A DNA stretch of 64,000 nucleotides from Oscillospiraceae bacterium (lineage in GTDB: Bacteria > Bacillota > Clostridia > Oscillospirales > CAG-272), in the NCBI GenBank assembly GCA_015063645.1, contig SVTS01000003.1, forward strand, positions 6,422 through 70,421, written 5' to 3'. Each line of letters opens with the position of its first letter. Position 1 is the first letter of the stretch. Below the pieces are notes generated by a model. The model made no database searches, was not told the DNA's origin, and worked only from the letters and a program-made list of their open reading frames with translations. This document shows, piece after piece, positions 1 to 64,000 of the stretch. The position numbers and the translations under genes are program-made.

Positions 1-2167
1 AGCGGCAGGCGGAGAACTCTCCGAGCGCCGCCGCTACGTCAATTGGGATACCGGTACTGCCGGCGGATACATGATTCTGGAAGAAAACGGACGTCTCATC
101 CGCATTGAGCGGAATCTGAGCGTATCCGGCGTGGATGACGGAGCCAAGACCAAAGAAACCGTCAGAGAATCCGTCCGTATCTACGATATGGACGCGGACA
201 CGCTGATCCACCGGGGGGAGATTCCCGGCGAAGCCCTTCTCGGCGTGCCGGAGAACATCTTCATGAACACCGTATTCGTAAGACAGATCGACGGAACCCG
301 CCCGGCGGGCAGCAGCATTCTCTCCTCCATTGAGAATCTGCTCTTCTCCGCGGATGAAAGTGTCGGCACGGACAAGGCTCTGGCAAGCCTTGAGGAATCC
401 CGCCGGCAGCTGCTGCATAAAAACGGCGGCGGAGGTGCATTGTATGAAGCGAAAGCACGCCGTTCTGCCCTTGCGGCAGAATTGCAGACCGCACTCTCCC
501 AGGGGAATGCGCTTCTCGGCGCGGAAGAGGAGTTGTCTCAGGCGGATGAGGAATGCGCGCAGCTGGATGAGCAGATCAAAAAGCAGGAAAAAATCTGTGC
601 CTACGGTGAAATCAGTCTGCTGAAACGCCGTTTTGACACTCTGCACAGTGCCGGAAAAAAGCTCACTGCCATGCAGGAAGAAATCGCCGCAAAAAAACAG
701 TCCGGTGTGGACCGCGCCTATCTGGCACAGCTGGAGGAATGCGAAAAACACATCAGTGACTACACCATGATTCTGGATAAGCTGGATGCGGAAGAAACCA
801 CCGCCGGTGAGGAACTCCGCGCCGCCTCCGAAAAATCAGACAAAATCGAAGCGGAAACAGAGCGGGTGCTCACCCAGGCGGAAGGACTCCTCTCCCGGAT
901 CCGGAGCATGACGGCGGCAGCGCTGACCCTGTTCTTCTTCGCCATTCTCGCCGGAATCGGCGGATGGCTTCTGTCCATGCTGCATGTATCCATTTTTGCT
1001 GTGCCCATCGCCGCCGCGGCGGTGCTCGCCGCACTCGGCGTGCTCTGTCTCATCCTGCGCAGCCGCGCCGGAACGGAACTGGCAGATCTGCTCCGCGAAT
1101 GGGGTGCGGTCAGCACCGGTGATCTGGCAAAAGCCATTGCGGAAAGCATGGGCGGCAGCGCCGGCACATCTGCTTTGCAGATGAAAAAGTCTCAGCTGGA
1201 AGCAGCCGCATCAGATGCCCGTGCCAAACGCCGCGACGAAGTTCACCGTGCCTTTGTACTGGCAGAACGGGTAGTGGAAACGCCTGACACCCAATCCGAC
1301 GAGGATGACGAGCGGCAGGAAGCGGCGCTGGCTTCCCTGTCGGCAGCCCGGGAAGAAGCATCCCGCATCTGCGCCGAAACGGACGCCATGCAGAGAGAGG
1401 CGGATACTCTTGCCGGACGCCTGTCCCTGCTGAAAGAGCAGCTTTCCGGCAAGGACGAAGCCGCCATCCGCCGGGCATTCGCCGAAAATATCAAATCCGT
1501 GGAAGGACGCATCGCCTCCGGGCTGGATACTGCCCGTCTGGAAGCGGCACGCAGGGAGCTGCAGGACATGCAGGAAACCCGCCGCCGCTCCGTGGAGCGC
1601 CATCATCAGCTGGATACGCATGTTGCCGCATCCCGCGCCACGCAGATGTCCCCCGCCGCACTGGCTGAGGAGATCTCCCGGCTGGATGCCCGGATCGAAG
1701 AGATGACCGAGGAGCATGAGGCATGCTGTCTCGCCATCGAAACGCTGGAGCGGGCTTCCGCATCCATGCGCGCCGGTATTCTCCCCCAGATCGTCCAGCA
1801 GGCATGCGCCTCCGCCAACCGGATCAGTGACGGACGCTTTGAAGCTATCGGCATTGACCATTCCCTCTCCATGAGTTTCACCCGCGGCGGTCAGACCCGC
1901 GGCATTGAATATCTCTCCGAAGGCACGAAAGATCTGGCATACATCAGCCTGCGCCGTGCACTTTCCCAGGCGCTGTTCGGCAAAGCCTGCCCGCCGCTGA
2001 TCTATGACGAAAGTTTCGCCCGGGTAGACGAAAACCGGCTCGCCAGAATTCTGGATATGCTGAACACTCCCGACGACGGAAATTCCCAGAGTATCGTTCT
2101 CAGCTGCCGCCGTCTGGAGGCGGAGCTGGCATCGGAGAACGGCGGTGCCGCCGTCATCCGTCTGTAA
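1..2167 (+). CDS. YhaN/SbcC-like coiled-coil ATPase, 5' partial
   Basis: Frame is open from the window start. Long coiled coil with two central hydrophobic helices; C-terminal ABC signature LSEGT and Walker B PLIYDESF. Confidence 0.8.
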   Translation, partial: AAGGELSERRRYVNWDTGTAGGYMILEENGRLIRIERNLSVSGVDDGAKTKETVRESVRIYDMDADTLIHRGEIPGEALLGVPENIFMNTVFVRQIDGTRPAGSSILSSIENLLFSADESVGTDKALASLEESRRQLLHKNGGGGALYEAKARRSALAAELQTALSQGNALLGAEEELSQADEECAQLDEQIKKQEKICAYGEISLLKRRFDTLHSAGKKLTAMQEEIAAKKQSGVDRAYLAQLEECEKHISDYTMILDKLDAEETTAGEELRAASEKSDKIEAETERVLTQAEGLLSRIRSMTAAALTLFFFAILAGIGGWLLSMLHVSIFAVPIAAAAVLAALGVLCLILRSRAGTELADLLREWGAVSTGDLAKAIAESMGGSAGTSALQMKKSQLEAAASDARAKRRDEVHRAFVLAERVVETPDTQSDEDDERQEAALASLSAAREEASRICAETDAMQREADTLAGRLSLLKEQLSGKDEAAIRRAFAENIKSVEGRIASGLDTARLEAARRELQDMQETRRRSVERHHQLDTHVAASRATQMSPAALAEEISRLDARIEEMTEEHEACCLAIETLERASASMRAGILPQIVQQACASANRISDGRFEAIGIDHSLSMSFTRGGQTRGIEYLSEGTKDLAYISLRRALSQALFGKACPPLIYDESFARVDENRLARILDMLNTPDDGNSQSIVLSCRRLEAELASENGGAAVIRL

Positions 2168-2197
2168 TTCCCGCACAACTGAGGTAAAATCTCCCCT

Positions 2198-3760
2198 ATG
2201 AAATACTGGAACTATATAAAAAATCTTCTGCTCCCCGTGGCGATCTTCGGATCGCTTTCGGGGATCCTGACCGGTGCAGTTATCTCGCTGTACCGGTTCT
2301 GTGCTTCTCACGTCATCCATCTCTCCGGCGGAATATACGCGCATCTGCGCGCGCATCCGCTGTGGATCATCGCGGCAGTGGGCGTGATTGCTCTGGCCGC
2401 ACTTCTGTACAGCCGTGTATACCGGCACCTGCCTAACCTGCAGGGCGGAGGCATTCCTACCTCCATCGCGGCACTGCGCGGGCTGTCTCCCGTGCGGTGG
2501 ATATGCGATCTTCTCGGCGTATTTATCCTCTCGCTGGGAACATTCCTCCTCGGTGTTCCGCTGGGGAATGAAGGACCGTCCGTACAGATGGGTACCGCCA
2601 TCGGCGCAGGATGCGTCCGCACTATGGCAAAAAAACACCGGGCATGGAACCGTTATTCCATGACCGGCGGCGCCTGTGCCGGATTTGCCGCCGCAACCGG
2701 CGCGCCGATATCCGGCATCCTCTTCGCACTGGAGGATGCCCATCGGCGCCTTTCGCCCATGATCATCATGGCGGCTTTTTTCTCCGTTGTTTTCTCCTCT
2801 GTTACCTGTACCCTGCTGGCACCTGTTTTCGGAATCGACACCGCGCTGTTCTTCGTTCCATCCCTGCCCGTTCTCACACCGGGACAGATGTGGCTCCCCG
2901 CCCTCACCGGACTGGCTGTGGGGCTGTTCGCCGTGCTCTTTCTGAAATATTACGAACGGATCCGCCGTTTTATTAAGAAAACACTGCGCGATATTCCTCT
3001 CTTCTGCAAGCTGTTTGCGACTCTCCTTCTGACGCTTGGCGCCGGTCTTCTTGCGGATGATTTCATCTCCACAGGACATCACCTGATCGTGCATCTTCTG
3101 GACACAAGACTCCCGCTTCTGCTGCTTATTGCTATTATCCTGATCCGTGCAACGCTGACGCTGCTTGCCAACACCTCCGGTATGACCGGCGGACTGTTTC
3201 TGCCGATCATGGCGCTCGGCGCGGCTTTCTCCGCCATTCTGGCAGAGCTGGCGTCCGTGATTCCGGGAGGCGAGGCGTATCACAGTATCATTCTGACATT
3301 GGGCATCACCGCCTGCATCTCCGGCATGATGAAAACACCGATCACCGCCATCGCTTTCGCGGTAGAGGCACTGGGCTGTCACGAAAACATCATCCCCGTC
3401 ATCATCGCCGCCGCGCTTTCCTTTACTGTCACGGAGATCTTCCGCGTGGAATCCATCAATGAACGCGTTGTGGAATCCCGTCTGGAATCCCAGCGCCGCG
3501 GCATCACGCCGCAGGTTGTGGAGCGTGAAGTAACCGTCTCCCCCCAGGCATTTGCCATCGGGAAGCAAGTGCGCGATATCTTCTGGCCGAACAATCTCTT
3601 TGTTCTCTCCATCCGTCATTCTGCGGACAGCACCGCCATCGTATCGGAGAGCGAGGATCGATCCATCCGCACAGGCGATGTACTGCGGGTACGCTACACC
3701 ACCTATAATCCCGCTGCCACCGAGGCGGAACTGGAAGCAATCGTCGGTGAACAGCAATGA
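2198..3760 (+). CDS. ClC-family anion channel/antiporter with C-terminal TrkA-C/RCK-C domain
   Basis: GGGIP, GNEGP, GACAGFAA, APISG and GGLFLP motifs; many TM helices; C-terminal AIGKQVRDI..P..LFVLSI. Confidence 0.9.
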   Translation: MKYWNYIKNLLLPVAIFGSLSGILTGAVISLYRFCASHVIHLSGGIYAHLRAHPLWIIAAVGVIALAALLYSRVYRHLPNLQGGGIPTSIAALRGLSPVRWICDLLGVFILSLGTFLLGVPLGNEGPSVQMGTAIGAGCVRTMAKKHRAWNRYSMTGGACAGFAAATGAPISGILFALEDAHRRLSPMIIMAAFFSVVFSSVTCTLLAPVFGIDTALFFVPSLPVLTPGQMWLPALTGLAVGLFAVLFLKYYERIRRFIKKTLRDIPLFCKLFATLLLTLGAGLLADDFISTGHHLIVHLLDTRLPLLLLIAIILIRATLTLLANTSGMTGGLFLPIMALGAAFSAILAELASVIPGGEAYHSIILTLGITACISGMMKTPITAIAFAVEALGCHENIIPVIIAAALSFTVTEIFRVESINERVVESRLESQRRGITPQVVEREVTVSPQAFAIGKQVRDIFWPNNLFVLSIRHSADSTAIVSESEDRSIRTGDVLRVRYTTYNPAATEAELEAIVGEQQ

Positions 3761-4206
3761 AAAAAACATGGCTGTTTTATCTGCTCTCCTGCACATGGGG
3801 ACTGCCGATGACGCTGTGCGGTGCACTGGTTATCGGCATTCTCCGCCTGTGCGGACATCCCGTCCGCCGCTTCGGCGTTTGCCGCTATATCGAGATCGGC
3901 GAAAGATGGGGTGGGCTTGAATTGGGCATTTTCTTTCTGAAAGACAGAACTTCCTCCGCACACATCTGCATCCATGAATCGGGACACGCCGTTCAGAATA
4001 TTCTCTACGGTCCGCTGATGCCGTTTCTGGTCAGCATCCCCAGCGCGATCCGCTATCACATCCGCCGCATCGCCATCCGCCGCGGATACAGACCGCGCCG
4101 CCATTATGAGGATATATGGTTTGAGCGGCAGGCAACGGCATGGGGCATAAAATATTTCGGAAACCCAGAGCAGCCCCGGGAACAATCTTCCCCGCATTCC
4201 GTCTGA
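3757..4206 (+). CDS. Small membrane protein with HExxH (HESGH) zincin-like motif
   Basis: ATGA overlap with the ClC stop; IHESGHAVQ...WFERQA; hydrophobic N-terminus. Confidence 0.7.
   Translation: MKKTWLFYLLSCTWGLPMTLCGALVIGILRLCGHPVRRFGVCRYIEIGERWGGLELGIFFLKDRTSSAHICIHESGHAVQNILYGPLMPFLVSIPSAIRYHIRRIAIRRGYRPRRHYEDIWFERQATAWGIKYFGNPEQPREQSSPHSV
4179..4204 (+). promoter_or_regulatory. Possible ECF-sigma promoter (GGAAC-N16-CGTCT)
   Basis: GGAAC 4179-4183 and CGTC 4200-4203, upstream of the AGGAGG RBS of the 4237 gene. Confidence 0.4.
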
Positions 4207-4236
4207 ATACACATACAGCCGCACAGGAGGTACAAC

Positions 4237-5100
4237 ATGAAAAAACGCGTTATTCTGCTTGTCTCCGTGATTCTTCTTACCGCAGTTTTTACCCCGGCGG
4301 TTTTCGCCGACATGGGTCCCAAGGATTCTCTGACCGTATATCTGGAGAATCCGCCCGATGAACTGTATTATCTGGATCTGCTCTACGAAACCGATCGCGA
4401 TCAGGTTTATCCCAATCTATCGGAGGATGAACTCGCCTCGCTGGACAATGACATGCTGAATGCCATCCGGGAAAACAAATTCGGTCTCACCGCGGCGCTG
4501 ACAGACGGTACCGGCATCCCCACATTCGGTTCCCTGACGGGGAAATCGGACGGACTGTGCATGAAGCACACCTTCAGTTATTACGGTCTGCCGGACACAT
4601 ACCGGATCATCATCGTCACCGAAAGCGGCAGAGTTCATGTCTCCGAGGAATATACCCGCAAGGCGATGCAGAGCAGCATCACCTACGATTACCGCAGCGG
4701 CACGGCGGAAATTCCGCCGCTGTGGACACAGTATGCACTGCAGTTTCTGTACACATTTCTGATGACGCTCATAATCGAGGGCGCGATCTTTTTGCTGTCC
4801 CGATTCTCTCTGCGCCGCGATGGCGCTGTATTCCTCTGCGTGAATCTGATAACACAGATTGCGCTGAGTGTTTTCGTCGGTCATGCCATGATCATGGGCG
4901 GCTCGGTCAATTCATTTATCCGCCTTCTCATGTGTGAGCCGTTCATACTGATCGCGGAAAGCACGGCTTTCGCCTTTCTGATGAAAGATCACACCCGTGC
5001 CCGGCGCATCTGTTTCGGCATTACCGCCAATCTGGTCAGCTGGATTACCGGTATGCTGACAAACGGCATTCTGTATTCGATCATCGTGCGCATTGCGTAA
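4237..5100 (+). CDS. Hypothetical membrane protein (signal peptide, extracellular domain, ~4 C-terminal TM helices)
   Basis: AGGAGG RBS; signal peptide ending VFA-D; hydrophobic C-terminal half. Confidence 0.75.
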   Translation: MKKRVILLVSVILLTAVFTPAVFADMGPKDSLTVYLENPPDELYYLDLLYETDRDQVYPNLSEDELASLDNDMLNAIRENKFGLTAALTDGTGIPTFGSLTGKSDGLCMKHTFSYYGLPDTYRIIIVTESGRVHVSEEYTRKAMQSSITYDYRSGTAEIPPLWTQYALQFLYTFLMTLIIEGAIFLLSRFSLRRDGAVFLCVNLITQIALSVFVGHAMIMGGSVNSFIRLLMCEPFILIAESTAFAFLMKDHTRARRICFGITANLVSWITGMLTNGILYSIIVRIA

Positions 5101-5101
5101 C

Positions 5102-5136
5102 AAAACGGGAAGATACCACGTATCTTCCCGTTTTTT
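5102..5136 (+). terminator. Intrinsic terminator
   Basis: AAAACGGGAAGATAC-CAC-GTATCTTCCCGTTTT hairpin with T tract just after the stop. Confidence 0.85.
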
Positions 5137-5161
5137 ACTTCCCCGAAAAACCGATTCCGCA

Positions 5162-5190
5162 TTGTATTTCCGCACCAGATATGATATAAT
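5162..5190 (+). promoter_or_regulatory. sigmaA promoter of the rbfA operon
   Basis: TTGTAT, 17 bp spacer, TATAAT with extended -10 TG. Confidence 0.75.
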
Positions 5191-5224
5191 AGTAATATAT
5201 TTTTTCATCCGCAAGGAGGCAGTC

Positions 5225-5605
5225 ATGCCGAAATACAGAATCAACCGAATCAATGACAGCGTTGCTCAGGAGATTTCCCTGATCCTGCGTGACGTGAAAG
5301 ATCCCCGGGTCTCCGACGGAATGCTCACCGTCACCGGTGCTGATGTCAGCCCCGATCTCAAGTATGCCAAAATCTTCTACTCCAGCTTCACAGGCGATGA
5401 CAAGGAAACCCAGCGCGGTCTGCGTTCCGCCGCAGGATTCATCCGTTCTCAGCTGGCACACCGTCTGAATCTCCGCGTAACACCGGAGCTGACTTTCGTC
5501 TACGATCAGTCCGTCAGCCACGGCGCGCACATCGCCAAGCTGCTCCACGATATAGGCGCGTCTGAAAACAGCGCCCCGGAGGCGGAAGAAAATGACGGAG
5601 AATAA
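5225..5605 (+). CDS. rbfA: 30S ribosome-binding factor A
   Basis: AAGGAGG RBS; DPRV, VSPDLKYAKI, GFIRSQLA..LNLRVTPELTF.YD.S. Confidence 0.95.
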   Translation: MPKYRINRINDSVAQEISLILRDVKDPRVSDGMLTVTGADVSPDLKYAKIFYSSFTGDDKETQRGLRSAAGFIRSQLAHRLNLRVTPELTFVYDQSVSHGAHIAKLLHDIGASENSAPEAEENDGE

Positions 5606-6629
5606 TTTTCCCGCGCTGTCCCTTGGGGATGCCTCCCGCATCCTGCTTGACGCGGACAGTGCTCTGATATTCATCCATCGGAATCCCGACGGGGATGCGC
5701 TGGGCAGCAGCTTTGCCCTTGCGCAGATGCTGCGGCAAATGGGCAAGACCGCCCGGGTAGTATGCTGTGATGAAATTCCGCGGCGTCTGCGGTTCCTTCT
5801 GCGTGAGCAGGATGACTGCGCTTACACCGAGGGCATGGAAGGTGCCTTTGCACTTCTCTGCTCCGTGGACACCGCATCTCCCGCTCAGCTGGGCGGACTT
5901 TCCTCCATGGCAGAGAAAATTTCTCTGGCGATCGACCATCATGGCGCGAATGAGCCGTACTGTGCCAACTGCACCGTTCCCACTGCCGCCGCTGCCGGCG
6001 AGCTGATCTGCAATCTGTACCGGATGTGGACGGAGGCGGGACTGCTCCGACGTGATGCGGACATCTGCCGTCTGCTGTATGCCGCCATCGTTTCGGATAC
6101 AGGCAGTTTCAAATATTCCAATTCCACAAGAGACACGCTTCTCTGTGCCGCCGATCTGATGGGAGAGATCAACGCCGCAGATGACGGCGGCGACGATGTC
6201 GCCATGATCTGCCATCGGATTTTTGAATGCCGCACGCTGACGGAGCTGTACGCCCAGCGGGCGGGCATTGATGCGCTGCGCATCACCCACAACGGAGAAT
6301 TGGGCATCGTGCTCTTCACGCTTGAAATGATCAAAAATGCCGGCATCACCCAGGAGGATATCGGCAACATCGTCGGTCTTCCCCGCACGGTAGAAGGGGT
6401 AAAAGTCGCGCTTTCCGTAAAGCAGTCCGATGATGATCCCACGGTGTGGCGTGTAAGCTCCCGCGCCTCCTGCGATATCGACGTATCGGCAGTCTGCGCC
6501 TCCTTCGGCGGCGGCGGACACAAGCGTGCCGCAGGATGCACGATCACTGCACCGGATGCGGACACCGCATTCAGCATCGTTGCGGAGGCGTTCGGACGCG
6601 CGCTGGATGAAGCGGAGGCAGAGGCATGA
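5592..6629 (+). CDS. nrnA: DHH/DHHA1 phosphoesterase (NrnA-like nanoRNase/pAp phosphatase)
   Basis: HRNPDGDALGS, VD, IDHH, SDTGSF and GGGGHKRAAG motifs; position between rbfA and truB. Confidence 0.9.
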   Translation: MTENNFPALSLGDASRILLDADSALIFIHRNPDGDALGSSFALAQMLRQMGKTARVVCCDEIPRRLRFLLREQDDCAYTEGMEGAFALLCSVDTASPAQLGGLSSMAEKISLAIDHHGANEPYCANCTVPTAAAAGELICNLYRMWTEAGLLRRDADICRLLYAAIVSDTGSFKYSNSTRDTLLCAADLMGEINAADDGGDDVAMICHRIFECRTLTELYAQRAGIDALRITHNGELGIVLFTLEMIKNAGITQEDIGNIVGLPRTVEGVKVALSVKQSDDDPTVWRVSSRASCDIDVSAVCASFGGGGHKRAAGCTITAPDADTAFSIVAEAFGRALDEAEAEA

Positions 6630-7531
6630 GTGAATCTGCCGTCAGCGGCATTCTGATCGTCCATAAGCACGCGGGTGTCACCTCCAATGATATCGTGCAG
6701 AAACTCCGCCGTCTCTACGGAACAAGACAGGTGGGACACACCGGAACGCTGGATCCCATGGCAAGGGGCGTTCTGCCCGTCCTGATCGGCCGCGCAGTAA
6801 AAGCATCGGATTTCATCACGGCGGAAAACAAACGCTACACCGCCGAGATGAAGCTGGGGCTTGAAACGGATACGGAAGATATCACGGGCACCGTCCTGAA
6901 AGAATGCACACAGATTCCCGGTAAGGAGGCGGTTCTTGCCGCCTGTGCATCCTTCGTCGGCGACATTGAGCAGATTCCGCCCATGTACAGCGCGCTGAAA
7001 GTAGGCGGAAAGAAGCTGGTGAATCTCGCCAGAGAGGGGATCACCGTGGAGCGGCAGCCCCGTCCCATCACTATCTCCGCCCTGGATGCACAGCGGCTGA
7101 GCGAGGACATCTACCGTCTGGACGTGCGCTGTTCCAAAGGTACATATATCCGCACGCTGTGCGCCGATATCGGCAAATCACTGGGCTGCGGCGCGGTTAT
7201 GTCCGCACTGATACGGACGGAAAGCGGTCCGTTTTCCCTGGATCAGGCGTACACGATCGCCGATCTGGAAGCAATGACGGAAACAGAGCGGAATGAAAAG
7301 CTGCTGCCGCTGGAAACCTATTTTGAAAGCTGTCCGGCGATTCATCTGCCGGAATTCTATGCGCGGCTCGCCCGCAACGGATGCGAGATCTACCAGAGCA
7401 AAATCCGCACCGATATTCCCACCGGAACGCTGGTGCGGCTGTATCGTGGCAGTGAATTCTTCGCGCTGGGGCGCGCAGGCGATTATCCGGGCGGCAGTGC
7501 GCTCAAAGCCGTCAAAATCTTTTCGCTGTGA
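6626..7531 (+). CDS. truB: tRNA pseudouridine(55) synthase
   Basis: GHTGTLDP, QIPPMYSALKVGG and CSKGTYIRTL motifs. Confidence 0.95.
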   Translation: MSESAVSGILIVHKHAGVTSNDIVQKLRRLYGTRQVGHTGTLDPMARGVLPVLIGRAVKASDFITAENKRYTAEMKLGLETDTEDITGTVLKECTQIPGKEAVLAACASFVGDIEQIPPMYSALKVGGKKLVNLAREGITVERQPRPITISALDAQRLSEDIYRLDVRCSKGTYIRTLCADIGKSLGCGAVMSALIRTESGPFSLDQAYTIADLEAMTETERNEKLLPLETYFESCPAIHLPEFYARLARNGCEIYQSKIRTDIPTGTLVRLYRGSEFFALGRAGDYPGGSALKAVKIFSL

Positions 7532-7541
7532 GGTATCCTTT

Positions 7542-8117
7542 ATGATGCTTGATCTGATCAAGAAAAACCGGAGCTACCGCTCCTACAACAAGAGCCGTGC
7601 GGTCACGGAAGCTGAGCTCCGTTCCCTCGTGGAATGCGCCCGCTTCAGTGCCTCGGGCAACAACCGGCAGCTGCTGCGCTTTCTCCTTTGCGCATCTCCC
7701 GACAGAATGGCACAGATTCTCCCCTGTGTGAAGTGGGCTGCCGCCCTGCCCGACTGGCATCTGCCTCCGGATGGGCACGAGCCGCCTGCCGCCATTGTTC
7801 TGTGCCATGACACAACAGCCGCATCCGAGCCGCAGGCATCCGCGCGGGATGTGGGCATTGCCGCCCAGACGATTCTGCTTGCCGCCTCAGAAATGGGGCT
7901 GGGCGGATGCATGATCGCCAATTTTGCGCCCGCAAAACTGGCGGAGGCACTGGCACTGCCGGCACATCTGATTCCGGTACTGGTGATCGCCCTCGGCGAG
8001 CCGGATGAGGAGATCATTCTGGAAGACGCCGCAAAGGGCGGCAGTGTATCCTACTACCGTGACGAAAACGGCGTACATCATGTGCCGAAACGCACGCTGG
8101 ACGAGTTGATTATTTAA
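7542..8117 (+). CDS. Nitroreductase family protein
   Basis: RSYRSY, SASGNNRQ, DVGIAAQTILLAA.E.GLGGC and VPKR motifs. Confidence 0.9.
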   Translation: MMLDLIKKNRSYRSYNKSRAVTEAELRSLVECARFSASGNNRQLLRFLLCASPDRMAQILPCVKWAAALPDWHLPPDGHEPPAAIVLCHDTTAASEPQASARDVGIAAQTILLAASEMGLGGCMIANFAPAKLAEALALPAHLIPVLVIALGEPDEEIILEDAAKGGSVSYYRDENGVHHVPKRTLDELII

Positions 8118-8123
8118 AAACGG

Positions 8124-8172
8124 AATACTGCTGCCCACGGAGAAATATCTCTCCGCCGGCAGCAGTATTTTT
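8124..8172. terminator. Likely bidirectional terminator between convergent genes
   Basis: AATACTGCTGCC...GGCAGCAGTATT stem around an inner CGGAGA/TCTCCG stem. Confidence 0.7.
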
Positions 8173-8194
8173 CATTGGTATATATGGGTATGTT

Positions 8195-9016
8195 TCAGTC
8201 ATACAGGAATTCATAATCGGGCAGGGCTTTCCATTCCTCACTGTCAGTCAGTATCTGCGAGATCGCCTGACAGGTGCTGAGAAAGGTCTGCCCCTTATCG
8301 TTGTCCGATGTATAGGAAAGGGAGATATCTTCCGCCTTAACCGTACGCTCCGCGCCGCCTGCACGGACGGTAAGGATCAGCGTCATCGGCGGGCAGGACG
8401 CAAGGTCTTTATTGGGATTGTATTCCGCCGGATATGTATTCACATCCATTGCGCGGATATAACTGTAGATTCTTTCCAGCTGATCTGCTGGGAGTGTGTA
8501 TTCCGTAATATAGTCCTGCGGTCTGGTGGCATCTCCGGTTTTTACCAGTTTTCCCGACCGGCTGTCGTAGGAACTGATCCCGTAGACACCCCACCGCAGA
8601 GCGAAGGAAAAATCCTCCGGCATACTCTCCGGAAGAATCAGATTGACCTCTGTCTTCCAGCCCAGGCGGTTCAGAACTGCCCGTACATCATAGGAAACAT
8701 CCCCCACCGTACCGTCCTGCAGCTTGATCACCGCATAAACCCCGGTCTGACCGGGATAGGATTCGGCAATACCGTCATGCAGAACAAGAATTCTGTCCCC
8801 ATCCGAAAGATTGTCGAATAGTCCGTCCGCATCTGTGCGTACAGACATCCGAATCGGTGAACCGTCCATAATCAGCATGGGATTACCGCCTGCCATCAGA
8901 TACCGCCCGGCTGAAATGCCCATGGAGCGGCTGGTCATATACAGTACACTCCCGCCGACAAGCAGAAACAGTACAAGCACTGCACACAGCGGGATCATCC
9001 ATTTTTTATGTTTCAC
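8195..9016 (-). CDS. Membrane-anchored extracellular protein with DUF3221/YobA-like domain
   Basis: GTG start with GGAGG RBS; N-terminal TM; LSDGDRILVLHDGIAESYPGQ resembles the YobA ESYP.Q motif. Confidence 0.7.
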   Translation of the reverse strand: MKHKKWMIPLCAVLVLFLLVGGSVLYMTSRSMGISAGRYLMAGGNPMLIMDGSPIRMSVRTDADGLFDNLSDGDRILVLHDGIAESYPGQTGVYAVIKLQDGTVGDVSYDVRAVLNRLGWKTEVNLILPESMPEDFSFALRWGVYGISSYDSRSGKLVKTGDATRPQDYITEYTLPADQLERIYSYIRAMDVNTYPAEYNPNKDLASCPPMTLILTVRAGGAERTVKAEDISLSYTSDNDKGQTFLSTCQAISQILTDSEEWKALPDYEFLYD

Positions 9017-9053
9017 AGTCTTCCTCCTGTCATAATACGCTTATACCGTATAA

Positions 9054-9079
9054 CACGGATTTTTCCGGAAAACATTTCA
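9054..9079 (-). promoter_or_regulatory. Possible ECF-sigma promoter (TGAAAT-N16-CGTG)
   Basis: Resembles the TGAAAC-N16-CGTA ECF consensus, upstream of the 9016 start. Confidence 0.35.
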
Positions 9080-9108
9080 GTTCCCGCAAAAAAATATCCG
9101 AATAAAGC

Positions 9109-9140
9109 AAAAGGGATACCGTTCACACAACGGTATCCCT
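9109..9140 (-). terminator. Intrinsic terminator
   Basis: AGGGATACCGTT/AACGGTATCCCT 12-bp stem with U tract on the minus strand after the GDPD stop. Confidence 0.8.
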
Positions 9141-9144
9141 CAAA

Positions 9145-9987
9145 TCAGCCTTTCAATAGCTCATCCACATTCTCACAGATGAACCCGTCAAAATGCGGCG
9201 CGGCTTTCCGGTATTCCGCCACTTCCTTCACCGTCCAGGCGAAGGTGACCGCGCCCATTTTCCGGCAGAGACGCACCGGGAGAAATATCCCATACGGATG
9301 ACGCACCGCCACAAAATCCGGTCGGCAGAGGAAGTTCAGAAGCATATTCGTCAGCGCCCAGCCGAGAATACCTCGCTTTTCGCCGTCCTTGCGGTATTTC
9401 GTGGTGAGAATTCCCCGCATTACGTGGGGAGCCAGTTTCGCATATGCCCGCACGAGAAGCGGATTGAAGGACTCCACGCAGTACGCGCCGCGGTAATTTT
9501 CCAGAATCGGCATGGCGGCATCGCACAGGGAGGTATCTCCGCTCTCGCCTTTCAGTTCCACGATCAGCGGGACCCTGCCGTTCACCAGCTGCAGCACTTC
9601 ATGAAGCGTGGGAATCGTCTCGGCGGTACCGAGCAGGCGGCATTCCTTCAGCTGCGCCAGCGTCATCTCCTCCGGACGGCGGCTGTCGCGGCACATCCGT
9701 GCCAGCGTATTATCGTGGAACACCACCACTTCCCCGTCCGCGGTACGGTGGATATCCAGCTCGATCCCGATCCGACGGGACACAGCGCCGCGGAACGCCG
9801 CAAGGGAGTTCTCCGGAACGCGCTCATTATCGTACACGCCACGATGGGCATAGATCCGTCCGAGAAAGATTTTGTATGCTTTTTTCTTCTTTGCGCCGCC
9901 CCGCGGTGCGATCAGGCACAGATATGCGCCCAAAACGCATACCACGGCTGCCGCAAGAGCGATCAGCGAAAACATCCAGTCTTCCAT
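9145..9987 (-). CDS. Glycerophosphodiester phosphodiesterase with N-terminal membrane anchor
   Basis: AHRG, PENSLAAF, IELDI, VFHD and IVELK motifs; start ATG directly after the MFS stop. Confidence 0.9.
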   Translation of the reverse strand: MEDWMFSLIALAAAVVCVLGAYLCLIAPRGGAKKKKAYKIFLGRIYAHRGVYDNERVPENSLAAFRGAVSRRIGIELDIHRTADGEVVVFHDNTLARMCRDSRRPEEMTLAQLKECRLLGTAETIPTLHEVLQLVNGRVPLIVELKGESGDTSLCDAAMPILENYRGAYCVESFNPLLVRAYAKLAPHVMRGILTTKYRKDGEKRGILGWALTNMLLNFLCRPDFVAVRHPYGIFLPVRLCRKMGAVTFAWTVKEVAEYRKAAPHFDGFICENVDELLKG

Positions 9988-9988
9988 A

Positions 9989-11278
9989 TCAGTCGTCCGT
10001 ATCCAGGTATTCCAGGGCGGATTTCTTCGCCGACGGGCGGACATCGCCGTGACGCACCTGCGTCATGGTGACAAACGCCATGGCGGAGAAGAAAACGGCG
10101 TAGGGGAAGAGCACCCGATAGCCGACCAGCTGAATCAGCAGCCCGGAAAGCATCGGCGTGATGATCTGCGCCGACATGGAGAAGGTATAATAAATACCGG
10201 TATACCGACCCACATCCGCGCCGGAGCTCATCTCCACCACCATGGGATAGGAGTTGACATTGATCGCCGCCCAGCCGATGCCGATAACCGCCATAACGAT
10301 GTAGGCGGCAAAATGATAGGATGTGAAGAAGAACGCGCTGAGATATGCCAGCGTCATGGCGGTTACGCCGATGAGGATCATCTTCTTCCGTCCGATACGG
10401 GCGGAAATAATGCCCACGGGGATATAGCTGGCGGTGGTCACAACGGTGGCAACCAGCATCATCGTGGCACCTGTTCCCTCGGAAATCCCCCATACTTCCA
10501 GCACATAACGGGAGTAAGCGCTGGAAATCGCATTGTACGCGATATACCACATGGCAACGGAAAGCAGAATGAAAATCAGACTGCGGCGCACCTCGGGTGC
10601 AAGGCGGATGCCCGCACCGGGATTTGCCTCATCGGCTGTTTCCTCCTCCGGCGGCATGGCGTCTGCCAGTTTCCGTTCACGGATCGTCAGAAAGAAGATG
10701 ATAACAGCGGCAGCCATAAAGGCGGCAACAACGCCGAAAGTGGCGATATAGCTCTGCGCCTTTTCGCCGGTGGCAATATCAATTTTCGGGAGCATCAGAA
10801 TGATGATACCGTAGGTAAAAATCCCGCCCAGCGCACCCATCAGATTGATCACCGCATTGGCACCGCTGCGCAGCGGCTTCGGAGTCAGATCGGGCATCAG
10901 CGCTACCGCAGGGGAACGGTAGGAAGCCATCGCCAGAAGAAGCAGGGCAAGAGAAATGATGAACAGCGGCAGATTGCGTGTCCAGTCCGCATAGGGAACA
11001 AGAATCATCAGAATCACCGCCGCGGCGGTACCGACGAGGATGAACGGCGTGCGTCGTCCAAGGCGTGTGTTTATCTTATCGGAAAGAGAGCCGAACAGCG
11101 GAAGCAGAAACAGCGCCAGCAGATTATCCGCCGCCATCACCGCGCCGGTGACACTCTCGGGCAGTGCAAAGGTGTACTGCAGAATATACGGCACAACGTA
11201 ATCGTACAGCTGCCAGAACGCGCAGATGGACATGAACGCAAGGCCGATAAAAAATGTGCGTTTGTAATTCAGTTTCAT
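9989..11278 (-). CDS. MFS transporter (SLC45/maltose-permease-like)
   Basis: About 12 TM helices; GSLSDK..TRLGRRTPF motif. Confidence 0.9.
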   Translation of the reverse strand: MKLNYKRTFFIGLAFMSICAFWQLYDYVVPYILQYTFALPESVTGAVMAADNLLALFLLPLFGSLSDKINTRLGRRTPFILVGTAAAVILMILVPYADWTRNLPLFIISLALLLLAMASYRSPAVALMPDLTPKPLRSGANAVINLMGALGGIFTYGIIILMLPKIDIATGEKAQSYIATFGVVAAFMAAAVIIFFLTIRERKLADAMPPEEETADEANPGAGIRLAPEVRRSLIFILLSVAMWYIAYNAISSAYSRYVLEVWGISEGTGATMMLVATVVTTASYIPVGIISARIGRKKMILIGVTAMTLAYLSAFFFTSYHFAAYIVMAVIGIGWAAINVNSYPMVVEMSSGADVGRYTGIYYTFSMSAQIITPMLSGLLIQLVGYRVLFPYAVFFSAMAFVTMTQVRHGDVRPSAKKSALEYLDTDD

Positions 11279-11301
11279 GATATCTCCGTCACCCGATTAA
11301 T

Positions 11302-11892
11302 TCATGCGCCGTATGCGGCACAAGCCTCATTTATTGCCGCTTCGCAGTCACGCATTGCGGAAAGAGTGCGGTCAAGCAGCGTATCCAGCTCCCAGCCGAG
11401 CCGCTCAGCTCCTGCGCGGATCACCTCGCGGTCGCATCCGGCGGCGAATTTTTTATCTTTGAATTTCTTTTTCAGGCTGGACAGCTCCATATCGGTACAG
11501 CTTTTGGAGGGACGCATCAGTGCTGCCGCGCCGATCAGCCCGGTCAGCTCATCCGCCGCAAAGAGCACCTTTTCCATCTCATGGATCGGTTCCACGTCGG
11601 AGCAGATGCCGTATCCGTGGGAGCAGACTGCGTGGATCATCGCATCCCCGACGCCGCCTGCACTGAGCAGTTCCGGTGCCTTTTTGCAGTGCTCCTCAGG
11701 ATAAAGTTCAAAATCGATATCGTGGAGCAATCCCACCTGCGCCCAGAAATCCGCCTCATCGCCGTATCCCAGCGAATCCGCATACCAGCGCATCACTGCC
11801 TCCACAGTCAGCGCGTGACGGATGTGGAAAGGTTCTTTATTGTATTTCGTCAGCAGTGCGAGGGCATCCTCGCGGGAAAGAATGGATTCCAT
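11302..11892 (-). CDS. HD-domain (HDIG-type) hydrolase
   Basis: RHALTVE, GLLHDID, SHG and AADELTG motifs. Confidence 0.85.
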   Translation of the reverse strand: MESILSREDALALLTKYNKEPFHIRHALTVEAVMRWYADSLGYGDEADFWAQVGLLHDIDFELYPEEHCKKAPELLSAGGVGDAMIHAVCSHGYGICSDVEPIHEMEKVLFAADELTGLIGAAALMRPSKSCTDMELSSLKKKFKDKKFAAGCDREVIRAGAERLGWELDTLLDRTLSAMRDCEAAINEACAAYGA

Positions 11893-11944
11893 CTTTGTTA
11901 CCTCGATTATCAAAATAAGTTCCGGGGACAGCGCCCCGTGCCGC

Positions 11945-12496
11945 TCACAGCCCGAACGCCGCAATAATCCGCTCCGCCGTTTCAGCGGCGGACAGATCCG
12001 CATTCTCGATACGGATGAAATGTTCAAACGGCACCTCGCCGTCGCGGCTGATCAGGCGATACTTTTCATTTGCATCCCGCAGGCGGCGGTCGGACAGTTC
12101 CAGATCCCGCTTGGATGCCTTATGCGCCAGGCGGTTCTCCGTCCGGTTGCGGGCAAGCCGCACCTCCTGGGGCGCATCCAGCTCCGCACAGTAAATTTCT
12201 GCCCCGTGTGCGCGGAAAATATCCGCCACATGGACGATATACTCCGTATCCGCCGGCACGTCGAACACCCACATATAGGTGAAGATCATTCCCTTCGCGT
12301 CCGACGCGGCAAATTCCTCAAAGATGACTTCCCGCAGGCGGGACACGACACGACCGTTATAGGTACCGAAAATCTCGATCACCGGCTCGATGGTCATGTG
12401 ATTATGGAAAAGCCGCAGTCCGGTACGTCGGGCAATCTCCTGTCCCACGGTCATCTTGCCGACGGCACAGTCCCCGGCGATGATCAGCAGTTTCAC
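11945..12496 (-). CDS. P-loop nucleotide kinase/AAA family protein (shikimate-kinase-like)
   Basis: GTG start overlapping the ybaK stop; GDCAVGKMT Walker A; LFHNH motif. Confidence 0.8.
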   Translation of the reverse strand: MKLLIIAGDCAVGKMTVGQEIARRTGLRLFHNHMTIEPVIEIFGTYNGRVVSRLREVIFEEFAASDAKGMIFTYMWVFDVPADTEYIVHVADIFRAHGAEIYCAELDAPQEVRLARNRTENRLAHKASKRDLELSDRRLRDANEKYRLISRDGEVPFEHFIRIENADLSAAETAERIIAAFGL

Positions 12497-12978
12497 GCCT
12501 GCTCCCCGGGACGCCAGCCTTTGCAGACGTCCACCCATCCTGCGCTGCGGGATGCTTTCTCCAGCTCCTGCGGCGTCATGCGCACGGCGCTGGATGCACT
12601 TCCTGCGGCAGGATACACCGTCTCAAAACGGAGCAGGGATTCATCCAACCATACCGTTACGCCATCCGGCAGTGCGAACGGGCATACGCCGCCCACCGCG
12701 TGACCGGTATACTGAATCGCCTCGTCGGGCGTGAGCATCTTCGCCTTCTGGGAGAAGCGCAGTTTATAGCGGGAATTGTCAATGCGTGCATCCCCCGCCA
12801 TAACGATCAGGACAGCTTTATCCCCCTGCATAAAGGAAAGCGTCTTCGCGATGTGCGCTTCTTCGCATCCCAATGCCTGTGCCGCCAATGCGACCGTCGC
12901 ACTGGATACTTCAAATTCAATCACACGGTCTGCCAGTCCGTAGGCGGACAGATAGTTTTTCACAAGTTCAACAGACAT
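12493..12978 (-). CDS. YbaK/EbsC aminoacyl-tRNA deacylase family
   Basis: IAKTL, GHAVGGVCPF and PAAGS motifs. Confidence 0.9.
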   Translation of the reverse strand: MSVELVKNYLSAYGLADRVIEFEVSSATVALAAQALGCEEAHIAKTLSFMQGDKAVLIVMAGDARIDNSRYKLRFSQKAKMLTPDEAIQYTGHAVGGVCPFALPDGVTVWLDESLLRFETVYPAAGSASSAVRMTPQELEKASRSAGWVDVCKGWRPGEQA

Positions 12979-12989
12979 GATTTTTCTCC

Positions 12990-14249
12990 TTATCTCACCT
13001 GACCGCTGCCGTTTACGAGGAACTTTTCCGTGGTCAGTGCGTCAAGACCCATGGGACCGCGTGCGTGGAGTTTCTGGGTCGAAATGCCAAGCTCTGCGCC
13101 GAAGCCGAATTCGCCGCCGTCGGTGAAGCGGGTGGATGCATTCACATATACCGCCGCCGCGTCCACGCTCGTCTGGAAAAATTCGGCGGCAGCCAGATCG
13201 TTCGTCACGATGGCTTCACTGTGACCGGTGCCGTAGCGATTGATGTGAATCCGCGCCGTATCCAGTGTATCCACAATCTTCACCGCAACGATCAGATCGT
13301 TATATTCCGTATCCCAATCTTCCTCCGTCGCCGGTGTCACGTCGGGCAGAATCTCTCTTGTGCGCTCACACCCGCGGATCTCGCAGTGATGTTCGTCCAT
13401 CGCCGCTTTCAGCATCGGCAGAAAAGCCGGCGCGATCTGCGCGTTCACCAGAATCGTCTCACATGCATTGCACACGGACGGGCGGGAAATTTTTGCGTTT
13501 ACGGCGATCTTCAGCGCCATTTCCGGATCGGCATCCGCGTGGATGTACAGATGGCAGTTGCCTGCACCGGTCTCGATTACAGGTACCCGGGCATTCTCCA
13601 CCACGGCGCGGATCAATCCCTTGCCGCCGCGGGGAACCAGCACGTCGATCAGCCCGCGCATCTGCATCAGTGCCTCGGAGGAGGCGCGGGTGGTGTTCTC
13701 AATCAGCTGAATGGCTTCCGCCGGCAATCCGGTTTCTGCCAATGCACGGCGCGCCAGCGATACGACGGCACGGTTCGATTCGATGGCTTCCTTGCCGCCG
13801 CGAAGCACAACCGCGTTGCCGCTCTTGATGCACAGGGCAGCTACATCCGCCGCCACGTTGGGACGGGCTTCAAAGATCACGCCTACCACGCCCATGGGCA
13901 CACGGATACGGCGTATCATAAGACCGTTGGGACGCGTCCAGCACTCGCCCTTGCCCACAGGATCCGGCAGTGCGGCGATATCCTCCGCCCCCTTTGCCAT
14001 TCCTTCGATACGTGCGTCTGTCAGACGCAGGCGGTCCAGCATGGTGTCACGGACACCGTTTTCCGCCGCGTTTGCCAGATCCTTTGCATTCGCTTCCAGA
14101 ATCACGGATGCATTCTCACGCAGCAGCCGGGCAAAGGTGCAGAGGGCGCGGTTCTTCACCTCGGTGCGGGCTCTTGAAAGCATGGCAGAATTCACCTTTG
14201 CCCGCATACACAAATCGTACACTTCGTCGAAAATTTTCTTTTCTTCCAT
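12990..14249 (-). CDS. proA: Gamma-glutamyl phosphate reductase
   Basis: IFEARPNV, RPSVCNACE, VNASTRFTDG and ISTQKLHARGP motifs. Confidence 0.97.
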   Translation of the reverse strand: MEEKKIFDEVYDLCMRAKVNSAMLSRARTEVKNRALCTFARLLRENASVILEANAKDLANAAENGVRDTMLDRLRLTDARIEGMAKGAEDIAALPDPVGKGECWTRPNGLMIRRIRVPMGVVGVIFEARPNVAADVAALCIKSGNAVVLRGGKEAIESNRAVVSLARRALAETGLPAEAIQLIENTTRASSEALMQMRGLIDVLVPRGGKGLIRAVVENARVPVIETGAGNCHLYIHADADPEMALKIAVNAKISRPSVCNACETILVNAQIAPAFLPMLKAAMDEHHCEIRGCERTREILPDVTPATEEDWDTEYNDLIVAVKIVDTLDTARIHINRYGTGHSEAIVTNDLAAAEFFQTSVDAAAVYVNASTRFTDGGEFGFGAELGISTQKLHARGPMGLDALTTEKFLVNGSGQVR

Positions 14250-15046
14250 CAGTTTTCCTCTTTCTTCGCGGCGAAATATGTACCGGTGCGCTGACCGTCG
14301 ATGATGCCGTAGAGCACTCTGGGATCCCGTCCGTTGAGAATCTGCATGGGAATACCGGCACCGGTGGCAATCTGCGCCGCTTTCAGCTTGGTGATCATAC
14401 CGCCCGTACCGCGGGTAGATCCGACACCGCCCGCATAGGCGAGGATCTCTTCGCTGATCTCCTCAACTGTACTGATGAGGCGGGCGTTTTTATTCTTTCG
14501 GGGATCGCTGTCATACAGACCGTCGATATCACTGAGATTGATCAGCAGATCCGCGTCGCAGATGATGGCAACATAGGCGGACAGCGTATCGTTTCCGCCG
14601 AATTTAATTCCCTCATAGGAGACGGAGTCGTTCTCGTTGACAATCGGAATACAGCCGAATCCGATCAGGCGCGCAAAGGTAGATTTCGCCAGCGCAAAGC
14701 GGTTCTCATCATCCACTACATCCTTGGTTACCAGAATCTGACCGACGGTGATGCCGTATGCGCCGAACAGCCGCTCATACAGCCGCATGATCTCGCACTG
14801 TCCCACTGCGGCAAGTGCCTGCTTTTCCTCTGTTGTGCGGTCGGTGATCTCAAGCCCAAGACGGCTTGTGCCCGCAGACACCGCGCCGGAGGACACCAGA
14901 ACCACTTCCAGCCCCGCGTTATGCATATCGGACAGGACGCGCACCAACGTTTCGATGCGGCGGATATTCAGTTTTCCCGTGGCGTAGGTCAGAGTTGATG
15001 TACCGATTTTGACCACAATTCTCTTATATTTACCCATTTGTTCCAT
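14249..15046 (-). CDS. proB: Glutamate 5-kinase, short form without PUA domain (start 15046 or 15037)
   Basis: VVKIGTS, SSGAV, NENDSV, SDIDGLY and GTGGMITK motifs. Confidence 0.93.
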   Translation of the reverse strand: MEQMGKYKRIVVKIGTSTLTYATGKLNIRRIETLVRVLSDMHNAGLEVVLVSSGAVSAGTSRLGLEITDRTTEEKQALAAVGQCEIMRLYERLFGAYGITVGQILVTKDVVDDENRFALAKSTFARLIGFGCIPIVNENDSVSYEGIKFGGNDTLSAYVAIICDADLLINLSDIDGLYDSDPRKNKNARLISTVEEISEEILAYAGGVGSTRGTGGMITKLKAAQIATGAGIPMQILNGRDPRVLYGIIDGQRTGTYFAAKKEEN

Positions 15047-15162
15047 GACTGTCAGCAAAAAGCTCCCGATTTCCAAAAAATTTTCACAAAATGTATTTCT
15101 TTCTCCGCCGGAATAGATTATAATTATATATGTATACCTATGCGTGAAGAAGTTACACCTTT

Positions 15163-15190
15163 ATTATATCACACTCCCCGAATAAATCAA
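15163..15190 (-). promoter_or_regulatory. sigmaA promoter for the proBA operon
   Basis: TTGATT, 16 bp spacer, TATAAT with extended -10 TG on the minus strand. Confidence 0.55.
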
Positions 15191-15243
15191 GGGGGAGCGA
15201 ATGAAATCACGCATCGGAATGAAAAAAACGAACGGAGACTGAG

Positions 15244-15948
15244 ATGAAGGAAAGATATACAATTTCAATTGCGGATATCCAGCTCAACATTCTCTCGGAT
15301 GAGCCGGAGGATTATGTACATTTCGTCGTCGGACAGCTGGATCAGATCGTGCGTGAGATGACCATGAAGAATCAGCGGTGCTCCAAGCTGGATGCGGCGC
15401 TTCTCTGCGCGCTGGATTCCCTCAGCGAAAAAAACAAGAGCGACAAGCGCATCAAGAATCTGGAAGCACAGATCTCCCTGTATGAAGCGACGATCAAACG
15501 GCTCCGTCAGGATATCGCCCAGATGCAGCAGGCAGGCATTCCGAAGCCCGCACCTCAGCCGATCAAGGAGATTCTGAAAGAGGATGCCGCGCTGTTCCGG
15601 AAAGAGGAAAAGCCCGCCGAGGCAAAACCTGCGGCAAAAGAGCTCAAAGAAGAAACTCCGGTACAGGTTCCGCTGAATACTGTCAGCGAAGAAGCCCCCC
15701 GGCAGGCTGATACGCCCGCTGAGGAGAAGCCGGAGGAGGAAAAGCCCGCTCTGCAGAATGCCAAGCTCCGCCAGATTGAGGAGCTGCTCCGCCGCCGCAG
15801 TGAAGACGGTGCCGGCGATGATGCGGCAGAATCTGCCTCCGAGAACAGCAGCCGGGATGCCAAGCTGCGTGAAATTGAAGAACTGCTGCGCAAAAACGGC
15901 GGCGGTCAGTCCCTGAGTGAAGCTCTCCATGATGCGATCCGGAGCTGA
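15244..15948 (+). CDS. zapA: Cell division protein ZapA with long C-terminal extension
   Basis: N-terminal YTISIA..L.I.SDE..DYV followed by a coiled coil; upstream of a U32 peptidase gene. Confidence 0.8.
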   Translation: MKERYTISIADIQLNILSDEPEDYVHFVVGQLDQIVREMTMKNQRCSKLDAALLCALDSLSEKNKSDKRIKNLEAQISLYEATIKRLRQDIAQMQQAGIPKPAPQPIKEILKEDAALFRKEEKPAEAKPAAKELKEETPVQVPLNTVSEEAPRQADTPAEEKPEEEKPALQNAKLRQIEELLRRRSEDGAGDDAAESASENSSRDAKLREIEELLRKNGGGQSLSEALHDAIRS

Positions 15949-17992
15949 TTTTCTGCCGGAACTGCTTGCCCCCGCCGGTTCGCCCGAGGCTCTTGCCGCC
16001 GCCATTGAGGGAGGCGCGGACGCAGTTTATTTCGGCGCAGTCAAATTCAGTGCGCGCATGCGCGCCAAAAATTTCTCCGAAACGGAGCTGTACGATGCCA
16101 TCGCCCTCTGCCGGGCATACGGCGTACGTTCGTACATCACGGTCAACACCCGTCTGCGGGACGGCGAACTTCCCGAGATGCTGGACACAGTTGGCATCCT
16201 CCACGATGCCGGCGCGGATGCGCTGATCATGGCAGATCTGGGGGCGGCGGCAATGGTCCGTGAAAAATATCCCGCGCTGGAGCTGCATGCCAGCACACAG
16301 CTCTCCGGCTGTTCCGCCGAGGATGCACGGGTACTGCAGACACTTGGATTTTCCCGGATGGTCTGTCCCAGAGAGCTGTCCCTGAAGCAAATCTCCCTGC
16401 TCTGCGGCGCATCCCCCATTGAAATTGAAATGTTTATCCACGGTGCGCACTGTGTTTCCTATTCGGGACAGTGCATGCTCAGCTACGCCATGGGCGGCAG
16501 AAGCGGCAACCGGGGTGAATGTGCTCAGCCGTGCCGGCTTCCTTACATGATCAGCTGTGCCGCAGGGGCAAGCAAAAACGAATATCCCCTCAGCCTGAAG
16601 GACATGTGTCTCGCGGGACATATCCGTGAGATCATTCTCAGCGGTGCATCTTCCCTGAAGCTGGAAGGCAGACAGAAATCCGCCGATTACGTCTGGGGCG
16701 TTACCAAAATGTACCGGACACTGCTGGACGAACGCCGGGATGCAAGTACGGATGAAATCGCCTCTCTGGCGGCGCTGTTCAGCCGGGACGGATTCAGCGA
16801 CGGCTATTTCCGCGACCGCTACGCCGACATGCTGGGCGTACGCCGCCGGGACGACACGGAGATGTCCAAAAATGCACCTGCGTTTCCGGGGCTGACGAAA
16901 AAAATCCCGCTGGATGCTGCATTCCGCATGCGCGCCGGCGAGCCGATTTCCCTCTCGCTGACAAACGGCGAGAAGACCGTCACCGTCTGCGGTGACATTC
17001 CCGATGCGGCACGCACTGCCGCCATGGATGCGGAAAATGCCAAAAAGAACCTGTCCAAATTCGGCGGAACGCCGTATGTTCTGCGGAATTTCACAGCGGA
17101 AATCGATGACGGACTGTTCTGCACCCCCGCAAAGCTGAACGCTCTGCGCCGGGATGCCATTGCCGCACTGAACGCGCCGGCTGTCCGTGAAATCCAGGAT
17201 GCTGCGGTGCCGGGGAAACCGGCATCCGCACCTGCCGCGCCGCTGCGCCGGACGGCAGAATTCCTCTCTCCGGATCAGATTCCTCCGGAAGCGGAGGAGT
17301 TCTTCGACGAGATCTATCTGCCCCTGCGCTGCCGTGCACGGGATTATTCCGTAATGCTCCCGCCGTATGCGCCGGACAAGACGCTCAGCCGCGCCGAAGC
17401 GGCACTGTCCATTGTATCTCCCCGCTCGGTTCTGGTGCAGAGTCCCGCACAGATCGCGCTGGCGGTACGCAGCGGTATCCCCGCATTTGCCTCCCTGCGG
17501 CTGAATGTATTCAATGACCGCTGTGCGCAGGAAATCATCCGGCTGGGTGCCGCCGCTATCACCGCATCGCCTGAGATCCCGCTGGGCGCTGTACGCGCCA
17601 TGTCGGTTCCCCGCGCCGTGATCGCCTACGGACGACTGCCCCTGATGCTGACGCTCCGCTGTGCCATCTCCGACGGCGGAAGCTGCTGCACGCTGGACGG
17701 CACAGGCGGATTCCATGAGAATACGGAAAAGCCCCATCTGTGCCGTGCGTCCCTCACTGACCGTACCGGCACATCCTTCCCACTGATCGGCATGTATGAC
17801 GGCTCCAACGTGCTCTACAACAGCGTTCCGCTGTACATGGCTGACCGCATGGACACCCTGCTCCGCTGCGGCGCAGGTGTGCATCACTTTATTTTCTCCG
17901 ATGAGACGAAAGCCGAAGCGGCACGGGTTATCCGCGCATACCGGGACGGTATGCCGCCCGCTGATCCTGCCGCCGTACGGCGACTGAAATAA
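15929..17992 (+). CDS. Peptidase U32 family protein with DUF3656 (RlhA-like RNA hydroxylase)
   Basis: ELLAPAG, GADAVY, HGAHCVSYSGQC, NRGECAQPCR and SLKLEGR motifs. Confidence 0.9.
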   Translation: MMRSGADFLPELLAPAGSPEALAAAIEGGADAVYFGAVKFSARMRAKNFSETELYDAIALCRAYGVRSYITVNTRLRDGELPEMLDTVGILHDAGADALIMADLGAAAMVREKYPALELHASTQLSGCSAEDARVLQTLGFSRMVCPRELSLKQISLLCGASPIEIEMFIHGAHCVSYSGQCMLSYAMGGRSGNRGECAQPCRLPYMISCAAGASKNEYPLSLKDMCLAGHIREIILSGASSLKLEGRQKSADYVWGVTKMYRTLLDERRDASTDEIASLAALFSRDGFSDGYFRDRYADMLGVRRRDDTEMSKNAPAFPGLTKKIPLDAAFRMRAGEPISLSLTNGEKTVTVCGDIPDAARTAAMDAENAKKNLSKFGGTPYVLRNFTAEIDDGLFCTPAKLNALRRDAIAALNAPAVREIQDAAVPGKPASAPAAPLRRTAEFLSPDQIPPEAEEFFDEIYLPLRCRARDYSVMLPPYAPDKTLSRAEAALSIVSPRSVLVQSPAQIALAVRSGIPAFASLRLNVFNDRCAQEIIRLGAAAITASPEIPLGAVRAMSVPRAVIAYGRLPLMLTLRCAISDGGSCCTLDGTGGFHENTEKPHLCRASLTDRTGTSFPLIGMYDGSNVLYNSVPLYMADRMDTLLRCGAGVHHFIFSDETKAEAARVIRAYRDGMPPADPAAVRRLK

Positions 17993-18014
17993 ACGACAAC
18001 CGAAAGGACTCTGT

Positions 18015-18467
18015 ATGACTGCATCATTTCCCGTCCGGATCCGCCTTGTACGCGATGGCGCATCCATCCCCCGCTACGCCACCGCAGGCGCTGCCGCCTG
18101 CGATCTCACCGCCGCCGTGGAGCAGCCGATTCTGCTGAAAGCCGGCGAAAGTGTCTCCATCCCCACCGGCATCGCCATCTCCATGGAGCAGAGCGGCTAC
18201 GTCGCCATCATCTGCGCCCGTTCCGGACTGGCATTCCGCCACGGCCTGAATCTGGTTAACGGCATCGGTGTCATCGATGAGGATTACCGGGGCGAAATCT
18301 GCGTGGGACTGCGCAACAACAGCAGTGCGGATTATGTGATCCAGCCGGGCGAGCGTATCGCCCAGATGATGTTCATGCCGTATGTGCAGGCATCCTTTAT
18401 CGCCGCAGACTCGCTGGATGATACGGAGCGGGGTGAGGGCGGTTTCGGTTCCACAGGAAAATTCTGA
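18015..18467 (+). CDS. dut: dUTP diphosphatase
   Basis: ARSGLA, GVIDEDYRGE, RIAQ and RGEGGFGSTG motifs. Confidence 0.97.
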   Translation: MTASFPVRIRLVRDGASIPRYATAGAAACDLTAAVEQPILLKAGESVSIPTGIAISMEQSGYVAIICARSGLAFRHGLNLVNGIGVIDEDYRGEICVGLRNNSSADYVIQPGERIAQMMFMPYVQASFIAADSLDDTERGEGGFGSTGKF

Positions 18468-18477
18468 GGTATAGACT

Positions 18478-18735
18478 ATGAGAAAGAACTTCTGGCTGAA
18501 TCTGTTTCTGATCTGCGTGGGCGTTGTTGTCGGCACACTTGCCGCCAATCTCTGCGCCGGAATCCCGATGCTCTCCTGGCTGGCTTACGGCATGGACTTC
18601 GGTATGGCGGCTCCCGCCACGGTGGATCTGCAGGTGATCTCCTTCACCATCGGCATCACCCTGAATCTGAACATCTCGGTGATCATTTTCATCACACTCT
18701 CCGTACTTTTGGGCAATCTGATTGCCCGCAAGTGA
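18478..18735 (+). CDS. Small membrane protein (DUF4321-like)
   Basis: 85 aa, hydrophobic; VDLQVISFTIGITLNLNI; upstream of maf. Confidence 0.75.
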   Translation: MRKNFWLNLFLICVGVVVGTLAANLCAGIPMLSWLAYGMDFGMAAPATVDLQVISFTIGITLNLNISVIIFITLSVLLGNLIARK

Positions 18736-18766
18736 GTACAGACTGCGGAAAGGAACGTACAGCATC

Positions 18767-19372
18767 ATGAACAACACAGCTGCCGGACGCCGGCTGATTC
18801 TGGCATCCGGCTCTCCGCGGCGGCACGATATTCTGTGCACCGCGGGCATCCCCCACGAGATCCGTGTCGCGGATGCGGACGAATCGCTGCCGGCGGGCAT
18901 CGCCCCCTCTGATGCGGTGGAAATGCTCTCCGCGCGCAAGGCGTCTGCGGTTCTGCGCACTGCCGCAGCGGATGAGATCATTCTCGCGGCAGATACCGTG
19001 GTCAGCCTGAACGGTGTCATCCTCGGGAAACCGCTGGATGAAGATGACGCACGGGCAATGCTCCGTGCCCAGTCGGGGAATGCCCAGGAGGTATATACCG
19101 GCATCACAATCACGGACGGACACACGACCGTGACCACGCATGAAAAAACAATAGTCCGCATGCGCACGATCCACGAGGATGAAATCGAAGATTATATCGC
19201 CTCGGGTGATCCCATGGACAAGGCGGGCGCATACGGATATCAGAGTCTCGCCGGCGTTTTCGTCGCCGGAATCGAGGGCGATTACTTCAATGTAGTCGGT
19301 CTGCCCCTGTGCAGAGTGAGCACAATTCTGCGGGAGCAGTTCGACTTCCGTCCCCAATGGAACCGGCGCTAA
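18767..19372 (+). CDS. maf: Maf nucleotide pyrophosphatase
   Basis: LILASGSPRR, ADTVV, LGKP, DKAGAYG and NVVGLP motifs. Confidence 0.95.
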   Translation: MNNTAAGRRLILASGSPRRHDILCTAGIPHEIRVADADESLPAGIAPSDAVEMLSARKASAVLRTAAADEIILAADTVVSLNGVILGKPLDEDDARAMLRAQSGNAQEVYTGITITDGHTTVTTHEKTIVRMRTIHEDEIEDYIASGDPMDKAGAYGYQSLAGVFVAGIEGDYFNVVGLPLCRVSTILREQFDFRPQWNRR

Positions 19373-19420
19373 GAATTTGGAAAGGAATTCCGTGCCCTCC
19401 GGCACGAACAGATAAGTATT

Positions 19421-20428
19421 ATGGGAAAAAGCATCGGCATCGATCTCGGCACTGCCAATACGATCGTCTATGTAAAAGGGCGCGGCATCGTACTGCGTGA
19501 ACCATCGGTGGTAGCGGTAGAAGCCCGCACCCGCCGTGTGGTGGCAGTAGGCAACGAAGCCAAACTCATGCTGGGCAAAACGCCCGGCTCCATCACGGCG
19601 ATGCGTCCGCTGAAAGACGGCGTTATTGCGGAATTTGACGTTACAGCCGCCATGCTGCGGCATTATTTCGATAAAGTATCCGGCACAACACTTTTCAGCC
19701 GTCCGCGGGTCATTATCTGCATTCCTTACGGTGTGACGGAAGTGGAAAAGCGTGCGGTGGAGGATGTGGCGCTTGAGGCAGGCGCGCAGTCCGTTGCGCT
19801 GATTGAGGAGCCCATCGCCGCCGCCATCGGCGCCGGTCTGAAAGTGGAAGGAGCCCAGGGATCCATGATCGTGGATATCGGCGGCGGCACCACGGAAGTA
19901 GCTGTCACCAGCCTCGGCGGCATTGTCATTTCCAACTCTCTTCGCTCGGCGGGCGATGAGCTGGACGAAGCGATCATCGCCTACATGAAGCGGCGGCACA
20001 ACGTGCTGATCGGCGAAATGACGGCGGAAATGCTGAAGAAGAATATCGGCAGCGTACATAAGCAGTACGACCGGGGCAACATGATCGTCCGCGGACGGAA
20101 TCTGCTCAACGGTCTGCCCGCCACCCTCACCGTATCTTCGGCGGAGATCCGTCTCGCCATGAGCGAGGAAATCGAGCACATCGTTGCCTGCATAGGCAAC
20201 ACACTGGAGAATACCCCCCCGGAGCTGTCCTCCGATATCTATGACAACGGCATCATGCTGGCAGGCGGCGGTGCCCTGCTGGCAGGACTTGATGCGCTGA
20301 TCAGCGCCTTCACCGGCATCCGCACCACCGTTGCCAAAGCGCCGCTGGACTGCGTGGCAATCGGCATCGGCAAAGTGATCGACAGCGTGGGCGAGCTGGG
20401 CGGCATCGTCACGTTCCGCTCCCGCTGA
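19421..20428 (+). CDS. mreB: Rod shape-determining protein MreB
   Basis: IGIDLGTAN, EPSVVA, DIGGGTTE and GGGALL motifs. Confidence 0.97.
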   Translation: MGKSIGIDLGTANTIVYVKGRGIVLREPSVVAVEARTRRVVAVGNEAKLMLGKTPGSITAMRPLKDGVIAEFDVTAAMLRHYFDKVSGTTLFSRPRVIICIPYGVTEVEKRAVEDVALEAGAQSVALIEEPIAAAIGAGLKVEGAQGSMIVDIGGGTTEVAVTSLGGIVISNSLRSAGDELDEAIIAYMKRRHNVLIGEMTAEMLKKNIGSVHKQYDRGNMIVRGRNLLNGLPATLTVSSAEIRLAMSEEIEHIVACIGNTLENTPPELSSDIYDNGIMLAGGGALLAGLDALISAFTGIRTTVAKAPLDCVAIGIGKVIDSVGELGGIVTFRSR

Positions 20429-20443
20429 TACAGGATAACAGTT

Positions 20444-21286
20444 ATGCGTGATTTTCTGAAAAGCAGATTCTTTGTGGTAACGGCGATCATCACGCTGATC
20501 CTGGTCGCCATTCCCACGGTTCTCTCCACCTTCGGTCTGCAGAATTACCTCCGCGGTGCGGTCAATGTTCTCATGACGCCGCTCCAGAAGGGGTTCAACT
20601 ATGTGACCGATGCGCTGGACGGATTTACTTCGTATTTCTCGGAATTTGACGAACTTGTAGCGGAAAACACCCGTCTGAAAATGGAACTGGCACAGCTGAG
20701 CGACCGCATCTACGAAGCGCAGGAAACCGAAACACGCAATGCGTGGCTTATGCAGTTTCTGGAAATGAAGCGCGCCCATACGGATTTCGCCTTCGCGGAT
20801 GCGGTGATCACCGGGCGTGAAAGTGTCAATTATCTGACTGTCCTCACCGTGGATCAGGGTACCGCTCACGGCATTGCTGCCGGCATGCCCGTGGTAACGC
20901 CGGACGGCGTTCTCGGGTTTGTGGATGAAGTCGGCATCAGCTGGGCAAAGATCCGTACGCTGATCGAGGCATCCGCCTCCATCGGCGCCTGTGTGGAGCG
21001 CACGGGCGAGGACGCGCTGATCGAGGGCAGTTTCTCCCTTGCCAAAGAGGGACTCTGCCGTCTCACCTATCTGGATGCGGAATCCGACATACAGGTAGGT
21101 GACCGCATCATCACGAGCGGCTACGGCAGCGTATATCCCCGGGGACTGGTGATCGGTTATGTAACCGAAATCCTCCCTGACGAATACAGCCGCACACTGA
21201 CCGCTACCGTCCGTCCCGCATCCTCCCTGAGCGGTCTGGATCGGGTTATGATTATTACATCCTATGAAACAACAACTCATGAATAA
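20444..21286 (+). CDS. mreC: Rod shape-determining protein MreC
   Basis: TM, coiled coil, G...GMPVV and GDRIITSG..YPRGL.IG motifs. Confidence 0.93.
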   Translation: MRDFLKSRFFVVTAIITLILVAIPTVLSTFGLQNYLRGAVNVLMTPLQKGFNYVTDALDGFTSYFSEFDELVAENTRLKMELAQLSDRIYEAQETETRNAWLMQFLEMKRAHTDFAFADAVITGRESVNYLTVLTVDQGTAHGIAAGMPVVTPDGVLGFVDEVGISWAKIRTLIEASASIGACVERTGEDALIEGSFSLAKEGLCRLTYLDAESDIQVGDRIITSGYGSVYPRGLVIGYVTEILPDEYSRTLTATVRPASSLSGLDRVMIITSYETTTHE

Positions 21287-21920
21287 AACATCCCCTCCGG
21301 TGCAGAAACGGCAAAGACCGCTTCCGCTTTCCCCGCGGGATAAAGTGTCCATTTTTCTGCGGCGTCATCTGCATATTCCCACTCTCCGCCCGGACGGCGA
21401 AACACTGGGAAAAGCAGCGCTGTGCGGCGCGCTGATCGTCTTCTGCGCACTTCTGCAGACGACGGTTTTTGCACGGTTCCGTCCTTTCGGCGCCATTCCG
21501 GATCTGATGCTCCCGCTGGTGATCGCCATCGCTATGACGGAGGGCGAACGCTGGGGTGCGGTCTGCGGTGTGATCGCAGCCTTTATTATCGAATCGCTGG
21601 GAGCGGATACCATCTCGCTGCTCCCTCTTCTTTATATGCCCGCAGGGTATCTCTGCCCCATCATCACGGAGCTGTATCTCACCGACACGGTTCCGGTACG
21701 GCTGATTTATACTGCTGTCAGTACATTGGGGCGCTCGGTCATTTCTCTTCTGTATCTGGCACTGACAGCGGAGCATTTTGATCTGCCGGCGCTGTTTGCC
21801 GGCGTGATTCTGCCGGAATATGCCTCCGCTTTTCTGATGGCGATTCCGGTGCATATTCTTGTTAAGCTGGTATTCCATCCCTTCCACAAATCCCGTTCCG
21901 AGCGCATCGGAACATTGTAA
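21279..21920 (+). CDS. mreD: Rod shape-determining protein MreD
   Basis: Hydrophobic; LLQTT, GAIPDLML; lies between mreC and the PBP gene. Confidence 0.8.
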   Translation: MNKTSPPVQKRQRPLPLSPRDKVSIFLRRHLHIPTLRPDGETLGKAALCGALIVFCALLQTTVFARFRPFGAIPDLMLPLVIAIAMTEGERWGAVCGVIAAFIIESLGADTISLLPLLYMPAGYLCPIITELYLTDTVPVRLIYTAVSTLGRSVISLLYLALTAEHFDLPALFAGVILPEYASAFLMAIPVHILVKLVFHPFHKSRSERIGTL

Positions 21921-21935
21921 TGAAAGGAAAGACAA

Positions 21936-24026
21936 GTGAACGAAAAACGCGGATTCTTTCTCCGCTATGCGGCTCTGGCAGCGGCATTCATCATCGTTTG
22001 TCTGATCTACACCGTGCGGCTGATCCGGATCCAGATCGCGGGGCAGGATTTTTACACCATGACCTCCGACACCGGCTATACCTACCGCACCGAGACCATC
22101 CATGCCCAGCGCGGTGAAATCTACGACACAAACGGCGTTCCCCTCGTTGTAAACGCCTATACATACAATATCAATCTGGACAGCGGCAGCATGCCCCGCG
22201 CTCAGGCGGATAAGAATCAGGTGATTCTCTCCGTTCTGGCTGATGCAGAGGCAACGGGAGAAGCGGACTCTTTTGCTCTGCCCGCCTGCGGTTTTTCCTT
22301 TGCCGCCACCACGGACGGAAAAAAGATCAATGCCGAATTTGTTCCGTCATATCTCACCACCTCCTCCGGCAAAAAACTGTCCCGACTTCTCACGGACATG
22401 AACATTTCTGCGGATGAGAGTGCACAAAAAGCGGCGGAAGCCCTTATGATCCGCTACGGCATTGCCGCCTATGATGAGGAAAAAACACTGATTCTGCAGT
22501 ATGATGCGGAAACGACAGTGCTTCTCTTCACGCTCCGTCTGGATATGGAGCTGAAGGATTTTTCCGCCAGTACACCGTACACTCTGCTGACGGACGTCTC
22601 TTTCCGCCTGCTGTCCCGCATTGAGGAATCCGGCATCCGCGGAATTGCCCCCGTCACACTCGCCTCCAGAGAATATACCTATCCCGGCTACGCCTCCCAC
22701 ATTCTCGGGCGTACCGGAAAAATCCAGCAGGCGTATGTGGCGTACTACACCGAACTCGGGTATCCCCTGGATGCCATCGTGGGCATCAGCGGTGTGGAGC
22801 AGGCATTTGAGGAACATCTCCACGGCGTGGACGGTCAGCGTACTATCGTGGAAGATGCCTACGGCAATATTGTGGACGAATACATCAGCAAAGAGCCCCA
22901 AGCCGGCTCCAACGTCTATCTGACCATCGATATCAAAATGCAGATTGCTGCGGAAGACGCGCTTGCATCCAACATCCAGTACATTGTGGAAAAAGGCAAA
23001 CTGACGGAGGACACACTGGACGGCGAGGATGCGGATGCCGCCGCGCTTTCTGCGATAAACGTCCATACGGGTGCTGTGCTGGCGCTGGCATCCTATCCCT
23101 CCTACAATCTGGCTACGTTCAACGAAGATTATGCTGTCCTGTCCAAAGATCCGGCGGCTCCGTATGTAAACCGGGCGCTGGAAGGATATCCCCCCGGATC
23201 CACGTTCAAAATCGGTGTAGCAGCCGCGGCACTCACCGAAGGGATCATCACTCCCACCACAAAGATCCGCACGGAAGGTCAGTACAAATTCTACTCCACC
23301 TATCAGCCTTCCTGCTGGATCTACAACCAGAAAGGGCTGGTTCACGGCGCCATCAATGTCACCTCCGCCATCCAGGTCTCCTGCAACTATTTCTTCTACG
23401 AAGTGGGCAGACTGCTGACTATCGATACGATGAACAAATACTGCCGCGCATTCGGTCTCGGCGTTCCCACGGGAATTGAGCTGAACGAGAAAACCGGCAT
23501 TCTGGCGGGTCCGGATTACCGAAGCGAAAACGGTCTCGGTGCGTGGAACCCCGGCGACACCCTCGCCGCCGCTATCGGTCAGTCGGACAATCTGTTTACC
23601 CCCCTGCAGATCAGCGTATACATGTCCTCCATCATCAACAACGGTCAGCGGCTGAATGCCCATTTGCTGGACCGCGTGGAGGAATTCCACACCGGCAATA
23701 TTCTCTACAAAGCACAGCCGCAGATCATCGACCGGATTGAACTGGGCGACGGTGTACGGAACGTGCTCCTGAACGCCATGAAGAGTGTTACAGAAAACGG
23801 ATCCGCCGCCCGCGTATTCGCAGGCTATCCCATCGTGATCGGCGGTAAGACCGGTACGGCGCAGGTCTCCAAAACCAAGAGTGACAACGCCATTTTCTCC
23901 GCGTTCGCGCCGTTCAACGATCCCACCATTGCCGTCACCTGCATTATCGAGCAGGGTGCCAACGGTACGGATGCCGGTTTCGCCGTGCGCGATGTATTCG
24001 ATTATTACTTCAACATCAAATCCTGA
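21936..24026 (+). CDS. mrdA: Class B penicillin-binding protein 2
   Basis: RGEIYD, STFK (SxxK), SCN (SxN) and KTGTAQ motifs. Confidence 0.93.
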   Translation: MNEKRGFFLRYAALAAAFIIVCLIYTVRLIRIQIAGQDFYTMTSDTGYTYRTETIHAQRGEIYDTNGVPLVVNAYTYNINLDSGSMPRAQADKNQVILSVLADAEATGEADSFALPACGFSFAATTDGKKINAEFVPSYLTTSSGKKLSRLLTDMNISADESAQKAAEALMIRYGIAAYDEEKTLILQYDAETTVLLFTLRLDMELKDFSASTPYTLLTDVSFRLLSRIEESGIRGIAPVTLASREYTYPGYASHILGRTGKIQQAYVAYYTELGYPLDAIVGISGVEQAFEEHLHGVDGQRTIVEDAYGNIVDEYISKEPQAGSNVYLTIDIKMQIAAEDALASNIQYIVEKGKLTEDTLDGEDADAAALSAINVHTGAVLALASYPSYNLATFNEDYAVLSKDPAAPYVNRALEGYPPGSTFKIGVAAAALTEGIITPTTKIRTEGQYKFYSTYQPSCWIYNQKGLVHGAINVTSAIQVSCNYFFYEVGRLLTIDTMNKYCRAFGLGVPTGIELNEKTGILAGPDYRSENGLGAWNPGDTLAAAIGQSDNLFTPLQISVYMSSIINNGQRLNAHLLDRVEEFHTGNILYKAQPQIIDRIELGDGVRNVLLNAMKSVTENGSAARVFAGYPIVIGGKTGTAQVSKTKSDNAIFSAFAPFNDPTIAVTCIIEQGANGTDAGFAVRDVFDYYFNIKS

Positions 24027-24036
24027 GGAGGTTATC

Positions 24037-26157
24037 ATGTCCCATTCTATCTTCCGCGGCAAGTGGATCTGTGATCCCCGCTTCGCTGCGCTGGTGCCCC
24101 TGCAGGTCTACGGACGGGAGCTGGACACACAAAGCAAAACTTTCAAGGAACAGCTGAAAAATGCACATCCGCAGGAACTGACGAATGTGCATGTCCTTTT
24201 CCGCCGCTCTTTCACCCTTGCAAAGCAGCCCGGCAGATATATTCTCCGCATCTCCGCGGATGATTACATGAAGCTGAAAGTCAACGGCTGCTTTGTCGGG
24301 CAGGGACCGACTCCCGGTTATACTTTCGCCTATTATTACAACGAATTTGATATCACCGACTCCCTCCACACCGGCAGCAACACGATTCTGGCGCACGTCC
24401 ATTATCAGGGGCTGATCAACCGCGTCTGCATGAGCGGGGATCTGCGCATGGGTCTCATCGCCGATCTGATCGCGCCGGACGGCAGCGTCATTCTCTCCAC
24501 GGATGACACCTGGGAATATGCGCCCATAAACAACTACACCGGCAGCCGGAAATGCGGCTATGACACACAGTTTCTGGAGGATTACGACAGCCGGATTCCC
24601 GCCGCCGCTTTCGCCCCTGCAGCCGTACGCCAGTATGACGATATTGAATTCGCCCCCACCCCCGCAGTGCCGGTAATGATCTACGAAAAGCTGCCCGCGA
24701 TTACAGAAGAACTGCCCGGCGGCGGTCTTTTCCTGGATTTCGGTCAGGAGATCACCGGCACGCTGAAAATCTCCGCCAGCGGCGAGAGCGGCACTGTACT
24801 GCGCATCCTCTGCGGAGAGGAGACGGACGGTTCCCCCGAAAAAGTGCGCTGGAAGATGCGCTGCAACTGCGTCTACGAGGACACATGGACGCTGAAAGGC
24901 GGAGCGGACACATGGGAAATGTACGATTACAAGGCATTCCGTTATGTCGCGCTGGTACCCGCTGAGGGTTCTGCTTCCATCGGGATCGGCAGCGTTTCCG
25001 CCATTGTACGTCATGCCCGTTTTGACGATGATGCATGCACGCTGAATGCGGATGACAAGATACTGGAAGCCGTGTTCAATGTCTGCAAGAACGGCGTGAA
25101 ATTCGGCACGCAGGAAGTCTATGTAGACTGTCCTTCCCGTGAAAAGGGACAGTATGCCGGTGACATGACCGTCACCTCCGGTTCTCAGCTGTGGCTGACC
25201 GGCGATCCTTATATGCTGGAAAAGGCGATCCGTGAACAGGCACGCTCCGCCAGGATCGACGAGGGGCTGATGGCGGTAACGCCCGGCTCCCTGATGCAGG
25301 AGATTGCGGACTATTCCCTGCAGTTCCCGCTGCTTCTGCTGCGCCATTACCACTGGACGCATGACAAAGCATTCCTCGCCGAAATGCTTCCCACAGCGGA
25401 AGCGATGCTGGACACATTCCGCAGGTACGCCCGCGAAGATGGACTGCTGGACGGTGTAACCAGCAAATGGAATCTGGTAGACTGGCCGGAAAATCTGCGT
25501 GACGATTACAATTTCAAGCTGGTTCGTCCCATCGGGTCCGGCGTGCATAACGTGATCAACGCCTTCTACGTAGGCTGTACGCTGAATATTGAAGAGATCA
25601 AGGATATTCTGGGCATCCCCCACGATAACGCCGGGGAAAGGCTCACAGCGGCATTCAATGCCCTGTTTCTGGATGCAGAAACAGGTCTGTATGTGGATGC
25701 GGAAGGCAGCCGCCATTCGTCCCTGCACGCCAACATGCTGCCCGCATTCTACGGATTTGTCCCTGAAGCAAACCGCCGCTCTGTAGGCGATCATCTGGTG
25801 AATCGCGGCGTGGTTTGCGGTGTGTATATGACGTATTTCCTGCTGCGCGGACTCTGTCGGCTGGGACGTCACGAAGACGTCTACCGCATCATCACCTCGC
25901 AGGATGAGAATTCCTGGTACAACATGGTGCGCGAAGGCGCTACCACATGCTACGAAGCATGGGGCAAGGATAAAAAATGGAACACCAGCCTCTGCCACCC
26001 CTGGGCAAGCGCCCCGATCGTTGTGCTGATCGAGGAACTGCTCTCCGTCACCCCCGACGGTGATATCGGAGAGCCCCATCTCCCCGCCGGTATCGGCAGG
26101 ATTCAGATGAGGATTCCTACGAATCGGGGATGGGTAGAGGTGTGTGTTGAAAGATAA
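24037..26157 (+). CDS. GH78 alpha-L-rhamnosidase family
   Basis: GAGGAGG RBS; SADD, LDFGQE, DCPSREK, DWP, GATTCYEAW and SLCHPW motifs; no signal peptide. Confidence 0.88.
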   Translation: MSHSIFRGKWICDPRFAALVPLQVYGRELDTQSKTFKEQLKNAHPQELTNVHVLFRRSFTLAKQPGRYILRISADDYMKLKVNGCFVGQGPTPGYTFAYYYNEFDITDSLHTGSNTILAHVHYQGLINRVCMSGDLRMGLIADLIAPDGSVILSTDDTWEYAPINNYTGSRKCGYDTQFLEDYDSRIPAAAFAPAAVRQYDDIEFAPTPAVPVMIYEKLPAITEELPGGGLFLDFGQEITGTLKISASGESGTVLRILCGEETDGSPEKVRWKMRCNCVYEDTWTLKGGADTWEMYDYKAFRYVALVPAEGSASIGIGSVSAIVRHARFDDDACTLNADDKILEAVFNVCKNGVKFGTQEVYVDCPSREKGQYAGDMTVTSGSQLWLTGDPYMLEKAIREQARSARIDEGLMAVTPGSLMQEIADYSLQFPLLLLRHYHWTHDKAFLAEMLPTAEAMLDTFRRYAREDGLLDGVTSKWNLVDWPENLRDDYNFKLVRPIGSGVHNVINAFYVGCTLNIEEIKDILGIPHDNAGERLTAAFNALFLDAETGLYVDAEGSRHSSLHANMLPAFYGFVPEANRRSVGDHLVNRGVVCGVYMTYFLLRGLCRLGRHEDVYRIITSQDENSWYNMVREGATTCYEAWGKDKKWNTSLCHPWASAPIVVLIEELLSVTPDGDIGEPHLPAGIGRIQMRIPTNRGWVEVCVER

Positions 26158-26163
26158 AAAGTT

Positions 26164-26201
26164 TAACCGCCCACATCGGCAATTGCCGATGTGGGCGGTT
26201 A
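26164..26201. terminator. Perfect 38-bp palindrome between convergent genes (probable bidirectional terminator)
   Basis: TAACCGCCCACATCGGCAA directly followed by TTGCCGATGTGGGCGGTTA. Confidence 0.7.
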
Positions 26202-26210
26202 TCTATTCAC

Positions 26211-29200
26211 TCAGTTTTCCAGCATACGTACAACGGGATCATAAGTAAATCCAAAATAGGTTGTATACTGAATCCATACATACTTATAGGATGTACTATA
26301 AGGATAGGTACCAACAGGAATATCAAACGAATGAAAAATTGATGAATCAGAAATCGTAATTGAATCACTGCTGGTATAATATGAACCATAGGCAGTATCA
26401 AAAGTAGTGTTTGTTACATTTGATTCTGTCGAATTCGTAAATACATACTTAACCACACCAGAATACGGAACTCTGAATGCAATACTGTCCCCAGCTTGGA
26501 ATGGATCATATACAAATCCGTTAGCAGTGATCGAAGAACTGCCTGTTCCCGTACCTGTCCCCGGGTATCCGGAACCGCTGCTCGAAGTAAGGATAAACTT
26601 GGGGGATGTAAGTGTACCCGCTGTTGTTACCATCCAAACAGTCAAATACTTTTCGGTTGTGTCTACTGTCAGTGTAAGGGATCTGGAGGAACCGGTTGAA
26701 GTAACAGTTGTTTTCCCCCCCTTGCCGATAGAAACAAGCAATCCTGATAGTTCATTATAGTTAGAAGCACCTGCTACCGCTCCTATTTTGAACATCTCCA
26801 GCCAATCATTAATGTCATTTGTATCAGAATAACTATAGTACAATGTACCAGTTACCGCAGGATTATAATACAGACTGTACCCGTTCAAATACGGAGTAGA
26901 ATTAAATGCTTCCTGCATATAGCTGGAACCGCCACCAGTACTGCCTCCGCCTACACGGAGACAGACAGGTTTATAGTAACCGCCAGTACCGCCCTCAGCA
27001 TTCTGAAACATAACAACCACATATGGATATCCAGAAGGATTACTTATCGTATACAGACTCTGTGAGTCCCTGCCAATGCTTGTACTTAGCGTTCCTCTCA
27101 GTCTTTCCAATGTTGAACTGTTATACATTGAGAAAAATGCATTCACTGTAGTGGGGGTATAATTGGTTGAATTGGTGAAGTAATAATAAATCGTTCCATA
27201 TTCCATGGTACTGAATGACAGGGTGGGGTAGCCTGATGCGGTCGATGCAGCGGATACTGTCGGGGTTACAGCAAAACCGGTGGACGCCATAGAATAGCCG
27301 GAGGTACCATCTGTCTTGAGATAAATCGGCTCATAGATATTTCCCACATCATCCTGGAAGATAATTGCAATAAATTCGGGAAGTTCATCTTCGGGAAAAT
27401 CATTAATGACAATATACTCCGCCTTATTGGCTGTAACTACCTTATGATTATTGTTGCCAGCACCAAACAATGCGTTTGCAATAATACTATCGACATCCAG
27501 TTCTTCATCCTTTGAATCAGTGTAGTAATAGAATATATTACCATTCTTTCTGGCAGTAAAGTCAATCTGGTGAGAAACCGTAAACACACTGTACATGGGA
27601 CCTGCGAGGAAGAGATCACCAACTTCTATCTGTGTAATATCCACTTTAGCGAGCGGCACAACGATCGGCTTGTAGTTCTGACCGTTGACACTCATCATCA
27701 GTGCCAAATACTTATAAGTTGTCTGTGTGGTAGCTGCAAGATTTGTCTGCAGCGCAGCAGAACTGAAACTGCTGGTTGTAATATAACCACCGGTTTTGGA
27801 TGCCAGGTAAGAACTGACGGAATTCTCATAATTTCGCAGGAACACATCTGCATTGGCAACGCTGGTGCTGTTGGTCATGTAATAATATACTCTGGAAGAG
27901 TACGATGTATTCGGCGTCAGATAGAAATATCCGTTTGCCACAGAAACTGTAGGAACTGCATTGAAACCGGTTCCAGTCAGATCAAGAGCAACACCCGAAG
28001 TAGAAACCACCACAGGATTATACCGGGTAGTACCGGAGGTAAGCCGGAGCACTACATACGGGTAGCTGGATGCAGAAACATTCTTGCCGATCATCAGCGT
28101 AGCAGATTTGCCGGCGGTGACAGTGGCAGCACCGGTCATTGCCGTATCCGCCAGTGCAAGATTGGTATCAAACTGTGCTGCGGAGGGTTCTACGTTGCTG
28201 GAGGAGAAATAATACTGCAGCGTACCGGTATTGGCGGCATTATAGCTCAGCGCAATTCCGTCTGCGGTCAGTGTGCACTTGGGAGTGGAGCTGAAGCCGT
28301 TGCCCAGGGAAGAAACGGTTGCCTTAGCGGGAACCAGGACGGGCTGGTAGTTCTCACCGATCTTCTCTTCCAGCATTACTGCGATATACGCATAATTGCT
28401 GACGCGGGAGGTGGAGAGAAGCACGGAGCTTGCGCTCTTGCCTGCGCTCACGTCCACTGTTCCCTTATAGGAAGTGGAATTTGCGGTATAGGTAGAACTG
28501 AAGCTGGATACGGTAGGGACATCGCTGTTATTGGTATAGTAATAGTACAGCGTACCGCCTACAGTAGGAGTATACGCGAGATAGTGATAGGAATTGCTGG
28601 TGGAGACTTCCGGAGCAACGCTGAAGCCGGAAGATGCGCGGTTGGAAATCACCAGCGGATCATAAGAGTTGCCGTTATTATCGCGAAGCATAACAATGAT
28701 ATAGGGATATGCCGCAGATGCCATGGCAGTAGCGACATTCTTATCCATTGTTGTCTTGGCAACGGTATAGCTTCCCTTGACAGCGGAAGCTTCATGGAAG
28801 CTGTCAAACGTTGTCTTGGAGGGAGCCGTCGCATTGGAAGTAAAGTAATAATACAGGGTACCGTTGGCGATAGAAGTCGAGGTCAAAAAGCAGGAGGATG
28901 CGGAAGCATAGCTGGAGGGAACTTCCGTAAATCCGGTATTGGCAGCGGTGGTGCTGCTGCCGGAATACTTGATACCGTCAAAATGAGCGGTAACACCGGA
29001 AGCGAGCTCATAGGTCGTGGGAACCTTATCTGCTTCAAATCCGTCGGCATCCACATACAGTTCTTCAACGACACCGTAACCGGTAGCGGAAGAATTCTTG
29101 GCATCCTTCTCTACTGTCAGCTTACCGATCACAGTACGGGAGGAAACCTCGATACGACCGGGGGTCTTCAGCTGTACTTCGCCGATATCCAGACCGCTGC

Positions 29201-30065
29201 TCATGGTGATATAGGTGGTAGCACCGCTGACAGCGGAATCCACGATAATCTTCTTTACATCGGTATCATCCAGATCTACGGTAGCGGTACCGCGGATGAT
29301 CAGTTCTCCAATATCACAGTCCTCCAGGACAACCTTACCGCCGGAAGCGCCTTCGGTGATGATAAGGCGGTCGGTGATGCGGGCGTCACGAACGGTGACG
29401 TTAGACTTGGTGATCACGCCGTTGCCGGCTGCTGCAGTCAGATCGGTGCCTTCCTGGCTGCCGCGGAAGATCGTACCGACGGCACGGTGCAGGATGGCGG
29501 CTGCCTCACGGCGCTGCAGAGTAGCATCGGGGTCAAAATTACCGTTATCTCTGCCCTTGAAGAGACCTTCGTAAGTTGCCTGCAGGACATAATCCCTGTA
29601 GGAAAGCTTGATCTTCGAGAAGTCGGGATATGTAGAGGACGGAGCGGCATTATCGGGATCCAGATCCAGATAACGAACCAGCAGAGCGGCAGCCTCCTGA
29701 CGGCTCAGCTGACCATTGGGATTCATGGAGGCGCCGTAATTCAGAAGGAATCCCTGTGCGGCGGCTCTCTGGATATAGGGATAGTACCAATCGCCGGATT
29801 TTACATCCGAATAATTGATTGTGGTGGTTGCCGACAGACCGAAGGTCTCGCACATCATTTTGATGAACTCGGCACGGGTCACGATACGGGTAGGCTTGAA
29901 CGTGCCATCTTCCGGATAACCGTTCAGGATGCCCTTGCTGACCATGTATTCAATCTCGTTGATCGCCCAGTCGGTCTCGATATCCGGGAACGACGCGGCA
30001 ACGCTTACGCCGATACATGAAAAGACAAGAAGCACCGACATAAGCGCAGATACGATTCTTTTCAT
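26211..30065 (-). CDS. Large SLH-domain surface protein with eight ~100-aa C-terminal repeats
   Basis: Signal peptide; three SLH domains (FPDI..WA, GYPEDGTFKP..VTRAEF, LSRQEAA, LQRREAA); repeats GF..P...GTLYYY.T...YPY...Y.P. Confidence 0.9.
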   Translation of the reverse strand: MKRIVSALMSVLLVFSCIGVSVAASFPDIETDWAINEIEYMVSKGILNGYPEDGTFKPTRIVTRAEFIKMMCETFGLSATTTINYSDVKSGDWYYPYIQRAAAQGFLLNYGASMNPNGQLSRQEAAALLVRYLDLDPDNAAPSSTYPDFSKIKLSYRDYVLQATYEGLFKGRDNGNFDPDATLQRREAAAILHRAVGTIFRGSQEGTDLTAAAGNGVITKSNVTVRDARITDRLIITEGASGGKVVLEDCDIGELIIRGTATVDLDDTDVKKIIVDSAVSGATTYITMSSGLDIGEVQLKTPGRIEVSSRTVIGKLTVEKDAKNSSATGYGVVEELYVDADGFEADKVPTTYELASGVTAHFDGIKYSGSSTTAANTGFTEVPSSYASASSCFLTSTSIANGTLYYYFTSNATAPSKTTFDSFHEASAVKGSYTVAKTTMDKNVATAMASAAYPYIIVMLRDNNGNSYDPLVISNRASSGFSVAPEVSTSNSYHYLAYTPTVGGTLYYYYTNNSDVPTVSSFSSTYTANSTSYKGTVDVSAGKSASSVLLSTSRVSNYAYIAVMLEEKIGENYQPVLVPAKATVSSLGNGFSSTPKCTLTADGIALSYNAANTGTLQYYFSSSNVEPSAAQFDTNLALADTAMTGAATVTAGKSATLMIGKNVSASSYPYVVLRLTSGTTRYNPVVVSTSGVALDLTGTGFNAVPTVSVANGYFYLTPNTSYSSRVYYYMTNSTSVANADVFLRNYENSVSSYLASKTGGYITTSSFSSAALQTNLAATTQTTYKYLALMMSVNGQNYKPIVVPLAKVDITQIEVGDLFLAGPMYSVFTVSHQIDFTARKNGNIFYYYTDSKDEELDVDSIIANALFGAGNNNHKVVTANKAEYIVINDFPEDELPEFIAIIFQDDVGNIYEPIYLKTDGTSGYSMASTGFAVTPTVSAASTASGYPTLSFSTMEYGTIYYYFTNSTNYTPTTVNAFFSMYNSSTLERLRGTLSTSIGRDSQSLYTISNPSGYPYVVVMFQNAEGGTGGYYKPVCLRVGGGSTGGGSSYMQEAFNSTPYLNGYSLYYNPAVTGTLYYSYSDTNDINDWLEMFKIGAVAGASNYNELSGLLVSIGKGGKTTVTSTGSSRSLTLTVDTTEKYLTVWMVTTAGTLTSPKFILTSSSGSGYPGTGTGTGSSSITANGFVYDPFQAGDSIAFRVPYSGVVKYVFTNSTESNVTNTTFDTAYGSYYTSSDSITISDSSIFHSFDIPVGTYPYSTSYKYVWIQYTTYFGFTYDPVVRMLEN

Positions 30066-30134
30066 TTTCTTTCTCCAATTCATTTTATTATAATCCGCAT
30101 ACTTTGACGCGGATAGACGCTCTTTTGTTCCGTA

Positions 30135-30716
30135 TTACAGAACGGATTCCAGTGCGGCAGGCTTGTCCGTTTCAGCAAGCCGGGCTGCTATGGCTTTCAT
30201 ATCCGTGTACATATCTTCCCGTTTTGCCGGATCTCGCAGCAGAGCTGCAGGATGATAGACAGCACACAGAGCAAAGCCGCTTTTCTCAAAGAAGACACCG
30301 TGCTCCTTTGTGATTTTGAAATCCGGACGGATCAGCCGCATGGCGGAAATGCGTCCCAGACACACGATGATTTTCGGGCGGATCAGTTTCACCTGCGCTC
30401 GCAGATAATCGATACAGGCATCCTGCTCTGCGGGCAGGGGATCCCGGTTATCCGGCGGACGGCATTTCAGGATATTGGCGATATACACCGATTCACGCTC
30501 GATACCGACAGCACCCAGATATTTATCCAGCAGTTTCCCCGCCGCACCGACAAAGGGAATACCGCTTTCATCCTCCCTGGCACCCGGTGCCTCTCCGACA
30601 AACATCAGATCAGCTTCTCTGTTTCCCACACCGAATACACAGTTCGTACGGCTTTTGTGCAAATCACAGCGCGTGCAGCCGCGGCACGCCGCCTCAAGTT
30701 CCTCCCAGGATTGCAT
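30135..30716 (-). CDS. Uracil-DNA glycosylase family 4
   Basis: C..C..C Fe-S cluster, GEAPG, PFVG, NILKCRPP and YHPA motifs. Confidence 0.93.
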   Translation of the reverse strand: MQSWEELEAACRGCTRCDLHKSRTNCVFGVGNREADLMFVGEAPGAREDESGIPFVGAAGKLLDKYLGAVGIERESVYIANILKCRPPDNRDPLPAEQDACIDYLRAQVKLIRPKIIVCLGRISAMRLIRPDFKITKEHGVFFEKSGFALCAVYHPAALLRDPAKREDMYTDMKAIAARLAETDKPAALESVL

Positions 30717-30874
30717 GATGTCACCTCTTTTCCCGACAGCTTGGGAGTTCGGATAGCGATACATATTTATTATACACTATTTTTCCGGAAAAGGAAAGAC
30801 ATCCGGCGTTTTTTCTTTGAGAAATATGCACCTTTTTTAGAAAAATTTCGCAAAAACCGGGATATTTCCGAATC

Positions 30875-33337
30875 TCAGTACGGATCGTCGTCAAAAGCGG
30901 AGAACAGAGTACCGTCCTCTTTTTTTTTGCGGATCGTTTCAATCAGGGAATCCAGCTGCTCAAACGCCCACAGGATCGTGCGGAACAGATAGTAGGAGAG
31001 CAGAATCAGCACGCCCAGCACCAGTCCGCCGCCATCGGTCAGCGGCACAAAATCGAACACTTTTCCAAATGCCGCAAAGCACAGAATCACCGCCAGCGCC
31101 ATGGCACCGATCACACCGCCGCGCTTCCAGTTCAGAGGACGGCAGACTTCAAAGAGAACGAGCAGTCCGATACCGGACAGAATCGCCGCCGCCATGGTAC
31201 AGAGTTGATCGTTGGGGAAGGTGAACGCCGCGGCGAATGCCTGCAGAAGAAGGACCACCGCCAGATTGGCCAGTCCGCCGGGAAGCGCCTGTCTCAGCAC
31301 GTTGAGCATGAAACGTCCCGTAATCCGTTCTCTGTTCGGCTCCAATGCCAGGAAAAACGCCGGCACGCCGATAGTCAGCGCGCTGATCATGGACAACTGG
31401 ATTGGCACAAGGGGATACGGCAGATTGAACAGAAGAGTAAACAGCGACAGCAGGAAGGAGAAGATATTCTTCACCAGGAACAGCGTAGCGGCGCGCTGGA
31501 TGTTATTGATTACCCGGCGTCCCTCGCCAACCACGTAGGGCATGGAGCGGAAATTGGAATCCATCAGCACCAGCTGTGCCACATGGCAGGCAGCATCACT
31601 GCCGGAGGCCATGGCGATGCCGCAGTCGGCATCTTTCAGCGCCAGAACGTCATTGACACCGTCGCCGGTCATGGCAACGGTATGTCCGGCAGCCTGCAGG
31701 GCACGCACCAGCTTCCTCTTCTGATCCGGCGTAACGCGGCCGAAAACGGTGTACTTCTCCACCGCCTCCGCGTAATCCTCATCTTCCTTCAGCCTTGCGG
31801 CGTCGATATATTTCCCCGCGTCGCGGATGCCTGCCTGACGGGCAACCTCTGCAACGGTGCGGGGATTATCACCGGAGATAACCTTGACAGTCACGCCCTG
31901 CTCGGCAAAATAGCGGAACGTATCCGGTGCATCGGGACGGATACGGTTGGTCAGCGGAATCAATGCCATGGGATAGACACGGCTCGGCTGCAGAGGGGCA
32001 GTATTATCCGGTATACCGTCATACTGCGCCAGAAGCAGCACACGGTAGCCGGATGCTGCAAGCACATCCACCGCTTCCTTCAGAAGCCCGAAGCGGGCGC
32101 CCATAATGAAATCCGGTGCGCCGATCACATAGCTGCCCTGTCCTTCAAAGACAGCGGCGCTCCATTTGGTCGCGGAGGTAAACGGAACACGGGCACGGCA
32201 GTGCCAGTCCGTCTCACCGCGGTAATATTCAATCATGGCGCGTTCCGTATCGTTTTCTCCATCGGGCAGATTATAGTATGCGCTGAGCACAGACTTCACC
32301 CGGCTCATGGGGAACTCCTTCTCCGCAAGGAGCACCGGATCGCCTGCCTTCATCACTTCTTCGGTGATGGTGCCCGTTTTATCCACGCAGAGCACATCCA
32401 CACGGGCAAGGGTTTCGATGCAGTTCATATCCTGCGTCAGCACCTTGCGGCGGGAGAGACGGATCACACTGACCGCCAGCGCCACGCTGGTGAGCAGGAA
32501 CAGTCCCTCCGGAATCATGCCGATCAGTGCCGCGACAGTGGATTCCACCGCCGATTTCACCGGCATTTCCAGAACAAAATACTGCTTCATGAACAGGGCG
32601 ATACCCATGGGAACAAGTGCGATGCCGATGACGCGGATCAGCTTTGTCAGCGACTGCATCATCTCGGATTTCGCCATGCGGACATTTTTCTTCGCCTCGA
32701 TCGTCAGGCGGGAGACATAGGACTGGGCGCCCACTTTGGTCAGCCTTGCCCGGCACCGTCCAGCCACGACAAAGGAGCCGGAAAGCAGCGCATCCCCTTC
32801 GGCTTTGGCGATCTGATCCGCCTCACCGGTAACCAGCGCCTCATTCAGCTGTGCACTGCCGGATACGACAATGGCATCGGCGCAGATCTGGTCCCCCGGA
32901 CCGAATTCCACGATATCATCCCGCACAAGCAAATCAGAGGGAATCATCTGCTTTTTGCCGCTCCGTATGGCGGTGTATTTGTGTACGCTCATCAGCGTCA
33001 TTTTATCGATCGTCCGCTTGGAGCGGATCTCCTGAAAGATACCGATGAGGGTATTGGCGATGGCGATCACCAGAAAGAACAGATCCTTATAGGAGCCTAC
33101 GATAATCAGGCAGACCGCCAGAATTACGAAAATAAAGTTAAAGAAAGTCAGCGAATGCTGCAGAACAATCTGTTTTTCCGTTTTGGTGGGCGACTCCACC
33201 GGCGTATTGGCAAGTCCGTGTTCCCGGCGAAGGAGCGCTTCGTCATCAGTGAGCCCATCATCCGGGGAAGCTTCTCTGACGGAAACTGCCTGAGGCGAAT
33301 ACAGCAGCGCCTCTTGCTGCGTCTTATGTTTTTTCAT
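30875..33337 (-). CDS. Cation-transporting P-type ATPase (CtpE-like)
   Basis: TGE, MIPEGL, DKTGT, SGDN and GDGVND motifs. Confidence 0.95.
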   Translation of the reverse strand: MKKHKTQQEALLYSPQAVSVREASPDDGLTDDEALLRREHGLANTPVESPTKTEKQIVLQHSLTFFNFIFVILAVCLIIVGSYKDLFFLVIAIANTLIGIFQEIRSKRTIDKMTLMSVHKYTAIRSGKKQMIPSDLLVRDDIVEFGPGDQICADAIVVSGSAQLNEALVTGEADQIAKAEGDALLSGSFVVAGRCRARLTKVGAQSYVSRLTIEAKKNVRMAKSEMMQSLTKLIRVIGIALVPMGIALFMKQYFVLEMPVKSAVESTVAALIGMIPEGLFLLTSVALAVSVIRLSRRKVLTQDMNCIETLARVDVLCVDKTGTITEEVMKAGDPVLLAEKEFPMSRVKSVLSAYYNLPDGENDTERAMIEYYRGETDWHCRARVPFTSATKWSAAVFEGQGSYVIGAPDFIMGARFGLLKEAVDVLAASGYRVLLLAQYDGIPDNTAPLQPSRVYPMALIPLTNRIRPDAPDTFRYFAEQGVTVKVISGDNPRTVAEVARQAGIRDAGKYIDAARLKEDEDYAEAVEKYTVFGRVTPDQKRKLVRALQAAGHTVAMTGDGVNDVLALKDADCGIAMASGSDAACHVAQLVLMDSNFRSMPYVVGEGRRVINNIQRAATLFLVKNIFSFLLSLFTLLFNLPYPLVPIQLSMISALTIGVPAFFLALEPNRERITGRFMLNVLRQALPGGLANLAVVLLLQAFAAAFTFPNDQLCTMAAAILSGIGLLVLFEVCRPLNWKRGGVIGAMALAVILCFAAFGKVFDFVPLTDGGGLVLGVLILLSYYLFRTILWAFEQLDSLIETIRKKKEDGTLFSAFDDDPY

Positions 33338-33391
33338 CCGGATCCCTTCAACAAATTTGGATTTTTTCTGACAAAATCATATATATAGATT

Positions 33392-33420
33392 ATTGTAGCC
33401 CGTTTTTCCCGCTTCGTCAA
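33392..33420 (-). promoter_or_regulatory. sigmaA promoter for the P-type ATPase
   Basis: TTGACG, 17 bp spacer, TACAAT on the minus strand. Confidence 0.6.
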
Positions 33421-33486
33421 GGGATAGAAAGTAAGTTTACATTTTAGCAACAGAATATTGATTTCCGTCGGGAAATGCACAGCGGT

Positions 33487-33515
33487 TCATAATTCTGTCT
33501 CTTTTGCCATATACT
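33487..33515 (+). promoter_or_regulatory. Possible sigmaE (mother-cell) promoter upstream of the YihY gene
   Basis: TCATA, 16 bp spacer, CATATACT; fits the ATA-N16-CATAcanT consensus. Confidence 0.4.
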
Positions 33516-33546
33516 ATCCCTATCCCCCACAAAGGAGTTACCCGTA

Positions 33547-34428
33547 ATGCCCTCTCCGCACCGCTCCGCTGTAGTCAGCCTCCGTACTGCCGTCCGTCTG
33601 TGGCGCAGAGCCGCCGCAATTCTGCGTCGGGATCAGCTGAGTGTATACGCTGCACAGGCATCGTTTTTTCTGCTTCTTTCCGCGATCCCGCTTCTTGTGC
33701 TCATTCTGAATGTAAGTCATTTCCTGGCAGGCAGCAGTGTGGATTATTTCATCGGCATGCTGCGCGCCGCCGTCCCGGCGGATTTCCATGAGGCACTGGA
33801 TACACTTCTGGATCAGTTGGAGGCAACCGGCGGCATTCCCCTTCTGTCCATCACAGCATTCACCGCGCTGTGGAGTGCATCCCGGGGTATGGCGGCACTG
33901 GAGAGAGGACTCGGCGGCGTATACGGCATTGACATGAATCACGGATTCTTCCGGAATATTCTGCGCTCGCTTCTGTACACGGCTGTCTTTATTCTGCTGA
34001 TTCCCGCCACGCTTCTGCTGCTCGTCTTCGGCGCGCAGATCGCGGATTTCATCATGTCGGCACTGCCCGCGCTGGAGTCGCCCATTACCCGCCTGATGGA
34101 AGCCCGCGGTCTGCTCATGTTTCTGTTTCTCTCGCTGTTTTTCTCGCTGGAACATCACATCATTCTGCGGCACGACCGCCGCGGCGGACGCATGCCGCTG
34201 TATCTGCCGGGCGCGATGCTCTCCGCCGCGGGATGGATGCTGTTTTCCTATCTGTATTCGCTGTATATCCGATACTTTCCCCGTTCAGCTCAGCTGTACG
34301 GCAGTCTGGCACTGCTTGTGATCCTGATGCTCTGGCTGTATTTCTGCATGATCATTTTCCTCTGCGGAGCGGAGGTAAACAAACTGATCAACCGCTGGAT
34401 TGCGGAAGAGAAACGTCCGCGCCCGTAA
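33547..34428 (+). CDS. YihY/BrkB family membrane protein
   Basis: AAQASFF.LLS.IP, LWSAS.G and LYGSL..L.ILMLWLY motifs. Confidence 0.9.
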   Translation: MPSPHRSAVVSLRTAVRLWRRAAAILRRDQLSVYAAQASFFLLLSAIPLLVLILNVSHFLAGSSVDYFIGMLRAAVPADFHEALDTLLDQLEATGGIPLLSITAFTALWSASRGMAALERGLGGVYGIDMNHGFFRNILRSLLYTAVFILLIPATLLLLVFGAQIADFIMSALPALESPITRLMEARGLLMFLFLSLFFSLEHHIILRHDRRGGRMPLYLPGAMLSAAGWMLFSYLYSLYIRYFPRSAQLYGSLALLVILMLWLYFCMIIFLCGAEVNKLINRWIAEEKRPRP

Positions 34429-34430
34429 AG

Positions 34431-34464
34431 AACAGCCCTTTCCGATCCGGAAAAGGCTGTTTTT
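34431..34464. terminator. Terminator between convergent genes
   Basis: AACAGCC.TTTCCG/CGGAAA.GGCTGTT stem with T tract. Confidence 0.7.
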
Positions 34465-34470
34465 GTTTAT

Positions 34471-37122
34471 TCATCGGAATTCTTTCAGTTTGGAGGTCAA
34501 TAGCATACAGCGCGCCGTTTCATGCCAGCTTTCCGGCGTGATCAGCTCCGTTTCACGGGCTATCGCATCGGCGATATACTCCGGATTCAGATACTCTGTA
34601 TTGCCGCAGGCGGTGATCGCTTCCACAACGAGGGTACCGTTATCTGCATCGTACCGCGCCTGCAGTCCCCGCATCAGGGAAGTAATATCCACTTCTTTTT
34701 CGCCGCTCTTGGATTTTTTTATCATGAGCACCGGTGAAGCAAAGCGCTTTTCGATCTGCTCTGCCGCCTCTGCCGACGCGTGAGGCGTATGGAATATCAG
34801 CCGGCAGCGTGCGAAGGCGATCTCCGACAGTTTTGCGGCAGATTCGTAGGCATCCAGGATATCAATCCCGTCCGGTGCCACGGCAGTCATCCGTTCTTTG
34901 ATTTCACTGAGAGACACGTCGGAGCGGACCCGGATATCCAGAATCTCCCGCTCGGATGCGCATCCCACGGAGAGAGGAGACGCGAACACCAGCTTCGGAC
35001 GGGGATTATATCCCTCCGAATAGTACACCGGCAGACCGGAACGGGTCACGATATGCATCATGATCCGCTGCAGATCCAGATGTCCGATGAACAGCGCAGG
35101 ATGCCGCTTGCGGAAGAGAATCCGCACGGGACGGAAGAGTGTTTTTGTGGGATCAATCGGCGGGACAAATCCGGGCAGACCCTTGGGCTGTGCCGGCTCA
35201 GCCGGCTTCGCAGGAGCTGATGCATCAGGCTTTGCAGCCTTCACAGGAGCATTTCCGCCGCGCATCTTGCCGCCGGGGCACCATGTACAGTTCTTCGCAT
35301 CGGTTATGCCGTCGGCACCGCATCCGGAGCACTGATCGTGACATCCGGGGGTAGGCGTACCCTGCTGTGCCTTGTGGCGCTCACGGAGCAGATAGGATTT
35401 CGACACGCCGCAGTCGATCATATCCCACGGAAGAATCTCGTCATCCGGAATGGAGCGATTGGCATAGAATGCCGGATCCAGCCCCACACGGCGGAGCACG
35501 TCCATCCACTTATCATAACAGAAGTGGTCTTCCCAGGAATCGAAGCGGAAGCCCTCTTTCTGCGCCAGCTCCAGCGCATCAGCCAGACGGCGGTCACCGC
35601 GGGCAAGCACTGCCTCCATATGGGAAGTACGTGCATCGTGATAATTATAGCGGATCTTACGGTCCGTGATTTTGGAGGCAATGAATTTCTGTTTTGCCAG
35701 CAGTGTCTCCATATCCTCCTGCGGCTCCCACTGGAACGGCGTCATCGGCTTCGGAATAAAGCATGCCACGCTGATGGTGACCTGCGGCGGACGGGCACGG
35801 TTGCGTCCCGGCGTACGGTAGAATTCATCCAGCACATGCGCCGCCAGATCGGCGATTCCCGCCAGATCCTCCTCCGTCTCTCCGGGCAGACCGTTCATAA
35901 AATACAGCTTTACCTGATTCTTGCCCGCTTCAAATGCGATGCGGCAGGCGCCCAGGATTTCCTCTTCGGTGACGTTTTTATTGATCACGTCTCTGAGGCG
36001 CTGTGTGCCCGCCTCAGGCGCAAATGTGAGGGTGGATGTCCGGACACTGGATACCTTATCCATCAGTTCTTTCGTAAAGCTGTCGGCGCGCAGGGACGGC
36101 AGTGCCAGATTGATCTTCTTCTCATCCGTCCACTCCAGCAGGCGGTCGGTCAGCTCATCAATTTCGGTATAATCGCTGATGGACAGGGACATCAGGGAAA
36201 TCTCGTCATAGCCGGTATTTTCAGCGGTTTCTCTCGCCAGATCGCAGAGAACGGGGACGGATTTTTCACGCACCGGGCGGGAAATAAATCCTGCCTGACA
36301 GAAGCGGCATCCGCGCACGCAGCCGCGGTACACTTCCAGCGTCACGCGATCCTGCACCGTCTCGATCAGCGGCATTACAGGACAGGTGGGCACCACGGTA
36401 TGATCCACATCAGCGACGATGCGTTTTTTTACCTTGGCGGGAACATCGTCATATTTCGGCGTGATCGATGCGATTGTTCCGTCTTCCTTGTAGCAAATCT
36501 CATACAGAGACGGCACGTAGAAGCCCTCCAGCCGTGCCGCGGCACGCAGGAATGCTTCCTTTGTGAACGAGCCGTCCTTCTTCATGGACAGATACAGCCG
36601 CGCAAGCTCCGGCAGGGCTTCCTCACCCTCGCCAATGGAGAATATATCCACAAACGGCGCCATGGGCTCTCCGTTATATGCGCAGGGACCGCCCGCCAGA
36701 ATGATCGGCGCATCCTCACCGCGATCTGCGGAACGCAGGGGCAATCCTGCCAGATCCATCATATTCAGCACGTTTGTGTAGCACATCTCATACTGCAGTG
36801 TGAACGCAACAATATCGAATTCGCCCACACCGTCTCCGCTTTCGTGGGTAAAGAGCGGAATGCCGCGGCGGCGCATTTCGTCCTCCATATCCGTCCACGG
36901 TGCATAGACACGCTCGCACCATACGCCGTCCACTTCATTCAGCGCCTGCGTGAGAATCCGCATGCCCAGATTGGACATACCGATCTCATAGGTATCCGGG
37001 AAACAGAATGCAACGCGAAGCTGTACCTCATCGGGATTCTTGAACACCGATCCCGGCTCACCGCCGCTGTATCTGCCCGGTTTTTCCACATCTGCCAGAA
37101 AAGCACGGATGTCATCTCTCAT
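34471..37122 (-). CDS. B12-binding radical SAM protein (TIGR03960-type) fused to a TIGR03936/DUF2344 domain
   Basis: KPGRYSGGE, FPDTYEIGMSN, RGCVRGCRFC; C-terminal HLDLQR..SEGYNPRPK. Start uncertain. Confidence 0.9.
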   Translation of the reverse strand: MRDDIRAFLADVEKPGRYSGGEPGSVFKNPDEVQLRVAFCFPDTYEIGMSNLGMRILTQALNEVDGVWCERVYAPWTDMEDEMRRRGIPLFTHESGDGVGEFDIVAFTLQYEMCYTNVLNMMDLAGLPLRSADRGEDAPIILAGGPCAYNGEPMAPFVDIFSIGEGEEALPELARLYLSMKKDGSFTKEAFLRAAARLEGFYVPSLYEICYKEDGTIASITPKYDDVPAKVKKRIVADVDHTVVPTCPVMPLIETVQDRVTLEVYRGCVRGCRFCQAGFISRPVREKSVPVLCDLARETAENTGYDEISLMSLSISDYTEIDELTDRLLEWTDEKKINLALPSLRADSFTKELMDKVSSVRTSTLTFAPEAGTQRLRDVINKNVTEEEILGACRIAFEAGKNQVKLYFMNGLPGETEEDLAGIADLAAHVLDEFYRTPGRNRARPPQVTISVACFIPKPMTPFQWEPQEDMETLLAKQKFIASKITDRKIRYNYHDARTSHMEAVLARGDRRLADALELAQKEGFRFDSWEDHFCYDKWMDVLRRVGLDPAFYANRSIPDDEILPWDMIDCGVSKSYLLRERHKAQQGTPTPGCHDQCSGCGADGITDAKNCTWCPGGKMRGGNAPVKAAKPDASAPAKPAEPAQPKGLPGFVPPIDPTKTLFRPVRILFRKRHPALFIGHLDLQRIMMHIVTRSGLPVYYSEGYNPRPKLVFASPLSVGCASEREILDIRVRSDVSLSEIKERMTAVAPDGIDILDAYESAAKLSEIAFARCRLIFHTPHASAEAAEQIEKRFASPVLMIKKSKSGEKEVDITSLMRGLQARYDADNGTLVVEAITACGNTEYLNPEYIADAIARETELITPESWHETARCMLLTSKLKEFR

Positions 37123-37134
37123 AGCTGTATATAC

Positions 37135-37229
37135 ACGGGAAACTTCACACAAGTTCCCCGTATCCTTTCACATAAAGTTTTGGAAGAGGGGTACGGGGAG
37201 GGACTTTTTTCAAAAAGTCCCTCCCCGTA
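37135..37229. repeat. REP-like palindromic element (copy A plus an adjacent degenerate hairpin)
   Basis: TACGGGGAGGGACTTTTT-TC-AAAAAGTCCCTCCCCGTA; nearly the same stem recurs at 50931-50963. Confidence 0.7.
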
Positions 37230-37233
37230 TTTC

Positions 37234-39657
37234 TTATTTAATATACAATTTCGTTGTCAGTGCGGCGGGGATCATCCAGAACAGCTGATTTGCCACAACA
37301 AGCCAGGATCCGATTGCACTGAGATTGCCCGACAGGGATACGATGAACATGATCGTCAGCGTGACGATTGCTGCGATAATGCTGATGATCATATTGGTAC
37401 GCTTGACGCTGAGCACCGTATCGCACAGGGAAACGACCTGAAGCAACCCCTTGGTGGAACCGCGGGTCACGATACCGCTGTCTGCGCGCTCACGATCGGC
37501 ATCGCCGTCATGAAGCTTCACAACCTTCAGCGGGTACTTCTTGCCCTTCACCTTGGAGAAGATCATCTCTTCGTCGATGTTGGGATCCAGAGTCTTCACG
37601 CATACGCAGGTGCCGTTATTGGCGAACTGGCGCACGATGAATTCAAAGTCCGCATCCATGATGTACTTGATATACATCTTAGCGACGTACTTGCCGTCAC
37701 GCACCATGTACATGATGCTGAGATCGCCCTCGATGTAGGAATCCTCCTCCACCGTTTCCGCAGGAAGTTCAATTCCAAGCTCTGTCAGTACGGAAGAACG
37801 GCCGAACACGATGCTGCGTCCGTCCACGCTGGCTTCCAGATAGCCGACGCCGGCGCTGAGGATTTCCACGTCATCGGAATGTCCCATTTCGATGGTAGCA
37901 ACATCAAACACATCGCCAAGCGGACCGCCTGCGGCGGAGAATACGCTGGCAGCGTAATACAGAATACGGTCGATACGGTTATTGCCCACGATCTTGATAT
38001 TCTGTACCTTTACACCGTAGGAGGGGAACACGTTCTTATCATCAAAGGAGATGATGGACGCGCCCGCATATTCCTCAAGGGAGGATTCGCCCACGATGGT
38101 GCTGTCCATTTCATACGCATCCTGATTTGCCTTATAGAAAGGATAGCTGTATGTAAAAAACATGGACATCGGGATCGCACCGAGGATTGCCACATAGGCA
38201 ATGCTGACAGCATCCGCAGCGGATGCACCGCCGACTGCCGCGAAAATCGCCAGAAGAACTGCGGCGGCGGTGATCACCGTCAGCATGGCGGTTACGTAAA
38301 CGCGGGTGGAATTCAGGATAGCTGTGGTACGGGAGAAATATCCGTCCACGAAATCCGCCTGTTCAATCTGCAGAACATCCGGATTGTCCTCATCCAGCGC
38401 GCCGAACGCCTCGCTCTCAGGAGAAGAAGCAGATGAAGGAATGCGGCGGAAGACGAATTTCTGTTTTTTGGAGGAAACAATATTAAAGGAGAAAATCTCG
38501 CGCTTGGTATTCAGATAGGAGAAAACCAGTGCCATCAGTGCGCAGGCGGCAACGGCGAAGTTATACACCGGCGGTTCCACGCCCTGTACGGACAGCATAG
38601 CGGCAATGGTGGAATACAGCACGCCGAACACAGCAAGGACAGCAAGAACGCTTTCCGGTGTCGGGCGACCGGTGATCAGATTCCGCACGCCGGCGAAAAT
38701 CTGCTCATAGGCAACTGCGCAGGCAAGCAGCATGATCTGCAGGCTTACCATGATATAGACAACGGGATATACAGCGGGATCCAGCGCACCGGCAAACTGC
38801 ACGCCGAAGATGGAAATATTCTCGAAGAAGAACGCAAGCACTGCCAGGAAAGCGGCAGCAGCCATCTTGATCTTGAGCGAAGTGAGAGAATACTTATAGG
38901 CAGCGGCAATCTTGGGTGTCTGGGAGCGCTCGGTATATTCATACTCAACAACGCGGCGCTGCTGCTCCTCGTATTCCTTCGCTTCCGCATCATTGCGGGC
39001 AGCTACCTTATCGGCGGTACCAACGCCGGCTTTTTTATCCAGCTGATCTTCCATGCCCCAGCCGACGAAGAGATTCTGCTCCGTATCATCCACTTCCTCG
39101 GGAGAAAGCTCATCGGGATCAACGGCGTCTTCTTCCGCTTCGGCTGATTTTTCGGGCTCCTTGGATTCTTTTTTGTCCGCGGAAGGATCATCCAGCCCCA
39201 GAGCCATCAGCAATTCAGGATCAATCTCCTCACGGGGCGCCTCCTCGGAAATCTCCTCCGCGATTTTGATATCTTCATCCTCATTCTCATCGGAATCTTC
39301 CTGTGCAGAGGAAATCTGATCAAAGATTTCGCTGTCAGGTGCCGCAGGTTCTTCCTTTTTCCGGGAAGAACGCAGGCGCGCAAAGAAGCCCTGTTTTTTC
39401 GGCGGATCCTCCTCCGGATAGTCCTCGTCGATAACTTCCTCTTCCTCCTCCGGAACAATCTCTGCCGGAGCGGGTTTCTGCGCTTTCTTCGGGTTCTCGG
39501 ACGCAGGTACCTCCTCCTCAGACTCGGCAAATTCGGGGAGATATTTCCGCAGAAGCTCCTGAATCTCCAGATCGCTGTCGGTATTCACATCCGGACTGGA
39601 GGATTTTACGTTTGTTTTCTGCGCGGCGTTCGATGCGGATTTATTTTTCTCATTCAT
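37234..39657 (-). CDS. Membrane protein: acidic disordered N-terminus plus degenerate P1B-type ATPase core
   Basis: ~240 aa D/E/K/P-rich region; multiple TM helices; SFDDKNVF, GPLGDVF, GVGYLEASVDG and KTLDPN sit where the P-ATPase motifs are expected. Confidence 0.75.
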   Translation of the reverse strand: MNEKNKSASNAAQKTNVKSSSPDVNTDSDLEIQELLRKYLPEFAESEEEVPASENPKKAQKPAPAEIVPEEEEEVIDEDYPEEDPPKKQGFFARLRSSRKKEEPAAPDSEIFDQISSAQEDSDENEDEDIKIAEEISEEAPREEIDPELLMALGLDDPSADKKESKEPEKSAEAEEDAVDPDELSPEEVDDTEQNLFVGWGMEDQLDKKAGVGTADKVAARNDAEAKEYEEQQRRVVEYEYTERSQTPKIAAAYKYSLTSLKIKMAAAAFLAVLAFFFENISIFGVQFAGALDPAVYPVVYIMVSLQIMLLACAVAYEQIFAGVRNLITGRPTPESVLAVLAVFGVLYSTIAAMLSVQGVEPPVYNFAVAACALMALVFSYLNTKREIFSFNIVSSKKQKFVFRRIPSSASSPESEAFGALDEDNPDVLQIEQADFVDGYFSRTTAILNSTRVYVTAMLTVITAAAVLLAIFAAVGGASAADAVSIAYVAILGAIPMSMFFTYSYPFYKANQDAYEMDSTIVGESSLEEYAGASIISFDDKNVFPSYGVKVQNIKIVGNNRIDRILYYAASVFSAAGGPLGDVFDVATIEMGHSDDVEILSAGVGYLEASVDGRSIVFGRSSVLTELGIELPAETVEEDSYIEGDLSIMYMVRDGKYVAKMYIKYIMDADFEFIVRQFANNGTCVCVKTLDPNIDEEMIFSKVKGKKYPLKVVKLHDGDADRERADSGIVTRGSTKGLLQVVSLCDTVLSVKRTNMIISIIAAIVTLTIMFIVSLSGNLSAIGSWLVVANQLFWMIPAALTTKLYIK

Positions 39658-39686
39658 AGCTTTTCATCCAATCATCAAAAGATTTA

Positions 39687-40523
39687 TCACGGTTTCGGAG
39701 TTCGCTGCATCCGGGCTGCGTGACACAGAATCACGGAAGCGGCTGTGGAAACGTTCAGAGAATTGACCTGCCCATACATGGGGATGGATACAATAAAATC
39801 GCTTTTTTCACGGACAAGACGGCTGACGCCTTCTCCCTCGCTGCCCAGCACAACGGCGACGCCCGTATCCCAATCGGTTTCGTAATAGGGCGTACCGCCT
39901 GCTTCGGCGGTGTAGATCCAGAGACCAAGTTCCTTCAGTTTTTCCACGGCGGAGGCAATGTTCTGCACCTTGGCGACGGCCATATGCTCCAGCGCACCGG
40001 CGGAAGCAGTTGCCACCACGGGGGTAAGTCCCACGGCATGCCTCTTAGGAAGCACGATACCGTGCGCACCGGCGCATTCCGCGCATCGGATCACGGCACC
40101 GAGATTATGGGGATCCTCAATTCCGTCACAGACAACCACAAGGGGACGCTCACCCTTTTCCCGGGCGATTTCCACGATGGTTTCCAGATCCACGTACTGC
40201 TTCTCAGCCGCCATAGCGGCAACGCCCTGGTGATGTGCGCCGCAGGTCATGGTATCCAGTTTGGCGTTATCCACTTCGATCACCGGAATACCGAGGCGGA
40301 TCGCCTCAGCGACAATCACGGTGATGGAGCCCTCACGGTCACCAGCTCGGACGAAGATTTTATCCACAGAACGCCCGGTTTTCAGCAGTTCACGCACGGA
40401 ATTCCGTCCTGCGACGACATTTTCCGGCGGCGCCTGCGCCTCACGGCGGGAATCATCCTGCCGGCGGGCGGGGGTATTTTTGTTTCTTGAAAAATTCTTT
40501 TTCTTATTCGGGTAGTTATTCAT
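39687..40523 (-). CDS. rlmB: 23S rRNA Gm2251 methyltransferase
   Basis: GRNSV.E, HQGV, DPHNLGA, GSEGEG and SLNVS motifs. Confidence 0.95.
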   Translation of the reverse strand: MNNYPNKKKNFSRNKNTPARRQDDSRREAQAPPENVVAGRNSVRELLKTGRSVDKIFVRAGDREGSITVIVAEAIRLGIPVIEVDNAKLDTMTCGAHHQGVAAMAAEKQYVDLETIVEIAREKGERPLVVVCDGIEDPHNLGAVIRCAECAGAHGIVLPKRHAVGLTPVVATASAGALEHMAVAKVQNIASAVEKLKELGLWIYTAEAGGTPYYETDWDTGVAVVLGSEGEGVSRLVREKSDFIVSIPMYGQVNSLNVSTAASVILCHAARMQRTPKP

Positions 40524-40674
40524 TGTGATATCCGACCACCGGTCGGCCCTTTTCCTTCTCAAATAGACGCAGATATAAGTACTCTGCATACATTATATCA
40601 CAAAAAAATGCGTTTGTACATATAATTTTATTTTTTTCTCAAAAAGAATATTTTCCTATGCCGCTTTCCGGCAG

Positions 40675-40707
40675 AAAAAAGAAGGCACACGGAAACCGTG
40701 CACCTTC
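40675..40707 (-). terminator. Intrinsic terminator after the zinc-ribbon gene
   Basis: Minus strand GAAGGTGCACGG-TTT-CCGTGTGCCTTC-TTTTTT. Confidence 0.8.
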
Positions 40708-40727
40708 GATTTTATCAGGATACAGAA

Positions 40728-41006
40728 TTACTGCTGCTCCTTGATGGCTGCAAAGCACTCGCTGCAGTAAACCGGTCTGTCGCTGGTGGGCTGGAAGGGA
40801 ACCTTAGCTTCCTTGCCGCATCTTGCGCAAACAGTGGTAAACAGCTCTCTCTGCGTCTTGGTGGCGTTCTTGCGTGCGTCACGGCAGGTCTTGCAGCGCT
40901 GGGGCTCATTCTGGAAGCCCTTCTCTGCGTAGAACTCCTGCTCGCCGGCGGTGAATACGAACTCGTTGCCGCATTCTTTGCACGTCAGTGTCTTGTCCTG
41001 GTACAT
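40728..41006 (-). CDS. Zinc-ribbon / CxxC-x17-CxxC domain protein
   Basis: MYQDKTLTCKECG.EFVFTAGEQEFY..PQRCKTC and CARCG..VPF.P...RPVYCSEC; GAGG RBS. Confidence 0.92.
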   Translation of the reverse strand: MYQDKTLTCKECGNEFVFTAGEQEFYAEKGFQNEPQRCKTCRDARKNATKTQRELFTTVCARCGKEAKVPFQPTSDRPVYCSECFAAIKEQQ

Positions 41007-41041
41007 TTCTTCAACCTCGCTTAAAAAATGGATAAAAATTT

Positions 41042-41138
41042 TTGCCCTCGACGGACTTTCACCGTCACCTTTGGAATACAACGCTCTGAGATTAAGCTAT
41101 TCGGGCTTACATATTAAAAATGCTTTCGCATCTAATAT
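41042..41138 (-). ncRNA. Candidate structured cis-regulatory leader RNA (unnamed)
   Basis: Three hairpins, including a GAAA tetraloop stem and GACGG-UGAAAGU-CCGUC, in the 5' region of the zinc-ribbon gene. Confidence 0.4.
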
Positions 41139-41143
41139 CAAAT

Positions 41144-41716
41144 TCAGTTCTCAAGCAAGCCTTTTATCTTAACACGTATCCTGTATACAGCGTTGTGGAC
41201 GGATTTTTCCGATTTACCGACGCTTAAAGAAATACACTTCACGGACCTGCCACTAATGTACTGCTCAAATATTTTCTTTTCGTAAGGAGAGAGAACCTGA
41301 TCAATCCGGTTTTTCAGAGAACCGGATGCATCCCTGGCGGAGGCGATATACAGAGGGTCCTCCACAGGGGACATAACGGGGGGAGGGGATTTCTTCACTG
41401 CACGTTCCCTGCTCGCGGATTTGCGGAGCGCGGAAACAAGAGAATTGCGGATACATATTTTGGCGTAAAGTCCGAAACTGACGCTTCTCTGGGACAGATT
41501 ATACGTCTGCGCGGCACGGTACAAAGCAAGCTGTGCTTCCTGCTCCAGATCCTGCACGCCCATCGCGGCGGCATCACCGAGAGATTCGAAAGACGGCGCA
41601 AACCGTGCACTCATGGACTTGACAAGAGGTGCATAATGCTCACTGAGCTGTGCAAAAGCATTCTCATCTCCTGCAGCAACTGCTGCAAGAAGCGTTACAA
41701 GCTCCTCCTCCAACAT
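41144..41716 (-). CDS. SigH-like sigma-70 family sigma factor
   Basis: GDENAF..L, DLEQEA..AL..A, SFGLYA..CIRN, LSPYE and KSVHNAVYRIR motifs. Confidence 0.85.
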   Translation of the reverse strand: MLEEELVTLLAAVAAGDENAFAQLSEHYAPLVKSMSARFAPSFESLGDAAAMGVQDLEQEAQLALYRAAQTYNLSQRSVSFGLYAKICIRNSLVSALRKSASRERAVKKSPPPVMSPVEDPLYIASARDASGSLKNRIDQVLSPYEKKIFEQYISGRSVKCISLSVGKSEKSVHNAVYRIRVKIKGLLEN

Positions 41717-41750
41717 TTCCACCACAAATTCGTTACAGATTTATGAATAC

Positions 41751-41778
41751 ATTATAGCATGAAATACGGTTTTGTCAA
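41751..41778 (-). promoter_or_regulatory. sigmaA promoter for the sigma-factor gene
   Basis: TTGACA, 16 bp spacer, TATAAT with extended -10 TG. Confidence 0.65.
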
Positions 41779-41866
41779 TAGTTTACCAAAAAATTTTTTA
41801 AAAATCTGATATTTTTTGTAAAAAGGCTATCCGGCAGAAATAAACAGCAGCGGAGCTTTCCATATT

Positions 41867-42442
41867 TTATTCAAAAATATAGTTTACATCACCGCTGAGC
41901 AGCGCAAGGATACCCCGATAGATGATTTCCGGCTTATCGGCGAAGTTCTGCTGGATCCTCTCCAGCATCCGCCGGTCATCCACGCGGAGATCCACAGCCA
42001 GCACATCTCCGTTTTTATCCTTAATGGAACAGTGGTACAGATACCCGTCGCCCAGGGATTCATAATTCTGATCCACCGCCGCGCCGAGGCTCTGCAGGGA
42101 CAGATGACGCAGTGCGCTGCGCGTCCCCTGCTCTCTGACGGTGACCATCAGGTTTTCCCCAAGGACATGAGCCACCTCGCGCCCGGTATCGGTTATGATA
42201 TACTTTTCATCGGATTCGCTTCCGGCATGGAGCGGCAGCTGTTCGCCGTCATTTTCCGCCCGGACAACGTGTCCCGCATCCACCAGCTCGTAAAACGCAT
42301 CGGCAAAATCGAAGAACCGGACGATACCGTCCTGCACCACGATGGAGCCGATCGTATTGTAATCCAGCGGATATCCGATTTTATCCAGCAGAAACAGAAT
42401 GAATATTTTTATTTCATTTTTTTCTCGCAATGGCGATGGCAT
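41867..42442 (-). CDS. DUF4364 family winged-helix protein
   Basis: EIKIFILFLL, FFD...ELV..G, Y.ITDTG and F..KPE.IY motifs; CAGGAGG RBS. Confidence 0.8.
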   Translation of the reverse strand: MPSPLREKNEIKIFILFLLDKIGYPLDYNTIGSIVVQDGIVRFFDFADAFYELVDAGHVVRAENDGEQLPLHAGSESDEKYIITDTGREVAHVLGENLMVTVREQGTRSALRHLSLQSLGAAVDQNYESLGDGYLYHCSIKDKNGDVLAVDLRVDDRRMLERIQQNFADKPEIIYRGILALLSGDVNYIFE

Positions 42443-42467
42443 AGGATTTCCTCCTGAAAATTGCGAT

Positions 42468-42496
42468 AAAAATCGGGAGGCACAAGCCTCCCGATT
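42468..42496 (-). terminator. Intrinsic terminator after the oppA-like gene
   Basis: AATCGGGAGGC/GCCTCCCGATT stem with U tract on the minus strand. Confidence 0.75.
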
Positions 42497-42533
42497 CATC
42501 TTTTATGATAGGGGATTCCCGCGCTCGGGAAAA

Positions 42534-44294
42534 TTACTGAGCGGCGCTTTCCTCAGCCGCGGTGGTGCCCTGCATATCAGCAGGCAGATACTGAACGTAA
42601 TCTTTCAGTTTCATGCGCTTGAATTCGCGGGTGCCGAAGTAAGAATCCTTATTGCCGGACAGTTCAGCGTTGATGAGGTATGCATCCTGAAGGAATGCCA
42701 GAGGAATGATGGGCATATCTTCAACGAGCATCTTCTCTGCGTCGTGCAGGATTGCAGCTCTGCCTGCAGCGGTCTTCTCTGCGTATGCGGAGTCGATCAG
42801 CGCATTGTAAGCTTCGCTGGAATAACCGGTGATATGACCGTGGAGGTCATAATCCTTGGAGTTCATATCCACGCCGTTGCCGGAGAAGGAGGTTGCAAAG
42901 GGAGCCAGAGCGGAGAACGCATCGGGAGCCAGCATCTGGAAGTCCACTGCGATTACATCAAACTTGCCGCTCTTGTAGATTTCGTCATAAGCATCAGCGT
43001 ATGCGTTATCATAGCCGGCGAGTTTCTTGACTTCGGTCTCCTTAACGGTAACCTTGAAGCCGAGGGAGTTCCACACGCCTGCAACGTACTCAGCAACAGC
43101 ACGGTCGGTCTCGGTAGCACGGATGGTGATGGTGAAGGAACCGCTGGTCACGCCTGCTTCTTTCAGCAGAGACTGAGCGCCGGCAACATCGGCGGAGGAC
43201 TTGATCAGTTCACCGCCCACTGCGCGGAAGCTGGTACCCTGTGCGGTATCGAATACCTTCTCGGGGATAATACCGGTAGCAGCCTTGGCGTAGGTAAGGA
43301 TCTTTACGATCTCATTACGGTCGATAGCCATGGAGAGAGCTTTACGAACGCGTGCATCGGAGAACAGCTTGTTGGTGGTATTGAAATAGTAGGAATGCGT
43401 AGACAGCTCATCGGTGATCACAGCAGTGTCCTTGTACTGTGCGCGGGAAGCCAGCGGGATCTCACCCAGGTAGAAGAGCTCGCCTGCCTCAAACTTAGCC
43501 AGCTGAGCAGCTGCATCGCCTGCAGCGAGGTTGTTCTCAAGACGGTAGGGGATAACGAACTTATCGATCGCCTGAGTCTCGTTGTCAGCTTCCAGATAGT
43601 AGTAGTTGGAACGCTCCAGACGCATAGCGGAACCTGCGGTGAACTCCTTGATAGCGAAGGGACCGTTGGTTACCAGCGTGGAGGACTGCTTAGCCCAGTT
43701 CACATCGCGGGAAACAATATCCTCACGCAGCGGAACGAGAGCAGGGCTTGCGAGATTTGCCAGGAACAGATCCACGTCGATCTTATAGTCGAAGTCGATC
43801 TGGAGAACGTATGTATCAACGGAGGAAACGCCCACGTCGTCGACAGAAGCGTCACCCAGCTTTACATCGCGGGCATTCCGGATGTCAAACAGGAGAGCAG
43901 CAGCTTCGCTCTTGAAATCGGGGTCGAGAATTCTCTTCCATGCGTACACAAAGTCAGCCGCCTGAACGGTACGGCCGTCGGTCCATCTGGTGGAGTTCAG
44001 GGTGATAAGCAGGCTGTAGCCGTCCTCATCGCTGCCCTTGAATTCATAACTCTTCATCAGAGCCTTTTTCCATTTACCTTCAGCGTCCAGATCGGTCAGA
44101 CCTTCGTAAACCATATCAAAGATCTTGATCATGGCACTGTCATCATAGTGCATAGCGGGGTCGAAGTCAGTAAGGGGCGTGGTCATATATACGTCGATGA
44201 CCATACCGGAGTTGTCACCCTCGATGGTCGTGCATGCAGAAAGCACGCCGAGAAGCATGACAGCGCAGAGCAGCAGAGAGATAATCCGTTTCAT
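42534..44294 (-). CDS. oppA: Family 5 (peptide) ABC substrate-binding lipoprotein
   Basis: Lipobox LSAC; WTDG..V.A.DFVYAWKR, NGPF and VRKALSMAIDR motifs. Confidence 0.9.
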   Translation of the reverse strand: MKRIISLLLCAVMLLGVLSACTTIEGDNSGMVIDVYMTTPLTDFDPAMHYDDSAMIKIFDMVYEGLTDLDAEGKWKKALMKSYEFKGSDEDGYSLLITLNSTRWTDGRTVQAADFVYAWKRILDPDFKSEAAALLFDIRNARDVKLGDASVDDVGVSSVDTYVLQIDFDYKIDVDLFLANLASPALVPLREDIVSRDVNWAKQSSTLVTNGPFAIKEFTAGSAMRLERSNYYYLEADNETQAIDKFVIPYRLENNLAAGDAAAQLAKFEAGELFYLGEIPLASRAQYKDTAVITDELSTHSYYFNTTNKLFSDARVRKALSMAIDRNEIVKILTYAKAATGIIPEKVFDTAQGTSFRAVGGELIKSSADVAGAQSLLKEAGVTSGSFTITIRATETDRAVAEYVAGVWNSLGFKVTVKETEVKKLAGYDNAYADAYDEIYKSGKFDVIAVDFQMLAPDAFSALAPFATSFSGNGVDMNSKDYDLHGHITGYSSEAYNALIDSAYAEKTAAGRAAILHDAEKMLVEDMPIIPLAFLQDAYLINAELSGNKDSYFGTREFKRMKLKDYVQYLPADMQGTTAAEESAAQ

Positions 44295-44364
44295 ATGTGG
44301 GTAAATCCTCCTCGTTTTTTAGCGGATCCGCACGCTAAAGATTTTACGTGCTTTTACTCAATCT

Positions 44365-44393
44365 ATTATATCACTATCGCGGCGGATAATCAA
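44365..44393 (-). promoter_or_regulatory. sigmaA promoter for oppA
   Basis: TTGATT, 17 bp spacer, TATAAT with extended -10 TG. Confidence 0.65.
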
Positions 44394-44534
44394 TCATGTA
44401 TTTTCAGTAATGGAGCAGTTTCGGACAGATGCACAATTATTTCCGCATTTTTTGGTTATTTTGAACATAACATTTTTTCCATTTTCAGGAATATTTGATA
44501 TCCCAATGGGTATTTTTGTATTTTCCGCCTCAGC

Positions 44535-44564
44535 GCATAAAGCGGTGCGTCCGGACAGACAATA
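44535..44564 (+). promoter_or_regulatory. Probable sigmaF/sigmaG promoter for gpr
   Basis: GCATA, 18 bp spacer, GACAATA; gpr is a known forespore-sigma target. Confidence 0.45.
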
Positions 44565-44590
44565 CATAAAAAGAAAAGCGGAGGAAAACC

Positions 44591-45475
44591 ATGCACAATT
44601 ACATGCGCACGGATCTGGCATGCGAAGCCCCGATCCCCCCGGAAAAACGCGGAATTCACCTGACTGAATACAGCCGCTCAGGCATCCGTATCGAGGAAAT
44701 GCAGGTACAGGAGGGCGAGGGTGAGAAGAGCATCGGCCGTCCTGCGGGACGGTATGTCACCCTGCACTGCGGAAAAATCTGGGAGATGGATCAGGATGCG
44801 CTGGCATGTACAGCCGAGGCAGCAGCGGAAATACTGCTTTCGTTCCTCACGGACTGCATCGGTTCTCCGCCCGGAACGGAGAGCGGCATTTTTGTGGCGG
44901 GACTGGGCAACCGGTTTATCACGGCGGATTCCATCGGTCCGCGGACCGCGGATCTGGTGACGGTCACCAATCACGCATCGGGAGAAGATTCCCTGCTGAG
45001 CCGGCTTGGATGCTGCCGTGTGTCCGCGCTGGCACCGGGTGTACTGGGGCAGACGGGACTGGAGGCAGCCCGGCTGATCGCCGAGGCGGCATCTGCCGCC
45101 CACGCGGATGCGATCATCGCAGTGGATGCGCTCGCGGCGCGCAGCACCGAACGGCTCGGCACAACGGTGCAGATTTCGGACACAGGCATCCGTCCCGGCT
45201 CGGGCATCGGCAATCACCGCGCCGCCATCACCGGGGACTCGATGGGGATTCCAGTCATCGCTATGGGTATTCCCACGGTAGTGGATTCCGCCACACTGGT
45301 ATGGGATGCCCTCGCAAATGCTGGGATCACGGAAGCGGACGATACTCTCACACAGGTTCTGGAAAACGGGCGGAAGTATATCGTCTCCCCCCGGGAGAGC
45401 GATCTGATTGCCGCATCGGCAGCGGAACTGCTTGGCGGGACATTGAATCGGGTTCTGACGCCGGCACTTCTCTGA
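44591..45475 (+). CDS. gpr: Germination protease GPR
   Basis: RTDLA.E, GRYVT, GLGN..ITADSIGP, VDALAAR, PGSGIGN and GIPTVVD motifs. Confidence 0.95.
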   Translation: MHNYMRTDLACEAPIPPEKRGIHLTEYSRSGIRIEEMQVQEGEGEKSIGRPAGRYVTLHCGKIWEMDQDALACTAEAAAEILLSFLTDCIGSPPGTESGIFVAGLGNRFITADSIGPRTADLVTVTNHASGEDSLLSRLGCCRVSALAPGVLGQTGLEAARLIAEAASAAHADAIIAVDALAARSTERLGTTVQISDTGIRPGSGIGNHRAAITGDSMGIPVIAMGIPTVVDSATLVWDALANAGITEADDTLTQVLENGRKYIVSPRESDLIAASAAELLGGTLNRVLTPALL

Positions 45476-45476
45476 G

Positions 45477-45505
45477 GTATAATCCACCGGACGGATGCAT
45501 ACACT
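45477..45505 (+). promoter_or_regulatory. Probable sigmaE promoter for spoIIP
   Basis: GTATA, 16 bp spacer, CATACACT. Confidence 0.5.
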
Positions 45506-45546
45506 GAAGCATCGTACAAACCGTCCGAAGTGGAAAAGGAGAAGTT

Positions 45547-46833
45547 ATGGGACAGCAAAAAAACACCGCACTCGTGCCTATCGCCGGAAAAGGAGAGAGC
45601 CTGCACGCCGTATTCACCCAGATCACAGGGGACGAACCCGCCCGGGCTCCGGGAATTCTGCGGCATGTATGCGCGCTTTTCTGTGCACTCAGCTGTCTGA
45701 TATGCATCACGGTGGTATTTCTGATCGCCCTGTCCGCAGCGGCAGGCACGGATTTCCGCATCACTGCGCTCCGCATTGCCGAGCAGGCGTTTCTGGGGAT
45801 CGGCATGGTAGAACTGACGGACGATATTCCGAAAGCGGACGGGCGTGATTTTCCTTTTCCTCAGCCGGGCACCTCGTCCCCTGCGGAGGATGAAAGCGTT
45901 CCCGAAGGCACCGCATCACCCGAAACGGGCAGCTCCGGCTCAGGCGGCGGATATCCCATTGTTCAGACGGATCTGAGCTGCGGTATGGATCTCACCGCCA
46001 TGTTCAACGAGACCTCCTACACGCCGGACACGCTGGCACTGCTGGAAGAATCGCTTCCCTTCCCGGATTTCAGCACATGGGCGGCGCAGTACGGCACGGA
46101 TGTACCGTATATACTGATCCTGCACACCCACGGAACGGAGGCTTATGCGCCGGAAGGCGCGGACAGCTACAGCGCATCCGACAGTTTCCGCTCACATAAT
46201 ACGGAAGAAAACGTGGTTGCCGTAGGTACTGCGATGGCACAGACGCTGGAGAAGGCGGGCATCCCGGTACTGCACTGCACGGAGATGTTTGACGCCGTCT
46301 CTTATACGGATGCATACAGCCTTGCCGCAGCGGCGATCCGTACATATCTGCAGAAATATCCCTCCATCCAGATCATTCTGGACGTGCACCGGGATTCCAT
46401 CGTCCGCGCCGATCAGACGAAGATGCAGCCGGTCACGAAAATCGGCGGCGTGGAGTATGCACAGTTCATGATCGTCACCGGGACGAATCACAGAGGAGCG
46501 GATTTTCCCCGCTGGACGGACAATCTGAATTTCGCCATGAAAATACAGGAGACCCTCATGGGACGCAGTGATTCCCTGGTACGGGCGATCAACCTGCGGG
46601 GTGCAACGTTCAACGGTCAGTACCGTTCAGGATCGCTTCTGCTGGAAGTCGGCTCCTGCGGCAACACGCTCTCTCAGGCAAAACGCACCGGCGTTCTTGC
46701 CGCCATCGCCATTGCCGAAGTGGTCAAAGGGAAATGCACTCTGACAGTGAACGGCATTCTCGGCGAAAGCGGCGGCGGTCGGCTGACACTGCCCGTGATG
46801 GGCACGTGGGATCAGCAGCCGAAGAGAAGCTGA
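45547..46833 (+). CDS. spoIIP: Stage II sporulation protein P
   Basis: HTHGTEAY, DVHRD and LLEVG..NT motifs; downstream of gpr. Confidence 0.92.
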   Translation: MGQQKNTALVPIAGKGESLHAVFTQITGDEPARAPGILRHVCALFCALSCLICITVVFLIALSAAAGTDFRITALRIAEQAFLGIGMVELTDDIPKADGRDFPFPQPGTSSPAEDESVPEGTASPETGSSGSGGGYPIVQTDLSCGMDLTAMFNETSYTPDTLALLEESLPFPDFSTWAAQYGTDVPYILILHTHGTEAYAPEGADSYSASDSFRSHNTEENVVAVGTAMAQTLEKAGIPVLHCTEMFDAVSYTDAYSLAAAAIRTYLQKYPSIQIILDVHRDSIVRADQTKMQPVTKIGGVEYAQFMIVTGTNHRGADFPRWTDNLNFAMKIQETLMGRSDSLVRAINLRGATFNGQYRSGSLLLEVGSCGNTLSQAKRTGVLAAIAIAEVVKGKCTLTVNGILGESGGGRLTLPVMGTWDQQPKRS

Positions 46834-47666
46834 TCCGCCTCTCCCAGATTTTCCAGAATGGCATCCGGACGTTCGCTTTCATCGGCGGCGGCTACATCTT
46901 CCAGCGTGCTCTCGCCGCTGAGGACGAGGATGGCAGTGATGCCGTGCCGCTTGCCGGTGGCGATATCGGTATACAGACGGTCGCCGAAGAGGCACATTTC
47001 CTCTTTGGCATACCCGGTGATGGAGCAGATCATCTCCGCTGTTTCCGGATAGGGCTTGCCAAAATAGGTGGGGGTCACACCGGTGGATGCAGTCACCGCC
47101 GCGGCGATAGCGCCGCTGTCGGGGATAAATCCGGTTTCGGTGGGGCAGTTGAAATCAGGATGGGTAGAGAGATACTCCGCACCCTCGCGGATAAAGGTGC
47201 AGGCGTTGGTCAGTTTTTCGTAGGTCAGCGTGGTATCAAAGCTGGTGACAACGATGTCCGGCCTGGCGGAGGGATCGGTCAGCGAACCGTCGCGGCCGCA
47301 GATCATGGGAATGCCTGCGCGTGTGAATTCATCCCACAATTCGGGAGTACCCAGCAGATATACGCTCTTTCCCGCACGGTGGGTATTCAGGAATGCGGCG
47401 GTTACGTCGCCGGAGGTCATCAGCTCCCCGTCCTGCGGCTCGAATCCCATACGCGCCAGCTTGGAATAATAAAACGTATGGGAATGTGAAGCGTTGTTGG
47501 TGAAGAAAAGCACCTGTCTGCCGCTTGCACGCAGATTACGGATAAAGCTCCGCGCAAAATCAAAGGGGATTCCGCCCAGATAGATCGTACCGTCCATATC
47601 GAAGACAAACAGTTTTTTCGATGCCAGCAGCGCTTTCAGCTGCTCTTTTGTCATATTGTTTTCCAT
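46812..47666 (-). CDS. HAD-IIA (NagD-like) phosphatase
   Basis: FDMDGTIY, TNNAS, GKP and GDRLYTDI motifs. Confidence 0.93.
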   Translation of the reverse strand: MENNMTKEQLKALLASKKLFVFDMDGTIYLGGIPFDFARSFIRNLRASGRQVLFFTNNASHSHTFYYSKLARMGFEPQDGELMTSGDVTAAFLNTHRAGKSVYLLGTPELWDEFTRAGIPMICGRDGSLTDPSARPDIVVTSFDTTLTYEKLTNACTFIREGAEYLSTHPDFNCPTETGFIPDSGAIAAAVTASTGVTPTYFGKPYPETAEMICSITGYAKEEMCLFGDRLYTDIATGKRHGITAILVLSGESTLEDVAAADESERPDAILENLGEADQLLFGC

Positions 47667-47694
47667 AGTGATTCTCCTTATCTGTATTGCTGTA

Positions 47695-48753
47695 TTATTC
47701 TTCGCCGCGTCCGTAGCGGCGCATAAGATCTTCCGTATCCGTATAGATTACCGGCGGGCATCCGCCCATACGGCAATATTTCCCGTATTCCGTCAGCGCA
47801 TCGGCATACTGCCGCTCGATCTCTGCGGCAGTCGGAAATGTGTCTCCGGAAAAAGCCGTACGGCATGGAGTCCCGAACATCCGATACATCTCTTCATAAT
47901 AGTACATACAGGATGACGCGCTCATAAGCGACAGAAACGCATCATCCGTGCGGGCTGCATGGGTGATTTTACCGCGCCAGTTGGACACCGCCTCCTCCAC
48001 CGTTCCGCCGGGAAGCGGATCGGCAGGCAGAAGCGCGGCGATCTCTTCCGTATTCCGCCAGAGGATCCGGCAAACTTCAATCAGTTCCTCCGCCGTGCCG
48101 GCATGGCAAAGACGACCGGTCAGAGACAGAAAATCTCTGGGAAGCCGTGAAAAAGCTGCCATTTCTTCCGGCATTCCCCCTGTCCCGTGATGCACACAGG
48201 CGCGGTTGAGCCGATAGACCGCCTTAGCCAGCATCTGCCAGAAACAGCCCGCCCACATACGGCGGCGTCCGAAATTCTCCGTCAGACACATGCGCCCGAA
48301 TGCTTCCGCTGCACGGTCGAGGATTGCAAACACAGCCTCACGGTCCGCCGGGGACAGCGGTGCGGCAAGCTGTCTCTGCATTCTTTCGCCCAATGCATCC
48401 CACCGCTGCCGCACAGATTCATCCCGCACATAGACAACACGGGCATCCGTCAGCTTTCCGCAGAAGGGATCGACACAGTCCACCGCCTTTTCCAGATCCG
48501 CCCAACGCTGGGTGTAGAAATCATGGGCGGTATTTCCCATAAGGAAGCAGTGGGAAATCCGATCCTCTGCGCCGTCGCGGAGAATGAGCAGAAGATCCAG
48601 ATCGGAATCCTCCCGGAAATTGCCGGCGGCAAAAGAGCCGAACACCGCCAGCAGCTCCAGATCGCCGGGGCAAAGCCTTCCGACACGTGCCAGCACCGCA
48701 TCGATGATCGCGCTGTTGCGCGCATGCAAAGCGCGGGCAATCTGCTCGTTCAT
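47695..48753 (-). CDS. Pol-beta-superfamily nucleotidyltransferase with helical C-terminal domain
   Basis: VFGSFAAG...DSDLD motif; GGAGG RBS. Confidence 0.8.
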   Translation of the reverse strand: MNEQIARALHARNSAIIDAVLARVGRLCPGDLELLAVFGSFAAGNFREDSDLDLLLILRDGAEDRISHCFLMGNTAHDFYTQRWADLEKAVDCVDPFCGKLTDARVVYVRDESVRQRWDALGERMQRQLAAPLSPADREAVFAILDRAAEAFGRMCLTENFGRRRMWAGCFWQMLAKAVYRLNRACVHHGTGGMPEEMAAFSRLPRDFLSLTGRLCHAGTAEELIEVCRILWRNTEEIAALLPADPLPGGTVEEAVSNWRGKITHAARTDDAFLSLMSASSCMYYYEEMYRMFGTPCRTAFSGDTFPTAAEIERQYADALTEYGKYCRMGGCPPVIYTDTEDLMRRYGRGEE

Positions 48754-48785
48754 TGTACACCTCCCGGGCAAAAACACAATATCTA

Positions 48786-48814
48786 TTGAAAAAACACGGA
48801 TCATGTGGTATAAT
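48786..48814 (+). promoter_or_regulatory. sigmaA promoter for coaW
   Basis: TTGAAA, 17 bp spacer, TATAAT with extended -10 TG. Confidence 0.7.
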
Positions 48815-48847
48815 GGTAAAAGAATATCCCCAAGGAGGCTTACCATT

Positions 48848-49696
48848 ATGAGTTCCCGCGTTATCCTCGGCATTGATGTGGGCGGCAGCACCACCAAAAT
48901 CTGCGGTTTTGACATCTCCGGCGACAAGCCGAAGCTGATCGCGCCGCTGTTCGTCCGCGCCACCGACCCCATTACATCCGCCTACGGCGCGCTGGGCAAG
49001 TTCACCGACCGGAACGCTCTGGCACTTACCGATATCGAAAAAGTCATGATCACCGGCGTAGGTGCTTCCCATTTCGCACGTCCCATCTACAATCTCCCCT
49101 GCGAGATGACCCCCGAATTCCACTCCGTGGGCATGGGCGGTCTGTATCTCTCGGGGCTTGACCGTGCCATCATCGTCAGCATGGGCACCGGCACCGCTCT
49201 TGTACACGCACAGCGCGGTCAGGAACCGCAGTATCTGGGCGGCACGGGTGTCGGCGGCGGCACACTGCTCGGTCTCTCCAAGAAGATGCTGGGCATGGAC
49301 AACATCCAGCACATCTCCGAGCTTGCCAAGAACGGCAATCTCTCTCTGGTAGATCTGAAAATCAACGATCTGACCAAGCACGATATTGTGCCGGGCTTCT
49401 CCGATCTGATGACCGCATCCAACTTCGGCAACATCAGCGACATCGCCACAAAAGCGGATATCGCTCTGGGCATCATCAACATGGTCTTCGAGACCATCGG
49501 CATGGTCGCTCTGTTCGCCGCACGGAATCACAATCTGCGGGATGTGGTGCTCACCGGCAATCTGACCTCGGTGGAGCAGACGCCGCAGGTATTCGGCATT
49601 CTCAACCGGATGTTTGACATGAACTTCATCATTCCGGAGCTCTCTCAGTTCGGTCCCGTCATCGGTGCCGCCCTTTCGGGAATTACAAAAGATTAA
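48848..49696 (+). CDS. coaW: Type II pantothenate kinase
   Basis: GIDVGGSTTK, TGVG, SMGTGT, GGTGVGGGT and TASNFG motifs; AAGGAGG RBS. Confidence 0.9.
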   Translation: MSSRVILGIDVGGSTTKICGFDISGDKPKLIAPLFVRATDPITSAYGALGKFTDRNALALTDIEKVMITGVGASHFARPIYNLPCEMTPEFHSVGMGGLYLSGLDRAIIVSMGTGTALVHAQRGQEPQYLGGTGVGGGTLLGLSKKMLGMDNIQHISELAKNGNLSLVDLKINDLTKHDIVPGFSDLMTASNFGNISDIATKADIALGIINMVFETIGMVALFAARNHNLRDVVLTGNLTSVEQTPQVFGILNRMFDMNFIIPELSQFGPVIGAALSGITKD

Positions 49697-49704
49697 CGGA
49701 TTCA

Positions 49705-49745
49705 TGCGGGGGTGCCTCCCAGAAAGGCATCCCCGCAATTCTTTC
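49705..49745. terminator. Terminator between convergent genes
   Basis: TGCGGGGGTGCCT/AGGCATCCCCGCA stem followed by a T-rich run. Confidence 0.65.
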
Positions 49746-50876
49746 TTATTTTACAAAATCAAAATCCCGCACAGTGACGTTTATATCACCGCTCAGACGG
49801 CACACAAGCCGGCAGTGATACCGACCGGAGGGAAGCGCATCCGCATCCATCTGTCCGATGACGTGGGACCGTTTTTCGGTGGGGAACAGCTGCATATCAA
49901 AGCTTTTCCGATTGCGCATTGCGGGCACAGCCATCCTGCAAAGCTGATTGCCTGCCGCATCGGAAATTGTCATGATCACCGCATCAATCAGGCGGTTGGC
50001 GCGAATTTCGCCGGCAAACAGAGATGCGCCGTCATATGTATCCAGCGTATCTGTCACGGCAGGTGCGGGAATGGGTGCCGGATCGGTAAAGGCACGGCAT
50101 GTGATGGGCATATAGCCCGTCTCATAGAGATTGGCAAAAGTATATTTCACATTGCCGCAGATATCGTAAACATCCTCGCCCAGCTTTTCATCGAAAGATT
50201 TATGTTCACGGCGGATGAAGCCGCGGGTCTGCTCCAGCGTCTCGGCATAACTTGCCGCAGGATCAATACTTCCGTCCGCATTGTGCACCACATGAACACC
50301 GATCACCAGCCGGGTATGACCGCTGGCGTTTTTTCTGCAGACCACAGCATCGGCTTTCTGCAGAAGTGCATAGGCGTCATACATCACCTCGGGCGCGTTC
50401 GCCCGGATTTCCTCGGAGGAAACATGATCGAACGATGCGGAAAACTCCCCGACATGCAGAAAGCCGTTATCGGGACACATCAACAGCGTGGACACCAGAG
50501 GCACATCCGCACCTGCCGCCGCCCAGGATCGAACGACAGAGCCCGAGCAGTCCGTACCGACACGGGCACTGACGCTTCCGCCGGAGACGGCATCCCACCT
50601 CAGTCCTCGAATGACGGGGATTCCCTTTTTGTCCGTCTCATCGGCATAGGCAAAGAAAGACTCCGCCGTGCCGCCTGCGTAACTGTAGAGTACGCCCCGA
50701 TACACTCTGCCCGCTTTTATGGCGAAAGCAGACTTTGCCTTTTCGGGCGGAGTATCCTTCTCCTGTGTGCAGAGGATATCCTCACCGGCACGCCACAGCG
50801 GCTCGGTTATCTTTCTCATATACGCCTCAGCAGCATCCCGTCTCGTTTGCAGAATATCATTTGTGTTCATAATCAT
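49746..50876 (-). CDS. Hypothetical protein with NlpC/P60-like cysteine hydrolase motifs
   Basis: YRGVLYSY, GTDCSG, SGHTRLV and LEQT; no signal peptide; beta-rich C-terminus. Confidence 0.65.
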   Translation of the reverse strand: MIMNTNDILQTRRDAAEAYMRKITEPLWRAGEDILCTQEKDTPPEKAKSAFAIKAGRVYRGVLYSYAGGTAESFFAYADETDKKGIPVIRGLRWDAVSGGSVSARVGTDCSGSVVRSWAAAGADVPLVSTLLMCPDNGFLHVGEFSASFDHVSSEEIRANAPEVMYDAYALLQKADAVVCRKNASGHTRLVIGVHVVHNADGSIDPAASYAETLEQTRGFIRREHKSFDEKLGEDVYDICGNVKYTFANLYETGYMPITCRAFTDPAPIPAPAVTDTLDTYDGASLFAGEIRANRLIDAVIMTISDAAGNQLCRMAVPAMRNRKSFDMQLFPTEKRSHVIGQMDADALPSGRYHCRLVCRLSGDINVTVRDFDFVK

Positions 50877-50930
50877 CTATTCCTTCAAAATCAGATTTAT
50901 TCACCGTCGGCGGAAATTCACAGCAAGGAA

Positions 50931-50963
50931 ACGGGGAGGGACTTTTGCTCAAAGTCCCTCCCC
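50931..50963. repeat. REP-like palindrome (copy B)
   Basis: ACGGGGAGGGACTTT-TGCTC-AAAGTCCCTCCCC; same stem as 37192-37229. Confidence 0.7.
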
Positions 50964-50969
50964 ACCTTT

Positions 50970-52190
50970 TTACAGCATCCGGACAGCGGATTCCACAGAA
51001 CCCGGCAGAGACGGCATCGCCTCACGGATCACACGCTCGGCAAGAACGGGCGTGATAAACTCCGTTTTGCCTGCGGGAGATGCGTCGAGGATCTCAACGT
51101 CACCAAAGAGGAGTGCGGCGCTCTCCTGAATCTCCGCACGGGAGCCGCTCACGCGGATATACATCCGGCAGCTGCTCTCGGCGAAATCCTTTACGAATCC
51201 GGCAGGAGCCGCCTCCCATGTGGGATGGGATTCGCATTTATACGCACCGCTGAACGCGGCGATAATATCGGCAATCACAGATCCGGCGGTGGGATAGCGT
51301 CCCGCGCCGCGTCCGTAGTAAAGCACGTCACCTGTCAGCCGACCGGTAACGGCAACACCGTTATACACATCATTGATATGCGCCAGCGGATTATCGTTCA
51401 TCACAATGCGCGGGCACACGGAAATTGCGGCACATTCACCCTCGCGGCGGAAGGAGCCGATCAGGCGGACAGCGCCGCCGATGCGCTTCGCCGCATCCAT
51501 GTCCGCTACGGTAAGGCGGGACATGGTTTCGGTATAGACATCTTCTTCCTTCACGATATAGCCGGTGGCAACTGCCGTCAGGATCATGATCTTACGCTGT
51601 GCGTCAAAGCCGTGGATATCCGCGGAGGGATCCTTTTCCGCATAGCCCAGCTCCTGCGCCTCAGCGAGAGCTTCCTCAAAGGAGATGCCGCCGTCGCGCA
51701 TGCGGGTGAGGATATAGTTGGTGGTTCCGTTGAGAATGCCGCTGACCGCGTCGATTTCATCCCCTGCCAGGCTGGTGCGCATGGAGCGGATTTCGGGAAT
51801 ACCGCCGCCCACGCTTGCCTCATAGAGATATGCCGCGCCGTTTGCGGCGGCAAGCTCCATCAGTTCTTTGCCGTGCTTGGCGACCAGTTCTTTATTGGAG
51901 GTGACCACATGCTTGCCGCGGGAAAGCGCCTCGCGGCTGAAGGTCAGAGCGGGATTCACACCGCCCATTGTCTCCACTACAAGAGCGATCTCCGGATCAT
52001 CCAAAAGGATGTTCACATCGTGGATCACCCGATCCCCGTAGGGGGAATCGGGGAAATCACGCAGATCGAGAATATATTTTACATGGACTTCGTCGCCTGC
52101 CATCCGGCGGATCGCAGGGGCATTTTCGTCGATCAGCGCGGCAACGCCGCCGCCGACCACGCCGAAGCCGATTATTGCGATTTCTTTCAT
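50970..52190 (-). CDS. hom: Homoserine dehydrogenase
   Basis: IGFGVVG, VVTSNK, YEASVGGGIP, GILNGTTNYIL and GYAE.DP..D motifs. Confidence 0.95.
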   Translation of the reverse strand: MKEIAIIGFGVVGGGVAALIDENAPAIRRMAGDEVHVKYILDLRDFPDSPYGDRVIHDVNILLDDPEIALVVETMGGVNPALTFSREALSRGKHVVTSNKELVAKHGKELMELAAANGAAYLYEASVGGGIPEIRSMRTSLAGDEIDAVSGILNGTTNYILTRMRDGGISFEEALAEAQELGYAEKDPSADIHGFDAQRKIMILTAVATGYIVKEEDVYTETMSRLTVADMDAAKRIGGAVRLIGSFRREGECAAISVCPRIVMNDNPLAHINDVYNGVAVTGRLTGDVLYYGRGAGRYPTAGSVIADIIAAFSGAYKCESHPTWEAAPAGFVKDFAESSCRMYIRVSGSRAEIQESAALLFGDVEILDASPAGKTEFITPVLAERVIREAMPSLPGSVESAVRML

Positions 52191-52239
52191 CGGAATGTCC
52201 TTTCCGGCATTCTGCCGTGCGGAATATAGTATACAGTTG

Positions 52240-52268
52240 ATTATACCACAGTTTTTTACAATATGCAA
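52240..52268 (-). promoter_or_regulatory. sigmaA promoter for hom
   Basis: TTGCAT, 17 bp spacer, TATAAT with extended -10 TG. Confidence 0.65.
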
Positions 52269-52320
52269 GATTCTGTCACGAATTCTTTGGGATTTGTCAG
52301 TCTTTCTGCCCGCCGCAGAA

Positions 52321-52884
52321 TCAGATTTCCGCGATGACGCGGCACGGCAGTCCCGTCATTTCCGAAAAATTCATCGGACAGGTGCGGGCAGTAAACCGTC
52401 CTCCCGCGTCCAGCACCGCTTTCAGATTACAGAGATTTTCGATAACAAACACACCTCTGTCCGCGCAGTACTGATCGGCGGGAATATGCTCTTTTCCCCG
52501 GCGGATACCGGCGAAATCCACACCGATGAGGGAGACACCCTTCTGCACCAGCGCTTCGATCAGTTCCGGCGAAAGCTGCGGATGATCCGCGAAATACGAT
52601 TTGGTTCCGTACACTTCCCTCTCCGAAAACCCTGTATAAAAAGCGACAAACATATCGGCAGACACCCCTTCCATATCCACATCGGACAGGGTGATATCCC
52701 GCGCTTTCACAGAAGAAACATCCAATACGATGCCCTGCCGGGCGGTGTATTCCAGGGGAAATTCCTTATCCATCACATCAAAATGGGTGCCCAGATGTCC
52801 GCTCAGGGTGATTTTCTCATTGTCCTGCGCGTCCGCGGTCATTTTCGGGGTTATTTTCAGTGTAATATCAATCAGCATCGTCAC
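52321..52884 (-). CDS. Cyclase family (kynurenine formamidase-like) protein
   Basis: HLGTHFD, IGVD, IENL and GLPCRV motifs. Confidence 0.85.
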   Translation of the reverse strand: MTMLIDITLKITPKMTADAQDNEKITLSGHLGTHFDVMDKEFPLEYTARQGIVLDVSSVKARDITLSDVDMEGVSADMFVAFYTGFSEREVYGTKSYFADHPQLSPELIEALVQKGVSLIGVDFAGIRRGKEHIPADQYCADRGVFVIENLCNLKAVLDAGGRFTARTCPMNFSEMTGLPCRVIAEI

Positions 52885-53564
52885 TTTACCGCGCCGTCAT
52901 GCCCCGTTTCGCTTCCCTGCTGGATAATCTTCCCTACAGTACGCAGACGATCTGCGGCGTGGGCGCAGATCAGATCCGCCTGCATCTCGATGGCGGGTGC
53001 TTTCCAGTGGAATACGTCCCGCATGTGCTCCTCCGACGCCAGCGGTGCCAGCGGCGTATTCAGATCCAGCACGGGAAGATTTTTCTCCTCCGCCAGCAGA
53101 CGGATATATGCATTCAGTTCATCCACAACCGCGTTTCGCTTCGGATCGCTCAGCGGCGTGCAGAGCGTCAGGGTGAGAAGCGCATCCGGCTTTTTGGCAG
53201 AAATGAATTCCGCGGCGGCGCGATAGGCGTTCTGCCACTCCGCACGATCGGTGGTCAGGCTGTGAAGACCGTTGTTGAAGCTGATCAGATCATACTCCGC
53301 ACCGTCCAGAATGAAATCCAATTCGCGGAAATAATCGGGATCGGTGACACATTTTGACGTTGCCCAGTAGGTGATATTGGCGCGCTCCGCCAGCTTTTCC
53401 CGCACCTTTCCGTGATAACCGTGGCAGATGGAATCGCCGATCAGAAGCAGGCGCGGCGACACATTGTCCCGTGCGTTGAACGCATAAGTGATCGTCCATT
53501 CGATGTTTTCTCTTTCCCGGGATGTATTTTCCGGCTGAAATGCGCGGTAATCTGCTGCAGACAT
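52881..53564 (-). CDS. SGNH/GDSL hydrolase
   Basis: IGDSI, FNNGLH and DVFH motifs; GGAGG RBS. Confidence 0.85.
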   Translation of the reverse strand: MSAADYRAFQPENTSRERENIEWTITYAFNARDNVSPRLLLIGDSICHGYHGKVREKLAERANITYWATSKCVTDPDYFRELDFILDGAEYDLISFNNGLHSLTTDRAEWQNAYRAAAEFISAKKPDALLTLTLCTPLSDPKRNAVVDELNAYIRLLAEEKNLPVLDLNTPLAPLASEEHMRDVFHWKAPAIEMQADLICAHAADRLRTVGKIIQQGSETGHDGAVK

Positions 53565-53599
53565 ATCTGTCCTCCGTGTATATAAATAGTATTGTATGT

Positions 53600-53628
53600 A
53601 TTATAGCACACCCGACTCCGGATTGCAA
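53600..53628 (-). promoter_or_regulatory. sigmaA promoter for the SGNH-cyclase pair
   Basis: TTGCAA, 17 bp spacer, TATAAT with extended -10 TG. Confidence 0.65.
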
Positions 53629-53667
53629 GAAATTGCGGAAGCAGGATAAATTTTTTATATTTTCCCC

Positions 53668-53726
53668 TTGACAACAGTATTCTACTGTGATAGAATACAA
53701 TCAGAATGCATTCTATCACAGTAGAA
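53668..53726 (+). promoter_or_regulatory. sigmaA promoter with two palindromic BlaI-type operators
   Basis: TTGACA-N17-TAGAAT; GTATTCTA-CTGTGA-TAGAATAC at 53677-53698 and TTCTA-TCACAG-TAGAA at 53711-53726. Confidence 0.75.
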
Positions 53727-53738
53727 CAGGGGATTACT

Positions 53739-54098
53739 ATGGACAAAAAACTGCATCCATCCGAGATCAATGTCATGAACATCGTATGGGAAAAGGGGAT
53801 CTGCTCCGCCAAGGATATCGCCGCCGCGCTGGCACAGTCGGTGGGATGGAGCAAAACGACCACCTACACCGTCATCGGAAAATGTCTGAACAAGGGCGTT
53901 CTGCGCCGCACGGATCCGGGATTCCTTTGTGAGGCTATTCTGTCCCGTGAGGAAGCCCGGGCGGCGGAGACGGGCGAGCTGATCGACCGCTTTTACGGCG
54001 GATCCCCCGATGCGCTTGTAGCATCGATCCTTGGCAGCGGCAGACTGACGAAAGAGGAAATCGACCGTCTGCGGAAAATGATCGGTGAGCTGTCATGA
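53739..54098 (+). CDS. BlaI/MecI/CopY family repressor
   Basis: SE..VM..VW, WSKTTTYT, KG.L.R and FYGGS motifs. Confidence 0.92.
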   Translation: MDKKLHPSEINVMNIVWEKGICSAKDIAAALAQSVGWSKTTTYTVIGKCLNKGVLRRTDPGFLCEAILSREEARAAETGELIDRFYGGSPDALVASILGSGRLTKEEIDRLRKMIGELS

Positions 54099-55537
54099 GC
54101 GCCGCCGTGCTCCTGCATGTAACGCTCAGCGGTACGGTGCTCATCCTGTACGGGATTCTGATGCGTCTCATCGCCGGGAAACGGATTTCTCCGCTGTTTT
54201 TCCGCACACTGTGGATCATTGCCGCTTTGCGGCTGTTGATTCTCACGCCCCTTTCCTCTCCCGCCGGGCAGCTTCCCGCGCCCGGAAATGACGGATTTTC
54301 CACCGCCGTTCTGCCCCTGCCGGGCATTCTGCCGTCTGGCGGCGGTACTGTTCCCGCCGGAAAGGATATACCGTGGCTGATGCTTGTATGGGGAGGAATT
54401 GCGCTGATTTTGGCGACGCGGATCGCAGTCCGGCACGGAATCTGGCTGCACCGCATGAAAAGCACGGCGCAGTCAGAGGAAATCACTCCGATGACGAACA
54501 TCCGCCGCACGGTACGTTTGTGTGTATCGCCGGAGGCAGATTCCCCCTGTACAGCAGGCATTTTCCGTCCGATGATCGTTCTGCCCATTCCCGCCGCCGA
54601 TTATGAAAGCAGCACTCTCGCCTGCATTCTTGCCCACGAGAGTGCGCATATCCGCCGTCTGGATGCGGCAGTCCGGGTACTGTTTTCCGCCGTGCTCTGT
54701 CTGCACTGGTTCAATCCGTTTGTCTATATCATGATCCGCCTTGCAAACTGTGATCTGGAACGCGTATGCGATGCAGACGCCCTCGCCCTGCTTGGAGAGG
54801 AACGCCGCACCGCATATGCTAAGGCTTTGCTGGATCTGGCGGAGGCACGCACCGCGGTGCTGTCTCTCGCCGGGCATTCCATGAGAGAAAGGATCATTTC
54901 CATTATGAAAATCAACCGCTATTCCGCGCCTGCCGCCGCCATTGCCGCCGCATTGTGCATCGGCTGTGCCGCCGTATTTGCCGCATCGCCCCATTCCTTC
55001 ACGGAGATCCCCGGCTCGGATCTCCCCATATCCGCCGTAACGCTCCCGGCAGAAACTGCCGCATCTGCCGAAACCGCTGTACAGATGCCGCCGGCTGCGG
55101 AAACAGACTCCCCTGCTGTGGAAAGCTGGTTATTCCCCCTTCCTGCAAACACGCCGTGGGAGATCACGCAGCCGTTCGGCTATATCAGTTATGCGGGAGT
55201 CAGCCATTTCCACAACGGAACGGACATTTCCGCCCCGGAGGATACGGTACTGCTTGCCGCGCTGTCCGGAACGGTCATTACTGCTGAATATTCGTATGAA
55301 ACCGGCAATCACATCGTCGTGGAAACCGCCGGAGGCATCCGGTATGAATACCGGCACTGCGCCAGACTTTTGGCGGAAGCCGGCGACACGGTACAGCGCG
55401 GCGACAGCATTGCCGTGATCGGTCAGACAGGAGATGCAACCGGCATTCACCTGCATTTCGGTGTAGAGACCGATGGTGCAAGCTGTGATCCCATGGGCAT
55501 GTTTACCCGCCGGGAAGTTACCGCATCCGCCGAATGA
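54095..55537 (+). CDS. BlaR1-type M56 metallopeptidase fused to an M23 peptidase domain
   Basis: LW...LRLL, GIFRP, HESAH, HWFNP, E..CD; M23 motifs HNGTD, YRH and HLHF. Confidence 0.88.
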   Translation: MSAAVLLHVTLSGTVLILYGILMRLIAGKRISPLFFRTLWIIAALRLLILTPLSSPAGQLPAPGNDGFSTAVLPLPGILPSGGGTVPAGKDIPWLMLVWGGIALILATRIAVRHGIWLHRMKSTAQSEEITPMTNIRRTVRLCVSPEADSPCTAGIFRPMIVLPIPAADYESSTLACILAHESAHIRRLDAAVRVLFSAVLCLHWFNPFVYIMIRLANCDLERVCDADALALLGEERRTAYAKALLDLAEARTAVLSLAGHSMRERIISIMKINRYSAPAAAIAAALCIGCAAVFAASPHSFTEIPGSDLPISAVTLPAETAASAETAVQMPPAAETDSPAVESWLFPLPANTPWEITQPFGYISYAGVSHFHNGTDISAPEDTVLLAALSGTVITAEYSYETGNHIVVETAGGIRYEYRHCARLLAEAGDTVQRGDSIAVIGQTGDATGIHLHFGVETDGASCDPMGMFTRREVTASAE

Positions 55538-57269
55538 CGGCGAGGACCTCCTCTTTGCGGGGCAGATCCAGAAACCGTTCACACTCCGTGAAAAAGGAGG
55601 AATACACCAGATCCACCCCTTCCAGTGCGATTCGATCGTACAGCGCATCCAGACGTTCGGTGATTCCTCCGTCCCCGTCTTTGCGGCTCACCGCCAGATA
55701 ACGGAGAATAAAGCCCAATGCCATCCGCTGACCGTCGCTGACCAGCGCCCGCAGGCCACGGATATCCACCTGCTGATCACCGATGCAGATGAATCCCATT
55801 CCGGATACCGTCAGTTTTTCACTGCCGCTTCCCTCCGGATAGGAGGAATACCCCTCGCCGGGCAGATGTTTCCTCTGAGACCAATCCGCATCGGGAGCCG
55901 CATCCGTCCGGATGCCGTATTTGCCGCAGATCCGGTGCGCCTCCTCCGTTACATCGGAAATCCGGTATTCGTCCATACGGTACACCCGATCCGCGCAGGC
56001 AAGATATTCCCCGCTGCCGCCGATCACCAGAACAGAGGACACTCCCCGGCGCGCCGCCTCTCCCACACGATCTGTGAACGGCGTGATCGGCTCTCTTGCG
56101 ATCAGCTCTTTCATCATCCGGTCGCGGATCATGAAATTCGCCGCGCTGCGGTCTTCATCAAGCAGCAGAAGCCTGGCACCTGCCTCCACCGCTTCCATAA
56201 CATTTGCCGCCTGTGACGTGGATCCGGAGGCATGATCCGTGGAAAAATCCGCCGGATCACCGCCGGGGATCCAGCGGATAAACGGGGAGATATTTATCCG
56301 CCTCACGGCGCGTCCCTCTTCTGCGGAAACGGACACAGCACTCTCATCCGTGATGCACAATTCCCGACCGTCCCCACTGCAGTGATCGTATATCCCTGCG
56401 GCAATGGCATCCAGAAGCGTGGATTTTCCCGAATATCCGCCGCCGGTGATCACCGTAACGCCCCGTCGGATGCCCATTCCCCTCACACCGGCGATTTCTA
56501 TTTCATCCCGGGCTGTGGACTGAAACGAAAGTGCATCCCGCAGGGGACGCTGTGTCCCCTTTTCCCGCGGAAGGATACTGCCGTTGGCAATGAATGCGCA
56601 GTATTCGCTGTCCCGGAGCCATCGGCGGATCGCCGCCTGTTTTTCCGCCAGCGCAAGCGTTTTCTCCAGCGCAGTCGGATCAAATTGCATCATGAACATC
56701 TCCACCGCCTCCGGCAGATCCCGGCAGAGCATCTGCACCGCTTTCCGCAGTTTGCGCCGGGGCAGCTGTACCTGTATCCGCAGGCACAGGCACATCGCCG
56801 GCGGCGGTGGATTTTCCATCAGATATACGGTACTGCCGCCGCCGTTTATGTAATCCTTCTGCGGGCGCAGAGCAAAATACGCCGTATTGCGCACAAGAAT
56901 TTCCCCGCCCGGACGTGCAAGATAATACCTGCCGTTTTCGCTGTCCGGTCGGCTGCGGTTATACAGTCCGGCATTCAGCGCATCAATATACGGCGCGAAC
57001 ACGCGCAGGCAATGATCTGCCGCGGCGGCTGTGTACGTCTGTATTCCCAACATCTCCGCGGGAATGCGGATCTCCACACTCGGCTTATCCTGCGCCAGTT
57101 TGTGTGTGCCGCTGATAAAGAATCCGACCGCATCGCTGTAGTATGTGGGATCGTTATCCGCATAGTCCGGTCCGCTGAGCGGAATCACGCCCATGCTGCC
57201 ATCGTACATGGCGGTGTAGGTCACCGTGTCCGAATCCATGGCAAGAAGCTTACTTTTCAACCGTTTCAT
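55518..57269 (-). CDS. ABC_ATPase (PF09818-type, MRB1590-like) P-loop ATPase with divergent N-terminus
   Basis: FIANGSILPR, GGGYSGKST, AEEGR, ASGSTSQAA, LLDED.SA.NFMIRD, EPITPF and GGSGEY motifs; GGAGG RBS. Confidence 0.88.
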   Translation of the reverse strand: MKRLKSKLLAMDSDTVTYTAMYDGSMGVIPLSGPDYADNDPTYYSDAVGFFISGTHKLAQDKPSVEIRIPAEMLGIQTYTAAAADHCLRVFAPYIDALNAGLYNRSRPDSENGRYYLARPGGEILVRNTAYFALRPQKDYINGGGSTVYLMENPPPPAMCLCLRIQVQLPRRKLRKAVQMLCRDLPEAVEMFMMQFDPTALEKTLALAEKQAAIRRWLRDSEYCAFIANGSILPREKGTQRPLRDALSFQSTARDEIEIAGVRGMGIRRGVTVITGGGYSGKSTLLDAIAAGIYDHCSGDGRELCITDESAVSVSAEEGRAVRRINISPFIRWIPGGDPADFSTDHASGSTSQAANVMEAVEAGARLLLLDEDRSAANFMIRDRMMKELIAREPITPFTDRVGEAARRGVSSVLVIGGSGEYLACADRVYRMDEYRISDVTEEAHRICGKYGIRTDAAPDADWSQRKHLPGEGYSSYPEGSGSEKLTVSGMGFICIGDQQVDIRGLRALVSDGQRMALGFILRYLAVSRKDGDGGITERLDALYDRIALEGVDLVYSSFFTECERFLDLPRKEEVLAVIRRMR

Positions 57270-57316
57270 ATGAGAATCACCTCCAAAAATTTGCCGGGAT
57301 TGGCTCATATGTCCCG

Positions 57317-57348
57317 AAAAAGAAAAAGCGCATCCGTATCGGATGCGC
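57317..57348 (-). terminator. Leader (attenuator) intrinsic terminator upstream of the ATPase
   Basis: GCGCATCCG-ATA-CGGATGCGC-TTTTTCTTTTT, between the promoter and the ATPase start. Confidence 0.85.
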
Positions 57349-57365
57349 AGTGAAAACATTGCCGC

Positions 57366-57416
57366 TCAAACAGACCGGGCGGCGGTCATGACATCCGGAA
57401 CATATGAGTATATCAT
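57366..57416 (-). CDS. Leader peptide uORF MIYSYVPDVMTAARSV
   Basis: AAAGGAGG RBS 7 nt before ATG; 16 codons plus TGA; too short for the ORF track. Confidence 0.7.
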   Translation of the reverse strand: MIYSYVPDVMTAARSV

Positions 57417-57447
57417 GGAATCGCCTCCTTTGGTGTTTGTTTTATTC

Positions 57448-57476
57448 AGTATAGCAGATTCTCTGGCTCCGGTCAA
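57448..57476 (-). promoter_or_regulatory. sigmaA promoter of the uORF-ATPase transcript
   Basis: TTGACC, 17 bp spacer, TATACT with extended -10 TG. Confidence 0.75.
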
Positions 57477-57510
57477 CGCAGAGATTGATTAGAATAAATC
57501 TCTACAGCGG

Positions 57511-57542
57511 AAAAGGGAACTTTCAAACGAAAGTTCCCTTTT
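57511..57542 (-). terminator. Terminator after the large SLH protein
   Basis: AAAAGGGAACTTTC/GAAAGTTCCCTTTT 14-bp stem. Confidence 0.8.
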
Positions 57543-57550
57543 AATCTCAT

Positions 57551-60500
57551 TTAAGCGGCAATCATGGGATAAACCATGACTGCGATCAGCCAGCGCAGAG
57601 CATCTGCGTTGGGATTCAACTTACCGTCTGCTACGGGGAGAATCTCGTTCTCTGCGAAGTAAACAACTGCTTCCAGAGCCCAGTCACTCACATCCTTGAT
57701 GTCCGCATAATCAGCGTTCTTCCAGCTGTCATCTTCGTATCCGCCGCCGTTCAGCTTGACCCAGCGGTAGATTACGGTGCACAGTTCCTCCACAGTAATG
57801 TTGTCATCAACGTAGAAGTTCTTAACACCGTCACCTTCCATGATGCCGAGTTCGTATGCCCATGCAACTGCGGGTGCGTAGTATGCATCCTCTGCAACGT
57901 CCTCGAAATCCATATCGGTGTAGATAGAGGGTTCGCCTGCAGCTCTCCACAGAACGGTTACCAGCTGTGCACGGGTAAGCGTCTCTTCTGCGCCGAAGTT
58001 TACTCCGTCACCGTTCATGATTCCCCTGTAGTAGAGATCCAGAACGATGTCGTAGTAAGCTGCTTCACCTGCCAGGTCTGCGTAAGGGTTAACGCGCTCG
58101 GTTACGATTTCAACCTTCTGATCCTTGCGTACGTTCTTGAGGGTGAATTCGGTAACTGCGCCGATGGACTTGCCGTTTACGATTACGTCGGTTACTACGT
58201 AGCCATCTTCAAGCTCAATGGTGTAGTCCTGAGACTTATTGAACTTGATCTGAGCAGCGCCGTCAGTGGTGAGCGTTGCACCTGCGCCTACGGTTGCTTC
58301 CACGTCATACTTCTGAGAGTTCATCAGTGCCAGAAGCATCAGAAGCTGCTGGTAGTCGACGGTATCGGTATCAGCGGGCTCCTCGGAAATAGAGTTTTCA
58401 GTCCACTGGGCGTAGAGCGTTACATCGGACCCGCCAGGAACGGTAATTCTGTCACCGGGCTGATAAGAAGTGCCGCTGCCGTCAGCCGCAGTGTTCCATC
58501 CTGCAAATCCGTATCCTTCGGGAGCAGTGAAGCCGTTTTCATCAATCAAAAGACCTGCAGCACCGCCTTTACTTCTCATTGTACCGCTGCCGCCGTTCGC
58601 GTTATAATGAATTCCGCCGTAAGTCACAAACCACTTTGCGTAAAGAGTCAGATTGGAGTTAACGGTAAATTTCGTATACTGCGTTCCGGTACCGTCTTCA
58701 TTCTCATACCAACCGTCAAAAGCATAGCCAACGCGAGTAGGACGGTATTTATATGTGTTCGTGTCAATATCAATCACATCGAGATTGAGAACAGTGCCGG
58801 CTGTTACGGTGACAGGAGCAATAGCAGAGCCGCCGTTGGATTCAAACGTCACAGTGTAGGATTTAGGAATTTCAGTCCACTTGGCGTAGACAGTCTCGTC
58901 ACCAGAAACCGTAAGGGAACCGATATACTTATCGCTTTGAGTATACCAGCCATCAAATGTGTAACCTTCGCGAGTGGGGATATATTTTTTATCCGCACTG
59001 TCTACACGGAGAACAAGCACTGTACCCTCAACAAAACGCTCAGGATCGATACGAGAGCCGCCGTTGGTTTCAAAGGTTATAGTGCAGTATACGGGATTCT
59101 TAGTCCACTTGGCGTAAAGCGTGAGATTCTGTGTAACGGCAGTGTCGAAATCGTACGCCTCTATCAGCTGGTTAATATTCTCACCCTTGGTATCCCAGCC
59201 GATAAATGTGTATCCCTCGCGGGTGGGCGCAGGGGAAGGAACTGTCACAGTCTCCCCCGAAAGAACAGTTACCTGTTCGGATTTACCTTCGTAATAATTA
59301 AAGGTTACGGTATATAGGGGAGTCCACTTGGCGAAGAGCGTAGTATTCTTGGTAACAGGCTTCTCAAAATCGTATTCCTTATCCAACTGGTTCGGATTTT
59401 TCGAATCAGTATCCCAGCCGAGGAATTTGTAGCCGTCACGGGTGGGAGCAGGTATAGGCGCAGCTACCTTTTCACCTGAGAGAACCTTTTCCTCAGCGAA
59501 AATAACACCGCCATTTTGGAATTTCACGGTATATATAGGAGCCCACTTTGCGTAAAGCGTGAGTTTCTTGGTAACAGGCTGCTCGAAATTGTATTCCTCA
59601 TCCAACGCGTTCTGATTAGCCGAATCAGTATCCCAACCGAGGAATTTGTAGCCATCACGGGTGGGGTCAGCAGGTTTAGTTACCTTTGCACCTGAGAGAA
59701 CGGTTTCTTCATGGAACACAGCACCGCCATTCTGGAATTTTACGGTGTAGGATTTAGGAATCTCAGTCCATTTGGCGTAGACAGTTTCGTCTCCACTCAC
59801 TGTGATAGAGCCGATCAGCGAATTGGGATCAAGATTTTCTTTTGAATACCAGCCATCAAATGTGTAACCTTCGCGAGTGGGGATATATTTTTTATCCGCA
59901 CTGTCTACACGGAGAACAAGCACTGTACCCTCAACAAAACGCTCGGAAGCGATAGGAGAACCGTCGTTGGTTTCAAAGGTTATAGTGTAGTACTCACCAA
60001 CTACAAACCGATCGCCGATCTGTGTTCCAGAATAATCATCTGTGATCCACTCGGGCTTGATTGCAGCGGAATAAGAACCTGCGCTTACCTGAATATTGGT
60101 TGTTCCGGTAGGTTCAACAGGAGCATTGTTTCCATCCACATCAGCTTTGCTGGCAACTATACATCCGTAGTTGCCAGTGGCCGTCATGGAAACACCGTCG
60201 CCGCTGATCTCAAGATCATAGCTGGCATTCGTATTTGTTCCAGTTCCAGCATCAGCATTTCTCACCAGAATGGGAAGCCATGCGGTAATCTCAACGCCAT
60301 CGCCAATAACAAGACTACCCTTGTTATTACCGTCTGCACGGATACCGTAGCCGTCAGTACCGACAGCAGTGATCTGCGTATCGGTAACCGTAACATTTTC
60401 GGAACTTCTCAGGCTGATACCGTTTTTACAGTCCGTTACTGTACAGCCACTTATCTCTACACCGGTAGTAGGATAGAGCTGCATAAGACTGTGCATACCC

Positions 60501-61960
60501 GTTGCGGTACAACCGGTAACAGTCAGATTCTTACAGCCGCCGGTATAGGACTTAATTCCTGCTGCCGAACGGTCATTATCCGTGAAAGTACAGCTTTCCA
60601 CCGTCACATTGTTTGTATAACGGGTCGCATTTGTGCCGTCACCCAGACGAACACACGCATCCTTTGTGATTGCGGTGGCATCAAAGTTGAAATTCCGGAT
60701 AGTAACACCGGCGGTAGCATATGCCTGACTTCTGCCGTCAACGGTGATCGTGCCCTTGAAAGTCTTATTTGCACCGTCGATGGTGAATTTCACGTTTTCC
60801 TTCTGAACAACGGTCACATCTTCGGCGAGGTCATCAGCCAGCAGGATAACAACATCTCCGTTCTGTGCTGCGTCAAGTGCAGCCTGGAGAGTCGAAAAAT
60901 TCTGCGTACCGATCGTTGCGACAGGTGTCGGAACAGTTACGTTATCAGCCTGTACCTCCTCGCCCAGCACCAGCGTTGCACCTGCGGGAAGTTCAACTGT
61001 CTCTTCTGTGGAGTACAGCAGAGTAACTTTACTTGCCGTACCACCAACTTCTTCCGCCGCCTTGGTGATCGTTGTATAAACCTCACCGTCCACTACAACA
61101 CCGCAGGGGTTGTTGCTGTTACTGCGGTCAGTCATTTTCAGAGAACTGGTAATATCATTGCCGTCAGCATCTTCTACTACCAAAGGAATACCGTTGCAAT
61201 CTGCATCAGAACCGGAATCCAGTTCAATATGTGCGGTAGAATTATTATAGGTATTGCCAATAAGGGAAACGCTTGCCGCATAGCCGATAGCAACGGCAGG
61301 CTTTGCAGTAACATTTTCTGTAAAAGTAGCATTCTGAACAGTCAAGGTGCTGGTGACAGACTCTTCACCCTCAGAATATACCTTGATACCTTTCGCACTG
61401 TCAACAGTACCGCCGTTTACGGTGACAAGAGCATCATCGTAAACCCACAGACCGTATTCACCCGCAGTATGCTCAAATGTACAGCCATTGAATACAGCAG
61501 TGCCGGTGTTGGCACAGGCACCGTTGAGGAATTTACAATTGGTATAGGTAACCTCACCGCCCTGAATGGAGAAGTAATTCCCCATATGACCGGAGTTAGC
61601 AGCCCATCCAAGATTCGCTTTATCAAGGATCAGATCCGTGAAAGTTACTGCTTTGCTGCATTCCACATACTGAGCCCAAGCCGCCGACTTATTGACGGTG
61701 ATTTTCGCACTGTCTGCTTTACCGACAAAAGCGATAGAGGTATACGCGCCGTTCAGTGCCATACCGTCGTTGAACTCAGCCTCACCGTAAATCTCTACGG
61801 TGACATCACCCGTCATGGAATTGGCTGCTGTGAGTGCATCGCTGAGGGTGGTAAAGGTTTCATCACCTATTTTGGCAACGTATTCACCCTCCGCAAAGCT
61901 GAACGGCACCATCGCCAGCACCATACAAACAGCCAGCAGACTTGCAAGAATTTTCTTCAT
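57551..61960 (-). CDS. Large surface protein: beta-helix adhesin-like region, InlB B-repeats (Flg_new), C-terminal SLH domains
   Basis: Signal peptide; F.TL..AL motifs; about seven Y.V.F...P.R.GY.F.GW...LYAKW repeats; LTRAQ and ITVEE SLH motifs. Confidence 0.9.
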   Translation of the reverse strand: MKKILASLLAVCMVLAMVPFSFAEGEYVAKIGDETFTTLSDALTAANSMTGDVTVEIYGEAEFNDGMALNGAYTSIAFVGKADSAKITVNKSAAWAQYVECSKAVTFTDLILDKANLGWAANSGHMGNYFSIQGGEVTYTNCKFLNGACANTGTAVFNGCTFEHTAGEYGLWVYDDALVTVNGGTVDSAKGIKVYSEGEESVTSTLTVQNATFTENVTAKPAVAIGYAASVSLIGNTYNNSTAHIELDSGSDADCNGIPLVVEDADGNDITSSLKMTDRSNSNNPCGVVVDGEVYTTITKAAEEVGGTASKVTLLYSTEETVELPAGATLVLGEEVQADNVTVPTPVATIGTQNFSTLQAALDAAQNGDVVILLADDLAEDVTVVQKENVKFTIDGANKTFKGTITVDGRSQAYATAGVTIRNFNFDATAITKDACVRLGDGTNATRYTNNVTVESCTFTDNDRSAAGIKSYTGGCKNLTVTGCTATGMHSLMQLYPTTGVEISGCTVTDCKNGISLRSSENVTVTDTQITAVGTDGYGIRADGNNKGSLVIGDGVEITAWLPILVRNADAGTGTNTNASYDLEISGDGVSMTATGNYGCIVASKADVDGNNAPVEPTGTTNIQVSAGSYSAAIKPEWITDDYSGTQIGDRFVVGEYYTITFETNDGSPIASERFVEGTVLVLRVDSADKKYIPTREGYTFDGWYSKENLDPNSLIGSITVSGDETVYAKWTEIPKSYTVKFQNGGAVFHEETVLSGAKVTKPADPTRDGYKFLGWDTDSANQNALDEEYNFEQPVTKKLTLYAKWAPIYTVKFQNGGVIFAEEKVLSGEKVAAPIPAPTRDGYKFLGWDTDSKNPNQLDKEYDFEKPVTKNTTLFAKWTPLYTVTFNYYEGKSEQVTVLSGETVTVPSPAPTREGYTFIGWDTKGENINQLIEAYDFDTAVTQNLTLYAKWTKNPVYCTITFETNGGSRIDPERFVEGTVLVLRVDSADKKYIPTREGYTFDGWYTQSDKYIGSLTVSGDETVYAKWTEIPKSYTVTFESNGGSAIAPVTVTAGTVLNLDVIDIDTNTYKYRPTRVGYAFDGWYENEDGTGTQYTKFTVNSNLTLYAKWFVTYGGIHYNANGGSGTMRSKGGAAGLLIDENGFTAPEGYGFAGWNTAADGSGTSYQPGDRITVPGGSDVTLYAQWTENSISEEPADTDTVDYQQLLMLLALMNSQKYDVEATVGAGATLTTDGAAQIKFNKSQDYTIELEDGYVVTDVIVNGKSIGAVTEFTLKNVRKDQKVEIVTERVNPYADLAGEAAYYDIVLDLYYRGIMNGDGVNFGAEETLTRAQLVTVLWRAAGEPSIYTDMDFEDVAEDAYYAPAVAWAYELGIMEGDGVKNFYVDDNITVEELCTVIYRWVKLNGGGYEDDSWKNADYADIKDVSDWALEAVVYFAENEILPVADGKLNPNADALRWLIAVMVYPMIAA
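58943..59944. repeat. Exact 99-bp direct repeat (58943-59041 and 59846-59944) within the B-repeat array
   Basis: Both copies encode ERFVEGTVLVLRVDSADKKYIPTREGYTFDGWY and read identical base by base. Confidence 0.85.
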
Positions 61961-62021
61961 TGCGTTTTTTCTCCTGTAAAATAATTTGTCAAGCACGCCA
62001 GAATACAACATGCCTGTTTAT

Positions 62022-62050
62022 ATGATAGCACAACACAAATTAATTTTCAA
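62022..62050 (-). promoter_or_regulatory. sigmaA promoter for the surface protein gene
   Basis: TTGAAA, 17 bp spacer, TATCAT with extended -10 TG. Confidence 0.55.
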
Positions 62051-62141
62051 CAGGTTTGCCGTTTTTTCATAGTATTTTCTCGCAAAATATCGCATTATTT
62101 CCGCACAGACGCATTATTTCAGCCGCGCATACCATCCGATG

Positions 62142-62170
62142 TTGACAAGCGGTATTTTTTGGATTATAAT
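62142..62170 (+). promoter_or_regulatory. Consensus sigmaA promoter for uxaB
   Basis: TTGACA, 17 bp spacer, TATAAT. Confidence 0.8.
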
Positions 62171-62204
62171 AAAGGTATACTTTTTTACAGAAACGGAGAT
62201 TCAC

Positions 62205-63665
62205 ATGAAAACCATTCTTGATCTGGGCATCCGGAAACCACAGAGACCCGTTCGTGTTGTACAGTTCGGCGAGGGCAATTTCCTGCGCGCTTTCGTCGAC
62301 TGGATGATTGACATAGTCAATGAAAAATCTGATTTCAACGGCAGCATTGCCATTGTCAAGCCGATTTCTTTCGGTTCTCTGGACAGATTTGCCCGTCAGG
62401 ACTGTCTGTACACGGTCATTCTGCGCGGTCAGGAGAACGGTACGGTGGTGAACACCAGCCGCGTGATCACCAGTGTGGACCGTGCGGTGGACGGTGCGGA
62501 CACATGGGACAATCTGGCTGAGCTGGCTGCTTGTCCGACAGTCCGTTTTATTGTCTCCAACACCACCGAAGCGGGCATTGTTCTGGACGAAGCTGACCGC
62601 ATGGACGGCGTTCCCGCCACCTATCCGGGCAAGCTGACAAAATTCCTCTATGATCGTTACACGGCATTTGGCGGCACGGCAGAGTCCGGTGTAATCATCC
62701 TGCCGGTAGAGCTGATCGAAAACAACGGCGGCAAGCTGAAGGAATGCGTATTCCGTCTGGCGGAAATCTGGGGACTTTCCGCGGAATTCATCAGCTGGCT
62801 CAAAGAGAACTGCATATTCTGCAGCACGCTGGTTGACCGCATTGTCACCGGCTATCCCGCTGACGAGGCACCTGCGCTCTGCGAAAAGCTGGGCTATCAG
62901 GATGAACTTCTGGACGTCGGCGAGCCTTTCGGTCTGTGGGTCATTGAAAGCGAGAAGGACATCAGCGCAGAGTTGCCGCTGGCGAAAGTCGGTCTGCCGG
63001 TGGTATTCACCGACAATCAGAAGCCGTACCGGGAGCGCAAAGTACGTATCCTCAACGGTGCGCACACGTCCTCTGTACTGGCGGCATGGCTCTGCGGCAT
63101 AAACATTGTCCGCGACATGATGAACGATCCGGTATGCGGAAAATTTGTCCGCCGCGCGGTCTGTGAGGAGATCGCTCCCCACGTCCCGCTGGAGAAATCC
63201 GACGTGGATGCATTCGCCGCAGCCGTATTTGAGCGTTTTGAGAATCCTTTCATCGATCATGCCCTTCTGGCTATCTCGCTGAACTCCGTTTCCAAGTGGA
63301 AATCCCGCGTACTTCCCTCCCTGAGGGATTATCTGGCAGCCAACGGAAAGCTGCCCCGCCTGCTGACGTTCTCCTTTGCGGCGCTGCTGGCATTCTATTC
63401 TTCCAGCGATCTGCGTGAGGATGCGCTTTGCGCCCGCCGCGGTGACGGGACGGAATACTTGATCCGCGACGACCGTCCGGTTCTGGAATTCTTCGCGAAG
63501 AACAGCGGTCTGCCCGCCGCAGAGTTTGTGGATGCCGCCGCAGGCAACGTGGATTTCTGGGGCGAGGATCTGCGGAAGCTCGCCGGCTTCACCGACGCTG
63601 TCACAGCTGACTTGGAGGCAATCCGCCGGAATGCCGCCGCAGCTGTTGCCGAAACACTGAAATAA
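62205..63665 (+). CDS. uxaB: Tagaturonate (altronate) oxidoreductase
   Basis: QFGEGNFLRAF, SNTTEAGI, TLVDRIVTG, KVRILNGAH and RFENPF motifs. Confidence 0.95.
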   Translation: MKTILDLGIRKPQRPVRVVQFGEGNFLRAFVDWMIDIVNEKSDFNGSIAIVKPISFGSLDRFARQDCLYTVILRGQENGTVVNTSRVITSVDRAVDGADTWDNLAELAACPTVRFIVSNTTEAGIVLDEADRMDGVPATYPGKLTKFLYDRYTAFGGTAESGVIILPVELIENNGGKLKECVFRLAEIWGLSAEFISWLKENCIFCSTLVDRIVTGYPADEAPALCEKLGYQDELLDVGEPFGLWVIESEKDISAELPLAKVGLPVVFTDNQKPYRERKVRILNGAHTSSVLAAWLCGINIVRDMMNDPVCGKFVRRAVCEEIAPHVPLEKSDVDAFAAAVFERFENPFIDHALLAISLNSVSKWKSRVLPSLRDYLAANGKLPRLLTFSFAALLAFYSSSDLREDALCARRGDGTEYLIRDDRPVLEFFAKNSGLPAAEFVDAAAGNVDFWGEDLRKLAGFTDAVTADLEAIRRNAAAAVAETLK

Positions 63666-63671
63666 AAAATA

Positions 63672-63705
63672 ATGGGGGGAACCTTTTCAAAAAGGCTTCC
63701 CCCAT
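63672..63705. repeat. REP-like palindrome/terminator (diverged copy C)
   Basis: ATGGGGGGAACCTTTT-C-AAAAAGGCTTCCCCCAT, directly after the uxaB stop. Confidence 0.55.
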
Positions 63706-63722
63706 GTGTATCTCTCATTATT

Positions 63723-64000
63723 TTACGGATTACATGTTCCGCAGGGTTTATAGCCGCTTTCAATCAGCGCATTCCGGGATTCGGAAGTGTTTTCCCGGTT
63801 CGCTTCCTTCATCTGCGTCACTCCGCCGCAGGTGGGAAGGTGGAATTTCCCTGAACTTTTATTGATCACATAAGTGTACGCTGTGCTTTCTCCGGACGGA
63901 TGCGAATCAGTATGCACGGCGGCGGCTGTTTCGGGAGTATGCACGGAAATCTCCGCGGGGGAAAAACGGGCGCAGGCGCTCAGAGTCATGCAGATAAGCA
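63723..64000 (-). CDS. Small lipoprotein with Ada-like Zn-binding C-terminal domain, 5' partial
   Basis: Frame is open to the window end (..LICMTLSAC lipobox); YVIN..SGKFH.P.C...GYKPCGTCNP. Confidence 0.75.
   Translation of the reverse strand, partial: LICMTLSACARFSPAEISVHTPETAAAVHTDSHPSGESTAYTYVINKSSGKFHLPTCGGVTQMKEANRENTSESRNALIESGYKPCGTCNP

Follow-up and report, generated by a model that had tools for sequence, protein, structure and literature searches.

Attenuators with an upstream reading frame and ATPases of the MRB1590 type

The closest described system is the leader of vmlR in Bacillus subtilis (Takada et al. 2022, PMC9226507). It contains a 5' anti-antiterminator hairpin in which a short upstream open reading frame (uORF) is found, an antiterminator, an intrinsic terminator and a separate hairpin which sequesters the ribosome binding site (RBS) of the main gene and can be opened by an upstream segment in the read-through RNA. 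The leaders of cplR in Clostridioides difficile and of lsaA (Obana et al., bioRxiv 10.1101/2022.12.05.519065) likewise sequester the uORF in a 5' hairpin and combine transcriptional with translational attenuation. The uORFs of these systems are short: three codons in vmlR, and 3-4 codons with the consensus MR[I/M] in cplR and MAGN in lsaA. The leader-peptide attenuators of erm, cat and bmrCD have longer leader peptides, and the position of the ribosome selects between alternative hairpins; these systems depend on specific contexts of nascent peptide and drug.

The leader presented here shares all the listed elements of the vmlR leader and, like cplR, is found in a member of Clostridia, but there is no sequence similarity to vmlR. 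Its uORF has 16-19 codons in most genomes, and the uORF RBS and AUG lie within the hairpin, whereas the RBS of the vmlR uORF is single-stranded before the hairpin. In cplR the terminator itself hides the main-gene RBS; here this falls to a separate hairpin or to a second terminator. The peptide is not conserved across reading frames, in contrast to what erm, cat and bmrCD require. The cargo of vmlR is an ABC-F protein; here it is an ATPase of the PF09818/MRB1590 type. PF09818 is a large family with solved structures, of which the only studied member remodels RNA in trypanosome mitochondria. This is MRB1590/KRBP72 of Trypanosoma brucei, a mitochondrial kRNA-editing accessory factor, which has in common with PDB 5d6a ('Predicted ATPase of the ABC class') and with the present protein an ABC-fold ATPase core and a C-terminal domain.

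We consider it likely (probability of about 0.8) that this leader of ~200 nt attenuates transcription in a ribosome-dependent manner and adds a second lock, at the level of translation, on a monocistronic ATPase gene. No transcript data support this reading, and both the translation of the uORF and the read-through upon ribosome stalling are inferred.

Architecture of the locus

The DNA analysed belongs to Oscillospiraceae bacterium (GCA_015063645.1, contig SVTS01000003.1, positions 6,422-70,421 of the forward strand); this whole stretch of 64,000 nt is referred to as the window. All features described below are on the minus strand. The sigma-70-type promoter consists of TTGACC (57476-57471), a 17-nt spacer with a TG and TATACT (57453-57448), with 10 of 12 consensus matches; boxes resembling TTGACA and TATACT are also found upstream of orthologous leaders, as judged by eye. 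The uORF extends from the ATG at 57416 to the TGA at 57368-57366 (16 codons plus TGA), and its RBS, AAGGAGG (57430-57424), doubles as the 5' strand of the lower stem of the anti-antiterminator hairpin P1 (57428-57378). In P1, the segment 57428-57407, which carries the uORF RBS and AUG, pairs with 57396-57378 (-15.8 kcal/mol) in the 3' half of the uORF, a strand that takes in most of box C. Box C, CGGAUGU (57397-57391), is the complement of the 5' arm of the terminator, and its pairing with GCAUCCG (57346-57340) forms the antiterminator, pairing (a), with a duplex energy of -11.5 kcal/mol. The intrinsic terminator (57348-57317, -16.3 kcal/mol) has a 9-bp stem (57348-57340/57336-57328), a 3-nt loop and a T-run (57327-57317), and would end transcription 48 nt upstream of the ATPase AUG.

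Concerning the region beyond the terminator, helix (b) joins a 5' strand within the uORF (57408-57394, codons 3-8) to a 3' strand directly downstream of the T-run (57318-57304). The latter has an alternative role as the 5' arm of hairpin (c) (57311-57267, -15.4 kcal/mol), which closes the RBS (GGAGG, 57284-57280) and the ATG (57269) of the ATPase gene. The gene (57269-55518) encodes a protein of 583 amino acids with the domains PF09818 ABC_ATPase and MRB1590_C and a clade-specific N-terminal region.

A preliminary description, made from the sequence alone, had placed the promoter, RBS, uORF, terminator and ATPase start on this strand and had proposed three competing pairings, (a), (b) and (c). 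All parts were confirmed at the positions given above, and all three pairings are possible in the sequence. The description was incomplete in one respect: it overlooked P1, which holds the RBS and AUG of the uORF itself. A separate promoter for the ATPase gene past the terminator, which it had named as a finding that would refute it, was looked for on the minus strand, and no promoter-like site was found between the terminator and the ATPase ATG. Two further analyses that it had suggested were carried out. Folding of 57445-57255 placed helix (b) in the minimum free energy (MFE) structure (z = -2.34; 2 of 200 shuffles were equally stable). In an alignment of orthologous upstream regions the uORF, its RBS spacing, the antiterminator box and the terminator were all conserved.

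P1, antiterminator and terminator

P1, the antiterminator and the terminator are mutually exclusive, as can be read directly from their overlaps; together with the segment shared by helix (b) and hairpin (c), four overlapping structures compete. P1 is part of the MFE fold of the window leader (57445-57250) and forms in 11 of 12 single-sequence MFE folds of leaders. Its cells are paired in 78.5% of cases on the MAFFT alignment A1, in 80.7% on A3 (8 of 16 pairs changed on both sides) and in 87.9% on A5 (7 of 16). A3 and A5 were fitted to the covariance model, hence their pair counts are inflated; A3 took only matches with E <= 1e-8, which drops antisense matches on the P1 palindrome. Structural support for P1 also comes from L070, which has GGCGG:CCGCC in place of GGCGA:UCGCC.

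The terminator covaries, with pairs changed on both sides at 6 (A1), 7 (A3) and 5 (A5) of its 9 positions. The box C/antiterminator cells are paired in 83.7% of cases on A1 and 88.3% on A3, but their covariation is no greater than in shuffles, and support for the antiterminator rests on conservation alone. The antiterminator of L006 (-15.3 kcal/mol) is more stable than its terminator 1 (-13.0 kcal/mol). When an initiating ribosome was masked, upstream pairing of the terminator 5' arm became more probable, rising on average from 0.60 to 0.82 (30 leaders) and by more than 0.2 in 13 of the 30. A caveat is that even in the free leader this arm often pairs upstream at equilibrium (0.60). A NusG-type pause motif (TTNTTT) precedes terminator 1 in 9 of 30 leaders, compared with 5.4 expected, which is not convincing; a role for NusG pausing, a further point of difference from vmlR, is thus unsupported in the present leaders.

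The upstream open reading frame

The sequence GGAGG[C/U]GA is found 4-8 nt upstream of the AUG in the aligned leaders, and the spacing between RBS and AUG is right in all of them. In 29 of 30 leaders the frame runs for 14 codons or more without a stop; frame +2, by comparison, has a stop in 13 of 30. In a larger set the uORF is open in all 55 leaders, with a length of 16-19 codons in 50 of them, and its stop lies 17-31 nt upstream of terminator 1 in most leaders. The peptides vary widely (48 distinct ones among 55), and box C is read in frame 0, 1 and 2 in 10, 8 and 12 of 30 leaders, respectively. The uORF is thus kept open even though the conserved box can fall in any of the three frames, and selection therefore acts on translation and on RNA structure, not on the peptide. 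The G005 and G008 leaders have a uORF of only four codons (ending in TAG), and folding predicts the antiterminator there even when no ribosome is present.

An attenuator responding to amino-acid starvation, as in trp, his or leu, would likewise have a uORF upstream of a terminator that competes with another pairing. This explanation can be all but excluded: no run of regulatory codons or residues for one amino acid was found in the uORF peptides, the peptides are diverse around an RNA box conserved in three frames, and the downstream gene is not biosynthetic.

UGA is not enriched at the uORF stop (38 of 55 uORFs compared with 15 of 26 long ORFs in the window). A context-specific stalling motif (A, S or T before Tyr) was rejected, as it was inconsistent by eye and a ribosome there would cover box C.

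A proposed second lock on the ATPase RBS

Helix (b) of the window leader has 15 bp and an energy of about -23.0 to -23.5 kcal/mol (duplex z = -2.25), and hairpin (c) is present in the MFE fold of 57445-57250. Equivalents of helix (b) with unrelated sequences are found in at least 8 other leaders; z is -2 or lower in 8 of 29 leaders, and L094 has helix (b) too. In 7 of 8 cases examined the 3' strand of helix (b) also sequesters the main RBS, and in the remaining one it pairs as the arm of a second terminator. A second terminator, which pairs through its 5' arm with the 3' arm of terminator 1, is present in 16 of 32 leaders; half of the leaders thus carry a second terminator in place of helix (b) and hairpin (c).

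The design is unusual in that the sensor hairpin contains the RBS and start codon of the uORF itself and in that a second lock stands behind terminator 1, either as a relay to a second terminator or as an RBS sequestrator. In leaders with (b) and (c) the uORF region would open this lock; in the relay leaders the 3' arm of terminator 1 would do so once it is freed.

Distribution and downstream genes

Matches to the covariance model R1 occur in 30 of the 151 genomes searched from the same family, and matches to R2 in 7 of 151 genomes from the order and 5 of 150 from the class. The leader layout is found upstream of all homologues of family f1 for which upstream DNA was available (L012 was counted through a leader on a second, overlapping contig, L073). 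The recurrence of this layout before homologous genes in many genomes excludes a chance arrangement. The leaders total more than 100. An Rfam scan up to E 10 gave no family match (the best hit had 23.2 bits against a gathering score of 55), and we read the leader as a new, well-populated RNA family absent from Rfam. The model matches L074, L076, L077, L078 and L080 were judged false by eye, being weak and without uORF or boxes.

Looking at the downstream genes, a gene-agnostic scan found an ATPase of the PF09818/MRB1590 type behind 44 of the 48 leaders that could be assessed. A protein above the NCBIfam cut-off for Lsa ABC-F proteins (762 bits against 750) is also encoded behind a leader of this class, and other cargos are GNAT proteins and ABC exporter pairs, the latter also being the product of bmrCD. 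Only 2 of the 17 Lsa-like loci in the family carry the leader, and one of these two has its own promoter-like site before the lsa gene. No second leader was found in the window's own genome (the next best match has E 0.06), despite the presence of a Lsa-like gene.

As a separate observation, four matches with E values from 8e-7 to 9e-6 (L092, L093, L096 and L097) precede genes of the RtcB family, AAA_18 plus GNAT and multi-GNAT types; they have the architecture in common but lack the boxes, and are regarded as leads only.

The conservation of the box UCGGAUG and of a UAUAU stretch in the P1 loop exceeds what pairing alone requires. This, together with the RNA binding of the trypanosome homologue MRB1590, could be taken to favour a riboswitch-like or protein-binding RNA, with P1 and its loop as the binding site of a ligand or protein, maybe the ATPase itself, and with an incidental uORF. 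We regard this as very unlikely. The RBS-AUG spacing and an open frame are kept across three different frames, the occurrence of the same boxes before unrelated genes (Lsa, ABC exporters) speaks against the ATPase regulating itself, and no Rfam family matches.

Proposed mechanism

A uORF with its own RBS, a terminator without a later promoter and mutually exclusive structures are all present, and the leader meets these criteria for an attenuator of the vmlR/cplR type; the requirement for uORF translation and the read-through caused by a stalled ribosome remain inferred. When no ribosome is held on the uORF, P1 would form and hide box C, the terminator would form and the gene would be off; in any read-through RNA made in this state the RBS would be shut by (c). 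A ribosome held on the uORF would block one strand of P1, and the freed box C would pair with the terminator arm, so that RNA polymerase reads through. Helix (b) would then draw the anti-RBS segment from (c) and open the ATPase RBS. A default off state is argued for because P1 buries the RBS and AUG of the uORF. By analogy with the vmlR, cplR and lsa leaders, the likely signal would be disturbed translation, e.g. by ribosome-targeting antibiotics; neither the stall site nor what holds the ribosome is established. The analogy with lincosamide- and pleuromutilin-sensing leaders is inexact because of their much shorter uORFs. The stall models also conflict. With the ribosome at the start codon, box C is free but helix (b) is partly covered, and with the ribosome at the last codons the upper stem of P1 is not opened in the window leader.

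The same attenuator might alternatively serve as a gauge of translational capacity, in which coupled translation up to the uORF stop masks the 3' strand of P1 and causes read-through, and failure of ribosomes to load turns the gene off. The uORF length and stop position described above favour it, and based on these a terminating ribosome would cover the anti-RBS strand, not box C; helix (b) requires uORF codons 3-8 to be free, which also fits a ribosome at the end of the uORF. Against it stand the burial of the uORF RBS and AUG in P1, the finding that neither the upper stem of P1 nor the terminator is disrupted by a ribosome placed at the stop codon of the window leader, the four-codon uORFs of G005 and G008, and the occurrence of leaders of this class before resistance-type genes, which are usually inducible. 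We consider the gauge unlikely and prefer the attenuator that is off by default and relieved by a held ribosome.

Taken against the preliminary description, its claim of a uORF-dependent attenuator (antiterminator and terminator) with a second switch on the ATPase RBS is supported by the comparative evidence, and so is the proposed likeness to ABC-F leaders, given the Lsa-family gene behind a leader of this class. Its assignment of the ATPase to the PF09818 type held as well, with the addition of MRB1590_C, and the protein is not an ABC-F. That the ATPase is induced by antibiotics or translation stress remains an inference without expression data.

The downstream ATPase and its possible role

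The ATPase matches PF09818 with E 1.3e-96 (323 bits, cut-off 23.2) and MRB1590_C with E 6.5e-10 (40 bits, cut-off 27), and it resembles the structures of PDB 5d6a and MRB1590 (E 5e-70 to 6e-66), with which its stretches GGGYSGKST and LLLDED (P-loop core) align. The bacterial clade differs from MRB1590 by its own N-terminal region, which is made up of a module of ~75-80 amino acids that is often duplicated. An identity as an ABC-F (ARE) ribosomal protection protein was rejected, as there is no ABC_tran match, and unlike L081 the protein matched no NCBIfam model. An AlphaFold2 model from 10 sequences (mean pLDDT 54.4, pTM 0.39) was too poor for a fold search, and a protein atlas search with residues 1-170 was uninformative (best score 0.77). 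Two metatranscriptome runs (X19 and X20) yielded contigs of relatives, 90-99% alike, which match parts of the gene; none covers 57171-57700, the leader region, which proves nothing either way. No paper on the function of any bacterial PF09818 member was found in the literature searched.

The leader could mark inducible genes in uncultured gut Clostridia. Its conservation before one PF09818 clade leads to a testable hypothesis, namely that the ATPase is made under disturbed translation and acts on RNA or ribosomes. A bolder reading, which is no more than possible, is that the PF09818/MRB1590-type clade with the leader represents a new class of factors responding to translation stress or antibiotics: ABC-fold ATPases that act on RNA or ribosomes and are switched on by a ribosome sensor of the kind found before Lsa-type ABC-F proteins and drug exporters. 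If this is true, the clade might add to the intrinsic tolerance of gut Clostridia to ribosome-targeting antibiotics.

Organisation of the leader and the downstream gene

The leader, the uORF, the terminator and the ATPase gene are all located on the minus strand of the window. The upstream neighbour on that strand encodes an SLH/Listeria-Bacteroides-repeat surface protein (1486 aa, ending at 57551) and has a terminator at 57542-57511. Then follow a promoter (TTGACC, 17 nt with TG, TATACT; 57476-57448), a uORF of 16 codons with the RBS AAGGAGG (57416-57366), a 9-bp terminator with a T-run (57348-57317), and the RBS (GGAGG, 57284-57280) and ATG (57269) of the ATPase gene. A search of the minus strand from the terminator to this ATG revealed no promoter-like site. 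The next gene, encoding a fusion of a BlaR1-type M56 peptidase and an M23 domain (480 aa), converges on the ATPase gene, which is therefore monocistronic; a 130-aa ORF before the M56/M23 gene could be its repressor, and this region spans 53706-55537 on the plus strand. No Rfam family matched the leader. An antisense promoter-like site inside the uORF (ATGACA, 17 nt, TATCAT; 57388-57416, plus strand) is probably a chance occurrence. Over half of the words sampled from 55518-57560 occur in five DNA runs, whose labels are feces or bovine gut metagenome.

The ATPase (583 aa) contains the domains PF09818 ABC_ATPase (E 1.3e-96) and MRB1590_C (E 6.5e-10), and matches no NCBIfam model. Among solved structures, its nearest relatives are MRB1590 and 5d6a ('Predicted ATPase of the ABC class'). 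MRB1590 (KRBP72), an RNA-binding ATPase with an ABC fold, is dimeric and aids kRNA editing past an RNA structure. In the literature searched, no paper was found on the function of a bacterial PF09818/MRB1590-type member. A module comprising the first 75-80 aa (MKRLK...YY...AQD.P.V), which no Pfam family covers, occurs in two copies in many orthologues (loci L004-L007, L011 and L022) and in a single copy in the window's protein (57045-57269).

Competing pairings

The preliminary description had listed these leader elements with their coordinates and three pairings: (a) box C (CGGAUGU, the 5' strand of the antiterminator) with the terminator arm, (b) a 15-bp helix between a uORF segment and 57318-57304, and (c) a hairpin sequestering the ATPase RBS and AUG. 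Elements, coordinates and pairings were all confirmed. Helix (b), around the terminator, is part of the MFE fold of 57445-57255 (-58.1 kcal/mol, z = -2.34). When the fold is extended to 57250, a different MFE structure is obtained (-59.0 kcal/mol), which contains the terminator, hairpin (c) covering the ATPase RBS and AUG, and a hairpin that the preliminary description lacked and that we add here as P1: the uORF RBS and AUG (57428-57407) paired with 57396-57378 in the 3' half of the uORF. Six of the seven bases of box C (57397-57391) lie inside P1; thus P1, the pairing of box C with the terminator arm, and the terminator form a chain of mutual exclusion. The predicted energies are -15.8 (P1), -16.3 (terminator), -11.5 (antiterminator duplex), -23.0 (b) and -15.4 kcal/mol (c).

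Concerning structural support, we used a structure-blind MAFFT alignment (A1) and two model-fitted alignments (A3 and A5), whose figures lean towards the model. On A1, 78.5% of cells are paired for P1 and 89.7% for the terminator, in which six of nine pairs have changes on both sides; each of the five measures lies above all 500 shuffles and above every slid control. P1 is 80.7% paired on A3 and 87.9% on A5 (8/16 and 7/16 pairs changed on both sides, respectively), and is seen in 11 of 12 leaders folded singly. The antiterminator is paired in 83.7% (A1) and 88.3% (A3) of cells. Its covariation shows no excess over shuffles because it is so conserved, and its support comes from conservation and energy; in the leader of locus L006 it is predicted at -15.3 kcal/mol vs -13.0 for terminator 1, the first intrinsic terminator.

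Distribution of the leader and its cargo genes

The ATPase is present in 13 of 61 related genomes, and every homologue with enough flanking DNA has the same layout 5' of it: a promoter; GGAGG[C/U]GA with AUG 4-8 nt later; a short ORF containing UCGGAUG; a UCGCC stretch pairing with the RBS; and a terminator with the 5' arm ACAUCCGA or a variant. A paralogous ATPase clade (33-40% identity) shares this layout, and in two genomes orthologue and paralogue lie in tandem, each with its own leader (L007 and L009 in G012 and G013; 36-40% identity). R1, a covariance model derived from 12 leaders, matched 30 of 151 genomes of the family, and R2, derived from 30 leaders, matched 7/151 genomes of the order and 5/150 of the class. 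At class level, 27 PF09818 genes that have the usual N-terminus were searched, and the leader lies within 1.5 kb of none of them (five inspected by hand); the leader therefore belongs to a single clade, which has an N-terminal region of its own. The MAGs bearing related leaders are recorded as Clostridia, Oscillospiraceae, Lachnospiraceae and Acutalibacteraceae from animal guts.

A gene-agnostic scan for the RBS-AUG-box C pattern (one genome per species) gave more than 120 stretches, including the expected chance matches in unrelated phyla; 80 loci were listed. R2 confirmed 56 as leaders, 48 of them with enough downstream DNA, and a PF09818 ATPase homologue follows 44 of these 48. Included in the 44 are a GNAT-ATPase operon, a decayed fragment, and a gene that enters the count twice because it lies behind two leader-like matches. 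In the apparent operon (L149:4963-7255, one Lachnospiraceae MAG), the gene of a 170-aa GNAT acetyltransferase stands between leader and ATPase gene. One further leader precedes an HTH gene and an ABC exporter, and three are ambiguous.

Based on model searches, the leader of genome G570 precedes a 492-aa protein above the NCBIfam cut-off for Lsa-family ABC-F proteins (762 vs 750 bits), and three tandem ABC permease/ATPase exporter pairs lie behind leaders with canonical boxes. Within the family, just 2 of the 17 Lsa-like loci have the leader. One of the two, that of G510 (L104:1130-1440), is not counted as a clean case, since a decayed ATPase fragment and a promoter-like site intervene between its canonical leader and the ABC-F gene. 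A comparable ATPase remnant lies ahead of an ABC exporter fragment at L194. The genome to which the window belongs encodes an Lsa-like ABC-F protein with 60% identity to that of G570 (G000:C67:18100-19563, L106); no leader of this class was found nearby.

Indirect evidence for translation of the uORF

The evidence that the uORF is translated is indirect only. In 29 of 30 leaders the frame set by the AUG stays open for 14 codons or more. Frame +2, by contrast, contains a stop in 13/30; frame +1 always does, trivially, owing to the conserved AUGA. In a larger set all 55 uORFs are open, and 50 have 16-19 codons. The conserved RNA box is read in frames 0, 1 and 2 in 10, 8 and 12 leaders, respectively, and accordingly encodes RMS-, SDV- or IGC-type stretches; the 55 uORFs specify 48 distinct peptides. 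Taken together, open uORFs, a box read in three frames and diverse peptides indicate selection on a translatable frame and on the RNA boxes, not on the peptide. The one departure is a leader shared in identical form by G005 and G008, in which TAG closes the uORF after four codons.

A proposed second lock after terminator 1

Helix (b) is not peculiar to the window. When the first 36 nt of each uORF were paired with the 68 nt surrounding the end of the T-run, 8 of 29 leaders gave z <= -2 with quite different sequences (-19 to -27 kcal/mol); L094 likewise has the helix. In the MFE folds of seven of eight leaders examined, the 3' strand of helix (b) pairs with the main-gene RBS; in the remaining one this strand forms the 5' arm of a second terminator. 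Such a terminator (GCACCC, 3-4 nt, GGGUGC, T-run) is found in 16 of 32 leaders, and mostly takes the place of helix (b) where the latter is missing. Since the 5' arm of this terminator and the 3' arm of terminator 1 are complementary (about -9.8 kcal/mol), we infer a possible relay, in which an antiterminated terminator 1 would hand the signal on. By eye, GC-rich palindromic repeats of ~60-70 nt occur in several copies between the terminators and the ATPase start at L009:1010-1500, L007 and L135:410-770, and stretch these leaders to ~500 nt.

Possible positions of the sensing ribosome, and implications

The leader resembles the published vmlR leader in its anti-antiterminator hairpin holding the uORF, its antiterminator, its terminator and its RBS-sequestering hairpin, and its architecture also matches that of the published cplR leader. 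The sensing ribosome may sit at the uORF AUG. In most leaders box C starts 17-25 nt after the A of AUG, just past the toeprint edge reported at +16 for vmlR (Takada et al. 2022, PMC9226507); when an initiating ribosome is masked, the value predicted for pairing between the terminator arm and upstream sequence rises from 0.60 to 0.82; and the four-codon uORF fits only this position. Alternatively, the ribosome may sit at the last codons, leaving codons 3-8 free for helix (b). This would explain the fixed uORF length, which may, however, merely reflect the need to stop ahead of the terminator; against it, a ribosome at the last codons of the window's uORF leaves the upper stem of P1 intact. The evidence does not decide between the two positions. 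The proposal that the inducer is a ribosome-targeting antibiotic or some other stress on translation is an inference, drawn by analogy and from the cargos, and is not shown.

We conclude that this is a new, conserved RNA leader with a mechanism of a known kind, features that are unusual, and a cargo whose function is unknown. The interpretation in the preliminary description, that ribosome position on the uORF gates both transcription and translation, is largely supported. Its further proposal, that the ATPase is an antibiotic- or stress-response factor, goes a step beyond a ribosome-sensing leader and remains a hypothesis, which we consider clearly less likely than not; we nevertheless judge this reading of the ATPase worth testing.
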